Assembly (NCBI GenBank): GCA_963823665.1
Contig: CAWGMQ010000003.1
Location: forward strand, 544,001 to 608,000
Direction: 5' to 3'
DNA: 64,000 bases
From: an uncultured Planctomycetota bacterium
GTDB taxonomy: Bacteria > Planctomycetota > Planctomycetia > Isosphaerales > Isosphaeraceae
The position numbers and the translations under genes were made by a program. The notes beneath the pieces were generated by a model. That model saw nothing but the letters and a program-made list of their open reading frames with translations. It made no database searches and was not told the DNA's origin. Shown piece after piece: positions 1-64,000 of the stretch; within the stretch, counting starts at the first letter, position 1; each line of letters opens with the position of its first letter.

Positions 1-245
1 TCGGCGTCGAGCCGCGTCATCTGCGGACAGTTCTTATCTGACCGGCACGGTGGGCGCGCCTCAGGACATCCGAAGCGAAGATCCAAGGGCGCGCAGAGAG
101 CCGACCGGCACTCACGACGACTACAACTTGCCGTCGCCCTGACCGGCCTCTCATCCGTGTCAATCAGTGCCATCCGTGGTTAAAAAGTTTGCTTGCCTTG
201 ATTCGCCTGCCTGCCCGCCGAGACTCGATATTTCTGGTTTGAGAT

Positions 246-1001
246 TCACCCCCGCTTCCTCCACAACACCCCCTTCCCATCAATATCCACGATTGGCTCG
301 TTCACTCCGTGGTCCCGCCGATAATCCTCGACGGCCGCCCGGCAGCTCGGCATCGCCCCATAGTCATCCACAATGCAAAACCCCCCACGTGAGAGCCGCG
401 GATAAAACCCGTCAAGCACCTGAATCGTCGATTCATACAAATCCCCATCGAGCCGAAGAACCGCGATCCGCTCAATCGGCGCGCCAGGCACCGTATCCTT
501 GAACCACCCTTTGACCAACCGCACCTGCTCGCCCCACAGGCCCATGCGCCGGAAGTTCTCGACCACCTCTTCGACGCTCACGGCCAACTGTAGAAATCGA
601 TAAAGCTGATCGCCACGATCCTCGGGATACTTGCCCTCATCCGGCGGTGGCAGTCCCTGGAAGGAATCGAAACCCCAGACCTGCCGGGTCTTGTCTTCGT
701 GCGCCGCCAAGACTGCCGCCAGCATGATGCAGGCCCCGCCGCGCCAAATGCCGGTTTCGACAAAATCGCCTGGCACATTCTCGCGCACGACAGTTTCGCA
801 GCATTCCCGCAGCGAGCGCAGTCGAATACGCCCGATCATGGTCATGGCTTGCTGGGGCCAATCCAATCCGCCATCGCGCTTGCGCGGGTCAAACACCGGC
901 TGCGACCACGGGTCAACGGCCCGATCTTGATAGATCGCGTTGATGAGAACTTCTTGCATCAAGTCAAGGTAGCGGCCGACGATTCCGGGCGATTGGCTCA
1001 T
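246..1001 (-). CDS. TylF/MycF/NovP-family (macrocin-type) O-methyltransferase
   Basis: 251 aa ORF with the family motifs AMTMIG..RL, VPGDFVETGIWRGG, DSFQGLP, KGWFKDT, LRLDGDLYEST and IVDDY. Confidence 0.93.
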   Translation of the reverse strand: MSQSPGIVGRYLDLMQEVLINAIYQDRAVDPWSQPVFDPRKRDGGLDWPQQAMTMIGRIRLRSLRECCETVVRENVPGDFVETGIWRGGACIMLAAVLAAHEDKTRQVWGFDSFQGLPPPDEGKYPEDRGDQLYRFLQLAVSVEEVVENFRRMGLWGEQVRLVKGWFKDTVPGAPIERIAVLRLDGDLYESTIQVLDGFYPRLSRGGFCIVDDYGAMPSCRAAVEDYRRDHGVNEPIVDIDGKGVLWRKRG

Positions 1002-1046
1002 CTGTTTGTAATCCCGTTGGTGCCTGCGCTGAACGCTGTTTTGTTG

Positions 1047-1391
1047 TCACGGCTCGCGTTGCTCGCGGCACAGGTAGATGTACGTTGGCTGGCCGCGCTT
1101 GACGGCCGGTCGCAGCTCGCCGGTCACGGTATCGGGCTCGACTACCAGGTAGCGCGTCGGGTTGTCACGGAATCGCTCGGTGGTGCCGTCGGGCTTGGCC
1201 AGGACGTAGACGCCCGCGGCCGCGTCGTGCGTGAAGCTGAATTGCCGGGGTTCCTCTCCGATCTCGTAGGTGTAGGTCGTGACCCCTTCACCTCCGTCAT
1301 CGCAGGTGTACCAGAACATGTGTCTCTCCGGCCGGCCAGTCTCAGCGGCGGCGTGTGGCGGCCGGTCGCTGTCAGGGGAATCAGAATTCAT
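1047..1391 (-). CDS. Hypothetical protein (~114 aa)
   Basis: ATG at 1391 preceded by GGAGG; GC3-rich codon usage; co-oriented just upstream of the methyltransferase; no family recognised. Confidence 0.6.
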   Translation of the reverse strand: MNSDSPDSDRPPHAAAETGRPERHMFWYTCDDGGEGVTTYTYEIGEEPRQFSFTHDAAAGVYVLAKPDGTTERFRDNPTRYLVVEPDTVTGELRPAVKRGQPTYIYLCREQREP

Positions 1392-1982
1392 GGTTGTTCC
1401 TCCAAAGGGAATGGGCAATTCGAACTCCGCTGCGACTTTATCTGCGTCAATCGGCGTCCTCTGCGGACAAGTCTGCTCCATTCGATCGCGTTGTGACGGC
1501 ATGCGCAGTCCGCCGCGATGACACCAGGCCTCTCCGACAGCCCGACCGGGAGTTTCGGCGACGGTGCCCCGAGCAAGCTCCCTCACAACCTTCCTATTCG
1601 TGTGATTCGTGTGATTCGTGGTTCAAAGTCTTGCTCCGCTTTCAGCGCTCTTCTGCGGCGATCAGCGTCATCTGCGGACAGCTTTTCCTGACCGACCCTT
1701 CCGTCCCATGCCGTGCGTGCTCAATGGTCCCGTAACGACATCCTTGAACCACGAAACACACGAACTACACGAAAGCAGAGGGAGTGGCATGAGTTAGAAT
1801 TGGCAATCACCTATTCGGACAAGAAACCTGCATCCGGACCGATTCGCGACCCAGGATTTGCAGATGCCTGACGCACTTCCTCTTCGTGTGTTTCGTCTTT
1901 TTCGTGGTTAAGAATCCCCTTCTGACTCAAGCCCCTTCTTATCTGCGTCATTCGGTGTCCTCTGCGGACAAGTCTGCTCCAT

Positions 1983-2178
1983 CTACGGGAAGACAATCGG
2001 CCGGTCGTGCTCAATCGCCACCGCACAAAGTTCCAACAGGCATTCAAACAGGTTCGCGCCGTTCGCGTCTCGGAAGCAATCGTAGAGCGACCCGGCCCAC
2101 GACATAACATTCAGCCAGCTCCTCCGGCTCCGTAGTATCGCCTAAATCCGACGCAAACACGTAGAGGCAATAACCCAT
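1983..2178 (-). pseudogene. Internally deleted remnant of an Imm70-like (polymorphic-toxin immunity) gene
   Basis: AAGGAG RBS and ATG at 2178 give MGYCLYVFASDLGDTTEPEELAECYV. After a frame change near 2093 the sequence reads GSLYDCFRDANGANLFECLLELCAVAIEHDRPIVFP* (stop 1983-1985). Both ends resemble Imm70-type proteins as I recall them, with the middle missing. Confidence 0.5.
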
Positions 2179-2559
2179 TGCAGTTCTCCTTTCGCGAATA
2201 AGCGCCCGAGATCACCAAGCGATAAGTACGGACGCTTGGTTATTCGGTTGACGAACGATGCTCACAACTCCGGGAGCTCCCCGTTGGCATCAATGTGGGA
2301 GTGAGGGGGGAGTGAGACTGGCCTGTTGAAAACTTGCAGTATGCGGAGCGGAGATTTCCCGCCGCGAATGTTGCGCCAACTTTCCCCCCCTTTAGAAGGG
2401 AGGCCAGGGGGGGTCCGTCCCGGCGGCCGCGATCAGAAAACCGTCGCGCAACAGAACCGCGCCAGCGGAGGGAACGCCGCTGGCCGGCCTTCGAATCCAA
2501 TCGAATTCCGCGCCTGCCGCTACGACTGGGCTTCGCGAGAGAGCGAGCAAGCCGGTCAC

Positions 2560-3021
2560 TCACAGAGACGCAACTCCGCCGCCTTGCCCTGAAACATGCG
2601 TCGTGAGCAACGCGGCGCAGCGCGCACAAGCGAGCTCGCTCGACCTGCCGCTTGCAAGAACAAATGCGACCGAAGTCGCGCACCGTGTGCACCCAATTCG
2701 ATCGATCCACACCCAGCCGGTCCAGGATGGGAGCCAAGTCGTCAGGGATTGCCCCGCACTTGTCTCGCCTCCCCGGCCCGTCCAATCGAATGGTCACGTT
2801 GCGGAAAGAGCTTGCGCCAGCGCAGTGCGACTTCAGCGTCGGACCATTGCTCGACTCTGTCGGATCGATTGCGGAGCACGAGATGCAGATGGTTGCTCAT
2901 AATTGCATAACAGCACGCCTCGATTCCGAAGAGTTGGGCGAGGTGGCGTAGCCGATCGGTAATCCACGCCGTACTGTGAGAGTAATCACGACCGGAGTAG
3001 GAGTCGGTTCCGCAAAGGAAT
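2560..3021 (-). mobile_element. RAYT-type HUH/Y1 transposase remnant 1 (5' truncated, centre deleted, frameshifted)
   Basis: Reads FLCGTDSYSGRDYSH...YAIMSNHLHLVLRN...RWRKLFPQRD, then jumps near 2793 to the C-terminal APILDRLGVDRSNWVHTVRDFGR. Segment 2793-3013 is a diverged direct repeat of 4264-4485. Confidence 0.85.
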
Positions 3022-3059
3022 CGCGGATGATCCTGATCAGCGGCGTTCTGGGGGGAGAT

Positions 3060-3572
3060 TTAGCGATTCGCCAGCTCCTTCCACGCCCACAGGCAGGCCA
3101 GGAAGAAGCGTTTTTCGTTGGACGATGCCAGTTGCCCGAAGGCGTGGATTCGCCGCTCTACTTCTTTGATCAAGGACAGCACATCCGATCGCTTGAATCG
3201 TTCCGTCAGGTCGTAGTCCGCGCGGTGGCGCCATTCTTGTAGATCGACAAACGTCTCGGCCAGTTCCCGGATTTCCGCGGGGATGGCGAAGCCCGCTGGC
3301 AGCCCTTTCGCGACGCCTTTCTTGAGTGTCCCACCGCCGAAAGACTTGCAGGCCTCCTTCATCACAGTGTGGGCGAAGGCCCGTCCCAGAACCTGACGGA
3401 ACGGTGCCTGGTTATGCTGTGCCCCGACCTGGATTCGGCAGGCCTCGTCGACTAGCATATGGAAAAGGGCGTAATAGGCCGCCGAGATCGCACGACGTAG
3501 GTTGGCCTGCTTCGGCTTCTTGGCATCGAGCTCCGCCAGGCGGACGGCTTGTTCCAGAAGATCCTTGTACAC
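3060..3572 (-). CDS. HEPN-domain protein (putative toxin of an MNT-HEPN module)
   Basis: 170 aa; N-terminal LRRAISAAYYALFH helix and C-terminal RHRADYD (Rx4Y) motif typical of HEPN proteins; starts 3 bp after the upstream gene's stop. Confidence 0.8.
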   Translation of the reverse strand: MYKDLLEQAVRLAELDAKKPKQANLRRAISAAYYALFHMLVDEACRIQVGAQHNQAPFRQVLGRAFAHTVMKEACKSFGGGTLKKGVAKGLPAGFAIPAEIRELAETFVDLQEWRHRADYDLTERFKRSDVLSLIKEVERRIHAFGQLASSNEKRFFLACLWAWKELANR

Positions 3573-3575
3573 GGC

Positions 3576-3887
3576 TCATTTCTCGTCGTCGTCCTCTTCG
3601 AGCTCGCTCGGCTTGGCGATCTGGATGTAAGGCCAGAGCTCGACGCCCAGCTCGCGAATCCGGCGGCGAACGGCGCTCTTAAGGTCGGTGATTTCCTGAC
3701 CGCTCAATTTCTCGACCTCGACATCCTCGTCGATGACAATCGTCACCCGCAGCGCATCCTCTCCGTCCGAGTCGACGTAGTCCTCGACGCGGATGTCGAC
3801 GACCTTGGGATCCCGCGGCAACTTCGATTTCACCTTGCCGAGCTTCAAGGCGTCCTGGACCTTTTGGATCATCTGATCGACGGCCAT
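3576..3887 (-). CDS. Small acidic protein, putative degenerate minimal nucleotidyltransferase-fold antitoxin
   Basis: 103 aa from ATG 3887 with a GGAGGAG RBS; DYVDSDGEDALRVTIVID...WPYI pattern; position directly upstream of HEPN matches MNT-HEPN operons. The canonical GS-x10-DxD motif is not evident. Confidence 0.6.
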   Translation of the reverse strand: MAVDQMIQKVQDALKLGKVKSKLPRDPKVVDIRVEDYVDSDGEDALRVTIVIDEDVEVEKLSGQEITDLKSAVRRRIRELGVELWPYIQIAKPSELEEDDDEK

Positions 3888-4020
3888 GGTATCTCCTCCG
3901 CGCAAAGCCGGGCTGCTGGGAACGCGACCGGGTTTCACCACAGCCATCCTACCAGATTCCTGGCCCCGCTCGCTCGTTCGGTGTCCCCGGGGAATCCGTC
4001 TTCATATCGCCCGGTGCTTC

Positions 4021-4575
4021 ATAGACGCTGCATGCCAAGAGCGCTGCCTCATCGAGAAGCGGCTGAGATTTGAACCGACCGGCCCAGAATCTTCCCGCCG
4101 AGCGGTCCTCCCGATTGGCCGCCCGGGCGACCCATTCACACAAGCACCTCATGAACCACGACAGACTCGACAGCCGGCCGCGCAGGATCGCCAGCCGGTC
4201 AGCGTCGGCCGTGAGCATCGCCAGGTCGACGTCATCGGGCTCTGCTGGCTCGCCGGTAACATCGTCACGTTGCGGAAAGAGCTTGCGCCAGCGCAGCGCG
4301 ACTTCAGCGTCGGACCATTGCTCGACGCTGTCGGGTCGATTGCGGAGAACGAGATGCAGGTGGTTGCTCATAATGGCATAACCGCACACCTCGACGCCGA
4401 ACAGCCCGGCGAGAGCGCGTAGCCGATCGAGAATCCAGGCCTTACGGTGAGAGTAATCACGACCGGAGTACGAGTCGGTGCCGCACAGGAAAGCTCTTCG
4501 GACGCACCGAGCAATGCAGTGATAAACGCCCACGCACTCTTCGTGGACGATGTAGCGGCGAGCAGAGGCCGGCAC
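4021..4575 (-). mobile_element. RAYT-type HUH/Y1 transposase remnant 2 (3' truncated)
   Basis: GVYHCIARCVRRAFLCG, YAIMSNHLHLV (HUH), LSSLSWFMRCL, ARAANRED..GRFWAGRFKSQPLLDEAALLACSVY. Homology stops right at the Tyr where YVDLNP is expected, and the ORF runs on in unrelated sequence to 3949. Confidence 0.9.
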
Positions 4576-4778
4576 GTAAGGCTCCATCACCAGGCAGGTG
4601 CAGCACGTTAGCGAGAGTATTCACGAGATCAGTAATGGACAAAAATACCAGTAGCGGCGCGGGTGTCAAGAGTGTTGAGAAAAAAATCGACAGCGAAGAC
4701 GATTTGCTCGGAGCTAACCCGGAGTTGCCACTACCACCGCCGCAGATGCTTCGGGACGAGCCCGGTGGCATCTGCACC

Positions 4779-4954
4779 GGGATGCCAGCTTCACATGAGA
4801 TCGGTGGGTGTCTGCGATCATGAGATCGGTGGGTGTCTGCGATCATGAGATCGGTGGGTGTCTGCGATCATCGCCGCGGCTACCGGGCGACGCGCCTGGT
4901 GCCAACATTTGGACGAGGGATGCCATCTCCACATCAGATCGGTGGGTGTCTGCG
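4779..4954 (+). repeat. Three exact tandem 25-bp units (CATGAGATCGGTGGGTGTCTGCGAT) plus a fourth spaced copy
   Basis: Units start at 4794, 4819 and 4844. Segments 4779-4816 and 4917-4954 form a 38-bp direct repeat with 3 mismatches. Confidence 0.95.
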
Positions 4955-5246
4955 TCCCTTCTGCGTCCCTCATTTGTCGTTCAACTCGGTGATGCAGCAT
5001 GATTCGCGGTGAAACCAACTGACAAAACCGGATGGAAACCTGGTTACAATCCTTTCGGCGGCGAAGACGGTGATTTCGCGCAGATACACGGCGTGAACCT
5101 CATTTTGAGCGCTTGTGGAGATCGCTGCTCATGATACCGCCTGTTCGGGGGCTAGCGTCAGATTCCGGCACCCGGTCCGATCGGACTCAAGCCGGTGAAC
5201 TTCGACAATACTACGTCCGTTCACTCGAACGCGTGGGTACCTCCAA

Positions 5247-6269
5247 ATGAAAATCGACACGACCACCATCACTTACCTTCGAGGGGGCGGTTTATCTCCC
5301 TACAGTTACGTTGGTGCTCTTCTCGCGACTCGACTCGGACGATACGGAAAGGCAATCACCAGCGTTGAACTTTATCCTTGGCTTCCTCTGCCAGCGGGAA
5401 GCGAACCTGTCGGTGACGGCTATTTCGACAAATGGCAAAGTGCCTTGGAAAAATTTCCGTTCGTCAACTTTGTCCGCAAACAGAAGCGGATCGAGATCGC
5501 ATTTCGAAGCAATCACTTTAACGCTGCCGACATGGCCAATTGGGGGATCACAGCCGAGAAAATTCGACTGGCACGTGAAGAGATTGCTGGAGCGCTTCAA
5601 CTTGTTCGCAAACGAGTCAAATCGACAGACGATTTCGACGTTGACCGATTCCTATCTGATGTGACACTCGCCTTGCAGATTCCTATTGGCTCAATGAAGG
5701 AATGGAACAGGTTACTCAAGGCAAACGCGGAGAAAGACAGGGCCGAATACGCTGCCATGAGTCCTTGGGATCAGCTTGATATCGACTGGACCGAATTCCA
5801 TCCGAAGGCGAGAGAAGTTCTCGACGACCCGTTCTTTTGGGATTGCATCGACGAAATCGCACCGCACGGCAACGACACTGGTGCCGATCTGTTGGAAGAT
5901 TTTCAGAAGTGGAACAAACGAAACTCTCAGAAGTCTCCGTTGATCTTCCTCGAGAATCTGTTCAGCAAATGGGATATCGAGCCGATTGATTGGCATCTGG
6001 CTAAGAGAAATGCAGTTCTCAAAGTCGAATCGGATCGACCAATCGAACTGGCCCTCTGTAACGAAGCTGCAATCGCACTGGCATTTGCAGTTCTCAAGCA
6101 GCGGGCGAATTGTCCCGCCGATGTTGCTCTTCTGGCGATGTGCGCGTTCGAGCGAAGCTCGATTCTGGCGAAGGCACGTAAACTACCCAAGGAAATCAAG
6201 TCGAAGATTTATACTGCAATAACCAGAATGAAGTCGAAGCTGAAATCACTGGCTTATGAAGAAATGTGA
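5247..6269 (+). CDS. Hypothetical protein with a YfeS/MolR-like C-terminal region
   Basis: 340 aa, visibly lower GC than its flanks; HPKAREVLDDPFFWDCIDEIAPHGNDTGADLL resembles the YfeS-type motif; N-terminal half not recognised. Confidence 0.6.
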   Translation: MKIDTTTITYLRGGGLSPYSYVGALLATRLGRYGKAITSVELYPWLPLPAGSEPVGDGYFDKWQSALEKFPFVNFVRKQKRIEIAFRSNHFNAADMANWGITAEKIRLAREEIAGALQLVRKRVKSTDDFDVDRFLSDVTLALQIPIGSMKEWNRLLKANAEKDRAEYAAMSPWDQLDIDWTEFHPKAREVLDDPFFWDCIDEIAPHGNDTGADLLEDFQKWNKRNSQKSPLIFLENLFSKWDIEPIDWHLAKRNAVLKVESDRPIELALCNEAAIALAFAVLKQRANCPADVALLAMCAFERSSILAKARKLPKEIKSKIYTAITRMKSKLKSLAYEEM

Positions 6270-6618
6270 AAGACTGATGCTCGGGAGTTTGGGAACCCGG
6301 ACACCCACCCTCGGGACTCGACAGTCGCGCCTGGGGAAAGTCAGGCACTGCTGACTCGCACCAGTTCCCGCCCCGCGACTGCGGGGCGCCTCGCGTCCGA
6401 CGCTGCGCACAGCAGGCGCTGCGCCACGCACGGTCAGCAACCGGGTGCGCTCGGCTACGTCGCCGGCGCTTGCACGCGCCGGTTGCTTCGAACCCCTCGA
6501 TATTGGATGGCGCTGCTTCGTCGCTTGCCGCGCCGGCGAAAGAGAGTGCCGCGGGCCGGCCTCAAATCCGAATTCCGCGTACGCGGCTGCGACCAGCGCT
6601 CGCGAGCGAGCCGTTCAC

Positions 6619-6760
6619 TTACAGAAACGCGACTTGCGCGGCCGCCTTCGCCTGAAACCACCGAAGCGAGCAACCCGGTGCAGCGCGCACAAGCGGACTC
6701 GCTCGACCTGCCGCTCGCTTGAACATGCGCCCGAAATCGCGCACCGTGTGCACCGATTCG
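6619..6760 (-). mobile_element. RAYT-type transposase remnant 3 (C-terminal tail only)
   Basis: SVHTVRDFGRMFKRAAGRASPL...RWFQAKAAAQVAFL* matches the tail of remnant 1. The downstream non-coding DNA at ~6527-6618 also aligns with ~2455-2559. Confidence 0.8.
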
Positions 6761-7400
6761 AAAGCCGATACAATTCGCGCGAGTCGACTTCCTCGTGGAT
6801 CGAATTCAACTTTCGAGCGGACTTCTTGTTTGCGTTCTGAAGCTTGGAGGGCATCGTGTTGAATATTCGCGCCAAGCTGCCGCTCCATTGTCACGAGAAG
6901 AGGATGAGTTCGACATCATTCTTCTGGAGTTCGGCCTGAAGTCGCAGTATGTTCTCAAGAACTTCCTTCGTGTCGCGTCCGAAGAAGCGAGAGGTCACGG
7001 AGCGAACCAGGCATGCACGACGGACCGAAGGCGGCGACTTCTCTATTGGATCAAGTATTCGATCGAGTTGAGCAGGGTGGTCTGCAACGCGGTCGTTTCG
7101 CAAATGAGGATGCGCGCGACGGCTCACATTTCCGACACGAGGCTGGGGAATGCGCGCCACGCGTATCACCACCGTAGGCACGTAATCCGTTCCCAGAGTT
7201 TTCTCGGCACACCTGAATTCGACCGCGATGCTCCTGTCACTCAGTTTATCGGTCGCCACCGCCGAACAGACCTTGATGCTGGGTGTTAGTTGTGCGAGCG
7301 ATCGCTTCAAGTAGGCCGCAATCGGCAGGACTCCCTGCAGGAAAGGGGGCTCGGGCTCCTGGCTGAGTTCGAAGTATTCTTCATCAAAGGATGCATATGG
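6761..7400 (-). other. Probable degraded or frameshifted hypothetical coding region abutting RAYT remnant 3
   Basis: Protein-like minus-strand stretches (FDEEYFELSQEPEPPFLQGVLPIAAYLKRSL; FFGRDTKEVLENILRLQAELQKNDVELILF), but no clear start or family. Confidence 0.3.
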
Positions 7401-7549
7401 AGTTTGCCAGCCCTCTCTGGGCGCGGTGACACGCCCGCCAGTGCGTGGTTCAGACGGGACGCACGTCCTCCAGCCTCGGGCGCGAGCCCGATCCTCGGAG
7501 GCGGTCACACTGATGTGCGACGCACACATTTCCCATCCGTACCAAGGTC

Positions 7550-8778
7550 TCACGACTCGGGCTGCTTCTCTTCCTCGTCGGAGCTCGGCTCGGTGCTGCG
7601 TGGGCGTTTGCGGGGGGTCGACTTCGTTTCGCTCGACTGTGATGGGGGCGCGTCGTCATCGACTCGCGAGGGAGGCGGTGACTTGCCCCGGCTGACCGTC
7701 TCCGCGTCCAGGAAAACCAGCACCTCGGTACCCGTGGGATAGGTGCCGGGGATCGGCAGGTTGAACCAGCCGTTCTTGTTGGAGAGGACGCCGGGATGAA
7801 TGCCCGCCGAGATGACGAGCGTCTGGCCCAGCCGCCAGTTCTTCACGGTCTGCTCGAGGCGGGTCTGCGTGGCTTCGGGAACGTCAACGGCCATTTCGCT
7901 GGGCCCTGCGTCGCGCGGCGTGATCACTCGCGTGCGATGGAACGACCGCACGGTGTTCACCGTCAGGTCGATCATGGCGTCGGTCGTGTCGCCGTCGTAA
8001 TTGAGGAGCGGGCTGAGCTTCAAAATGATGCTCTCCTCGATCTTGTCCGCTCGGGCCTGGAATCCGGCTCCGGGGCCGCCTTCACGCTGCAGGCCGCTGG
8101 CGAATGCGCGCGGCTCGGACGTCTTGATCGTCAGAGTCTGGCCGTTGACCATTTCCACCCGCTGGTCTGCCAGTTTGCGGAACCCCTGTTGCACTTGCAT
8201 TTGCGAGAGCACGAGCGCCGCGTCGTCGACCCGCATGGTCCAGATCTGCTGACCCTGGGGACCGTTACCCACGAAAGTCAGGCGATTGAAGACCGAATAA
8301 CGCCAGCGCGTATCGACGGCAGCAACAAACTGGACGTGAATCGAGAGCACATCAGCGACGGCGTTGATGAAGCTGTCGACGACCTCGTCAACTTGCTTGA
8401 GCACGTCGGGCGAATTGTACGCGCGGAGCTCGGTCCGGGAGGCGGAGAGCACCGCAATCTTATCACCATGCCACTCCGCCAGGCCGGTTCGCTTGAAAAT
8501 CCAGTCGATGATGGCTTTCTGGGGATTGGTCTGGTTGCTGGCGACGCGCGTGTACCGAGCGATCGGATACCGCTTCCACTGGAAGCCCGGCTCCGGCGGG
8601 AACGGGGCCGGCGCCTCGTCACCGGCGGCCGGCTGATCGTCGCGGTCGTCCTCGCGAGACACCGGCGAGAACGACTTGTCCCGGGTCTTGGACGATTTGC
8701 GACCAGCCGTCTGCGCCCAAAGGCGCCAGGGGCGAGGCTTCCAAGCATCGACAGCATCAAGGCTGTGCGGCGATTCAT
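7550..8778 (-). CDS. Exported planctomycete protein with a secretin/NolW-like region; one frameshift near 8720
   Basis: AAGGAGG RBS and ATG 8778 give the twin-Arg-like leader MNRRTALMLSMLGSLAPGA. Adding one base joins it to the 370 aa ORF (...AQTAGRKSSK...LRAYNSPDVLKQVDEVVDSF...VEMVNGQT...WRLGQTLVISAG). Confidence 0.65.
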
Positions 8779-8892
8779 GCCAGGTGGCCTCCTTGCAGCC
8801 CTGGCGGGCATCCGATCATCCTGTTTTCGGGGTGTCGAGACTGGGGAGTCATAACAGAGGATGCAATCTGACTCAAGGCCAATCGGCGAGAC

Positions 8893-9882
8893 TCAAAAGC
8901 GCACCGAGAACCCCGCCCCGGTGAACAGCTCACCCGGATTGCCATTGAGTCCGAACCCCACGCGGAGATCAAGCTGCATGTTCGGCGTAAGCTGGTAAAG
9001 CACACCCCCGTCCATGTAGTTCAGAGTCGGGTTGTCGCCCGTCAGCAGGATGTACCACTCGTAGAACAGCGTCGTTCGTTGCCCCAGTGAGTAGAAACCA
9101 ACGAGCGATTGGTGGTATCGCTCGAAAACGTCGCTGCGGCGCGCGGGCCGTAGAGCGAAATGCTCGCGCCTTCCCAGATAACCCGTGCTGCCGGAGATGG
9201 TGAGCTTCTCGGTGGCTTTCCAGCCGTAGATCAGATTGATGTACGGATCGACCGTTTCGGACGAAAATGGCGACGTTCCGCCGGTTGGCGCGAAGATCGA
9301 GGTGATCAACGCGGTCGTCGGGATCCATCTCTTATCCTTGTTCTCTTCGAGGAGCTGCCACTTGAACCCGATTTCCATGTCGCTCGGTCCGTTCAACTGC
9401 TTCCATGGTCCGCCTGGCCTGGACTGCGTCTGCGAGTAAGTCTGGCCGAACCAGAACGTGCGGAACTCGACTCGCTTCGCCAGTCCGAAACGCATCGCCA
9501 GCTCGGGAAAGTCATATGCGGTGGTCCGAGAACTCGCCGCCTGCTGATAGTCGAAGGTAAAACCCGATTCGAACTGAAGCCGGCCGGGGGGCACGACCGT
9601 GTTGGCCGGCGTGAACGTGGGGCGATCGGTGTTGATCGGGCCGTCGGGGTCTTCTTCCTGGGAAAAAATCGACCAGAAACGGTCGAAGACCCCCGAGCGG
9701 AAGGTCATTCCTTCGTCGTCGAACTCCGGCGATTCCCGTTCGGACACCACAGCCTCGGGGAATGCGTCTTCACCCACGGCGGAACTGCCCGAGGTCAGCG
9801 AGCCCACGCCCTGGCCGCGGGCACCGGATCCGGATGCCAGCACGATCGCCAAGGCAATTCCGACCAGGCCGCTCCTCAACAT
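8893..9882 (-). CDS. Putative outer-membrane beta-barrel transporter (MetA-pathway phenol degradation-like family)
   Basis: Signal peptide, INTDRPTFT...VVPPGRLQFESGF motif, alternating beta-strands, and C-terminal QLDLRVGFGL...GAGFSVRF ending in Phe. Confidence 0.85.
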   Translation of the reverse strand: MLRSGLVGIALAIVLASGSGARGQGVGSLTSGSSAVGEDAFPEAVVSERESPEFDDEGMTFRSGVFDRFWSIFSQEEDPDGPINTDRPTFTPANTVVPPGRLQFESGFTFDYQQAASSRTTAYDFPELAMRFGLAKRVEFRTFWFGQTYSQTQSRPGGPWKQLNGPSDMEIGFKWQLLEENKDKRWIPTTALITSIFAPTGGTSPFSSETVDPYINLIYGWKATEKLTISGSTGYLGRREHFALRPARRSDVFERYHQSLVGFYSLGQRTTLFYEWYILLTGDNPTLNYMDGGVLYQLTPNMQLDLRVGFGLNGNPGELFTGAGFSVRF

Positions 9883-10066
9883 CCACGCGCTGCTTTCGTT
9901 TAGTGATCGGTCTGAATTCGAACAAGTGGGCACCCCGGAGACGCGCTGTCCGGCTGGTCCCTCTGTCGGCTACGGCGCCCATGAACTTGACGAAATCGCC
10001 CGGTGGCAAGGCGGGGAATCGTCGGTCGGAGTGGTCCAAAATCGCGGGCCTCACAGCGCCCAGGCG

Positions 10067-10523
10067 TCAGCCCGGAGCGCGGGGAACGACCAGGACCGCC
10101 ACTTGTTCCATCACAACTTCGTCGTTCTGATTGAGAGTCTGACTCTTGAAACGCACGATTCCCCTGGAGGGATCGGAACGCGACACGCGAGCCTCAAGCA
10201 CTTCGCCTTCAACGCGAATGCGATCGCCGGGACGCACGGGCGCGGCCAGCGGATCGACTCGACGCCGACGCCGACCAGCCCGCCCGCGACCCTGAAATCA
10301 CTGTCGACGAGCAACCGCATGGACATCGCCAGGGTGTGCCAGCCGCTCGCCACCAGCCCACCCCAGAGGCTCGACGTTGCAGCAGCCTCATCGAGATGGA
10401 ACGGCTGCGGGTCAAATTCCGCGGCGAACGCCTTGATTCGCTCCAGATCCACAGTCAACGACCCCGAGTGGTACTTGTGCCCCACTTCCAGGTCGTCGAA
10501 AAAAGCGGCGCACCCGGCGTCAT
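10067..10523 (-). CDS. MaoC-family dehydratase; two single-base frameshifts (~10500, ~10239)
   Basis: Reconstructs as MTPGAPLFFDDLEVG...FAAEFDPQPFHLDEAAA...GGLVASGWHT...IRWPRPVRPGDRIRVEGEV...NQNDEVV...PRAPG* by restoring one base in a T run and one in a C run. Confidence 0.9.
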
Positions 10524-11223
10524 CACGTCCCCTCTCGCTGAACCAATATCGCGAACCGCGATCCTAACCGGCCGATCCTCCGCCGGTCCAGTCGCGATCA
10601 GCTCCTGAAACTGGTTCCGTCATCATGCAACGAACACCGGGTGCCCGTGCGCGGCGCTGTAATGCTTACAATATGCGCACTCGCCTGAAGTCAATGACCG
10701 CTACCATGCAGTTCCGCCATGTAATTTGGTCGGAACAGATGCAACGCGCTGGCCGAGCGCGAGTCGATGCGGTATTTCAAGGGATGGAGGAGCGGTGGGG
10801 GCCAACTACCGGCGTGCGGGAGGGATTGATTCTGACGTTGCAAATCGCACACGGCGTCGTGCGGGTCTATGCTGGCATCCGCTTTGCGATGTAAAATACA
10901 TCAGGTGACCTAGATATCCCCGTGTTCTTTCCTGCGGAGAGGGCCATGAGCGCCAAGAAGCGTCGGAAGGTTTACGGTGTGCGCCGGGAAACACGTCGGC
11001 CGCGAGGATGGACTCGCTGGTTTCACGAAGGACTGCTGGACATCGATGTCGCGGGCAGCATTCGTCTGCGTTCTGTCCTGTGGGAACAGAAGTAGCTGAA
11101 GATCGTCCACGATCCCCGGACCGTACAGGGAACGCTTGCGAGTACGCGTCACGCTCGCTTGCCAGCGTCGTGATGTAGTACCGGTCTCAGGGCAATCGGA
11201 GCGCGCCTGCCGGCAGCGTTCGC

Positions 11224-13076
11224 TTATTCTGCGGCGCTGCGGAGCTCGGCTAGCTCAAGTGCGCGCGTGGTCGATCTGCGGGCTTCGGCGGAGTCGATCG
11301 GCTCGACGAGCAGGGCCGCGAACTCTCGCAGCGTTTCGATCAAGGCCAGGCGAAGCGTGTAGCGCTTGGGAAAGCGGACAACCAGTTTCTCATAGATCCG
11401 GATCGCGCGACGAAAGTCGTCCCGGCCTCGTGCGTCGTCAAGAATCAAGCGAGACCGCCCGGCGCGTCGGAGCGCCTGAGCGACGAGCGCGAGCAATTCA
11501 TCGTCTTCAGCGTGAGCTCTCGACGCGGCCTGAGAGAATGCGACCGGATGGAGAACGGCGCGGGGCGTGCCTGTGTACAGTGGAATTTCGGAGGCGTTCA
11601 GCCGGCTTTCTATGGCCGCGAGCGTGATCTGGTCGATCGCGCCCAAGGCGTTGTCGAGCGCCGTGCGCTCCTGCATTTCCAGGTGGCGAAGCTCGTCCAG
11701 GTTTGCGGTGGAGCGGCGATTCTCGTAACAGAGGATGGCCATGCTTCCCACGAGTGAAAGCAACAAAACGCTGGCCGCCGCGATCACGGCGGGGCGATGT
11801 CGGCTCGACAATCTCACCGACCGGTGCCATAAGCTCGGTCGCCGCGCGCGCACGGGCTGATCGGCGAGGAACCGCCGCAGGTCAGCGGCGAGCTCCCGGG
11901 CCGAGGCGTATCGCGCAGACGGATCTTTTGCGATCGCCTTCATCACCACGGTTTCCAGGTCGCGGGCGATCGACTTGTTCAACCGCCGCAGCGGTGCTGG
12001 CTCTTGCTGGAGAATGCGAGCGCGCAGCTCTTCGGTGCTGGGCGCGGCATGAGCTGGATGCAGCGTCAAGAGCTCATAAAGCGTGACTCCCAGGGCGTAG
12101 ATATCCGTGCGTGCGTCGGTCGAGCCGCGGCTTCCACCGAGCTGCTCCGGGCTCAAGTAACGCAGTGTCGCGGCGTGTCGGTCGCTCTCGATCAGCTCGT
12201 TCTTCTCTCGCGGCAGTCGCGCCAGCCCGAAGTCGGTCACCCAGAGGCGGCCGCGGCCATCGATCAGCAAATTGGAGGGCTTGATGCCGCGATGGACGAC
12301 TCCGAACTGATGCGCGTGCTCGAGTGCGTCGGCGGCCTGAACGGCCCACCTTACGGCTCGGTGGCAGAACGGCCGGACCGCGCTCGACGACCGTGCCGCG
12401 GCCGACACGCGCCAGGCGCTGCCCACGACCGGCAGCGCGAGTTCGGGCAAATCGATCCGGGCGGCATCATGATCCTCGGCGGCCCGGGTGGTCTTCAGCT
12501 CCCGCAGCACGTCCGAGAGCGGACGTCCGTCGATGAACTGCATCACAGAGTAATGGACGCCCGCATCGAAGCCCGTGCCGAAGATCGGGACAATGTGCTC
12601 GTGCCGCAGGAACCCGGCCGCCTGCGCCTCCGCCTGAAAGCGATGGCGCCGGCGCGAATCGGGCGATGCACCGGTGGGAAGCACCTTGAGGGCCACTCTT
12701 CGACCACCAGAGCCCTGCTCTGCCTCGAATACAACACCACCCATGCCGCCGCGGCCAATCTCTCGGATCAAGCGAAACTCACCCAACTGCGCGGCGCCGA
12801 GAGGTCTGCGCCGGATACCCCGGTCGCCGCTCGCAGCGCAAAGTGGCTCGCCGCATCCTCGACCAGCTCGAGACCATCGAGGCACTCGCCGAGTGCCTCT
12901 GCGATGGCGGGATGACGCGCCAGGTATTCGCTCCGCGGCGGCAGTCGGCCCGCTCGCTTCAACCTCGCGTATTCCTCGAGTGCGAGCGTGATCTGCTCGT
13001 CTTCGGACGGCTCCAGCTCTTGATCCGATTCATAAGAAAGCCTTTCTCCGGACGACCCAGATTCCTGGGACATCAT
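11224..13076 (-). CDS. Hanks-type Ser/Thr protein kinase with TM segment and helical C-terminus; frameshift near 12800
   Basis: Planctomycete kinase N-terminus (LEEY...EYLARHPAIAEALGECL), then LGEFRLIREIGRGGMG, VALKVL, HRGIKPSN, DFGLA, TLRYLSPEQ and DIYALGVTLYELLT. Confidence 0.9.
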
Positions 13077-13300
13077 CACGGATTCCCCCCGATGCATTTC
13101 GCGATGAGTCGCTGTCCCCGATGTTCTATTCCCTGATAGTCACCAAAGTCGGCCGAAAGGCATCGCGCAACACGCCGGAATCTGGCCCAGCGGCCGTTCG
13201 CACTTGCCGGAATCGGCGCAAAGTGTTATCTCGGTGGGGGAAACAGTGAAGGCGCTGAGCCGACGCGCGGATGCCGGCGAACTCGAGCGGTTGGTGAGAA

Positions 13301-14934
13301 ATGGCCAGCGAGCGCAGGAAAGAACCGTCGCAGGGACTTGTCCGGGTGCGCTGCGTGGGCGTGCTTGCCTGGATGGTGGCCGTTCTCATGGGCACGGTAC
13401 GGATCAACGCGCGTGCCGGTGAGCCCGGCCAGGATCCGGGGGATCTGTTGGTCGTGCAACTGGTGCATCCCGAGGGGCAGGCGGAGGCTGTGCTGAAGCT
13501 CTTCCGGAGCGCTCGGGTGAGGCACCCCGCCGCGGCACTTGCCGCCTGGAAAGCGGCGGCCCGGCCACCGCGTGAGCTGGGCAAGCCGCTCGAGGCATTG
13601 ATCGCGTGCTTCAATCCCGAGATGTCGGGCGAATGGCGAGTGATGGATGGTGCGCGGCTCGCTGTGAACCTGGACCCGGCCAGCGGCCGCCCAGCCTGGC
13701 ATGCCCTCGTGCCGCGAGATGACGGAACGATCACGGCGGCCGTAGCGGCGATGCGGCTCTCGGACGGCGCGTCCGAAGCCCCGGTCGATTTCGCGGGCAA
13801 TCGAATCGCGGTGGAGCGGCTGGGACGGCCCGGAGCGGCCCTGGCTGCTCGTGCGGGCGATACCTTGATCTTCGGCAGCTCTCGCGACGAGCTGGTCCGC
13901 GCCGCGCGGAACCTGGCAGACGGCAAGGTCGGTGCATCAGGCGCGCCGGGCGCCCGGGAAAGCCGCTTCGATCTGGCGCGAGCTTTGTGCTCGATGCGAA
14001 CCGCCTTGCGAGCGAGCCGGCGACAACGACGACGACGCGGGCCATCGCCGAGTTGCTTCGCGGGCTTTCGTGCCGCCAGGTGGAAGGAAGCCTGGCACTG
14101 GAGGGCGACGCCCTCGGACTCGACTTTTCGATGCTGCTGCGACCGGAGGCCGGCCTCGGCTCGGCGTTGTGGAAGGGTTCTGCTCCGATCGATCCGGCCT
14201 GGCTCGAGCACGTGCCTGCCTCGCGCGCCATGGCCGTGATCTCGCTGGCCTTCCGCCCAACCCGGGAATTCTGGGACTCGGCCTTCGCGCTGGCCGATCG
14301 AGTGGAGAAAACCGATCCCGCCCGGGCCGAGACAGCCCCGTTGCGGGCGCGACTCAATTTGATGGCACGAACGGCCGGCGTTCGCCTGGAGGCCGACGTC
14401 TGGCCGCACCTCCGGGGGCTGACGGTGGGCCTCTTCGGTGAGCCCGGCCGACCGGGTCGACCGAACGGAGTGCTGGTCGCCCTGCACCTCGATTCCGAGG
14501 CGTCCGCCCAGCGGCTGATTTCGCGATCGGGTGCTGGGCTCACGAAGCTGGTTGGCCGCGAACTGACTGCCTGGCGCGCCGGAGGAGACGTACTGGTCGC
14601 GTGGGGGAACGGCGTCGCCACGGCCGCACGCGACGCAGCGGCCAACCGCGAGCGCTCGGTCGCACCACTTTGCACGAACTGGTCGCGAGCAAGCAAACCG
14701 GCGCCTCATCGCCTCGTTGCCGTCTGGCCGGCACGCTGCTGGCCGCTCGAGCAAAAACAAAAACCGATCGCGGCGGCCGCGGCGTGGTCCGTGCTCGCCG
14801 AAGACCCCCCTGCCCTCTGGCTGGGCTGGAACGAGGAGACCAAAGGAATTGATACGATCCGATGGGCGGGCCTCGACCGGCGCGTCGAGCGATTTCTCGA
14901 TCAGATTCCGCTGGAACAGGTTTCCGCTCGGTAA
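13301..14934 (+). CDS. Exported hypothetical protein; frameshift near 13972
   Basis: Signal-peptide-like N-terminus. The 312 aa and 315 aa ORFs join on restoring one T (RFD-SGASFVLDAN). No family recognised. Confidence 0.65.
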
Positions 14935-15206
14935 GACAGGGGTTCAGCCAATACCGCAACGTCCGACCGCCCGGCACATCCCAGAACGCACCTCGCTTTC
15001 CCTCAAGACCGCCAATCCGCTCAGTTCGAACCCGATTATCTTTGCTACATGCGAAAATCCGATGTAGAATACCCATTATTCCCAGTTTGGCAACTCCGAG
15101 GGCGGGCAGATTCGATCTCGTGTCCGAACGCCGCGGGAGTGCCTCGCCGTTCGCCGAAGCGGTATCACCGCGCCGGGTGTCGCCACATCGATGGTCCGAG
15201 CACAAC

Positions 15207-16859
15207 ATGTTTTCTGGAACGCTGTTGCGTCCATTGGCCAACCTCACTCGTCGTCTCGGGCGCAGGGTCAATCGTGGCCAGGCGACGAAGTCCCGGCCGA
15301 TGGGCGAGTGCCTCGAGTGCAGGTCGTTGCTTTCGAACGTGGTTGGTTGGAATGGGGGAAGCGGAGGCACGCAGAACTCGGCGATCACGCCCGCGAATAT
15401 CTCGCAATTGACGCAAAAGTACACGGACGTCGTCGACGGTGCCATCGTGGCCGAGCCCCTCGTTGCCTCGGTCGACATCACGGTCGGCCCCAACCAGGGA
15501 ACTCAGTCGGTGGTCTTCGTGGCGACGCAGCGCGACAGTCTTTACGCCTTCAATCTGAACTCGGGCGAGCTCGACTGGCACACCAGTTTTCTCATTCCGG
15601 GCCAGACAACGCTCACGTCGTCCGAACTGGACTTCGGGGGTAGCGGGATCATCGGCACACCGGCGATCGATTCTGCCGCGAACACGATGTACCTGGTCTC
15701 CTCGGAGAGTTACGGCGCCGGCAACGTCGTTCATTACATCAAGACTCTGCACGCGATCGATATGAGCGATGGAATGGAACGATCGGGGAGCCCGGTCGTG
15801 ATCGCCGATACGGGGTACGTTGGCACCACGGAGGTCAGCTTTGCGGGACCGAGCGTCCGTGGTACCGGCGCGGGCAGCGTGCGAGGGCGAGTGCAATTCG
15901 ATGTGCTGCGTCAGATGCAACGCCCTGGCCTGACGATTGACGGCAACAACCTGGTGATCGCCTTTGGATCGGCGGTGGGTGTAACGCCTTACTACCACGG
16001 CTGGCTCCTGGCGTACAACATGAACTCGCTCCAGCCAACCGGCGTTTTCAACGACACGCCGAACGGGCACAACGGCGGTATCTGGAATGACGGCAACCCG
16101 ATCCAGGTCGACTCCCAGGGTTATCTGTATACGGCAACAGGGAACGGCACGTTTGACGCGGCCCTGAACTCCAAGGGGTTCCCCAGCCGCGGCGACTTCG
16201 GAGATTCTGTGCTCAAGCTGGCGATCGATCCCGGGTACACAGGGCCAAACGGTTTCGGAATCCGTGTGGTCGATTACTTCACGCCTCGCAATCAAGCCAC
16301 GCTGGATAAGTATGATGAGGACCTGGCGTCATCGGGCGTGCTGCTGCTCCCCGATGGCGCGGGCGGGCCGAGGCATCCCAACCTGTTGCTCGCCTCCGGC
16401 AAACAGGGAACTCTTTACGTCATCAACCGGAACAATATGGGTCATTTTCACCCCTATTCCAACAAGGTATTCGAGGAGCTTCCCGGGGCTATTACCTCAT
16501 CCTTCGATACACCAGCGTATGACCTCGGCACGGTGTACTACGCCGGGGCCGGGGATGTCCTCAGGTCGTTCGCCGTTGTTAACGGACGATTGGTACCGAC
16601 CGGCCAGGGACCGAATACGTTTGGGCTGCACGGCGCGAGTCCGGTGGTTTCGTCCGATGGAACGGAGAACGGCATCGTCTGGGTGATTTCGAGCTCGAAA
16701 ACGTTGTTCGCTTACAATGCCACGAACGTGAGCACCGATTTGTGGTCTGCGAGTCTTCCCGGATATTCCACGTTTGCGATTCCCGATGTGACGAGCGACG
16801 GACATGTCCTGGTCGGTGCGGGAAATGTGTTGGTGGCGTTCGGATTGGGTGGGTCGTGA
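15207..16859 (+). CDS. Secreted PQQ-like beta-propeller protein with planctomycete LEPRxLL-type leader
   Basis: Leader ECLECRSLLS; VDGAIVAEPL, GIIGTPAID, QMQRPGL, YHGWLLAY, GGIWNDG, GDFGDSVLKL, DYFTPRNQ...DEDLASSG and GASPVVSSDG..NGIVW motifs. Confidence 0.8.
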   Translation: MFSGTLLRPLANLTRRLGRRVNRGQATKSRPMGECLECRSLLSNVVGWNGGSGGTQNSAITPANISQLTQKYTDVVDGAIVAEPLVASVDITVGPNQGTQSVVFVATQRDSLYAFNLNSGELDWHTSFLIPGQTTLTSSELDFGGSGIIGTPAIDSAANTMYLVSSESYGAGNVVHYIKTLHAIDMSDGMERSGSPVVIADTGYVGTTEVSFAGPSVRGTGAGSVRGRVQFDVLRQMQRPGLTIDGNNLVIAFGSAVGVTPYYHGWLLAYNMNSLQPTGVFNDTPNGHNGGIWNDGNPIQVDSQGYLYTATGNGTFDAALNSKGFPSRGDFGDSVLKLAIDPGYTGPNGFGIRVVDYFTPRNQATLDKYDEDLASSGVLLLPDGAGGPRHPNLLLASGKQGTLYVINRNNMGHFHPYSNKVFEELPGAITSSFDTPAYDLGTVYYAGAGDVLRSFAVVNGRLVPTGQGPNTFGLHGASPVVSSDGTENGIVWVISSSKTLFAYNATNVSTDLWSASLPGYSTFAIPDVTSDGHVLVGAGNVLVAFGLGGS

Positions 16860-16864
16860 GCAGA

Positions 16865-17082
16865 GGGAACCACGAAACACACGAAACACACGAAAGTTAA
16901 AGAAAATCAACATACGACGATCCGTTCCACTTTCCGTTTATAGACAAGCCGAACCTTTATCCGGCGGCGTTCAACGCATTGTGAAACTGTGCGTGGTAGC
17001 GCCGCGAACGCCACGCCTTGACCGTTCTGACGTCGACGTGCTTTCCTCTTTTTTCGTGTGTTTCGTGTGTTTCGTGGTTCCC
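16865..17082. repeat. Perfect 31-bp inverted repeat of the three-box family enclosing a 156-bp spacer (MITE/REPIN-like)
   Basis: gggaaccacgaaacacacgaaacacacgaaa (16865-16895) is the exact reverse complement of 17052-17082. Confidence 0.95.
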
Positions 17083-17130
17083 GCTCTTCCACCCACCGAA
17101 CACGATTCACATGAAACAGCCAGACGAGGA

Positions 17131-17504
17131 TCAGACGACGATTCGTTCGTATTCGAGCTTCGGGTGGTGACCGAAGTTCACGAGCAAGCCCAGCCAGTAG
17201 CCCGTCGCCTTCAAATAATTGTGGACCTGGGCGCGGTGGACATCGTCGAACTCCTTGACTGCTTTGAGTTCCACCACAATCTTCTCCCAGCAGACGAAAT
17301 CGGGTTCGTACACCTGCTTCAGAAGCCGGCTCTTATAAGCAACTTCAATTTGGATTGAGCCTGGAACGGTATGTCCTGTAGTCCCAGTTCGATCTCAATA
17401 CACTCTTGATACACCGGTTCCAGGAATCCGCTTCCCATCTCCTTGTAGACCTCGAAGCACGCCCCGATGATGCGATCGCTTTCATCTGGGTAGATGAGTG
17501 CCAC
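17131..17504 (-). CDS. GxxExxY protein (PD-(D/E)XK nuclease superfamily); frameshift near 17340
   Basis: IIGACFEVYKEMGSGFLEPVYQE (GxxExxY), then PDFVC...IVVELKAV...HRAQVHNYLKATG..LGLLVNFG. The two short ORFs join on restoring one base. Confidence 0.92.
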
Positions 17505-17564
17505 TTTGAACTCTCCCCTTTCGTGTGTTTCGTGGTTCCTCGCCGAATCCCTGCACGACGGGCT

Positions 17565-18074
17565 TCAGGCCTCACGCGCGCCGTGCACGTTATTCAGGAA
17601 CCTGCATCGATTCATCGACTGCCAAACTGTAACAAAGAAGGGCACCGTTGTGGCGATCAATCCGGCCGCGAGGAACATTCGCACCTGGCGCCGGATTTCA
17701 TCCCACGAGCGATGGGCGCCGTCCCCTTCACCTGTTATGGCCATGTAAACGATCCACAACATCGCCCAGACGCCGATTGAAAAAGTGAGCCACGCGACAC
17801 GATCGGAGAGCTTGGCCGTCGAGAGTCTCGTGGCGATTCGAATCCGCCATCCGGTTGTCGCGTCGATCGTCCACAGAATGAAGATCAACATGCACCCCAG
17901 TGTGCCTCCAGAGGCGATCACCAGTGAGAGCCAGATGGTGAATGCCGCACAGCGACCAGTCAGCGAGACGTGATCGGATTTGCGAAAGAGCCGGGGACCG
18001 GCGCGGGGCATGTCGTTCTCGAAGAAGCCGAAGCGCCTCAACGGGGAATCTCGTGGACTGCCAGTTCGCCGCAT
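17565..18074 (-). CDS. Possible small membrane protein (start uncertain)
   Basis: Three hydrophobic segments in the 169 aa ORF; co-oriented with its neighbours; no family recognised. Confidence 0.35.
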   Translation of the reverse strand: MRRTGSPRDSPLRRFGFFENDMPRAGPRLFRKSDHVSLTGRCAAFTIWLSLVIASGGTLGCMLIFILWTIDATTGWRIRIATRLSTAKLSDRVAWLTFSIGVWAMLWIVYMAITGEGDGAHRSWDEIRRQVRMFLAAGLIATTVPFFVTVWQSMNRCRFLNNVHGAREA

Positions 18075-18087
18075 CGGCCGATCGTCC

Positions 18088-20517
18088 CTAACGCTTCTCC
18101 AGCGTCAGTGTTCCCAGATCGACCGGTTTATCGTCCTTGGCCGGCGGCACATGGAAGATATGCTCGAGCAGACGACCAACTGCTCGATCCGCCCGAAAGA
18201 AATCCACCGAGAGCGCATGATCACCCGCCGGGACGTCGTCGATCCGGAACGAGCCGTCGCGGTCGACAGTGGCCGTGAACTGGTAGCTGGCTCCATCCGG
18301 TGACGTGGTTGAGCATCGTACGGTGATGAGCGCGAAATTCCATCGAACTTTTTCCTTGAAACCGTCCGGCGGCCGGAGCTTGCCGACAACTGCTCGGCCG
18401 GTACCGCCAAGATCGATCTGAAAGGTCTTGCCGGCAGGGAATTCTGCCGGAACCGAGGCGGCCGAAGTGACCTCAGTCGCTCCGTCGTCGGCGGTGAGCG
18501 ATAGGCGGCGGCCGATCCAGCCTTTGCCGGGGATGACGCGCTCGAAAACGAACTGTCCGTCGGGCCCGGTGACCGAATTGTATTCAACGGAGAAACGCGG
18601 TTCATTCCGCCCGTGTCCAGTCAAGCGAGACACATCAAGCTGGATCGGCACATTCGGGGCCAGCGCCTTTCCAATCCGGAAGGTCCCGTGCACCCTGGAC
18701 CAGGGTTCCAGATGGATGATCCGCGTCAGATCCCACTCAGGGGTCGACTTGATGTACGCAAAGCCCGACGGATGGGTGATGATGAGCTGGAAGTCCTTAT
18801 CCTGCGCCGGAAAATGAAAGCGGCCGGATGCGTCGGTGTCTTCTCGAGCACTGTAGACGGGGGGATCTGCGATGTCGCCGTTCTTGATATTGATCTGGGA
18901 AGCGGCCACTGCGAGCGCCACCTTGGCCCCTACCGCGGGGCGGTTTGCCGGGGTGAAAACCCGGGCGGCGACGTTCTTTCCTTCAGTCAGCTCGAAATCA
19001 ATCGACACACGACCTTCGTCGCTCTTGATCGCACGCGAGCTGGATGGCCGATAGCCGTCGGCTTCGATCCGGATGACATTGAAATCCGCACGCGTGCGGC
19101 GAATGGTGTACCGGCCATCGGAGGCCAAGTGGTTCTCATTTCTGGCGTAGTGCATCTCCTGATCAGCCGCCTGGAAGCCTGGTACGACCCGGAATTTCTT
19201 GATCGGGTTCTTCGTCACTGCGTCGACGACCTTGCCCGAAACGACGAGAGCCGGAGATGTCCGAAAGACGTATTCCTCGGCTCGGGCGATGAGCGGTTGT
19301 GCTTCAAGCTCCATTCCGTCAGGAGGACAGATATCCGCGCTGAACTCATCGAGTGGTGCTTCGTTCCAGACCCACTCGCCCTTCTCGTTGGCATATTGAC
19401 TGACATGATTGAATTCGAAGTACTCGAACTGCCCCCGCCATCGCTGGAAGAAGATCCGCGCCTTGGGAACGGGATTACCCTTTACGTCGACCACCCGGAT
19501 GCGGACCGTGCCGCCGCGCTTCAGCTTGAAGTCGACCGGTCCCATCCCGGGCTCGATGGTCAGCTCCTTCATATCCGTTGCCCGGCCCGTTGCGGAAACC
19601 ACGATTCGGGTCGCTCGCGGCTCGCAGCCGGCGAGCTGGTAAATCCCGTCGGCGCCCGTCTTCGCTTCGCGGATGTCGTTGACAAACTTGGTGCGGACGA
19701 GTGCCCCGACGATCGGTTTTCCCGAATCATCTGTGACCCTGCCGGTGACCGCCAAACCGCGATCCAGAACGATTCTGGCCTCGGGTTCCCGGCCGCGCTT
19801 GATACCGAACTCGCCGGGCCCCAGCGCTCGGCTAGCCGATTTGAAGTGCGGATGATCGATCCCGACGTAGACTTCGGACATCGAGACCGGCACGCTGTCG
19901 AACCGCCACTTCCCGGCTGCGTCGGTCTTCACACGCGCACCGATTGCCAGTTGGCGAAGATCGCCGGAACGCTTCTTGAATTCGATGCTGGGAGTGACCG
20001 TCACGCCTTCAACCGGTTTTCCTTCGGGATCGACAATGATCCCCCCGACCGACCAGCCCGCCTCGAGCGTGGCGGTAAACGTCGAAGGAATGACTTCATC
20101 ATGGGTTTCCGACGACCAGCTCGCCCAGTACGGTCCGTAACCGGGAGTCGTGATATCGACATCGAGACTCGTCGGCATCTGTGGGAGATCGATGACAAGT
20201 CGCCCTTCGCCATCAGCCATCAGGAACGCGCCGTAGGATCCCTTCCTCAGGAACTTGCCGTGGCGGATCTGCTCGGCCGTCGGAACGGGATTCGTACGAA
20301 CGTGGACGAGGGCCTCCGCGATCGGTTTCCCGTCCGGGCCGACAACGCGAAGCTCGAATCCCGACTCGTTCTTGCCGGGCGCCGCGGCGGGCGTCGCCTG
20401 CGCGCCCTGCTGGCCCGGGACCGCTGCTTCGCCGGCGCGCACGTGAGGAACCGAGATGATGGCGAGCAGAATCAATCCGGGAAGCGACCATGCACGAGGC
20501 GCATTACGAATCCCCAT
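18088..20517 (-). CDS. Secreted multi carboxypeptidase-regulatory-like domain protein
   Basis: 809 aa with signal peptide and GGAGAG RBS; repeated G.VVD..GKPV.GA.V...TD..G.F beta-sandwich units. Confidence 0.85.
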   Translation of the reverse strand: MGIRNAPRAWSLPGLILLAIISVPHVRAGEAAVPGQQGAQATPAAAPGKNESGFELRVVGPDGKPIAEALVHVRTNPVPTAEQIRHGKFLRKGSYGAFLMADGEGRLVIDLPQMPTSLDVDITTPGYGPYWASWSSETHDEVIPSTFTATLEAGWSVGGIIVDPEGKPVEGVTVTPSIEFKKRSGDLRQLAIGARVKTDAAGKWRFDSVPVSMSEVYVGIDHPHFKSASRALGPGEFGIKRGREPEARIVLDRGLAVTGRVTDDSGKPIVGALVRTKFVNDIREAKTGADGIYQLAGCEPRATRIVVSATGRATDMKELTIEPGMGPVDFKLKRGGTVRIRVVDVKGNPVPKARIFFQRWRGQFEYFEFNHVSQYANEKGEWVWNEAPLDEFSADICPPDGMELEAQPLIARAEEYVFRTSPALVVSGKVVDAVTKNPIKKFRVVPGFQAADQEMHYARNENHLASDGRYTIRRTRADFNVIRIEADGYRPSSSRAIKSDEGRVSIDFELTEGKNVAARVFTPANRPAVGAKVALAVAASQINIKNGDIADPPVYSAREDTDASGRFHFPAQDKDFQLIITHPSGFAYIKSTPEWDLTRIIHLEPWSRVHGTFRIGKALAPNVPIQLDVSRLTGHGRNEPRFSVEYNSVTGPDGQFVFERVIPGKGWIGRRLSLTADDGATEVTSAASVPAEFPAGKTFQIDLGGTGRAVVGKLRPPDGFKEKVRWNFALITVRCSTTSPDGASYQFTATVDRDGSFRIDDVPAGDHALSVDFFRADRAVGRLLEHIFHVPPAKDDKPVDLGTLTLEKR

Positions 20518-20864
20518 CTTCTCCTCCAGTTGCCGCGGATTCCTCGGTTCAACGATTTTCCCTGAAGTCGATCGGCCTCTGGAGCGAATCGAGGTCGCGT
20601 TCGCTCAGCGATGCTCGTCCGGCCGCGCGAGCCAGTAATGGGCCTTCCCTTTTGTCGGCTTGGTATTGGTGAGCGTGGCCGTGCTGTCTGAAGTAACCGG
20701 TGATCGATCAACTGCCATATTGTAATGCGCATCCCGCTACGGCTGTAAGATCTCACTTTCGAGCCAGCTTCGCTCCTGCTATGGTGAACGCATCCCGACT
20801 TGAGATTGGATTGCCGGGGCACTGATTATTTCAATGTTATGTTCGTCGAGAGGACAGTTGACCG

Positions 20865-22445
20865 ATGAGATTGATCCAGATCGCGAGCCCAAGGGCACCG
20901 AGTTTGGCACTGGCAGTCAGAGCGGGGTTATTTGGTGCGCTCGCGATCGCCTCGATCGTGCCGGCTCGCGCTGCGCCCCTTCAAGCGGAACCAGCGCAAA
21001 AGCCGGCCGAGAAGCCCGCAGCAAAACCCGCGGACGCTTCTTCCACCGCCTCCCCGGCCGCGAACAAACCGGCGACAGCCAAGGTCGAGAAGGGGCTGTT
21101 CAAGATCGAGGTCGTCTTGAGTGCGGTCTTCGAGGCCCAGCGAACGACCGAGGTCTCGATCAGGCCGAAGGCGTGGGCCAACCCGCTGCTGGTCGAGCGC
21201 GCCATCGAGCTGGGCAGGCCCGTCAAGCAAGGAGACATCCTGGTCGAGTTCGTCCGCGACAAGATCGACACGCTTGTCGAGGACACGGCCGTCGAGAACA
21301 CGATCGCCGAGCTGGCACTCAAGCAGGCTGACGAAGAGCTTCCCCTGCTCGAGAAGGCCTTGCCCATCGACCTGGCCGCCGCGGCGCGGGCCAAGACCCA
21401 GGCTGATGAAGACTTGAAGAGGTTTTTCGATATCGACAAACCTGAAGCCGAACGGACCGCCAATTTTAATGTCAAGTCGTCGCGCGAATACCTGGACTAC
21501 ACCAGGGAGGAGCTGCGCCAGCTTGAGAAAATGTACCGCTCCAAGGATTTGACCGAGGAGACCGAGGAGATCATCCTCCGCCGCCAGCGGTTCCAGGTTG
21601 AGTCCCGAGAGCAATATGTCAAGCAAGCGGAGCTTCAGCGCGACCAGAAGCTGAAGATCGACCTGCCACGGCAAGAAGAGCGCGTCCGTGAAAACGCCGC
21701 CAAGCAGGCGATCGAGCTGGAGAAGGCCCGGTCGCTCTCGCCGCTCACCCTCGGTCAGAAACGGCTGAGCGCCGCCAAGCTGAAGCACGATCTGGCCAGG
21801 TCGGCCGCGAAGCTCGCTGACCTGCGCAAGGACCGAGAGGCGATGATGGTTCACTCGCCGGCCGACGGCCTGGTCTACTACGGGCGCTGTGACCGCGGCA
21901 ACTGGCCGGGGGCCGGCGCGATGGCCCAGAAGCTCCAGAAAGGCGGAATCATCGCGGCCGACGAGGTTTTCATCACCGTCGTCGCCGTTCGGCCCATCGA
22001 CGTCCGCGCGACGGTTGACGAGAAGGATCTGCTCGCCTTGACTGAGCCTGGAATGCTCAGGGGCCTTGTCACGCCCACGGTCGATCCCGGACACCGGCTG
22101 GCGGTTCGGCTGACGAGCGTCCTGCCGGTTCCGCGCGAGCCCGGCAAGTTCGACGCCGTCTTCGCGCTCGATATCGGCGAGTCCCAGCCGGTCATCAAGC
22201 CGGGGATGGCCTGCTCGGTGAAGCTGGTTCCGTATCGCAAGGACAACGCACTCATGGTGCCGGCCGGTGCCGTTTTTGAGGACGATTGGCCGGGCGCGCT
22301 CACGTATTACGTGTATCTCGCCAGGCCGGACAAGGATGGCAAGTACCCGAGGCGACCGGTCAAAGTCGGCAAGTCTGCCGGCGGCAAGACCGAGATCGTC
22401 GATGGCCTTGCCGAGGGGGATGAAATCTTGACGGGCAAGCCGTGA
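20865..22445 (+). CDS. HlyD/efflux periplasmic-adaptor (membrane fusion)-like protein
   Basis: Signal peptide, lipoyl halves (G.PVKQGDILVEF; VHSPADGLVYY), long coiled coil, and C-terminal ALMVPAGAV...RPVKVG...TEIVDGLAEGDEI. Confidence 0.8.
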   Translation: MRLIQIASPRAPSLALAVRAGLFGALAIASIVPARAAPLQAEPAQKPAEKPAAKPADASSTASPAANKPATAKVEKGLFKIEVVLSAVFEAQRTTEVSIRPKAWANPLLVERAIELGRPVKQGDILVEFVRDKIDTLVEDTAVENTIAELALKQADEELPLLEKALPIDLAAAARAKTQADEDLKRFFDIDKPEAERTANFNVKSSREYLDYTREELRQLEKMYRSKDLTEETEEIILRRQRFQVESREQYVKQAELQRDQKLKIDLPRQEERVRENAAKQAIELEKARSLSPLTLGQKRLSAAKLKHDLARSAAKLADLRKDREAMMVHSPADGLVYYGRCDRGNWPGAGAMAQKLQKGGIIAADEVFITVVAVRPIDVRATVDEKDLLALTEPGMLRGLVTPTVDPGHRLAVRLTSVLPVPREPGKFDAVFALDIGESQPVIKPGMACSVKLVPYRKDNALMVPAGAVFEDDWPGALTYYVYLARPDKDGKYPRRPVKVGKSAGGKTEIVDGLAEGDEILTGKP

Positions 22446-22504
22446 GATCAGCCGTCGCGAAATCGAGGGTGCGTTTGGATTCCGAGGGCACAGGGAGAGC
22501 TCGC

Positions 22505-23809
22505 ATGGTCCGTGCATCGATCTGGCAGATTGCCGCGCTCGCCTTCTTCGGGCTGTGCCTCACGATTGCGGTGAGTGTGGCCGAGGCGAACGAACCGCGG
22601 AGCCTCCCATCGGCTTCGGCACCCCGCCCTGCCCAGGATGGGGCGAAGCAAGAGGCGGGCGGGAGTTCGGCGCAGAAACCCGACCTGCACCCTAAACCCC
22701 CGGAGCCTGTACCCGACGGGGAGATCACCGCGGCGATCGCGCGCGGGGTGGCCTTCTTGCTCAAGGACCAGAACGTCGACGGTTCGTGGGGCTCGCCCGA
22801 ACGGACCAAGAACTTGAACATCATCGCCGGCATTGGCTCGCATCACGCCTTTCGCACGGCCGTGACTTCGCTCTGCGTCTCGGCGCTGATCGAGGTGAGC
22901 GCAGCCGGGAGCTCGCCGGCCGACGCGGCAGCGGTCCGGGGTGCGATTGAACGGGGCGAAGAATATCTGTTCCGCGAGCTCCCGCTGGTGCGACGAGATG
23001 ATCCCATGCTGATTTATAACATCTGGGCCCACGCCTATGGCATTCAGGCGCTCGTGCGGATGCACGGGCGCTTGCCGCAAGACACGGCCCGGCGAGCTCG
23101 GATTGCGGAGTTGATCCGCGGCCAGTTTGACCGCCTGACCCGCTACGAAGCCGCCGAAGGGGGCTGGGGCTACTACGATTTCGGCGCCGGAACCCAGCGG
23201 CCCAACAGCGAGTCGTGCAGCTTTGTAAACGCCACCGTTCTCGTGGCATTTCACGAGGCGAAGCAAATCGGCGTGTCGCCTCCGGAAAAACTGGTCCGGC
23301 GCGGCGCCCTGGGAATCATCCAGCAGCGCAACCCGGACTTCAGCTACCTATACGGCCTGTATCTGCGTTACACCCCCGTGATGGGGATCAATCGTCCCGG
23401 CGGGAGCCTCGGCCGGTCGCAGGCCTGTAACGTGGCGATGCGGCTCTGGGGCGACGCCAAGACAACCGATGCCGTGCTCACCGACTGGCTCGATCGCCTG
23501 ATCGTGCGCAACGGCTGGCTCGACATGGGCCGCAAGCGGCCAATTCCCCATGAGTCGCATTTCATGGTAGCGGGCTATTTCTACTACTACGGTCATTACT
23601 ACGCGACGCGCTGCGTCGAGCAGTTGGCCACGCCGGAGCGTCCGTTCTACCAGGACCACCTGGCCCGGATCCTTTTGAGTCATCAGGAGCGCGACGGCTC
23701 GTGGTGGGACTATCCCCTCTACAATTACCACCAGCAGTACGGCACGGCCTTCGTGCTCATGTCACTCGAACGCTGCCGCAAGCAGACGCCGGCTCAAGGC
23801 TTTCGATGA
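22505..23809 (+). CDS. Exported prenyltransferase/squalene oxidase repeat (alpha/alpha toroid) protein
   Basis: Signal peptide; AIARGVAFLLKDQNVDGSWG, GGWGY, QERDGSWWD and YGTAFVLMSL repeats. An alternative GTG start at 22442 overlaps the upstream stop. Confidence 0.75.
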   Translation: MVRASIWQIAALAFFGLCLTIAVSVAEANEPRSLPSASAPRPAQDGAKQEAGGSSAQKPDLHPKPPEPVPDGEITAAIARGVAFLLKDQNVDGSWGSPERTKNLNIIAGIGSHHAFRTAVTSLCVSALIEVSAAGSSPADAAAVRGAIERGEEYLFRELPLVRRDDPMLIYNIWAHAYGIQALVRMHGRLPQDTARRARIAELIRGQFDRLTRYEAAEGGWGYYDFGAGTQRPNSESCSFVNATVLVAFHEAKQIGVSPPEKLVRRGALGIIQQRNPDFSYLYGLYLRYTPVMGINRPGGSLGRSQACNVAMRLWGDAKTTDAVLTDWLDRLIVRNGWLDMGRKRPIPHESHFMVAGYFYYYGHYYATRCVEQLATPERPFYQDHLARILLSHQERDGSWWDYPLYNYHQQYGTAFVLMSLERCRKQTPAQGFR

Positions 23810-23840
23810 CAGTACAGACATCGACTCGGCGCAATGCATC

Positions 23841-24668
23841 ATGACGTTCAAGAACGCCACGCGTGACCCCCGCCATCTGCCTCTGCTCAACCACCCCCTG
23901 GAGGCACCGACGATATTTCGCCCCGAGGAACTCGTCCAGGCCGTTCGGGATCAGCGGGTGCCGGACGCGACAGGCATACCCGACATCTGCGTTCTGGACT
24001 TCGACGGCGATCTTACCGACGCGCTGGTGCGTGCACACGAAGCGCGGGCGTGTGACGCGTGGCCCTGCTTTCACACAACGATGTGGACATTGACAATCGA
24101 CGATCAGCGATGCGGGATCATTGCTCGCACGATTGGCGGTCCATACGCCGTGCTCGTGGCCGAGCAGTTGGCAGTTTGCGGTGTCCGCATCATCGTTGGA
24201 CTGACTTCGGCAGGAAGGATTGGTGTGCGTCTGCCCGTGCCGTGCGTGGTGATCGTCGATCGGGCAATCCGCGATGAGGGGACGAGCTACCATTACCTTC
24301 CCGCCAGCGAGTCGGTGGCAGCGCCTGCTGGCGTTGCCGATGCGCTGCAAGCCGCGGTGTCAGCCATTGACCTCCCCGTGCAACGCGGGCTGGTCTGGAC
24401 GACGGACGCGCCATATCGAGAGACAGCGGAGCAGATCGACCGCTATGCGCGCATGGGGGTACTGGCTGTCGAGATGCAAGCGGCATCATTGTTCGCCTTC
24501 GCCGCAGCCCGGGGGGTTACTGTCGGTGTGGTTGCCCATGTCACCAACGCTCCGGAAGAGAGCGTCGAACGATTCGACAAAGGCTCACACGAGCTCCAAC
24601 GCGGCCTGCTCATCGCGGTCTGCCGTGGCGCACGTCGCTTCCTTGACCAGTCGGTGGTCACTGGTTGA
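23841..24668 (+). CDS. Nucleoside phosphorylase (PNP/UDP family)
   Basis: IGGPYAVLVAEQL, AIRDEGTSYHYLP, VWTTDAPYRET and GVLAVEMQAASLF. Confidence 0.88.
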   Translation: MTFKNATRDPRHLPLLNHPLEAPTIFRPEELVQAVRDQRVPDATGIPDICVLDFDGDLTDALVRAHEARACDAWPCFHTTMWTLTIDDQRCGIIARTIGGPYAVLVAEQLAVCGVRIIVGLTSAGRIGVRLPVPCVVIVDRAIRDEGTSYHYLPASESVAAPAGVADALQAAVSAIDLPVQRGLVWTTDAPYRETAEQIDRYARMGVLAVEMQAASLFAFAAARGVTVGVVAHVTNAPEESVERFDKGSHELQRGLLIAVCRGARRFLDQSVVTG

Positions 24669-24686
24669 TTGAGATTCTCTGGCGGC

Positions 24687-25778
24687 TCACTTCCGCTTCT
24701 GGGACTTCTTCAACAAGTTCGACAACAACACCGCGTTGTCCGAGCTTGCCGATTTGTCGCGGGCAAGCCAATTCCACCACAGTGACTGCCCGAGAGCGAT
24801 GACCTCGCCCTGCCCCGCTCGCGCCATGGCGACGAACCCGGCTTCGGGGTAACCCGGAGCCGCGACGAGGACCTTCCCGTTCTGCTTGTCCGTGACCTCC
24901 ACGGGAGATGGGCGATGGAAGTACAGTTTCTTCACGCCCTCGGTGAGCACATGATCGGTGACGTCGGCTGCCCGAAGATCGAACTCGTTCTGGCCGCGAG
25001 GCTCGGAGTCGGTCATCCGCAAGCCATACGGTACGAGCAATTCGTTGGCCTTCCCGACGGTCCCGACGAAAAATGCGTTCGCCGCCAGGATCGTCCGGCC
25101 TCCTCGGTCCAAGAAGTCTTTCAAGGTTTTGATGTCAGAATCTTGAAGGCCGCAGAGCCCTTCCATGCCCAGGAAGACGACATCAATCTTCGTAAGGTCG
25201 ACCTTGCGCAAGACGGGCATCCCGCGCTGCGAACCGAGGTAATGCACGTCGAAATGACCATCCCTCACCAGATCCAGCCAGGAGTCGAAATCGGTCGCAT
25301 CGCTGGTAGAGAATTTGGAGAATGGCGTTTCCAGGACAAGTACGCGAGTCAGGTTGGGCATCTGTGGTCGCACAGTCGCGCTCACGGGGATGGCGATTCG
25401 CTCTCGACCGATCTCGACGCGCACCTCGCCGGAGTAGTCCCCCGGGCGCTCGGTATCGATTGAGAACGACAGGTCGCAGAAGCCCCGGATGTTGCCCCCA
25501 TAGTCCTGGCTGCCGACCTTGACATCCTCGACTCGCACGAACGCCGGTGGCTCGACCTTGATCGCCAGTCCGCTTGAATTCGCCGTCTCACGGAAGATGC
25601 GCACGCTGCCTTCGACGGTTGCGCCGACTCGGAGCGACCCGAACCTGAGCGCGTTGGGTTGGATTTGAGCTGCGGCCGCTCGTTCAGGCACGAGCGAGAC
25701 GGATATCACACCGCTCGCGAGGACGGCGAGTAACGTCCGAGAAATCCGCTGCCGTTCCGATTCTCTGTAATGGATCAT
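24687..25778 (-). CDS. Exported protein with an N-terminal Ig-like domain and a C-terminal class-I glutamine-amidotransferase-like (DUF4350/GldG-like) domain
   Basis: GGAGGG RBS, signal peptide, L..SDIKTLKDFLDRGGRTIL, NELLVPYGL, GQGEVIALG and DNAVLLSNLL. Confidence 0.65.
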   Translation of the reverse strand: MIHYRESERQRISRTLLAVLASGVISVSLVPERAAAAQIQPNALRFGSLRVGATVEGSVRIFRETANSSGLAIKVEPPAFVRVEDVKVGSQDYGGNIRGFCDLSFSIDTERPGDYSGEVRVEIGRERIAIPVSATVRPQMPNLTRVLVLETPFSKFSTSDATDFDSWLDLVRDGHFDVHYLGSQRGMPVLRKVDLTKIDVVFLGMEGLCGLQDSDIKTLKDFLDRGGRTILAANAFFVGTVGKANELLVPYGLRMTDSEPRGQNEFDLRAADVTDHVLTEGVKKLYFHRPSPVEVTDKQNGKVLVAAPGYPEAGFVAMARAGQGEVIALGQSLWWNWLARDKSASSDNAVLLSNLLKKSQKRK

Positions 25779-25917
25779 GGTTGCCCTCCAGGTCACAGAT
25801 TGTATCCAAAAAATGCCGCGCCTGCCGTTTGGATTGACCACCGCCCGCATCGGCACTTCGGATACAATCCTGTTCGTGATTCTGCGTCGACCTCGTCCGG
25901 TGCGAAGGGGCCAATTC

Positions 25918-26160
25918 ATGCAGCCGACTAAGTGCACTGCCTGCGGCGGGACTGACTTCCATCATGACGAGTTCCGAACTGGATTGGCGGCGTTTCCACG
26001 CACGTTCCTCAACCTTTTCTTCCGGAGCGTCCTCGCCAAGTGCTCAGTCTGCCTGACGTGCGGCTTCGTCGCCGTCTATGTCGATGATGCCACACTCGAA
26101 AAGGTCCGTGCTCGTAAGGTTGGGAGGGAAACCGTTGACTTTCCACAGGTCAAACCATAA
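25918..26160 (+). CDS. Small zinc-ribbon protein (80 aa)
   Basis: MQPTKCTACGG...VCLTCGFVAVY gives two CxxC pairs. Confidence 0.7.
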   Translation: MQPTKCTACGGTDFHHDEFRTGLAAFPRTFLNLFFRSVLAKCSVCLTCGFVAVYVDDATLEKVRARKVGRETVDFPQVKP

Positions 26161-26223
26161 AAAGATGGTGGCACTCTGTTCATGACGGCCCCTCTCTAGG
26201 CATGGGCCGGAAGGTGATCTCCA

Positions 26224-26772
26224 ATGAATTTTCCGTTGCGAGTGTTGAAGACCATTCAGGCCATAGGCGTTCTGCTCCGCTACGACGGGGTGAAACGAAT
26301 GAACTACATGCGGCTCCTGAAACTGCTGTATATCACAGACCGTGAGAGCCTGAAGGAGACGGGGCGGCCGGTCACAGGAGGAGCGGTGATCGCCATGGAG
26401 CGCGGCCCGGTCCTCAAAGAGGTGTACGAGCTCATTCTGGGCCAACATCGAGAAATGTCCCTCTGGTCACAGTTCTACCGCAAGGAACGCTATGACTTGC
26501 TCGAACTGGCGGAACCAGACGTGGGGCAACTCTCCAAGTACGAGATCGGCAAACTTCAGGAAGTGGCCAAAACCTACCAAGAAGATGATGAGTGGGCTTT
26601 GGTTGACATCACTCACAAGTTCCCCGAGTGGAATCAGAATAACCCGGGGAAGTCCTCGAAGCCGATCCCGCTGTCAAGCATCCTGCAAGCAATCGGGCAA
26701 GCTGATGCCATCGATGACATATCAAAGGAGGCTCAAAGCTTGACGGCCTTCGAGCGGCTGCTGGGAAGGTAG
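26224..26772 (+). CDS. Panacea-domain (DUF4065/SocA/GepA) antitoxin
   Basis: MNYMRLLKLLYITDR...GRPVTG...MERGPV...LVDITHKFPEW signature. Confidence 0.9.
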   Translation: MNFPLRVLKTIQAIGVLLRYDGVKRMNYMRLLKLLYITDRESLKETGRPVTGGAVIAMERGPVLKEVYELILGQHREMSLWSQFYRKERYDLLELAEPDVGQLSKYEIGKLQEVAKTYQEDDEWALVDITHKFPEWNQNNPGKSSKPIPLSSILQAIGQADAIDDISKEAQSLTAFERLLGR

Positions 26773-26778
26773 TCGAGC

Positions 26779-27153
26779 GTGGACGCTGGCACGACATTCT
26801 TGTTGAGCGCCGTCGATATCCATCTGTGGATCATCATTTCTGATCCGACGCTCGACGCTGAAAACGTGCTCATCGTGAATCTGACGACTCTGGCTCCGCG
26901 CAAGGAGCAAACGTGCATCCTGAGGGTCGGAGACCATCCGTGGATCCGTCATGATACGTGCGTCAATTATGGGGACTCACAGTTGACGACCCTCGACAAG
27001 CTCTTGGCTGCCCAACGGGCGAATGCCCTATTGATACAGAGCCCCGCGAGCGCCGACGTGCTGAAAAGGATTCGGGAAGGCGCGATGAACTCGACCAAGA
27101 TGCCGCTCGATCACGCCGACGTTCTGATCAGCCAGGGATTGGTGCAGCCATAG
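26779..27153 (+). CDS. Putative toxin partner of Panacea, possibly PemK/MazF-like fold
   Basis: Starts 6 bp after the antitoxin stop. HLWIIISD...VLIVNLTT...CILRVGDHPWIRHDTCVNY follows the strand order of PemK-like proteins; the fold is inferred. Confidence 0.6.
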   Translation: MDAGTTFLLSAVDIHLWIIISDPTLDAENVLIVNLTTLAPRKEQTCILRVGDHPWIRHDTCVNYGDSQLTTLDKLLAAQRANALLIQSPASADVLKRIREGAMNSTKMPLDHADVLISQGLVQP

Positions 27154-27278
27154 TATGGTGCCCCTAGAAGCGGCGCGTCCAGAAAATCAACGATGGCCCC
27201 GAGAACGCAGGCTTGACGCTGCGATCTCAGGGCCATGGTCACTGCTCACCGCAGCAGAAAGCTTGGGCGTTCTCGCGA

Positions 27279-28616
27279 TCAAGTAGCCGGATGGTGCCGC
27301 GACCCGGCCGGCGATGGGAACCCTGAGTCCGGCATCGGCGAGAAATTACCGCCGATCGACTCGGTGTCGACGCTGCTGATCATTTCTCCGCTTCCCAGCG
27401 CTTCCCCGGCGAAGTTCTGTGCCAGAAACGCTGTGCCCATCCAGTAGTCACCGTAGACGCTCACGCCATTAATCTGGTCGGGGCACGTCCCGTTGGACCA
27501 GGTCCCCCAGGGATTGAGCACGGCGAACGTCGAATTCGAGGCGTTGTAGTTGATGACGGCGTAGGCGTGGCCACCCACGATGTCGGGGCTGTTCGGGGTG
27601 GCATCCGAGGTGAGCACGATCATATCGCCGGCCTTCCACGCGGCGGCCAGGTTGCTCGAGCTGAAACTGTAGTTGCTCGCGGCCTTGCCGGTGATGGCTT
27701 GCAACGCCCACGACGGGTATCCGCTGTTGAGTGCGTCGTAGGAGTCGACGCCCGGCCTTTGGCTGGTCACGTAACCGAGTCCGTTGGCTTCGGCGTAAGC
27801 CTTCTCGGCCAGGGCGAACCACAGGATCTGGCTGCCCGAATAAGGGCTCGATACGCGATCATAATACGTGCCGGCGTTGGGCAGCTCGGTGTCCACCGTG
27901 ACGTATTCGGGGACGTCGTGGCTGTTGAAGAAACGCACCGTGTAAAGTTGCACGGTGGCCCCGTTTTCGACGCTGCTGCCGTAGTAAGTGAACATGTTCT
28001 TGATGTCCTGCGGCGCCCGGGCCGCCACCTCCGCGAGGCTCGCCAGCAGCCAGCAGTCACCCTCAAAGCCTTGTGCCACATCAGTGGCGGAAGGCTGTCC
28101 GCTCGGTCCATAGAGCGTGGCGGAGGCGGGTGCTGGGGAATAGGTTGGAGCCGGAAGATAGGGATCGTTGACCGCCGACGTTGCCGGGTTGTAGAGGGTG
28201 ATGGCGTTCTGTTCGGCCTTTGCCCAGGTTGTGCCGCCCGCACTGGTCGCCGCCACATCAAAGGTGTAAGCGGTGCCAGCAGCCAAGGTGGTGAACGCGC
28301 AACTGGTGGTCGCGCTGTTCATCGTGTAAGTCTTCCACGCGTTGTTGACCCACTCATCGACCAGATAGCCCGTCGCGCCCGGCACGGCGTTCCACTTCAC
28401 GTTGATCTGTGCGGCTGAAGCAGGCGTGAGCGTGAATGCGGGGGCCGCGGGAGGCGCCGTTGCGGGTGCAAGCAATCCCAGCGGTGTCCCCGACCGGACG
28501 TCCCGGGTTTCCAGGCAATCCATACCCAGGCAAACCTGCCGTCGGTGCCTGAAGGACCTGCCGTTTTTCTGCGAAGTCGACAACGCACGCCGCAACGAGG
28601 ACAGAAGACGGTTCAT
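27279..28616 (-). CDS. Secreted calpain-like (peptidase C2) cysteine protease with an FN3 domain
   Basis: Leader MDCLETRDVRS; FN3 (VKWNAVPGATGY...LAAGTAYTFDVAA); triad motifs QGFEGDCWLLASL, GHAYAV and NPWG; also W..LAEKAYA. Confidence 0.9.
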   Translation of the reverse strand: MNRLLSSLRRALSTSQKNGRSFRHRRQVCLGMDCLETRDVRSGTPLGLLAPATAPPAAPAFTLTPASAAQINVKWNAVPGATGYLVDEWVNNAWKTYTMNSATTSCAFTTLAAGTAYTFDVAATSAGGTTWAKAEQNAITLYNPATSAVNDPYLPAPTYSPAPASATLYGPSGQPSATDVAQGFEGDCWLLASLAEVAARAPQDIKNMFTYYGSSVENGATVQLYTVRFFNSHDVPEYVTVDTELPNAGTYYDRVSSPYSGSQILWFALAEKAYAEANGLGYVTSQRPGVDSYDALNSGYPSWALQAITGKAASNYSFSSSNLAAAWKAGDMIVLTSDATPNSPDIVGGHAYAVINYNASNSTFAVLNPWGTWSNGTCPDQINGVSVYGDYWMGTAFLAQNFAGEALGSGEMISSVDTESIGGNFSPMPDSGFPSPAGSRHHPAT

Positions 28617-28921
28617 TGCAAAACTCCCGGTAGCTAGGATCGTTGTTCTCGCATAACCATCTCGCCCCGGCCTCAATCAATCTCAAGGGCGAACGGCACG
28701 ATACACATTGATCGCAACCGGGACGGCAACCGGACGCGCTTTTCCGATGGAAAGCAAACCGAGCGGAAACGGCGCGGCGTCAAAACTGGCCAGCGGCGAT
28801 TCTTACAGAGACAACACCACAGCCGCGGGCGGCTACGCGCCCCACTTCTCCGTCCCGAACCGGAATGAGACAATGCTGCGGCATCGCAGTAACGAAACGA
28901 TCGGCCGGTGATCGGGATCGA

Positions 28922-31900
28922 ATGATGAATGAATCGAAGAGCGTCCGCGCAACCGACGGCTCGCCGCTGGTGAGCGATTCAAGCGGCGCGTCGGATGAGA
29001 GGGCAACGATATCTCGAACCGGAGAACTGCGACCGCCCGCTCAGGATACGAATGTTTCACCGGAAGGCGAACCCTCCAAAATCGGGCGCTACCGGGTCGT
29101 CCAGCGGCTGGGCGAGGGCGGCTTCGGAAGGGTTTATCTCGCGCACGACGACGAGCTCGATCGTCCGCTGGCCATCAAGCTGCCGCACCCTGAGCGCGTC
29201 GCTCAGCCCAAGGATCTGGAAGCGTTTCTCAACGAAGCCCGCATTCTTGCGAAGCTCGACCATCCCAACATCGTGCCCGTACACGACGTTGGCCGCACGG
29301 AGGATGGTGTCTGCTACATCGTCTCGAAGCTCGTCGAAGGCAGCGACCTCGCGGTCAGGATGCGACCGGCCCGGCTTCCCTTCCGGGATTCCGCACAACT
29401 GGTTGCCACCGTCGCCGACGCTCTGCACTACGCCCACACGCGAGGACTGGTTCACCGGGACATCAAGCCCGCCAACATCCTGATCGACGCAGCAGGCAAA
29501 CCCTGCGTCGCGGATTTCGGTCTCCGCCCTCAGAGACGAGGACTTCGGCAAGGGGGGAGGAGTGGCTGGCACGCCTGCCTACATGAGTCCCGAACAAGCT
29601 CGCGGCGAAGGTCACCGGGTCGATGGGCGATCCGACATCTTCAGCCTGGGCGGCGTGCTCTATGAGTTGTTGACCGGGAGAAGACCATTTCGGGGAGATT
29701 CTCTGCGGGAGGTGATGGAATCGATCAAGACTACCGAGCCTCGTCCACCGCGCCAGATCGACGACACGATCCCCAAGGAACTGGAGCGGATTTGCCTGCA
29801 AGCGCTCTCCAAGCGGGCTCGCGATCGGTACACGACTGCCAGGGATATGGCTGAAGACCTTCGTGCATTCCTCCAGAATCCAGGAAGTGCGGTGACGCCT
29901 GCCGCGGCCGCTGTTTCCGCGAGCCCGCAACCCGGGGCGCCACTGGAATCCGCTCCTGCCACGCCGACTACCGGCAAATACGCGTCGGGCTCCAGGCCCG
30001 TCAAGATCGTCCCCAAGGGGCTGCGATCCTTCGATGAGCATGACGCCGACTTCTTCCTGGAATTGCTGCCCGGCCCGTTCGACCGGGACGGATTGCCTGA
30101 CAGCATCCAATTCTGGAAGCGGAAAATCGAGCAGATCGATCCGGATCTGACATTCAAGGTCGGGCTGATCTACGGTCCCTCGGGTTGCGGTAAGTCATCG
30201 CTCGTTAAGGCCGGCATCCTGCCCCGGCTGGGCCCTCATGTTCTTCCCGTTTACATCGAGGCAACTCTGGATGAGACAGAGGCGCGATTGCTCAAAGGAC
30301 TGCGCAAGACCTGCCCGGAACTGGCTCGAGGATTGGGGCTCGTCGACTCGCTGGCGACGTTGCGAAGAGGACGGATCTTGCCCCCCGGCGCAAGGTTCTG
30401 CTGGTGCTCGACCAGTTTGAACAATGGCTGTTTGCCAGGCGAGGTGAAAAGGACACGGACCTGGTCGCCGCGCTGCGTCACTGCGATGGCGAACATCTCC
30501 AGGCGCTCGTGATGGTGCGGGATGATTTCTGGATGGCGGCAACCCGGTTCATGAGCGACCTGGAGATCCGCCTCCTTGAAAGGGAGAACTCGGCGGCCGT
30601 CGATCTCTTCGATCTCGATCACGCCCTCAAGGTCCTGGTGGCATGTGGTCGCGCATTCGGCAGACTCCCCGAGAATTCATCGGATCGCTCGAGCGACCAG
30701 ATCGCCTTCCTCGAGGAATCCGTGAACGGACTGGCCGAAGAGGGCAAGGTGATTTCTGTCCGCCTGGCGTTGTTCGCCGAGATGATGAAGAGCAAGGCCT
30801 GGATACGGTCCACACTCGAGGACGTGGGCGGCACCAAGGGTGTCGGTGTCACATTTCTGGAAGAGACCTTCGGCGCATCGACTGCCCCGCCCGAGCACCG
30901 CCTTCACCAGAAGGCGGCCCAGGCCGTGCTGAAAGCACTGCTTCCCGAGACCGGCACCGACATCAAGGGCCAGATGATATCACGTCAAGACCTGCTCGAG
31001 GCATCGGGCTACGCGAAGCGGCCCACAGAGTTCGATGATGTGATTCGCATACTCGACTCCGAGCTTCGACTGATCACTCCCACCGACCCGGACGGTTTCT
31101 CGGGCGACAACCCGGCGACCTTGATGAGCGGGCAATACTACCAGCTCGCACATGACTACCTGGTTCACCCGCTCCGAGACTGGCTGACCCGAAAGCAACG
31201 GCAGACTCGCCGGGGGCGTGCCCAGATTCTGCTGGCCACCGCCGCGCAATCGTGGGGTGTGAATCCGCGAAGACAGAGCCTGCCAAGCTTCACTGAATGG
31301 CTGCGCATCCTGGCACTCACGAGGCGAGACAAGTGGACGCCGCTCGAGCGCCGCATGGTGAAAGCCGCCGCGCGAAGTCATCGAGCAAGGTTAGTGTTCG
31401 TGCTTTTCATACTGGCACTTTCGTGCGCTGTGCCGTTCTTCGGCGCCCAGTACATCAGGGCGGTCTTGCTGGAACATCAGTACAGCATAGAACTTGGAGA
31501 TCCCGTGACGGAGATCGACGAGATGAATTATCTACGCTTCTGGATTGACCCCATGCTTCAGTCCAGGCTCGCCGATGCGAAGAAGGACAACGACGCGGAT
31601 CGGATCGGACGGTATGCCGCGGCACTCGTTCCCACCCATCCCGAGGTGCGGAATGACCTGTACCCGCTTGCTTTTCCAGCGAGGCATTATTCTGGCGCGT
31701 ACCATGACTTCAAAAGCCGCAAAAAAATCACTTTCATACATACAATTCTAAAAAAATATGATCCTGACTATGCGACCTGGCTTTGGGAAATTGCGGCGGA
31801 CAGGGGCCAGGACATGTCGCATCGGTACTTTGCAGCCGCGACGCTGGAAGACATCGATCCTGCCAGTGCACGATGGCCTGCAGTCGCCTTGAACATCATC

Positions 31901-32293
31901 ACGGACCATGATTTTTCAGTGAATCCATCTCTTTCTTTCAGTAAGGTGGGAGGGTCTCTCAAGAACCCCGATCTGCAAACGCACTTCAGGAAACCCTTGC
32001 TCGCGAAGATTGACCAAGGCCGTGAATCGGGCTGCCCGGGTCAGTTGCTCAGCGATCTTTTCCCGCCCAGGGAGGCATTGGCACTGGTCGCCGATGGCTA
32101 TCTGAATGGACATTTCTCGCTGGATTCACTCAAACAGAACCGGGACTGGTTCGGTCGCATACGATGGGAGTTAGACCCCCGCGACCTGACGGGGTTGATG
32201 CAGCGACAGTCAGAGGATCCCGAAAAGGAACGAAGACGACAACTCGCGATCAGTTGGTTGAAAGAGGCTCGTTTTTTGATGCGTGACAATTAG
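28922..32293 (+). CDS. Ser/Thr kinase fused to an nSTAND1-type NTPase and helical C-terminus; frameshifts near 29525 and 30390
   Basis: [42 protein letters not shown], Walker [10 protein letters not shown], Walker [13 protein letters not shown] and YQLAHDYL. Three ORFs join by removing one C and adding one G. Confidence 0.9.
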
Positions 32294-32356
32294 TGCACAC
32301 ACATCGCCCGCCTTCACTCTGGCGAAGGTTCCGAGCATCCCCAAGAGGTCCCGCCA

Positions 32357-33394
32357 ATGGCCGTTCGACTGATCGACTTGCACTGCAACTGGATGCGCCA
32401 GTATGCGCCTGAGTTGACCACGTTCGGTCCCACGGCGGAGCGCTTGAGTGCCGAGCGGCTGAAGCAGCTTGACGGCTACATGACGGCGACGGCCGCGGCC
32501 GTGCTGGGGTGTGGTTCGTCGCCTGGCGAATGGGAGTGCCATCCAGACCCCTGGCGCTCAATTGGCGATTTGATCGCCCGGTACGAGGCCGAGTTTTGCG
32601 GCCGCCTCCTCATCGGCCCGACGGACTTGAACCGATGGCACTCGGAGCCGGCCGATGGGCTGACCTGGGGCATTCTCGGCGTCTCAGGCCTCGACAACCT
32701 CGTCCGCGACGCGGCAGACTTGTCGCAGCTTCCCAGCCTTTTCAAGCGGGGATTACGCGTCATTCAGCTCGTCGAGACCGCGAACAACCACCTCGCGGGC
32801 TCGGCCGAACTTGGCGACGACCGCGGGCTGACCGAGCTGGGACGAGCCTGCGTTTCTTTCATTGCGGAGCTTGCGCTCGATGACCGTCGCGAAGGCGTTC
32901 CAATCCTCGATCTGGCTCATTTGAACCCACGATCGATTGCGGACGTGATCGAGCTGGTCGAAGACGCGGTGCGGAATCGCCGGCTGTGCCTCATGTACAG
33001 CCACGGTGCCCTGACACACCCGGGATTCGACGGACCGCGAGCGATCGACGTTCCGAGTTTGACTCGACTAAGGGCCCTGGGCGGGCTGATCGGATTGACG
33101 CCCGGCATGCCCTTTTATCAGAGCGGGGAAGAGTTCAAGGCGGCCATCGAGCAGGTCGCGACGATACCCTTTGAGGGCCGGGTGGGGTATGAAGGAATTG
33201 CAATCGCATGCGATTTTCTGGAGCTGGACGGCACGCTTCCGGACCTTGGCGACGCATCGGCGATCCTCGGGTGGGTGACGCAGAACTTCGATCAAGCTGC
33301 CGCAGGACTCATGATCGAGGGGAACGCGCGGGCGTTCCTCGCCAAGGCGGCGGGCGACGAGTATCCTCACGCAGAGGCGGTAAGTACTCCGTGA
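32357..33394 (+). CDS. Membrane dipeptidase (peptidase M19)-like protein
   Basis: LIDLHCN, GLRVIQL...N.LAGS...GLTELGR, ILDLAHLN, MYSHG, GGLIGL, IACDF and GNARAFL. Confidence 0.8.
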   Translation: MAVRLIDLHCNWMRQYAPELTTFGPTAERLSAERLKQLDGYMTATAAAVLGCGSSPGEWECHPDPWRSIGDLIARYEAEFCGRLLIGPTDLNRWHSEPADGLTWGILGVSGLDNLVRDAADLSQLPSLFKRGLRVIQLVETANNHLAGSAELGDDRGLTELGRACVSFIAELALDDRREGVPILDLAHLNPRSIADVIELVEDAVRNRRLCLMYSHGALTHPGFDGPRAIDVPSLTRLRALGGLIGLTPGMPFYQSGEEFKAAIEQVATIPFEGRVGYEGIAIACDFLELDGTLPDLGDASAILGWVTQNFDQAAAGLMIEGNARAFLAKAAGDEYPHAEAVSTP

Positions 33395-33421
33395 TTCCAT
33401 GAGCAGAGGCGCGGTTCACCG

Positions 33422-34766
33422 ATGTTACATCGCAATGGGATCAATTGGGTCCTGGCCCTGGCGCTGGCAACCATGCCTGCAACGGTAACCGCCCAAGCCC
33501 TACCCTGGGAGTTAATCATCGAGACTGGGGATAAGGCGCTCGACGCCGGAAACTACGCCGAGGCCGAGAGGATGTACAGAGAGGCGATCGAGACGACGAA
33601 GCGATTTGAGGGGCAGGACAGCCGGCTCGCGTACAGCTACTCCAAGTTGGCTTGGGTCTCGATGTGGCGAGGCAAGTATGCCCAGGCGGAACCGCTGCTC
33701 AGGCAAGCGCTGGCGATTTACGAGAAAGAACTCGACGGCGAGCATGTCAACCAAGCGCAATGCCGTCAGATGCTGGCCGATCTCAAGCGTGTCGAGGGGA
33801 AGTACGCCGAGGCCGAGGCATTCGCGAAGCGGGCGCTGGCAATATACCAAAAGGCCCGGCCCCCCGATCACCTCGATATAGCAACCAGCTTGGGCAGCCT
33901 CGGTCTCATCGATTGCGCAAGGAAAATATGTCGAGGCGGAATCGCTCTTGAAGCGGGCACTGGCGATCTGCGAGAGAGCGTTCCCCCGCAACAACTCTTC
34001 GCGTTTGGCTTGGTGCCTCCTCGGTCTAACCGACGTTTACCAGGGGCTGGGTCGATACACGGAGGCCGAGTCGTGCGCAAAGCGGGCGCTCAAAATCGAC
34101 GAGCAGGTTCTGGGACCAGAGCACACCGACGTGGCCGTCGGCCTGAACTGCCTAGTGACACTTTATCGCCTCCAGGGCCGATTCGGCGACGCGGAACCGC
34201 TGGCGAGGCGATCGGTTCTCATCCGAGAGAAGGCACTAGGACCAGAGCACCCCGATACGGCTCGCAGCCTCGAGTGCTTGGCAGACATTTACTATTGCCA
34301 AGGCCAATACGCGCAGGCTGAGCCACTGTTCAAGCGGTCGCTCGCCATCAATGAGAAGGGCTTGGGGCGGGAACACCCTAACGTGGCAGCGAGTCTCATC
34401 GGGCTGGGGAATGTCTTCAGCGAGCAAGAGAAGCTCGCGGAGGCTGAGAGGGCATTTGAACGGTCGCGCGCGATCAGAGCAAAATCCCTGGGTGCCGAGC
34501 ATCCTAAAGTCGCATCGAGCCTGTTCGGATTGGCGAACGTCAACGCCAAGCAGCGCAAATTCGCGGAGGCCGAGCGACTGTACAAATTGGCCTTGGCGAT
34601 CTACGAGAAGAATCACCTCGCCGACCACCCCGACGTGGCTGCAACGCTCGATGCCTATGCCGGTCTTTTGAACGCCACGGGCCGTGCGACAGACGCGCAG
34701 AACTTGTCGGCACGGGCCAGCGCCATTCGTGTCCGCCTTGGCCGACAAAGGAATTCCACACAGTAA
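33422..34766 (+). CDS. Exported tetratricopeptide-repeat protein (42-aa kinesin-light-chain-like repeats); frameshift near 33917
   Basis: Signal peptide and repeated G.Y..AEPL..R.LAI.EK.LG.EHP.VA.SL units across both ORFs. Confidence 0.9.
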
Positions 34767-34904
34767 CGTCGCCGCAGCGGTCCGACACGGACATCGTGAC
34801 GATTCCTGACGTGGGTCAGCGGCGCGTCCGCGCTGCACTGACAGATTCGGTCACGGGCGCGGCGGCACTAATTCCGGTCCACGGCACCCGCACCGGAGGA
34901 CGAA

Positions 34905-35041
34905 CCTGCCGAATTGGCAGGCGATGGGCGACCACAGACCGCGATCGGCAGGCTTGCAAACGGATCGGCCGAAGCCCGATGCCGTAACCTTTTGTCGCCA
35001 TGTCACTTGCGATTCCGAAATCGCAAGGCACGTGCGTTGCA
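34905..35041 (+). promoter_or_regulatory. Putative sigma54 (-24/-12) promoter of groESL with upstream palindromes
   Basis: aGGCACgtgcgTTGCA at 35026-35041 fits TGGCAC-N5-TTGCW. Palindromes at 35007-35026 (TTGCGATT-ccga-AATCGCAA) and 34905-34921 (CCTGCC-gaatt-GGCAGG). Confidence 0.6.
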
Positions 35042-35153
35042 TACGGAGGAGGCCGACGAGTGGGTCTGTTCGGCGCGCGGGTGCCGGGTTGCGGTGCAGT
35101 CCGGGCGGGGCGCGATGGTACCAGGGTTGAGCGAGACGAAGGAGACGCGGGCG

Positions 35154-35444
35154 ATGCAACTGAAGCCGCTGGGCGACCGGGTGGTTGTGGAGCGTGAGGA
35201 AGCCAAAGAGACGACGGCAGGCGGGATCGTCTTGCCGGACACCGCCAAGGACAAGCCGCAGAAGGGCAAGGTGCTGGCGGTCGGCGACGGGCGCATCACC
35301 AAGGACGGCAAACGGCGCGAGCTGCAGGTGAAGGTGGGCGAGCACGTGCTCTTCACCTCGTATGCCGGCGAAGAATTCAAGATCGAAAATGACAAGAAGG
35401 TGCTCCTGATGCGCGAGGAAGACATTCTGGCCGTCGTCGGCTAA
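35154..35444 (+). CDS. groES: Co-chaperonin GroES
   Basis: MQLKPLGDRVVV...TAGGIVLPDTAKDKPQKGKVLAVGDG...MREEDILAVV; AAGGAG RBS. Confidence 0.98.
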   Translation: MQLKPLGDRVVVEREEAKETTAGGIVLPDTAKDKPQKGKVLAVGDGRITKDGKRRELQVKVGEHVLFTSYAGEEFKIENDKKVLLMREEDILAVVG

Positions 35445-35485
35445 AGCGCCTGCCTCGGAGGAGTTGCACACGCGTGCGCCGGGGT

Positions 35486-35516
35486 CCTCACCCCGGCCCT
35501 CTCCCGGGGAGAGGGA
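35486..35516 (+). repeat. REP-like palindrome of the CCTCACCCCGGCCCTCTCCC...GGGAGAGGG type
   Basis: Stem ccctctccc (35497-35505) / gggagaggg (35507-35515) preceded by cctcaccccgg, in the groES-groEL spacer. Confidence 0.75.
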
Positions 35517-35643
35517 GAAATCAATCGGCGTGTCGGATTCGTGAGTGAGTTTCCTGGCGCGCTTTTCGTGGAATCCGGTCGGGGCGGGAAGATAAACACG
35601 CATACTCGGAATCTGATCCCTTTCTTTTGGGAGTGAACATCGT

Positions 35644-37278
35644 ATGGCAGCGAAAATGATTGCGTTTGATCAGGAAGCCCGGCAGGCCATGCAGCGCGGG
35701 ATCGCGAAGCTGGCACGGGCGGTGAAGGTGACGCTGGGACCGCGGGGCCGGAACGTCATCATCCAGAAGTCGTTCGGATCACCGACGGTGACCAAGGACG
35801 GCGTGACCGTCGCCAAGGAAATCGAGCTGGAAGACAAGTACGAGGACATGGGCGCCAAGATGGTGAAGGAGGTTGCGAGCAAGACCTCCGACATCGCCGG
35901 CGACGGTACCACCACGGCGACCGTCCTGGCCGAGGCCATCTACAATGAGGGGCTCAAGGCGGTGGTGGCGGGCGTCAACCCCATGCTGATGAAGCGAGGG
36001 ATGGACAAGGCCGTCGCCGACATCGTCGAGCAGCTCCACAAGATGAGCACCAAGGTCACGACCAAGACCGAGACCGAGCAGGTAGCGACCGTCGCGTCCA
36101 ACTTCGATTCCGAGATCGGCAAGATGATCGCCGAAGCGACCGAGAAGGTCGGCAAGGACGGGGTCATCACGGTCGAGGAAGGCAAGACGCTCAAGACCGA
36201 GGTCGAGTGGGTCGAGGGCATGCAGTTTGACCGGGGATACCTGAGCCCCTACTTCGTGACCAACCCCACGACGATGGAAGCCGTGCTCGAAGATTGCTAC
36301 ATCTTGATCCACGAGAAGAAGATCTCGGTGGTCAAGGACCTGGTGCCGGTTCTGGAGCGCGTGGCCCAGACCGGGAAGCCGCTCTTGATCATCGCCGAGG
36401 AGGTCGAGGGCGAGGCACTGGCCACTCTGGTCATCAACAAGCTGCGGGGGACGTTCCGTTGCGCGGCCGTCAAGGCGCCCGGATACGGCGACCGCCGCAA
36501 GGCCATGCTCGAGGACATCGCCGTGCTGGCCGGCGGCAAGCCGATCTTCGAGGCGCTGGGCATCGAGCTGGAAAACGTCGGCCTCAATGACCTGGGCCGG
36601 GCCAAGAAAGTCGTGATCGACAAGGACAACACGACGGTCATCGAGGGCGCCGGCAGCCACGACGCCATCAAGGGCCGGATCGAGGCCATTCGCCGAGAGA
36701 TCGCCGATACCAAGAGCGACTACGACCGCGAGAAGCTGGAAGAGCGGCTTGCCAAGCTTTCCGGCGGCGTGGCCAAGATCAACGTCGGCGCGGCAACCGA
36801 AAGCGAGATGAAGGAGAAGAAGGCTCGCGTGGAAGACGCTCTGCACGCCACACGCGCCGCGCTCGAGGAGGGAATTCTCCCCGGCGGTGGCGTGGCGCTC
36901 TTGCGGGCGTCGCACACGGTCAAGACCAAGGGCCTTGCACACGATGAAGAGATCGGCTTCAACATCATCGTCCGTGCCTGTGCCGCGCCCCTCGACCAGA
37001 TCGCCGAGAACGCGGGCCAGGATGGCGGAGTCGTCGTTTCCAAGGTCATCGAGGGCAAGGGCAACTTCGGCTACGATGCCCTCAAGAACGAGTACACCGA
37101 CCTGGTCAAAGCCGGCATCATCGACCCGACCAAGGTCGCCCGCTACGCCCTGCAGAACGCAGCCAGCGTGAGCACGCTGCTTCTGACCTCCGATGCCCTG
37201 ATCGCCGACGCCCCCAAGGACGACGAGAAGAAGTCCGGCGGCGGTGGCGGACACGGCGGATATGACGATATGTATTGA
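35644..37278 (+). CDS. groEL: Chaperonin GroEL
   Basis: 544 aa; [51 protein letters not shown] and [15 protein letters not shown]. Confidence 0.99.
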
Positions 37279-37314
37279 GTTTTCCGGAGAGAAGGGGTGC
37301 CGATTCGCTTGAAG

Positions 37315-37354
37315 GAAGGGGTGCCGAGGGATCTCGGCACCCCTTCTTTTTTTT
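37315..37354 (+). terminator. Rho-independent terminator after groEL
   Basis: 14-bp stem gaaggggtgccgag / ctcggcaccccttc with a 4-nt loop, followed by T8. Confidence 0.92.
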
Positions 37355-37552
37355 GCGTTCTTGACCGCGGACGGTCGATTTCCTGTCGAACCGCGCCGCG
37401 CGGTCGAATGGGCGAAGTGATTGGCTGGGACTTGCATCAACGTCGATGGAGCCGCAGTGACGTGCGTGGTCACCCTCTGAATCGCGCACGGCGCGGGATG
37501 AGAATTTAAGTGCGGAGTCGGTGTGAAACGGCCCCGATCCGCGGTTGAGCCC

Positions 37553-37609
37553 TTGACAAGCACGCACAAGCCTCATTAGAGTCTTCTCTTATTGAGATTG
37601 AATCTCAGT
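37553..37609 (+). promoter_or_regulatory. Sigma70-type promoter with a downstream 7-1-7 palindrome (Fur-family-like operator)
   Basis: TTGACA (37553-37558)-N18-TAGAGT (37577-37582), then TGAGATT-G-AATCTCA (37593-37607), in an AT-rich patch upstream of the first DUF1559 gene. Confidence 0.6.
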
Positions 37610-37813
37610 ACCAATTGATTCCAGTCTTAGCCGACTCTGGTCCGGTCGAGCGGAGATTTTTGTGATCAAAGGGACCCTGGCATGTGCGAGTCGGCGTACG
37701 GCGTAGGATCGGCCAGATTATACGGAACGAACGACTTAACCATTTGTCTGATAAAGGATTCGGACACGTCACCGCGACCCGGTCTAATTGGATCCAGTCG
37801 CGGTTCTGCCGCG

Positions 37814-38866
37814 ATGCGACGCGGCTTCACGCTGATCGAGCTGCTGGTGGTCATCGCGATCATCGCGGTGTTGATCGCGTTGCTCTTACCTGCGGTGCAG
37901 GCCGCGCGCGAAGCGGCGAGGAGGGTTCAATGCATCAACAACCTCAAGCAGCTTGGCCTGGGGATGCAAAACTACGAGAGCTCGAATGGGGTGCTTCCGC
38001 CCCAGATGGTTCTGACGTTCAGCGGCTCCGGTGCGGTGGCGTGGAAGTCTAGCTGGGGGGCGTCGTCGCGAATCACGCCGTTCCTCGAGCTGGGGGGCGT
38101 CTACAACGCGCTGAACTTCACCAACAAGACAACCGACCCGTCGAATGCGACGGCCGTCGCGACCCAGGTGCGCGTGTTTTCGTGCCCCAGCGAGCCGAAT
38201 GCGCAACCGTTCATGATCACGAACAGCGCGGGGGTGATCTCGACGTTCGGCGTCTCGAATTACGGCTGGTGTGCGGGTACGTGGTACACGTTCGGAGGAT
38301 GGGGCAGTAGCGTCGCGACATCGGGTGCAATCGGCACCAACCTGCGCCGCACGTTTGCGTCATTCACCGATGGCTTGAGCAACACGCTGCTGGGTTCCGA
38401 GGTCAAGACTTATACGCCGGCCTACCATGACTGCGGCGGCGTGCCGCCGCCGGGGCCAACAGGGGCTTCGTCGTACCCCGACGTTGCGACGGTGCTCGCG
38501 AGCGTGGCTGCGGCCCCCGCGTCGGGATGCAAGGCGGCGACGGCTGGTGCGGGCATGCCGGGCGGCGGTCACACACACTGGTGCAACGGCAACTCGTTCT
38601 ACGATGGTTTCACCACGGCCTTGCCGCCGAATACCAAGTCGCCGGCGGGGCCCCTGGGGCTCGACAGCGACATGAGCTCAGAGGACGAGGATGACGGCGG
38701 ACCAACCTACGCCGCGGTGACGTCGCGGAGCTACCATCCCGGCATCGTCAACGCGGTCTTCGGCGACGGCAGCGTGCACACGATCAAGAATTCCGTCAAC
38801 TTTCAGACGTGGCGGGCTCTGGGAACGGTCGGCGGGGGCGAGGTGATCTCCGCCGACGCGTACTGA
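37814..38866 (+). CDS. DUF1559 prepilin-type N-terminal cleavage/methylation protein (H-X9-DG)
   Basis: [82 protein letters not shown]. Confidence 0.95.
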
Positions 38867-39016
38867 GGGGCGTGCGCGAAGACGTAGGTTGTTGCGAAAT
38901 CGCCGCGGCCACGCCCACGCTTTGTGGGCGTGACGGCGCGTCCGCCGGGGAGAGCGCACTGCCGGTCGTACCGGAAGCTGCGGGACCACTCCCCGGCGGG
39001 CGCACGTGCGATCATT

Positions 39017-39118
39017 GTTGCCTTTCGCTCCGCGAAAGTGCACTCTCCTTGACCCGTTCGCTCCAGCGTTTGTTTTGGATCGGCAAAAGAAATGCACTTT
39101 CGCGGAGCGAAAGGCGAC
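39017..39118. repeat. REPIN-like pair of inverted 26-bp REP palindromes
   Basis: gttgcctttcgctccgcgaaagtgca (39017-39042) and tgcactttcgcggagcgaaaggcgac (39093-39118) differ by one mismatch, with a 50-bp spacer. Each has an internal ctttcgc-N3-gcgaaag hairpin. Confidence 0.9.
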
Positions 39119-39133
39119 TATGTGAAGGCGTTC

Positions 39134-39791
39134 TCACTCGTCGAATTTTCGGTGGTAATAGTCGTTCGGCCCAAGCCGGGCCTTTTTCGGGTTATCGGCG
39201 ATGTATTGCCTCAGATACTCATATTGCTCCGGGTTCCGGACCAGGTGGTCGAAGACTTCCTGTTGCCAGAACTTGCCTTTTTCGCCGATCGTCTGATTGA
39301 TTCGAAACGCCGCGTAGTGAAGCCACGAATCGCACTGATCGCGCATGGCGTCTGCCGTCGGGAAAGCAGCCAGCAAGTGCACGTGATTCGGCATCACGAC
39401 GAAATCGCCCATTCGATAACGCTCGCCGTCAAAACACAGAAGCGATTCGGCAACGATCGTCGCGAGCTCAGGGCGCTTGAGCAAACAACGGCCATGACAT
39501 TGATCCGGAAAGGTTCTCGCGACAGCGATTGAATGTCTTGTGAAACTCGGCGCGATCCGTTTCGCTGAGCGTTCGGACCATAACCGACCAGTGCGTTCGG
39601 CCATCCCAGTCGCGTAGTCGCGATTTCAGCCGATCCTGTTTCTCTCGATTCCAACGTTCAAGGACTTCGCTTGGAATGGAGTCATTTGTCCGAAACGTAA
39701 TAAACACCACCGCCCCAGCCTGTGCCCAGTTCGGACGACGGTGCTCGGAGACAAGGAATTCGCCCGGCGGATCGAAGCACTCGCCGAGCAT
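39134..39791 (-). mobile_element. REP-associated tyrosine transposase (RAYT, Y1 HUH); frameshift near 39515
   Basis: PNWAQAGAVVFITFRTNDSIP, FVVMPNHVHLL (HUH) and FWQQEVFDHLVRN...LRQYIADNP (catalytic Tyr); flanked by REPs on both sides. Confidence 0.92.
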
Positions 39792-39811
39792 GGTGAGAAC
39801 CCCGTGCGGCG

Positions 39812-39832
39812 TTCCGTGGAGCGAAAGGCGAC
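39812..39832. repeat. Degenerate third REP copy upstream of the RAYT
   Basis: ttccgtggagcgaaaggcgac matches the 3' part of the 39093-39118 copy. Confidence 0.8.
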
Positions 39833-39974
39833 GCTAGTGGGGCGGCGGGAACTGCCAGGCTGCGGACAATCCTTCGCCAGTGCCGGCCAGAAAACTGCCA
39901 CACACCGCCCGTTCGCCGCTCAGTCGAATCGTCGGAGTGCGGAAAAATAAGCACAATTCTCAAAATTACCGCCC

Positions 39975-39990
39975 TGGCATGATGTTTGCA
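39975..39990 (+). promoter_or_regulatory. Putative sigma54 (-24/-12) promoter
   Basis: TGGCATgatgtTTGCA, ~80 bp upstream of the second DUF1559 gene and preceded by an AT-rich tract. Confidence 0.6.
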
Positions 39991-40071
39991 AAGCGAGGGA
40001 TCGCTCATGAATGACTGGAATCTTGCGTTGCCGATCCCGCTGATCCCGAAGGAAACTAGGCTGCCACGACG

Positions 40072-41091
40072 ATGGTTTCATCACGAATGAGATGTCGCTG
40101 CCGATATGCCCGGGGTCTCCAATCCGGCTTCACGTTGATCGAGCTGCTGGTTGTCATCGCGATTATCGCCGTCTTGATCGCGCTGCTCTTGCCCGCGGTC
40201 CAAGCAGCGCGGGAGGCGGCCAGGCGATCGCAGTGCGTGAATAACCTGAAGCAAATGGGGCTCGCACTGCAAAATTATCACGACCAGATCTTGGCGTTTC
40301 CGCCGGGCTACATCGCCGCGAGCAAGTTCATCGACGGGGAGACAGATACATCACCGGGTTGGAGCTGGGCGTCGATGATCCTGCCGCAGCTCGACCAGGG
40401 GCCGCTCTTCTCGGCGATGAACTTCTGGCTGCCTGTGCAGGCAGCGGCGAATACCACCGGAACGCAGACCCTGTTGAGCGTGTTTGTGTGCCCTTCGGAT
40501 CAGCTTGTCATGGGACGGACATATCCGATCACCGACGGCCTGGGCAACACGGTGATGACGGCGGCGCCGAGCTCGTACGCGGCCTCCACGGGCAGCGATG
40601 CGGCCGACGTGGCACTGGGGCTCAATAACGACGGCTCGGGGAACGGCCTGTTCTTTCGCAACAGCGGCATCCGCATGGCCAATCTCACGGACGGAACGAG
40701 CGTGACGATTTCGATCATGGAACGAGCGTGGGGGATGACCGAAGGGACCTGGGTGGGTGCTCCGGCTGGAGGCGTGGTTTTGCGCGGGCCTTTCAATCCC
40801 TGCCCGGGCTCGGCGTTTGCAACCTACCTCTCGCCCTGTCTTGTGCTGGCCCATTGCCACCTGCTGAACACCAACGCCGATACCGACAGCGGGCTGGATG
40901 ACCCGTCGAGCTTCCACCCGTCGGGCGCAAACGTTCTTTTCGCCGACGGCTCGGTGCACTTTCTCAGGAACGTGCAGAGCGATGCGGGCGTGAATCCCGA
41001 CGGCTCGACGATCTATACGCCGACGAGCCTGATCATGCAGGCGATGGGCACCCGCTCGGGCGGCGAGGTGATCAGCTCCGACTCGTATTGA
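40072..41091 (+). CDS. DUF1559 prepilin-type N-terminal cleavage/methylation protein (H-X9-DG)
   Basis: [76 protein letters not shown]. Confidence 0.95.
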   Translation: MVSSRMRCRCRYARGLQSGFTLIELLVVIAIIAVLIALLLPAVQAAREAARRSQCVNNLKQMGLALQNYHDQILAFPPGYIAASKFIDGETDTSPGWSWASMILPQLDQGPLFSAMNFWLPVQAAANTTGTQTLLSVFVCPSDQLVMGRTYPITDGLGNTVMTAAPSSYAASTGSDAADVALGLNNDGSGNGLFFRNSGIRMANLTDGTSVTISIMERAWGMTEGTWVGAPAGGVVLRGPFNPCPGSAFATYLSPCLVLAHCHLLNTNADTDSGLDDPSSFHPSGANVLFADGSVHFLRNVQSDAGVNPDGSTIYTPTSLIMQAMGTRSGGEVISSDSY

Positions 41092-41142
41092 AGAGCACGC
41101 GTACGTACCGGGTGACGGTATCGAGGCGAGGTGGGAGTCGAG

Positions 41143-41556
41143 ATGAATCGAACGGCAAACGGATCGGTTTCGGCAGCCTTGATGGTGCTCCTGGGTCTGG
41201 CCGCCTGTGGGAACGGGTGTCAGAGTGAAGAGCGCGGGCCGACGCTCTCGGGCGGGCGCGAAGTGAAATCGTGGGTTGCGGCGCTACGCGACCCCAAACC
41301 CACGGTTCGCCGCCAGGCGGTGCTCAAGCTGGGGAACGTGGGCGACGCTGATGCGTCGGTGGCCGACGCCCTGGCCGAGGCGCTCGAGGATTCCGATGCG
41401 CAGGTGCGCCACGACGCCGTGCTCGCGGTGGTGAAGCTTCGCAAGCCCGGCGCGGCGATCAAGGCCCGGATTGATACCATGAGCCGAGAAGATAAGGACC
41501 CGCGTGTCCGTGACGTGTCCACGCGAGCGCTGGCCAGTCCAGGAAAGTTCGAATAA
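41143..41556 (+). CDS. HEAT-repeat lipoprotein
   Basis: Lipobox-like LGLAAC/GNGC; repeats ALRDPKPTVRRQAV.., ALEDSDAQVRHDAV.. and DKDPRVR. Confidence 0.85.
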   Translation: MNRTANGSVSAALMVLLGLAACGNGCQSEERGPTLSGGREVKSWVAALRDPKPTVRRQAVLKLGNVGDADASVADALAEALEDSDAQVRHDAVLAVVKLRKPGAAIKARIDTMSREDKDPRVRDVSTRALASPGKFE

Positions 41557-41578
41557 AACCGAGAGGAGAGATCACGCG

Positions 41579-42750
41579 ATGCGCAATCATTCCCGAAGAA
41601 CATTTCTTGCCGCCAGCATCCCTTGCGGTGGTCTACTGGGATTTTCGATCTCGCCGGCGCGGCGCTCGCTGCCGCGCTCGACCGGGCCGATGCCAATGAA
41701 CTGGCTGGAAAAGCAGTCGCCTTTCTTCGAACACGGCAGGGAAAGGACGGGAGCTGGTCGGGCAATCGCGAGCCGGGAATCACGGCACTGGCAGTGACGG
41801 CGATGCTACGAACGGGGCGGATCGCGCCCGAGGATCCCGTGATCGCCAAGGGATTGACATTCCTCGAGAAATACATCGGCCCGAAGGGCGGGCTCTCGGA
41901 GGCGCCTCATTCGGTCTACACGACCTCGGTCGCATTGATGGCATTTCACGAGGCGAACCGAAACGCGCGAGGGCGCTATGATCGCGTGATCAAGGGGAGC
42001 CAGGAGTTTCTCAAAGGGACGCAGACGGACGAAGGAGAAGGCAAGGGCCGGCAGGACCCGGCTTATGGCGGGCTGGGCTACGGAGGCGACAACAGCCGCC
42101 CGGATCTGTCGAACACAGCGTTCTTCATTGAAGCCCTGCGCGAGAGCGGCCTGCCGGACGACGATCCGGCGCTCAAGAAAGCACTGATCTTTGTGTCGCG
42201 ATGTCAGAACCTCAAGAGCGAGTTCAACGACCGCGCCGAAGCGGGCAAGGTCAACGATGGCGGATTCGTTTATAACCCTGCTGCCGGAACTGAGCGTGAA
42301 GGCGGCCGGGGCGGCGCGGCGGGAAAGGCCGGCGGCGGCCGGCCCGATGCCAAAAAGGGTGACGACGCCCCGCGTTCGTATGCGGGGATGACCTACGCCG
42401 GGCTCAAGAGCATGATCTATGCCGGGCTCACGCAGGACGATGTGCGTGTGAAGGCGGCCATCGCGTACATCAAGAAGAACTACACGCTGGAGGAGAACCC
42501 CGGGCAGGGCCAACGGGGGCTGTATTACTACTACCAGACCTTCGCCAAGGCGATGGCGCTTCTGGGCACGCCGACGCTGGTGGATGCTCAGGGCACGTCG
42601 CACGACTGGCGGGCCGAGCTGATCGCGGCGCTCGCGAAGCGGCAGGCGGCGAATGGGAGCTGGGTGAACCCGGTTGATCGGTTCATGGAGGGGGATCCGA
42701 ACATCGCGACGTCGTTTGCGCTACTGGCGCTCGCGAATGCCCGGCGGTGA
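41579..42750 (+). CDS. Tat-exported prenyltransferase/squalene oxidase repeat protein; frameshift near 41661
   Basis: GAGGAG RBS and MRNHSRRTFL Tat leader, joined by one G to KAVAFLRTRQGKDGSW, GGLGYG...RPDLSNT, FVSRCQNL, DGGFVY, GLYYYY and RQAANGSWVN. Confidence 0.85.
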
Positions 42751-42815
42751 CGGCCGGCCAAGCTTCCTCTCGATCCAGGCCAAGCGACTGACCCACGCTG
42801 AGTTTGAAGCGCGAA

Positions 42816-45800
42816 TCACGCGTCGGACCGCGACCCGCGCTTCCACCACGCCTGAAGTTCATCGCCGAAGGCCTGGTCGACCCCCAGCGCGCCGATCAGT
42901 TCGTTCTCGCCGGCGGATTGCACGTCGTCGCTGATGCCTGCCCCGGCTCGATTGCCGGTGCTGATCTTGAGTCGCGATTGCGGCGGAGCCGCCGGAGTGC
43001 TGGTGTTCGCGAGCGGGCGGCGAGTGGCACCGCTCGTGGCGAAGGCCGCAGCGCCCGGCAGAGAAGACGAAAGGCCAGGCGCCACATCGAACGCCACAGG
43101 GCCCGGTCCCGCTGACGTGGCGGAAACCAGACTGGTCGCCGTCATCATCGACATGCGGGTCACCTGGTTGTAGGTGGCGACGGTGCTGCCGCTCATCTGA
43201 AGCCGGTTAACGACCAGGGCATCTGTAATCTGCACGCTCCCGCTCAACGAAAGCAGGGCATCGGTGGCGTAGATCACTCCGGTCAACCCGAGCGCCCCAC
43301 TGCCACTGATCGAGACGGCAGTCGGATTGGTGCGCACCTGGAAGAACAGAATGCCGGCGTAAGTCCCAGTCGCAGGAGCTGTCAGGTTGACGGAGCCCGT
43401 CGTGTTCAGCGTGATGCCGCCGTAGGTCCCGCCGGTGCTCGGATAGCTGCTGCCGGCGTTGTAGATCATCACGCCGTTTCCGATCACACTGGCGGAATTA
43501 GCGACCGAGAATCCGCCGCCGGTGATGACGTAGACGCCTGGATTGAGAATCAGCCGCGTGCCGGTGCCGGAGACCTTGATCTGGCTGTAGATCCCCTGCG
43601 AAATGGTTTGCGAGCCCGCCGTCAAGTTCACCGACACTGCCGTGCCGGTGAGGTTGGGAACGGCCAGCGAAGCGAGCGGGTCGGCTACGGCCGTGATGTC
43701 CGTCGCGGGCGTCGGGCTGATCTTCGCGGTGCTCGCTACGGAAACCTTACCCACGACACCGACCGAAGAGGCGATGATCTGGGAGGTGCCCGTGAGGGTG
43801 ACGGCCGGAGACGCGGGCGAATCAACGATCAAGCGGCCGGGGATGTTGATGCTCGCGCTCCCTGAGAGGTAGACCGGGCCGGTGATCGTCGGACTGATCG
43901 TCGATGAGTTAACGACGTACACCGAAACGAGGATCGACTGCGACAGCGAAGTCGAGCCGCCTTTGAAGTCGTTGTCCCCGGAATAGGTCTCGCTGATCGT
44001 CTGTGGTCCAACCGGGAGAGTCGCGATCGACAGCGAGGCGGAGCCGCCGGTCAAGGAAACGCTGCCCAGGTCGTTCGCGGTGGTGACGTCGTAGAAATCA
44101 ACCGACCCTGTCGGCATGCCCGAGCCCGGAGCATTCGCGGCAACGCCGGCACTGAAAGCGACTGCCTGGCCGAAACTCGATGTCGTCGCTGATGAGCTCG
44201 AAGTGGTCGTCGTGCTGTCCTTATTCACCGTTTGCAGGAGCGGATTGCTCGTGTTGTCGCTCGCGAGCAAGCCCCCTGCCCCGGCGTAGAAAACCGTGAT
44301 CGTCGCCTGGCCGACAGGGAGCGGTTGCGATGGTGTGAACTGGGCACTGCCTTGAGCGTTCAGTGATTCGGTCAGCTCCGCGACTCCGTTGACCTTGAAC
44401 GTCACCATCCCGGTGGCAACGCCCACGCCGCCTGCCGGAGTGACGGTCGCCGTGAACGTGACAGGCTGCCCGTAGACCGACGTGTTGTCTGAAGTGGAGG
44501 AGGTAACCGACGTGCTGGTGGAGGCCGCCGTCTGGTAAATAGCCGATTGCATCGACGAAAGACCGTCCTTGTCTGTGACGGTGATGGTGACCGTTTCGGA
44601 GCCGGTGCCGGTGTACGTGTGCCCGACGGTGATCATTCCGGGGCTGGTCGCCGTCGGCTCGACGAGATACGGCACCTGAACTCCGCTTGAGTTCACAAAG
44701 TACGAGCTGGAGTCGAAGGAATAGATGGTGCCGTCACCCCAGTTGACGGTGACGAAGTCGTTGGGAGCGATTCCGGGCTCGGTGAAGGTATCCGAGATGG
44801 TCAAAAGCTGGTTCGGCACGTAGACGCCGCCGGCCAGCGGGGCCAGCGTTGGCGTGGTGGAGTTAACGTTGATGTTGAAGCTTGCCTCGCCGACGCCTCC
44901 GCCGTCATCGGCCACAAAAACTGTCACCGGATACCCGCCCTTGTCGGCGTAATAATGGCTGCCGGTGACAGTTCCGAGCGTCGGCACACCGGGCCCGCCG
45001 GCCTGGGTGATCATGACGGTCCCCTGGCCCGTCTGGCCGTCGCCCCACTCGATCGTCGCCGGGTAGCTTCCGGGGGTCGCGCCGGCCTCGAAGCCCGGAT
45101 CCGCGAAGGTCGCGCTGACGACGAGAGGGCTTCCCTGGTTGACCGTTTGAACTTGATTGGGACTGATCGTCACCGTCGGCGGGATATCGTTCACCAGGAG
45201 CGAGCCGGATCCTTCATTTCCCTTGCTGTCCGTGACCGTCACAGTGACCGTGTAGTTGCCGTGGCTCGAATAGGTGTGGGTGCCTGAAATCGATCCGGTG
45301 GTCGGTTGGCCGTCGCCGCCCGGTGTGTCGGAAGCCGTGCCACTGGAACTCTTGCCGTCGCCCCATTCGATTGTATAAGAATAAGTCTCCTGGTTGCCGT
45401 TTGTCGGGAAACTCGGGGAGCTGAAACTGGCGTTGATGCTGACCGGGACACCAGGCGACTGCGAGATGTTGGGGCCGGCGATAACGGTCGGGGCGACGTC
45501 AACGACCTTGACCGGGAAAGTCACCATCCTTGAGGTCTGAAACGGCTCGTCGGTGACTGTCATCGTCACGTTGTACTGGCCTGGAAAACCGAAGATGTGT
45601 CCGAGACCGATGGTGCCATGGTCGGTGGGAGTGGCGGGTTCGACGATGTCGCTCTGCGGAACGCTCTGGGCGCCTTGGCCGTCTCCCCAGTCGATGGAGA
45701 CATCGTCCGCAGCGGTCGCGGCGCTGTCGGTGAAGTAAACCTGACTGGGGATGAAGACGGACCCCACGGCGACGGTCTGTTCCGCAGTGGGTGCGACGAT

Positions 45801-48800
45801 TGCGACGGCCGGCGGGTTGACGGATATCGGGAAACTCGCCGTTCCCACGTTGCCGTCGCTGTCGCGGACGGAGACCTGAACTTGCGCCCCAATTGGGACG
45901 CCAGTGGTGTAGAGATGGGTCGCCGAGATCGAGCCCGTGGTGGCAAGAGGCGGGATGTTCTCGGCGGGATTGCCCGGGTTGCCCTGCGTGACCGTGACGA
46001 TCCCTGGGGAGCTTGTGCCGTCGCCCCAGTCGATCGTCGAGGTGAAGCTCCAGCTTGCCGCCGCCGTGGAATAGAACGGATCGCTGAAGGTCACGTTGGT
46101 CAAGGCAAACGGCGTTCCCGGGGTTACGGTTCCTGACTGCTTCGGCCCGATGGTGACGGCCGGTGGGACGGCGGGCACGGTGATGACCGTGTTGTAGTCC
46201 GTGTAGGTGGTATCTTGCGCGGTGATTCGGAGGCGGACGACAAACGAGCCGGGCTGGGCGAGCAGGTCGCTCGGGACGTTTTCTGAAGCATTGGGCAGAT
46301 TGGCATAGCTGACACCATCGTGCATGAAGGTGCCGTTGTCGTCGAAGTCGTACCTATAGGTGAAGCCGTCACTTGTCTGGCTCGGGGATGGGTCGTAGGG
46401 GTTGGCGAAGGAGATGGTGATGGAGCCATTCGGGTTCGTCGTGGTTGAAATCGTTGCGGTGGGGGCAGTGTCGTTCACCATCAGCGTCGTGGGGATTGAA
46501 GTGCCCGTCTGGCCGGCTACGCGCACCTGAGCTAGCATATTGTCATAACTAAGTTCGTCGACTCCTAGTTGGTTCCAGTTGACGGTGTCGGAATATGTGG
46601 TGTAGCCGTTCGAGAAGCTGGTCGTGGCGCCGGAGAACTGGACATAGTCGGGGTTTATCGGGGTGCCCACCAGATTCCAGTAGAAATCGCTCGCGGGTAC
46701 GTTGCCGGCGGCTGTGGCCTCGAGCGTGAGACTGCTGCCGGCAGAGATCACATAGGGCCCGGTCGTGGTCACGGAACCACTGCCATACTTGATCTGCACG
46801 CCCTGCGAAATGGAGGAAGTCGGGGTCGAGGTGAACGTCAGGGTCACGGGCTCGGGTGACGACACGTTCACAGGGATGTCGATCTCCGAACCCGAGACGA
46901 TGTGGTTGAGCAAGGTGCCGGCAGGGATGCCGGGTCCAGACACGGCCTCCTTCTCGTACAGGCTGGCTGCGCTCGACAATCCAGTCACCATTTCGCCGGG
47001 ATTCAAGGTACCAGTCAGCACGGTCTGACCATTGTTGTAATAAGGATCCGAGGCGATGAGCGTGATCTGATCGTTCGCGGCGGTCGTGTACGTGTGGGTG
47101 GCCGAGGTCGCCTGGCTGGGCAGTGTTTCAATGTCGGGATTGCTCGGCGTGCCGTCACCCCAGTTCACTGCCCAGCTCGTGACGCCGTAGTTCGCGCCAG
47201 CGGCTTCGACTGCCTTGAAGTTGTCGATCATGTAGGGCACGCCTACTATGGGGTTGCCGGTCAGGCTGAAGTTGACTGTCGGCCGTGCCGCGATGATCGT
47301 GACGGTCGTGTAGTTGGTCACCGTGCCGGTGGTGGACTCGACGCGGAGCCCGATGGGATAGGTTCCGGGGGTACTCAGTCCCAGGCTCACGAGAGTGGCC
47401 CAACTGACGGATGGGCTCAAACCGGTGGCGTCGGTGAAGTTGTTGTCGCCGTTGAAATCCCAGCCGGCTTGAATAATGGTTCCAGTGGATGAGCCGGTAA
47501 GCGAAAGTGGTTGGCCCTGTGCAATCACATATGGGCCACGGGCGTTGACCGCTGGTCCGGAGAAGCCATTCACACTCGTGATCGACGAATACTGAGTCAA
47601 GCCAAAGCCTTGAGCGTCTATTGCGCCCTTGGGCAAGCTCGGCTGCGTAACCGAATTGAAAAACTCATCGTAGTACAGGAGAGGCGCTGTTTGGCGGTCG
47701 TAGAATAGTGCGTCACTTCCTGTGCCGCCGGCGACACTGACCGAGGCGCTGGGGTTGAGCGCCGTTCCCTCGATCTGGGCCGTGCTATCACCGTTGCCCA
47801 GACTGATGAGGATCTGATCGCCCGAGGCTGCGGCGTCGAGCTCGACATCGTTGGTACCGTCGCCGGGAATGATGTCGAGGGTTGCGTTCTGGGCGGTGAC
47901 GCTAGCGGTGACGCGGTTACCGCCGGTGCCCGTCGCGTCGACGATTGTCTCCCCGGCGGGATCAAGCAGGTTGATTGTGTTGGCTCCCGTGCCGGGCAGG
48001 AGCACGAGATTTGTTGGGCCGGAGTTGGCGGAAGCCGGCCCGGTCGTGGCGCGATTGATCTCGGTGATCGTGTTGGGGGCGTTGCCCAGGATGATATCGA
48101 GCGTTTGCATACGCGAGTAGCTGAGCGACAGGGAGCTCGGAGTCGTGGTTGCCAAAGCGGTGAACGACGCGAGGCCGCCGTTGCCGGAGCCGATGCCGGC
48201 GGACGAGGACACGTAGGCGTTGTCGCTTGTGCCCGAAACCGCGACGCCGCTGGGAGCGGTGAGGCCGACCGCACCGATCTCGTCCTGGTCAACCTGGAGA
48301 GTACCATTTGGGCCGGTGCCGAAGACCGCCAGCGAGTTCTCGGTGCCGCTCGTGACGTAGAGATACTGGCTGTCGGGAGTGACGGCGAGACCGGTCGGAT
48401 CGCCGAGGCCGCGGATTCCTGCGACCCCATCTTGCAGCGTCTGCAACCAGGTGAGCGTGTTGGTGGCTGGATTGCGCGCGAAGAGCGTCAGAGTGTTGCT
48501 GCTCGCGCCGGCCACATAGACATAGTTTCTCGCGTCAAAGGGTTGCGGGAAGATCAGAACGGTCGAGCCGCTGGACGTGGCGGCCTGGCTGAGCGTGAGC
48601 GAGCTCGCCGAATCAACCTCGGCGATCGTTGTTCCGGCGGGGATACCGGCGCCGGTGACCAGCTCGCCGGTAAAGAAGCCGGCTGTTCGTGCGAGGCCGG
48701 TCACCAGCGTGCCGCCGTTAATGTTGGCGGCCTGCGCCGTGTCGTTGGTGACGAAACTCAGGATCGTCGAGCCGCTCATCGTCGCTTGCTGGCTGAGGAC

Positions 48801-51800
48801 GATCGATGTGGATGAATCGATCTCGGCGATGGTTGTGCCCGCGGGGATGCCGGCGCCGGTGACTTCCTCGCCCTCGATCAACCCGAGCGTTGTCGGGAGC
48901 TTGGTAACCTCGGTCGATGAATTCAGCGTGCCGGTTAGAGACTGGATGTCGCTGAAGAAGGAGAGGGTTTCCGATCCGCTGGCTGTTGCTGCTTTGCTGA
49001 GCGTGATCGAGCTGGGAGCGGAGAGCTCGCGCGATGGTTGTGCCGGCGGGAATTCCGTTGCCGGAGACGGGCTCACCGACGTAGAGGCTAGCCTCGCCCG
49101 CCAGGCCGGTCACGGAGGTTCCACTGAGCGAGCCGGAGAGGAAGGTGTAGTCATCGATCGCGGTCAATGGCTCCGGGCCGTTGCCGGTCGCGGTGTTGCT
49201 CAGTGTGATGGATGAGGAACCGGACGGGATCTGGGTAATGGTGGTGCCGAATGGGATGCCGGCACCGGAAATCGGCTCCCCTACATACAGACCAGCCGTG
49301 GTTGACAATTGCGTCACCGACTTCGTGCCGTTCAGCGTTCCTTCCAGCGCCGGGCCGTCGCCGAAGAAGGTTAGGTAGGCTGCTGCGCTTAACGTTTCCG
49401 ACTGGCTCAAAGTGAGCGACGACGACGAGTTGATGAGCGCGATGGTTGTGCCGGAGGGGATGCCGCTGCCAGATACCTGCTCGCCGGCGAAGAGGCCCGC
49501 GGTGCTTGCCAGAGCTGTGACGAGGGTCGAATCATTTAGCGTGCCAAGCTCAACCGTGTTGCTCGAGGCGGCGACGGAGCTGGCACCTTCGAGCGTGGTG
49601 GTCGAGATGGACTGGCCGACGAGACTCAGGTTTGAAGTCGAGAGCACGTCGATGGCGTTCTGGGCGGGGAGGGTGGCGTTGACGACCTGGCCATCGCTGG
49701 AAACGCTCAAGCTGCTGACGGAGCCGAGGCCAACGGGGCTCTGGAGCTTGGCCGTCAGTGTGTTCGCAGTCGTGCTGCCCTGGAATTTCAGGACGCCCTC
49801 TGTGCCGCCGACGAAGAGCTCGTCGGTGCCCGCACTGGAGCCAGAGACTGCAAGGCTGGTGACCGTGCCGATGCCCGGAGCGTCCTGCTTACCCTGGAAA
49901 ACGAGGTTGCCACTGGCACCGCGCGAGAAAATGGCGATCTGGGAACCGGTGCCGCTCGCGACATAAACATTCATGCCGTCCGGGCTGACCGCGAGCGCGA
50001 CGGGGTCGGACATGTTGACCAATGTGCCGACTGTCTGGCTGCCGGTGGGTGCCTGGGCGACCTTGTTCTGGAAGGATTGCTGCTGGCTAAGAGTCGCCGC
50101 GCTGGCAACCACCAGGAGATTCTGCGCGGTGTTGATACCGTAGAGGGTCTGGCCGTCGGGGCTCGAGACGACGGATTGCAGGCCGGGGATGGACGCGCCG
50201 ACGGTCGATGTGGGTGTCTCGAGATCGATATACTGAACACTGTCGCTCGTTAATTCCGCGCCCGAGATCGACTGCGTCTGGCCGCCGCCGAGTGATGCGT
50301 TGACGTAGAAATTGCCCAAATTCGTGGGAACGAGCGTCGCCCAGACACTGCCCGCTGGGAGGCCCGAGATCGTCAGGTCGGTGAGCTTACCGCCTGTCGA
50401 GAGGTTGGTTTCGACCCCTCCATTCAACAGGGCTTTATAGAAAGTCGATGTGCTACTGAGTGACAGGCCCAGCTCTGGATTTGCCAGTGCGACGGTGGTG
50501 AGATTCACGAAGTGCACGACATCGTCATTGGTAAAGTTGGGCATGCCTGAGGGGGCGTGCTCGCGGATGACCGCGACAAGTGCGTTCGAGGGCGCTTTGT
50601 TGATTGCGTTCCAGACCACGGAGTCGGACTTGTTGGAGACTGCGCCGAGCTGTGAAGCGGTTGTGTTCAGGAGGCCGAAGAGATCGGAGCCGTACTGGAG
50701 GCCGGTATTGTTGATGTTTGTGTCGGCGCCGGGAATCTCGGGTGTAGACGTTGTGTCGCCGGAGATAAAGGGGTTCAATCCAACGGGGCCTGTGAGAAGC
50801 AGAGCGCCGGACTGGTTGCCGGCGACTGCGCCCCAGTAGGACTCTCCGGAGACATCAAGGGTAAGATGGCTGCCGGTGACGGCCTGAGGTGTCGACGCAG
50901 GGACCACGACGATGGTCTCGGTGGCGTAGAACGAGGCGGGTATGGACGTGTCGGGCGAAATGTTAATTGAAGAGTATTCGAGCTGGTATGTGCCCGGTGC
51001 CGAATAGGCGTGAGTAAATGAGGAATTATTGAAGCCCGTTGAGGAACCATCACCCCAAGTGATGGACGGTATATAGTTGCCGCCGAAGTCCTGGGTGACA
51101 CTGAGGGTAAAGTTCGTGTTTTCGACGACGGTCACGGTGGGATTGGTATTGGAGCCGAGGATCACGTGACCGCCGCTGCCGCTCGGTGCGGTGGTGATGC
51201 CCGCTCCATCCGATCCGCCGGCACCCCCGGCGACGTTGATCGTCGCGCCGGAGTCTTCGAGATCACTTGCGCCCAGCCAGACGGTGCCACCGCCGCCTCC
51301 GCCGCCTCCGCCACCCGCACCGCCCGGTCCGCCGCTCCCTCCGATACCTCCGCTCCCGCCAGCGCCGCCAAAGCCGGCTGAAGCTGAGGTGTCGTCGAAT
51401 CCCGCTATTGTCTGGGGATACATATCGGTAATCGGGGTGGTATCGTTGGCGCTGCCAACAGGCCCGGTTGATGCCGCCGCGGTGCCGTTCGACCCTTGGC
51501 CGCCCTGGGCATCGAAGCTCCCATTCGAGTCGACGATCACGCTGCCGTAGGCATACAGCTCGAACGCGCCGCCGCCTGCCCCGCCGGGGCCGCCCGGCTC
51601 CCCGGTGCCGCCGGGGCCGCCCGTGCCGCCGGACTGGCCGGTGCCGCCCGTGCCACCGGTATCGCCATTGAGGTTGTTTCCACCGCCACCACCACCGCCG
51701 CCCCCGCCGCCTGCTCCCTGGCCGCCACCGCCCTGGCCGCCGCTGCCGCCGCCAGAGCCGCCGGCGAGGACCTGATTATTACCACCGTTGTTGCTCCCGG

Positions 51801-54800
51801 CGGCTCCATCGCCGCCGGTACCTCCAACGCTGCCGCTCGACCCAGTCACGCCCGGATTGCCTGGATTGCCGTTGCCGTTGTTGCCTCTCAGGAAACTGCT
51901 GCCGACGCCCCCGCCCCCGGCGGTGCCGGCGGAGCCATAAGGTGAGATCAGGTTTGTCCCTGGCGAACCTCCCGTGCCGGGTGTTCCTCCGGCCGCATTC
52001 CCGGGAGTATTGACCCCGGGATTTCCCTGGTTTCCCGTCGAGCCAGCCGAGCCCGTGGTTCCGTTCGATCCCCCTGTGCTCGCTTGATGGCCTGTGCCTC
52101 CCCCTTGCCCGGCAAAGAATCCGGGCCCGCCGCCGCTACCACCGGTGCCTCCAGGTCCGCCGGGGCCTCCTGTACCTTTAGTGCTCGTGCCCGAGATTGC
52201 AGCGCCTCCGGCTCCTCCGCCGGCCGCACCAATCTGCCCGATTGCCGAGGCATTGATGGTCGCGCCTGAGCCGACAATGATATTGTTCGCTACCAAGACC
52301 TCGCCCGGGTTGTTTCCGGTGAAATTGACCGTCGTGCCAGCCGGAATATATAAATCGCCTTGGAATACAAAATACGTATAGTTGTTTGCGTTGTAGGTGT
52401 ACCACGGCGTGCCGTTGAAAGTGCCAGCCGCCTTACCATTAATGGTGTCATGACTCGTGTCGAACGTGACCGTCACGCCGGCGCCGCCAATGAAGTTGTT
52501 CGTCGCGGGCACGTTGTACGACGTGGAAATGCTCGTCGGCGAGACGGCCGGATAGATCTCCTGGAGTACGATGTTGGCCGTCACGGCGCTGCCCGGGGTC
52601 CAGGTTAACTGGGTGAGGTTTGTGAGCGGGGTTGTGAGCGGGAAGTATTCAAGACCGGAGCCGGCCGAGACTGTGAATTGCTGCGGCGGTAAACTGACGC
52701 CATTGGCGTCCGTACCTTGGAACTGCACGGTAGTGGTCCCGCCGGATCCGGCGCTCAACATGACACCGTAAAACGCGAAGAGTCCACCGTCGGCATTGAG
52801 GGTGAGCGTGGTCTGCGGCGTGCTGGTTCCCACCGCCGGGGTCGCGCCGGGTTCGGGCTCGAGTGTGCCGCCTGAGCTCGAGAGCGTGAATGTGGCGGCT
52901 CCCAGAGTTTGGCTAAAAGACGTGAGGCCACCCGTCAGCGCGCCGAAAGTCATGATCTGATTGAACTGGCTGAAATTGTTGTAGGTGTTGAAGCCCTGCG
53001 GCTGGAGCACGCTCGCGCCGGAGACCAGCTTGACGTTATTGCCGTTAATCGTGGCGTCCGTCGCGCCGGAGAGATTTTGAATTGCCAAGGTGTCCGAGCC
53101 GCTCTGGCTGCCCAGGATCTGAACCGTGCTCGCTCCGCTTGAGGGGACGAGCGGCAGTCCCGATCCGGGGCCGACCAGAAGTGTCCCGTCGCTCTCGGTC
53201 CAAGCCTGCGCGGCGCTATTGGCGCTATCGTTGACGATCAAGCTCGAAATTCGGGAAAGATCTAGCTGTTTCAAGAAAGCCAGGGATGGATCGATCGCGC
53301 TGATCGTGGTGTTGTAGGGATTGGTCTGGAGATCGACATTCACGGTGTTCTGGCCAATTCCGCCGTTGATCTGGTCCACAGCGCCTGGGAGGCTGGAGGT
53401 ACCAATCTGCTCGATCGTGATCGTGTTGTCGCCGGCGTTATTCGAATCATCCGCGCCGACCTGATTGCCGGAGCCAGTCTGGGCGCGTTGATCGGTGTTG
53501 ACGGAAAGGTTCGGGACAGTTTCATCGATCGTGAGCGAGTTGATGTCGCCGCCCAGGTTGAGATTCGCTTGCTCGAAACCGGCGAAATCGACGGTCTGAA
53601 TAGGCCCGAAGCCTGTCAGCGCGACGCCGCCACCGGAACCGTTCAAAAGCGCCGCGGACATAGTCTGGGGAGAACTCGTCGCATCGAAGGTGACCGAGTT
53701 ATTGCTGCCGCCGGTGCCGTCCAAGGTGAGCGTGCCGGACGTCTGGTCGACGAGAACCGTTGTCGAGCCTGTCCCGGTATTGATCGTAACCGGTCCGCCG
53801 CCGCTCAAGGTGTTTTCGACCTGGATCTGGTTGCTGGCGCCCGAGCCGAGATCGACGTTCAGGGTGCTCAAGTTCCAGAACGTGATGGCGCCTGAGTTAC
53901 CCAGGGCGGCGATGCTGCTGGCAGAGAGAAGCGCCGACTTGCTTAGGTTTTCGCCGCTATCGTCAACGGTGAGTATGGCGGTTGAGCCACCGTCGATTGT
54001 GATCGGCGCGGTAAAACCCGCGAGGGTCTGTTGAGGAGGTATCTGGAATGTAATCAGGCCTGCCGTACCCGGGCTCTGGGTGGCGCCGAAGTCGGTGGCG
54101 AGCGTGGACGGGGACGGGAAGAGACTGCTCAGTAAAGTGCCGCTTGCGGGCACGGGGCCTTCATCGACGATCGAGAGGGCCGGCGGCGCTCCGCCCAGGT
54201 TGATCGTGTTGCTGCCTGATTCCGTCACGATCGTGGTGGGGAAGGCCGTGCCGAGCACATACGCGCTGTCGTTGCCGCCTTTCATGTCGAGCATGAAGCT
54301 CAGTGTCGACGTGGCGACATTTGCCACGGGGTTGGCAATCGTGAACTGCAGGCCCTGGCCAACCACGGCGGCAACGTTCTGGTCGGTAGCCTGCGACGGG
54401 ATGGCGGCCAAGACGATCGGATCGTCGGTGCCGGAATTGGTCTGGCCGGAGCCGAAAACATTGACGATGTTCTGTCCGGGGCCCTCGTTGAACATCACGG
54501 GAGCGTCGGGCGAGGCTGAGCCGGTCAGGCTCGCGTAGAGGTTCACGACGTTCGTTCCGGGCGCGCCGTTGAGAGTGGTCGCGGCCGTCGTGCCCGTCAC
54601 TGTAAAGGTGTCGTTGCCGCCGAAGCTTTTGCTGGGATCGTTCACGTCCAGAAGCTGGATGTCGGAGTAATTGATCGTTGCCGTGGGCACCGAGCTCTGG
54701 GACGGTGGCTCGGTCGGCTTGACCGTAACGGCGCTGGCGGAGACTGTGAACGTGTCGTCGCCGGTCGTGCCGGTGATATCGAGCACATTGTTGCTGCCGG

Positions 54801-57800
54801 AGCTGTTGTCACCTCCGTTAACCGTCACCGGAATCGACGGCAGCGTGTTGATGTTGATGATGTTGTCGCTGCCGGTGGTGGTGATCTCGGCGCCATTCCC
54901 CTCAAGCGTGCCATCCAGGTTGAACGTGCTGCCGCCAAAATTCGTGCTGTCGATGAACACGGTGAGGGACGGACTCGCGGTTGAGTTGGTCAAGCCCGAG
55001 AGCGTGGCCAGCGCCGGCAGCATGACGTTGCCCGCGGTGGCATCGAGCGTGACCGTGCTGCTTGTGCTGGTGACCGACACACCCGGCTCGACCGTGATAT
55101 CGCCGGTGGCGGTCAGGTCGACGTCGTCGGTGGCACTTACCGGTTGCTCGATGTCGAGTGAGCCGCCCGCAGAGATATCGATCTGGCCCGTGGCGGAGAG
55201 CGTCGTGGGGAAAGTTACGCTCGGTTCCGCCGCGGCGGCTGCACTGCTCGAAATTGCGAGGGGACCGGAGTTAACGATTTCGAGCGGCCCGCCCCCGGCA
55301 CTGGCGATGAGCTGCTGGAGGCTCGTGGCAATTCGGTTGGCTGCGGTGCCGATTCCGGTCTGGGCCAGAAGGACGGCGTCGGTGGCACTCACGAGCGTGG
55401 TGCCGCTCGTCTGCGCTTTCAAGATCGCTCCGGCGGAGTTAATCAGCGCGACACCACCGACGTTGACGAGTCCGAGTGACAGATCACCAGCGGGCTGGTT
55501 CAGGTACACGTCCAACCCGGCGATTGCATTGACCACGTCCGGGATGGTTTGCGGTTGGGGGGAGGCGAGGTTGATCGGGACGTCACCGCCGCCGATGGTG
55601 CCGATATCGCCGGCAGGGGCGTTCAGCGTGATGGTAGCGGCCTTCAGGTTCACGTTGTTCGAAAACGGCGTGCCGTTGGCGTTATAAATGGATCCGCCTG
55701 TTGCGGTCAGCGTGAGACTACCTTGAGCGGAAGTAATCAGGCCGACCGGAAGGTAGTCTGGGGCAGTCAGGTTCACCGTGACGGCACTCGAGTTGCCGGC
55801 CTGGATGTTCACGGCTTGCGAGACGGTGACGCCGAGCAAGTTATAGGTGCTAGGCGTTTCGGTTGGCACTGCTCCGGCGGTAGTCTGAGACGTGCCGTCG
55901 CCGATCGTGAGATTCACGGTTTCGGCAACAAGAGCAGAGCCGTTCACCGTGAGATTGTTCGTCGTGTTGTTGAGTGCGGAGACTTGCAGCGTGACTACAC
56001 CATTTGGAGCACTCGCCTGAAGCGAGGGGCTGCCGGCGAACGTGCTTTCGACGAGCTGGGCGACGATGGTGCCACTGTCGCCGATCGAGCCCCCGGCGCT
56101 CAGGTTGAGCGAGTTCGTGACGATCTGATTGGTGGTACTCGAGCCAGACGGAATTTCGATGCTCGCCTGCGTATCTGTAATTACGGTGGACCCCACGGGG
56201 TTGTCGATCGTTCCATCCAGGTCAATGTCTCCGCCACCGCTGTCGGTTAAGAGGACCTGGGATGCGGACTCGGGCGCCTCACCCGTCGTGTAGTTGAAGC
56301 TCGATGAGTCACTTGCCGTGACCTTGATGAGACTCGAAAGACTGGCGGAGGAGGGAAGTTCATTGCCGACGTTGATATTGTTGAGAACCAAGGTGTCGGG
56401 AGACTCGTTGGCGATGAGCACACCCGCGACGGCCGAGCCGAAGTCAATGGCCGGGGTGCCGGAGATCTCGGGCGACCCGTCGCCGGTGGCGGAGAAAACG
56501 ACACTGCCGGGGACGGTGGGCTGGATGTTGCTGACCACAATCTGATTGGACTGGATACTCCATTCGACGTTTCCGATGTCGACGAGCTGGTTTTCAGTGG
56601 GGCCGATCTTCAGCTCGGGAGCGATGCCCAGGATGGTGACGCCGGAATTGAACTGGATCTGATTTGAGGCGGTCTTGGTGGCGGCTGCACTGGTTGTCGG
56701 AACGGTGGGACTCGGCGTAGTCGAGGAGACGTCGAGTGTGCCGGCCACGATACTCGAGCCCGGCGCGGCGGTGATGCCTGAGGAGTAATTCAGGATATTG
56801 GTCGGATTGTTATCCGGCTCGCCGATTCCGTCACTGTCGGCATTCGGGTCTGAATTGACGGCGATCGAGCCGGTGGTTGCCGTGATCTTCACGCTGCTGT
56901 CGCCAGTCAGGTTAGCGCCGCTTGCCAGGTTGACTTGCGAGACATAGGTCGCGGTGAGGCTCGTGGTCGCATCGGTCGGGGCGACCAGGGCTGTGGAAGT
57001 CGAGTTCGCGGTCGCCGTCGCGCTTCGGTTTGAGGTGGGCGTGCTGCTCGATCCACCACTGCCGCCGGAGCCGACGGGGGGTGCGGCGTCTGCCGCGCTT
57101 ACCTGGACGATCGCGGCGGAGAGGTTGGCGCCGGAGTCAACGCTCGTGGTGGCTTCAGAGTCGACCGTGGTCGTCGCGGTCGAGTTGCTGTCGGCCACGA
57201 GGCCGCCGTTCGTCGAGGTTGCCGTGGAGCTGGCATTGGTTCCGGTCTGGGACTGGACGAGCAAAGTTCCGAATGGTGCGGAAAGGGTTGAGCCGGCGCC
57301 CACTTCCACGTCGGCTGGGTTGGTGAACAATGTGGTGGCGAATGCATCGGAACCGACACCGATGCCGCCGGCTATGCCCGTTGCCGTGGCTGATGCCGAG
57401 CCCGTGGAGCTGGCAGTCACGCTCAGGTTCCCGACTGTAGCGGTGATCGAGGCGCCGGGCGCAACGAATGTGAACGTGCTCACGCTCAGCGAGGCCAATG
57501 CTGTGGCCTCGGCGTAGATCTGAGCGGCCTGGTCGCTGGTCAAGGTGAACGAGGGAGCCAGGTTGTTGATCTGCTGCGTCAGGTTTGCAATCGCTTCTGT
57601 CTGAGAAATCGGAATTTGTTTCTGTGTCAGGTCGGAAACCACGTTGCCGCAAACGTCGTAGATCCGGATGTGCAGGAGACCCTTGTTGTCGATGCCGGTG
57701 ACGAGCAGGTTGTCGCCGATCGGAATGTTCGATCCGTCGCCCCACGAGACCACCTGCACCTGGGGTTGCAAAATCGCGGTTACCTCGGCGAGGAGCTGGG

Positions 57801-60800
57801 CTTGCTGGGCGGCGGTGGGCTGCTGCGAGGACGAGTACTGGGCGATTTGCTGCTTGAGGTTGGCGATAGCGGTTGCATCGCCGGACTCGTTGTTCTGGGG
57901 GACGACCTTGCCGGTGTTGTCAAAAACCTCGATGTGAAGCACATTGGAGCTGTCGGTGCCGACGACCACCAGGTTCTTGCCGGTGGTCGGGAAACTCGCG
58001 TAGCTGGCGACCTGGACTGTCGGTGTGGTTGGCGCAGTATTGCCGATTGTCGCTTCGGCGTGGGAGTCGCCGATCGCGATGAACGATCCCGAGTAGTCTG
58101 AGTTGCTGGAAGTGGCGGTGCCGTTTGAGGTCGAAGTGATACTGACGTCGCCGGTGGCCGCGTTCAGAACGGCTCCGCTGCCGACATAGGTCTGGACGAT
58201 CGGATCGACAGTCGCGGAGGCGTTGCCGCCGGCGCCGGCCGCCGTCGCGGCGAAGGCGCTCGCGACCGTTGTGATGGGATTGATCGTGTCGGTGGCGGTG
58301 GAGCTGATCTGGATGCTCCCGGCGTTTATCTTGACGTTATCAACGACGGCCTCGATCGTGCTATTGATCTGGTTCGACGACAACGAGATGCCGACGGACG
58401 CACCGAAGGGAGCGAACGAGAGTGCGCCGGCGCCCACCGTGGCGGTGATCAAGCCGGTTTCGCTTGCGCTTACGGTCACCTGGTCTGCCGCGGTGACATC
58501 GCTCTTTGAAGTCGGGCTTGCACCGGTGATATAGCTTTCGACATCGTTCGTGATCGTATTCGTCGAGCTGGCGCCGCCGCCCGAGAAGCCGACGCCGGTC
58601 AGAGAGAAACTGGCCGAGACCGAGGCCGCGAGTGCAAAGGCACCGGCAGTCGGAGTCGCGACAGCCGTGATACTGACGTTCGCCGCAGAGTCAATCGTCG
58701 AGGCGTCGCTGTAGGCGTAAACGGTGTCGGCGATGGTGTTGTCGGCGACCGCACCGCCGATGGAAAGTGCTACCGACCCCGTAGCGCCGGTGGCGATCGT
58801 GACCGAGGCAGCGCCGGCCGTCGCCGAGACATTCGGATTGTCGTCGGCTTTGACAATGACGTCACCGCTCTCCTTGGTTGTGATCGACGCACCGCCCGTC
58901 ACGTAGGCTTCGACCGTGTTCGTGAGGTTGTTGGTCGTATTGGCACCGGCGCCCGCGCCGGCAACGGCGGCCCCTGACCCAACGGCGATCGAGGCGGCGC
59001 CTCCGGCGCTGATGGAGTCAATCGTGACATTCTCGTCCGCCTCGATGTGGACGTTTCCATTCGTGGCGGTGACGGTCGCGCCGTCGACGTAGGCGAGAAT
59101 GTGGTTATTCATCGTATTCTGCAAGACCGCCACCCCGGCAGCGGCTGCGATGCCGACTCCGGTCGTAAGGCCCGCTGCGATCGCGACCCCGCCTCCGGTT
59201 GACGATATGCTTGTGCTGTCGGTGGCAGTCACGGTGACTGCGCCATCCGAAGCCGTCACGTTCGACGTGGTGCCGTTGATATATGCTTCGATATCGTCCG
59301 TGATGGTGTTCAAGGTGGTAGAGCCGGCGGCGGCGACGCCAATCCCAAGCCCGCCCCCGCCCCCGGCAGAGATGGCTCCGCCGATCGTCAGGCCGCCGAT
59401 CTGCGCGGACTCGGTGGCCGCGATCGTCACGGCGTCCGAGGCGGTCACAGTCGAACTGTCGACGAACGCCTCGACCGTGTCGGTGATCGAGTTGATCGCG
59501 AAACCGACGCCGAGCGATACGGCGACGCCTCCGCCGGCGCCGACGCCAATGCCTACTCCACCACCGTTGGCTGTGATCGAGGGCATATCGCTGGCGAGGA
59601 TCTTGACGTTGCCGGCGAAGGCGGTGACCGTCGCGCTATCCTGGACGTAGGCTTCGGCCGTGTTGTTGATGTAGTTGCCCGAGCCGGCGCCGGCCAGGCC
59701 GAGTCCCACCCCAGCGCCACCGATGCCGACGGCGACGGCGCCGCCGATCGTCCAGGCCTGGATGGTCGCTCCCTCGGTCGCTTGAAGCAGGATATCGCCG
59801 GTTAGCGACGTGACAGTCGAACCATCGACGTATGCCGGAACAGAGTTGGCGATGTCGTTACGCGCTGCGGAGATTCCGATCGCGACGCCGGGGGTGCCTT
59901 CGAGCCCGACGCCCACGGCGAGGCCACCGCCGACAGCGACGATAGTCGCCGAATCGGAGGCGAGAACCGAGACGCCTGTGGACGCGTGGACGATGCTGGG
60001 GCCGCTCGAGTCACCGGTGATCGCGGCGACGACCGACTCGCGGAGGAAATTCAAGTTGAGCGAGCCCGCGACCGCGACTCCCTGGGCTCCGGCGGCGCCG
60101 ATGGCCACGCTGACCAGCTCCGAGCTGATGTCGACGGGGACGGGAATCTGGACGAAGCCGAAGTTGAGGGAGTCAGTCGAGCCGGGCAACTCCGGAGGTG
60201 GGCCGAAGTCGGCCTCGACCGAGATGTCGCCGGTGGTCGCGGTGACCTTGGAGCCGGTGATGGTGCCGCTCACTTGATGCTTGTTCGTCGAGGCGACAGT
60301 GTTCGACGTACCGGTCAAGTCGGGGTTGGCCGGATCAAAGCTGCCGCCGATGTAGTTGTAAGCGATCGCACCGCCGGCGGCGACGCCGTCCAGACTGATG
60401 GCGATGGCACCGGCCACGACCACCATGATGGCTGACTCGAGAGCCAGCGCGCTGACGGAGTCTTCTGCGACAACCGTGGAGTCGGAGATATGGGCGTCGA
60501 CGTTGTTGGCGATCGAGTTCACGGTGATCGAGCCGCCGAGTGCGAATCCGTCGCCGGTTCCGGCGCCGCCGACGGCGACCGCGACCAGCAGAGGCATTGA
60601 GGTCGCCGTGACGTCAAGGTCGCCCCCGGTCATCACGGTCGAATGGTCGACGTAAGCGGTGATCGAGTTCTGGATGAGGTTGTAGCTGACGGCGGCGCCC
60701 TGGGAGGCCCCAGCAATGCCGCCGGCCACCGAGCCGATGGTGGAGGTGTCGGTCGCTGTTACCGTGACTGTCCCGCCGGCGGTGACGCTCGAGGACGCGA

Positions 60801-63800
60801 TGTTCGAGGTGGCCCCCATCGGTATGTCGTCGGAGATAAAGGCGCTTGTAACATCCTGTATCTCGTTGACCGAGATCGACCCGGAGCCGGCGAGCCCGCC
60901 GCTGCCGGTCGTTGCCGCGATTCCGATTGTGCCGCTGCCGATCAGTGCGGTATCAGTGGCGTCGACCGTCACGGTGCCGGAGAAGTCGATCGTGGAATTG
61001 GCGAGGTAGGCGCTGGTGGTGGCCGTGATGAAGTTAACGCTTAGTGCCGCGCCGATGCCGGCCTGGCCGCCGACTCCGACGGCGCCGCCTACGGAGATGA
61101 TGCCGGAGCTGTCGGTGGCCTGGACGTCGAGATCAGCGGCAGTGGGCTCGTCGACGGGCTGGGTGATGCTCGAGCTCTGAACGTAGGCGAGGGTCTCGTC
61201 CTGAATGTCGTTGACCGCGATCATGCCGGCGCCTGAGTCGCTGTCTTCACTCGTGGAGATGCCTCCGGAACCGGTGATGGCGAGGATTCGAGGCTGGGTT
61301 GACGGAGCCTCGTCAGAGGCGGTGATCGACAGTGTGCCGCCGTCGAAGATCACGGTGGACCCGTCGATATAGGCGTCGGTCTGGGCGGGGTCGATGGTTC
61401 CGTCCAGGGCAAAGCCGATCAGGTTGATCGCGATTGCGACGCCGAAGCCCTTGTCGCCGCCGTAGGCGACGGCGCCGGCAATCGCCGCGATCTCGGCTGT
61501 TTCCTGGGCCGTGATCCAGGAGTCGCCTGCCAGGGTCAGCTTGGCGTCCTGGACGTAGGCCTCGGTATCGGGCAGATCGACATCGATTGACAACGAGCCG
61601 GCGACCGCGGTGTTCGACCCGCTTGCGCCTGCGGGCACGGCGGACGTGGCCTTGGAGGCGCCGGCGGTGAGCGAGCCGACGTAACCGCCGTGGTCCGCCG
61701 TCACGGCGAGCTGGGCGGTCGTGACCGTCGCGTTTTCGAGATAGGCCTTGGTTTTGGCGATGATGTCGTCGGTCGAAAGGGCGCCGGCGACCGCCGTGTT
61801 GCCGGATGTGGAGCCGATCTGCTGCTGCGCGGAGGCGACGCCGCCGGCGACGCTGACGACGATCGTGCGAGTGGCGGCGTTTATGTCCACCGTGACCGGG
61901 ACGAATGACTGCACGCCCGACGCGGCGGAGAAATCGAGCGCGATGGCGTTACCGGCGCCGGCGTCGTTGAACGAGTCGGCCAGCTCGATCTGGTTCGGGT
62001 TCAAGACGATGGCATAATACGTCTGGCCAGACGTCAAACCGCCGATCGGTGAGGAGCCTGCCTCGTATTCGATGGCCTGGCCGGTCTCCAGTCCATGTGG
62101 CTGGGTGAAACTCAGGATGGTTGTCTCGACTGCCGAAGGATCGAACGTGATGGCGGTACCGGAAGGGGGCGTGAGGGTCTGGGTACCGGTTGCGCTCGAG
62201 GCGTCGAGCGGCAGCGGGATGCCGGCGGCTGCGTCGGTCGGGGAGTCCGCGAGCTCGATGTCGTATTTGTCGACTGCAATCACGTAATCGGTATCGTTGT
62301 TAGTCAGGCCGCTGATCGGCGAGTCAGCAAAGTAGGCGACCGGAGTGCCGGTCGGCAGGTTGGGGGGTTGACTGAAATGAATCACGGTGGAGGGTGGCGC
62401 GGTTGGGCTCGAGGCCAACGGCAGCGCGGAGCTGGGAGTGGTGATCGTTCCTGGGTCGTTAACGTAGGCTTCGGTATCGCTCTGCAACACGTTGGCGGAG
62501 ACGGCGCCGGCGATTCCGTAACCGCTCTGTGCCGTGAGCGGGTTCGAGACTCCCAGGTCGGACCAAGAGAAACCCACGTTGTCAGGGATTGGGTTGTTGT
62601 TGCTCTGGACCTGGCCCTGCGTGGGCGAGATAAACGCCGCGGCGTAGGTGAGCGTGCCGACCTGGCCCTCGTCGGTGGCACCGACATCGAGTGAGGCGAT
62701 GTCGTACGAGCCAGGCTCAGTCGGCGTGGACGTGCTGCCGATCAAGGCGAGCGTCGTTCGGTTCACGTTGTTGACCGCCATGGCGAATCCGACACCGATG
62801 TGGTTTCCCGTGACGGCGCCGCCGGTGACTCCGACCAAGATCGTTTTGTCGTCGGCGGTGACAGAAACCGGGCCGCCCTGGACGATATTGCCGGCGACGT
62901 CCTTCCCGCCGTTCACGGTGACGCCATCCTGGATCTGAGCGGTGGTGTGGTCCGTCACGTTGTACCAGGCGATCATGCCGGCGATGCCCAGATTGCCGCC
63001 GGCGTCGCCGGACTGGACGAGCGAGAAGGCGATGGTTATCTGCTTTGCATTGACATCGAGCGAGCCGGCGGAGCCGACCACAATTTGCGCGCCCGAGTCG
63101 ATCGTGGCGGAGGTGGTGTTACTCACCACATCGATGAACACGGAGGCGCCGATGGCGTTCTGGCCCTTGGAGTCGCCAACCAAGTCGATGGCGCTGCCCA
63201 AGCCTTGCTTCAAACCCTTGTCGCGGATGTTCTGGATGAGCGAAGCGGGGGAGAGATTCAAGTCGAATGAACCGGCCTCGGCGGCGTTTTCGTAGTCGGT
63301 CTTGGCGGAAACGGAGACCGACTGCGCGGCGTTGCGGAAGACGATTCCTTGATTCGTTCCGAGGGCGTTCGGGTCACTGACCTTCTGGTTGATGTTCGCA
63401 TCACCGATGGTGGCCTGGGTATCATTGACATAATCGCAGAACTGGATGTTTCCGCCCAGGGCGGTGCGGGCCTCGTCGTTGGTATTGACCTTGGAGCTGG
63501 CGATGTTGTTCAAGATGTCGGTGCCGAGTCCGAGCATGCCGTCGGTGATGAAGCCGGTGAGGAAGTTGAGCAGGTTGTAGTTGGGGTTGCCCGAGTTGTA
63601 GAGGATGTCGCCTTCGACGCTGTTGACGCTCTGCGGCACCTCGAGTGGGATCGTCGTGGTCGCCGTGACCGAGATGGTTCCGGCGGCATCAACCGAGGCG
63701 CTGGAGTCGATCTCGGCGGTAACGGTGGGTGTATAGTAGCCGATGCCGAGCGCGAGGGCTCCGGCCAAGCCGGAGCTTGTGCTTTGCTGATCGCCATCCT

Positions 63801-64000
63801 GGCCGGTGAGCGACGCGGTGGTTGAGCTGTCGACCGTCTGGGTCAAGCTTGCACTGATGGCCACATTGGTGCCCGACTCGATCCTCGCGTCGGCGCCGAC
63901 CTCGGCATTGACGATGTCGACCGGCGTGACCTGGACGAAGACCGAGCCCGCGAGCGAGAAGTTCGGGCTCTGGCCCGTGGACCCAGGGAGTGACGCGAGC
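42816..64000 (-). CDS. Giant (>7000 aa) secreted adhesin-like protein, 5' end outside the window; single frameshift near 49030
   Basis: The frame is open from the window edge. The 5048 aa and 2086 aa ORFs join at GIPAGTTIA/ELSAPSSITLS on removing one base. It contains LktA/FHA-like beta-helix repeats, a Gly-rich tract, a lactonase-type propeller, several PKD (WGDG) domains, two Ig-like (Big_3-type) domains and a C-terminal TadG-related-like beta-solenoid. Confidence 0.9.

Follow-up and report, generated by a model that had tools for sequence, protein, structure and literature searches.

An IS-like RAYT element that remodels its neighbourhood through end-anchored joining and recombination is, to judge from the sequences compared here, the rather probable source of the broken transposase genes in the window (the whole 64,000-nt stretch of DNA analysed), which would be an eroded product of this remodelling. 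As part of the same explanation, the genes next to the transposase pieces are probably island residents and passengers and not cassettes with recombination sites of their own; an integron-like cassette system is not supported. We propose that the transposase nicks the DNA at one element end and that this end becomes joined to a site close by on the same strand, probably at a replication fork. Such one-ended joining would give rise to local duplications carrying flanking DNA or to adjacent deletions. The resulting direct repeats would supply portable homology by which the host could recombine paralogous RHS/glycosyltransferase islands, while deletions at short homologies would erode the copies, leaving in the window an eroded cluster within a decaying toxin/glycosylation island.

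Transposase pieces in the window

An earlier note on this DNA had described three co-oriented fragments of one transposase family. All three were present on the minus strand as pieces of one element, and their coordinates were refined with element positions (E) numbered on a reference intact copy (L002:500-2520, minus strand). Piece 1 (2457..3020) consists of E502-732 fused to E1400-1737 through an internal deletion at 2789/2790 that was absent from the earlier account. Piece 2 together with its left-end repeats occupies 4020-4963 (minus strand), with E174-973 at 4020..4819 and the ATG at 4587; it is broken directly 3' of the catalytic Tyr codon (E973), so that HUH and Tyr189 are retained and everything from VDLNP onward is gone. 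This piece was 99.6-99.75% identical to an intact copy 100 kb away. The repeated left ends (4764..4963, minus strand) contain four cores, GGTGGGTGTCTG, at 4805, 4830, 4855 and 4943. Piece 3 (6291..6760) covers E~1495-1972, that is, the C-terminal codons, the 3' region and the right end, the inverted core of which lies at 6298-6307. The seven element junctions of the window comprise two true element ends and five internal breaks, the internal deletion included.

The transposase and its copies

The element is about 1.8 kb long and encodes a 409-aa HUH/Y1 transposase, and the motifs and the predicted fold supported its earlier assignment to the RAYT-type HUH family. H76, H78 and Y189-VDLN were invariant in 52 homologues, meaning that HUH and the YVDLNP form of the class-2 Y---NP motif are present; in the homologue alignment H78 and Y189 are 111 aa apart, T209-S210 is invariant and the C-terminal domain is conserved. 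The AlphaFold2 model had a pLDDT of 87 (an earlier model from a shallow alignment, with a pLDDT of 56, was unusable), and Foldseek ranked 4ER8, the E. coli RAYT/TnpA-REP, first (E=7e-4), followed by the TnpA proteins of ISDra2 and IS608. The NF047646 model matched 52 of 52 homologues, each below the cut-off; no match to the transposase was obtained in Pfam or PADLOC, and the best hit of the PDB sequence search was ISDra2 TnpA (E~0.5). Judged by motifs, spacing and predicted fold against the published description, the transposase fits TnpA-REP subclass 2.3.

Pieces of the element were found at at least 36 loci of the planctomycete-like genome, with two complete ORFs and one that was nearly complete; small pieces may be missed, since the DNA searches scored the best 40 of 132-232 candidates. 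Miniature derivatives of the element were also present. Local statistics were drawn from about 0.9 Mb of stretches of genome G000.

Element ends

The element has fixed, short, imperfect inverted ends with the non-palindromic core AGACACCCA, and CAGACACCCAC was counted 74 times as compared with once for the control. From 62 rows we chose by eye those in which the end was genuine and a paralogue without interruption was available, and so observed 12 distinct end junctions. They fall 6-8 nt outside the core, have no target word in common and are located in GT2, Imm70, a group II intron, further genes and the element itself. Set against the uninterrupted paralogues, these junctions show that each end terminates at a fixed position (within a few bases) and that the ends have apparently been joined to arbitrary mid-gene sites or to the element itself. 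The ends of six sequences folded no better than shuffled ones; the lack of hairpins agrees with the subclass 2.3 sections of Quentin et al. 2018 (PMC6006769), yet inverted end repeats exist. No description of AGACACCCA-type ends for subclass 2.3 was found in the literature searched.

At the loci of homologues the end motif was detected upstream in 19/69, downstream in 12/68 and on both sides in 9/60 cases, so it is only partly family-wide. It was clear in three of the five Gammaproteobacteria plasmid loci and not clear in those of Catenovulum and Vibrio. Right-only pieces numbered 19 and left-only pieces 3, not all of them independent, and neighbouring copies were co-oriented in 35 of 37 pairs from four genomes.

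Internal breaks

After the removal of indel artefacts and of the left starts of the most diverged copy, and with shared junctions merged into one event, 66 breaks were recorded inside the transposase at 61 positions. The fixed junction motif expected in the earlier note was not borne out for these internal breaks (best motif, family-wise p~0.1): |TCGA occurred at 5 of the 66 against 0.71 expected (4-mer scan, nominal p=7e-4, family-wise 0.09-0.12), and the dinucleotide test was not significant (best nominal p=0.02). Coincident break pairs were not above chance (p=0.11-0.16). The E732|1400 junction of piece 1 was found at six loci of the genome; a single origin of this deletion was not supported by the trees, in which the six copies do not form one clade (AU p=0.005 and 0.065), which leaves room for recurrent site-specific cutting. 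Random breakpoints combined with no cargo enrichment had been named beforehand as a sign of ordinary IS decay, and this is largely what the internal breaks showed; the element ends did not behave in this way.

Duplications and exchange

Among 14 head-to-tail repeats (at least 120 nt, at least 90% identity), seven involve the element family with an end at the junction, five recognised by pattern and two by eye; in one of them a 1143-nt unit, 100% identical, includes about 600 nt of flanking DNA. All seven end-anchored duplications are in G009, a genome of a related genus, and none met the cut-offs in G000 and G001, one being found at 87% in L063. Locus L046 has E174-973 and, with 2 mismatches, about 1.45 kb of a GT2 gene in common with the island in the window, starting 7 nt past the right core, and on the evidence of this alignment the sharing is apparently a recent exchange. 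Several internal deletions carry microhomology. No recombination signature was obtained in the incompatibility-by-distance test, and no replication-strand bias of the copies was detected (21/36, p=0.4), although this test was noisy. In none of six two-ended copies did the flanks meet as an empty site within the fetched DNA, and because no clean insertion site was seen we infer whole-element transposition from copy number only.

Neighbouring genes and cargo

The claimed Imm70-like immunity gene remnant (1983..2178, minus strand) was confirmed: its intact paralogue L066 matches PF15601 (E=6e-7) and is 81-89% identical to the two pieces in the window, and the remnant has lost about 410 nt at 2097/2098, with CCC microhomology. 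Of the proposed MNT-like/HEPN pair, the intact HEPN-like gene (3060..3572, minus strand) has only weak family support (Pfam E=0.027; PDB HEPN proteins 9XBD and 9XBC, E=0.07 and 0.28), whereas the small acidic partner gene upstream of it that had been called MNT-like (3576..3887, minus strand) has no relevant match in Pfam, NCBIfam or PADLOC and falls into Atlas clusters labelled 'hypothetical' only. The junction of E973 to this gene occurs a second time at L072, and at the four homologous loci of the two-gene unit in other genomes no RAYT or end motif was present within 1.5 kb. The low-GC, single-copy YfeS-like gene (5247..6269, plus strand) has the right end of piece 3 on one side and the left ends of piece 2 on the other; its naming agrees with the source names of homologues that are 84-89% identical. 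The degraded ORF (6761..7412, minus strand) proved to be not a recognisable toxin but a shortened version of a 430-aa protein without a name, to which it is related at 60%.

The hypervariability of the neighbourhood that the earlier note had predicted was observed. The predicted enrichment of TA/immunity genes was not significant (6/129 vs 5/142, with classes assigned after the Pfam output had been seen, controls from G000 only and a gene caller that can miss low-GC genes). No conserved recombination site was detected at cargo borders in the window and break comparisons.

Alternative explanations

In the case of ordinary IS decay, an accessory hot spot would have received insertions independently of one another, host deletions would have followed, and the transposase would have had no part in the rearrangements. 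The scatter of the 66 breaks over 61 positions, with coincident pairs not above chance, the microhomology at deletions, the presence of other mobile elements at the same loci (IS66 at 3/35 loci vs 0/20 controls) and the non-significant TA/immunity enrichment all suit such a history; however, it leaves unexplained the end-precise junctions into mid-gene sites, the duplications that start at ends, the 35/37 co-orientation and the absent empty sites, and we consider it unlikely. An assembly chimera among near-identical repeats is very unlikely. None of the contigs listed from three soil runs spans any of the window junctions by 31 nt, and polishing may have created the near-identical blocks of 800 nt and 1.45 kb that the window has in common with L046; nevertheless, two of the junction types are found again elsewhere in copies that differ by 7-17%, unique DNA of the window is matched exactly by independent short-read contigs whose loose ends are identical to flanks of four other loci (L057, L063, L077 and L081), and G001 and G009 have the same architecture.

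Integrons give arrays of small accessory genes, and the earlier note had envisaged an array with a similar outcome, built by RAYT from small toxin/immunity cassettes linked at fixed motifs. The part of this capture model that survives is the joining of element ends to neighbouring DNA, of which there are signs; the cassette-like nature of the cargo is not supported, as there was no empty site in the fetched DNA (0/6) and homologues of the HEPN pair are RAYT-free. The recurrence of E973|MNT-like (twice) and of E732|1400 (six times), the TA pairs that often lie between end motifs (L116, L117, L120, L122, L164) and a pooled trend of about 2-fold (18/262 vs 5/142, p=0.19) speak for cassettes, but no motif is common to cargo borders, internal scars account for five of the seven junctions in the window, and the orientation of flanking genes does not follow that of the element (94/176). 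Since the breaks lack a fixed motif, the cargo is not significantly enriched and the HEPN-pair homologues are without RAYT, the array is unsupported and we regard it as highly improbable. It is conceivable, though doubtful, that RHS polymorphic-toxin islands in this family retain the element for the sake of its end-joining, by which orphan toxin-tip/immunity modules would be made and reshuffled. All six RHS-core matches of G009 (five clusters) have a copy no more than 3.3 kb away, and copies with 5 kb on either side span about 4.5% of the genome; L125 contains an RHS gene, a colicin-D-type tip and its immunity gene, followed by end repeats fused directly to an orphan RHS core; and the RAYT-RHS-GT linkage was found again in G000, G001 and G009. 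These linkage cases are not independent, however, because paralogous islands inherit the linkage, and only 4 of 18 RHS matches in G000 lie within 5 kb (RHS islands without the query's own locus, 2/16, p=0.07). Among 80 loci taken from other genomes RHS was present at only 2, and a second piece at only 4 of 44 long loci elsewhere, a count in which at least one locus is perhaps not independent of the related genomes above and in which short-read assemblies may hide arrays; arrays as a family-wide property were rejected on this count. An equally tentative generalisation is that subclass-2.3 RAYT-like transposases are autonomous elements with AGACACCCA inverted ends and not domesticated REP mobilisers, that their one-ended same-strand joining duplicates and captures neighbouring DNA, and that in this planctomycete family they reside in RHS polymorphic-toxin and glycosylation islands and diversify them, creating orphan toxin/immunity modules.

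Comparison with known systems

Subclass 2.3, in the sections of Quentin et al. 2018 (PMC6006769) devoted to it, is characterised by YVDLNP, NHxH, about 110 residues between HUH and Tyr, core insertions, a TS motif and a long C-terminal tail. The element shares those features, has several copies per genome and has homologues in Alteromonadales. The same sections give no identifiable REP-like flanks, mainly Chromatiales and Alteromonadales as hosts and a median length of 325 aa, whereas the element is bounded by defined inverted ends, has miniature derivatives, occurs as dozens of pieces in a genome, shows end-anchored rearrangements and encodes a 409-aa product. A RAYT-like gene between inverted repeats that also form dispersed dimers or clusters is described for TIRtron/TIRYT in the TIRtron account of Di Nocera et al. 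2013 (PMC3733652), in which mobility of the whole element or of its flanks is not described. The gene studied here likewise lies between inverted repeats whose copies are dispersed as a family, but its core reads GGGTGTCT and not GGGGWSAS, and the subclass listing in PMC6006769 places all 26 TIRtron examples in subclasses 2.1, 2.2 and 2.5 and none in 2.3.

For the REPtron/BIME system of E. coli, the REPtron sections of Ton-Hoang et al. 2012 (PMC3333891) propose low-specificity cleavage and strand transfer leading to local tandem amplification, and present REPtrons as single-copy units that do not move as such, with REPs as hairpins with a GTAG foot. The fold is the same; unlike in that system, the amplified units contain the gene with flanking DNA and the ends fold no better than shuffles. 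A canonical REPtron with a domesticated RAYT was ruled out by the at least 36 loci and the non-palindromic cores.

By analogy, the element would work like one-ended transposition of the IS91/ISCR type, where, in the part of PMC13181058 on this process, an HUH enzyme keeps one fixed end and carries adjacent DNA, the ori and ter ends are distinct and the target is a tetranucleotide. Membership in that group was rejected: the element has a Y1 TnpA-REP fold, both of its inverted ends are found joined, and no target word was seen. IS91-type elements use a different HUH transposase, which is larger. The likeness to integrons is limited to the outcome, the element and its cargo being without an integrase, attC-like border sites or cargo co-orientation.

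The defined ends, the miniature derivatives and the very recent end-anchored duplications offer direct material for asking if a transposase of the REP-associated type can mobilise both itself and its neighbours, which bears on RAYT-type DNA movement in vivo. Such mobilisation, if true, would connect domesticated RAYTs with HUH elements that capture genes, and the RHS link, if functional, would add a way in which a transposase generates variation in polymorphic toxins. The example in the window is decayed, and the G009 arrays are the better experimental loci.

Other features of the window

The TylF O-methyltransferase gene (246..1001, minus strand; PF05711, E=2e-97) belongs to a glycosyltransferase island found again at several loci as paralogues, and a small 114-aa gene with no family match (1047..1391, minus strand) is repeated in the paralogous islands. 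Repeat comparison identified a cluster of short REP-like repeats at 1438..1982, not related to the RAYT ends, and a second dispersed repeat family at 2313..2456 (neither assigned to a strand), the latter fused to RAYT piece 1.

Fragments of one transposase family in the window

The three RAYT-like fragments of the window, described in the earlier note as co-oriented, all lie on the minus strand and all align to an intact copy of the same element, E (locus L002:500-2520, minus strand). Piece 1 (3020-2457) consists of E502-732 fused to E1400-1737, piece 2 (4963-4020) of left-end repeats and E174-973, breaking one base past the catalytic Tyr codon, and piece 3 (6760-6291) of E~1495-1972 including the right end. 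Among the proposed neighbours, the Imm70 remnant was borne out by an intact paralogue that matches PF15601 (E=6e-7), the YfeS-like gene is present, and the degraded ORF is a truncated relative of an unnamed protein. In the suggested MNT-like/HEPN pair the HEPN assignment was weakly supported, and the MNT identity of the small partner was not confirmed. At 11224-13076 (minus strand) a Ser/Thr kinase gene is apparently split across two frames; frameshifted genes are common in this assembly (G000) and may partly represent sequencing errors.

Among the contigs listed from three soil runs, none spans a window junction by 31 nt. Unique window DNA is matched exactly in these runs, and some loose ends in them are identical to the flanks of four other loci. 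Because of these matches and the same architecture in G001, a genome of the same genus, and in G009, one of the same family, an assembly chimera is unlikely.

E encodes a 409-aa ORF in which H76/H78 and YVDLN are invariant, 111 residues separate HUH from Tyr, and a TS motif and a C-terminal domain are present; a structural model built from a 120-sequence alignment (pLDDT 87) matched E. coli TnpA-REP (4ER8) best and the ISDra2/IS608 transposases next. The protein therefore fits TnpA-REP subclass 2.3 as defined by Quentin et al. in 2018 (PMC6006769), who describe that subclass as multi-copy and recently spreading, with no identifiable REP-like flanks. The protein family itself is already known, and it is large, 6180 of 8000 scored candidates falling at E<=1e-20; close homologues bear labels such as 'transposase [Isosphaeraceae bacterium]' and 'REP element-mobilizing transposase RayT'. 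In G000 (16.5 Mb, 12 contigs), of which the window is C3:544001-608000, element pieces were found at 36 loci, with two ORFs complete and one nearly so; dozens of matches occur also in G001 and G009, and at least one match was obtained in 14 of the 31 genomes searched. G000 further contains two intact copies of another subclass-2.3-like RAYT that is more distantly related (L016 and L018; C3:290 kb and C10:189 kb), and L073:10620-10874 is a fragment of a different RAYT group.

Element ends and miniature elements

Local statistics for G000 were derived from fetched regions: 40 around matches, 20 evenly chosen controls and 8 motif clusters. An imperfect inverted repeat is present at either end of the element; its core, AGACACCCA, was found once in 240 kb of control DNA. 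The 11-mer CAGACACCCAC occurs 74 times, against once for its reversed control. Many copies of the end repeat form clustered miniature dimers of 130-170 nt. Folding of the ends was not better than that of shuffled sequences. Where the outside DNA has an uninterrupted paralogue, the distance from core to junction hardly varies: the cases judged genuine, out of a table of 62 rows with many chance motif matches, include 12 distinct junctions at 6-8 nt past the core, several at 5-10 nt and two, following a stuttered end, at 16 nt. The ends are joined to arbitrary positions within genes: GT2, Imm70, TylF, RHS, a group II intron or the element itself. In G009 the ends show the same junction behaviour with their own variants. 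The end motif is partly family-wide; at distant loci the correct orientation was seen in 19/69 upstream regions and 12/68 downstream regions and the wrong one in 4 and 2, the control scoring 0 and 1, and the motif was clear in three of five Gammaproteobacteria plasmid loci.

On a Saccharobesus plasmid (L164:1625-3223), BrnA and RelE/ParE TA genes lie between CAGACACCCA motifs and adjoin a homologous transposase. Co-oriented 130-170-nt miniatures with RAYT ends, spaced 1-5 kb apart, are clustered in G000 at L116, L117, L118 and L119 (C3:194-206 kb, C11:551-580 kb, C11:696-705 kb); the intervals contain single accessory genes, TA pairs and group II introns.

Internal breaks and cargo

The earlier note had suggested a possible integron-like array in which RAYT-driven joining shuffles small toxin and immunity cassettes, and had named fixed motifs at the junctions as a check. 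Internal breaks occupied 61 positions for 66 independent events, coincidences not exceeding chance (p=0.11-0.16), and the best 4-mer, TCGA with the break just before it, was found 5 times versus 0.71 expected (family-wise p 0.09-0.12). Cargo, counted as TA, immunity or effector Pfam matches among genes of <=420 aa, amounted to 6/129 near E pieces versus 5/142 in controls (p=0.76), and, once the motif clusters and the G001 loci were added, to 18/262 (OR 2.0, p=0.19). At four loci in three other genomes that carry homologues of the MNT-like/HEPN genes, neither a RAYT nor an end motif lies within 1.5 kb, and flanking genes were not co-oriented with the element (94/176). Taken together, these tests do not support the integron-like system.

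Several internal deletions carry short homologies. Two junctions recur: E732|1400, the internal deletion of piece 1 (six loci), and E973|MNT-like, where piece 2 meets the small HEPN partner gene (two loci). The six E732|1400 copies are not monophyletic (AU p=0.005 in the 5' part and 0.065 in the 3' part), and one copy resembles different relatives along its length; a distance test for recombination among copies gave no signal. The recurrence may reflect either one origin followed by exchange or recurrent cutting. Left-hand breaks and end joins are concentrated in a broad hot spot at E1379-1404 (equivalent to window position 2789; loci L136, L137, L142, L152, L052, L058 and L081), near the Met codon opening the C-terminal domain; the hot spot may be due to a TCGA preference or to retention of the C-terminal coding part.

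Rearrangements anchored at element ends

At loci selected for several matches and not by strand, adjacent copies <=6 kb apart were co-oriented in 35 of 37 pairs from four genomes. Miniature elements were co-oriented in 13 of 14, and right-end-only pieces numbered 19 versus 3 left-only. Half of the 14 head-to-tail repeats in the fetched G000, G001 and G009 DNA involve the element family; all seven are in G009 and each has an element end at its junction. At L127:7746-10032 (G009), for instance, a 1143-nt tandem unit, 100% identical, combines ~600 nt of non-element flank with a right-end piece, and the right end forms the junction. An empty site in which the flanks meet was found for 0/6 two-ended copies, and thus each end seems to have been joined on its own.

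An intact copy 100 kb from the window (L046) has E174-973 in common with the window's island at 99.6-99.75% identity, together with ~1.45 kb of a GT2 gene (2 mismatches); the common GT2 block starts 7 nt past the right core, with ~80% identity further out. On the simplest reading, piece 2 would have been intact until recently, and its right end would have joined GT2 ~5 kb downstream; the product would have recombined into a paralogous island, and the window copy would then have lost its 3' half.

The ends at these loci are fixed and their targets vary; copies cluster in one orientation, islands have exchanged DNA recently, internal deletions are scattered, and a relative shows end-anchored duplications. 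Enzymes of the Y1 HUH type cleave single strands and rejoin them. We consider it fairly probable that these loci are shaped by one-end, same-strand joining by the transposase, followed by host recombination and microhomology deletion: the transposase would join one element end to a nearby same-strand site, producing duplications or deletions, and the host processes would account for the remaining changes. For TnpA-REP, local repeat amplification by low-specificity strand transfer has been proposed (PMC3333891), and for IS91-type elements, mobilisation of adjacent DNA via one-ended transposition is described (PMC13181058).

In the open-access literature, supplements apart, we found no account of subclass 2.3 that describes ends, miniatures, rearrangements anchored at the ends or a link to RHS. 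Quentin et al. assign to this subclass none of the 26 TIRYT examples reported by Di Nocera et al. (PMC3733652); Bertels et al. (PMC5581495) treat RAYTs as mostly single-copy, and bioRxiv 2024.07.17.603846 mentions RAYT and Rhs separately. The data support a real feature and a new, testable behaviour of a known transposase subclass, more modest than a cassette system.

RHS and glycosyltransferase islands

Several paralogous islands, among them the window, L059, L065/66 and L072/73, are built of RHS genes, the element, Imm70, GxxExxY, a small gene, TylF and two glycosyltransferases; the slot from the element to TylF differs in every island copy, in G001 as well. In G009 all six RHS-core matches lie <=3.3 kb from an element copy, the copies with +-5 kb representing 4.5% of the genome. 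The cleanest array seen, L125:5400-14250 (G009), contains RHS, then a colicin-D-type tip with its immunity gene, repeated left ends and, beginning at an element end, an orphan RHS core, followed by two intact RAYT copies with a small gene between them. The RHS link is weaker in G000 (4/18 matches, or 2/16 when counted by island, p=0.07); elsewhere it is rare (RHS at 2/80 loci, a second copy at 4/44). It may have been inherited with the island rather than selected. Inside one RHS/GT island, L065:15657-16761 holds broken ORFs without a Pfam match, which look to us like a portion of a conjugative relaxase/helicase, so that a mobilisable element may be the origin of the island. A separate short-repeat family, tandemly amplified in the same islands (window 1438-1982, L059:5868-6272 and L066:7420-8510), flanks GxxExxY (PD-(D/E)XK) and other small genes.
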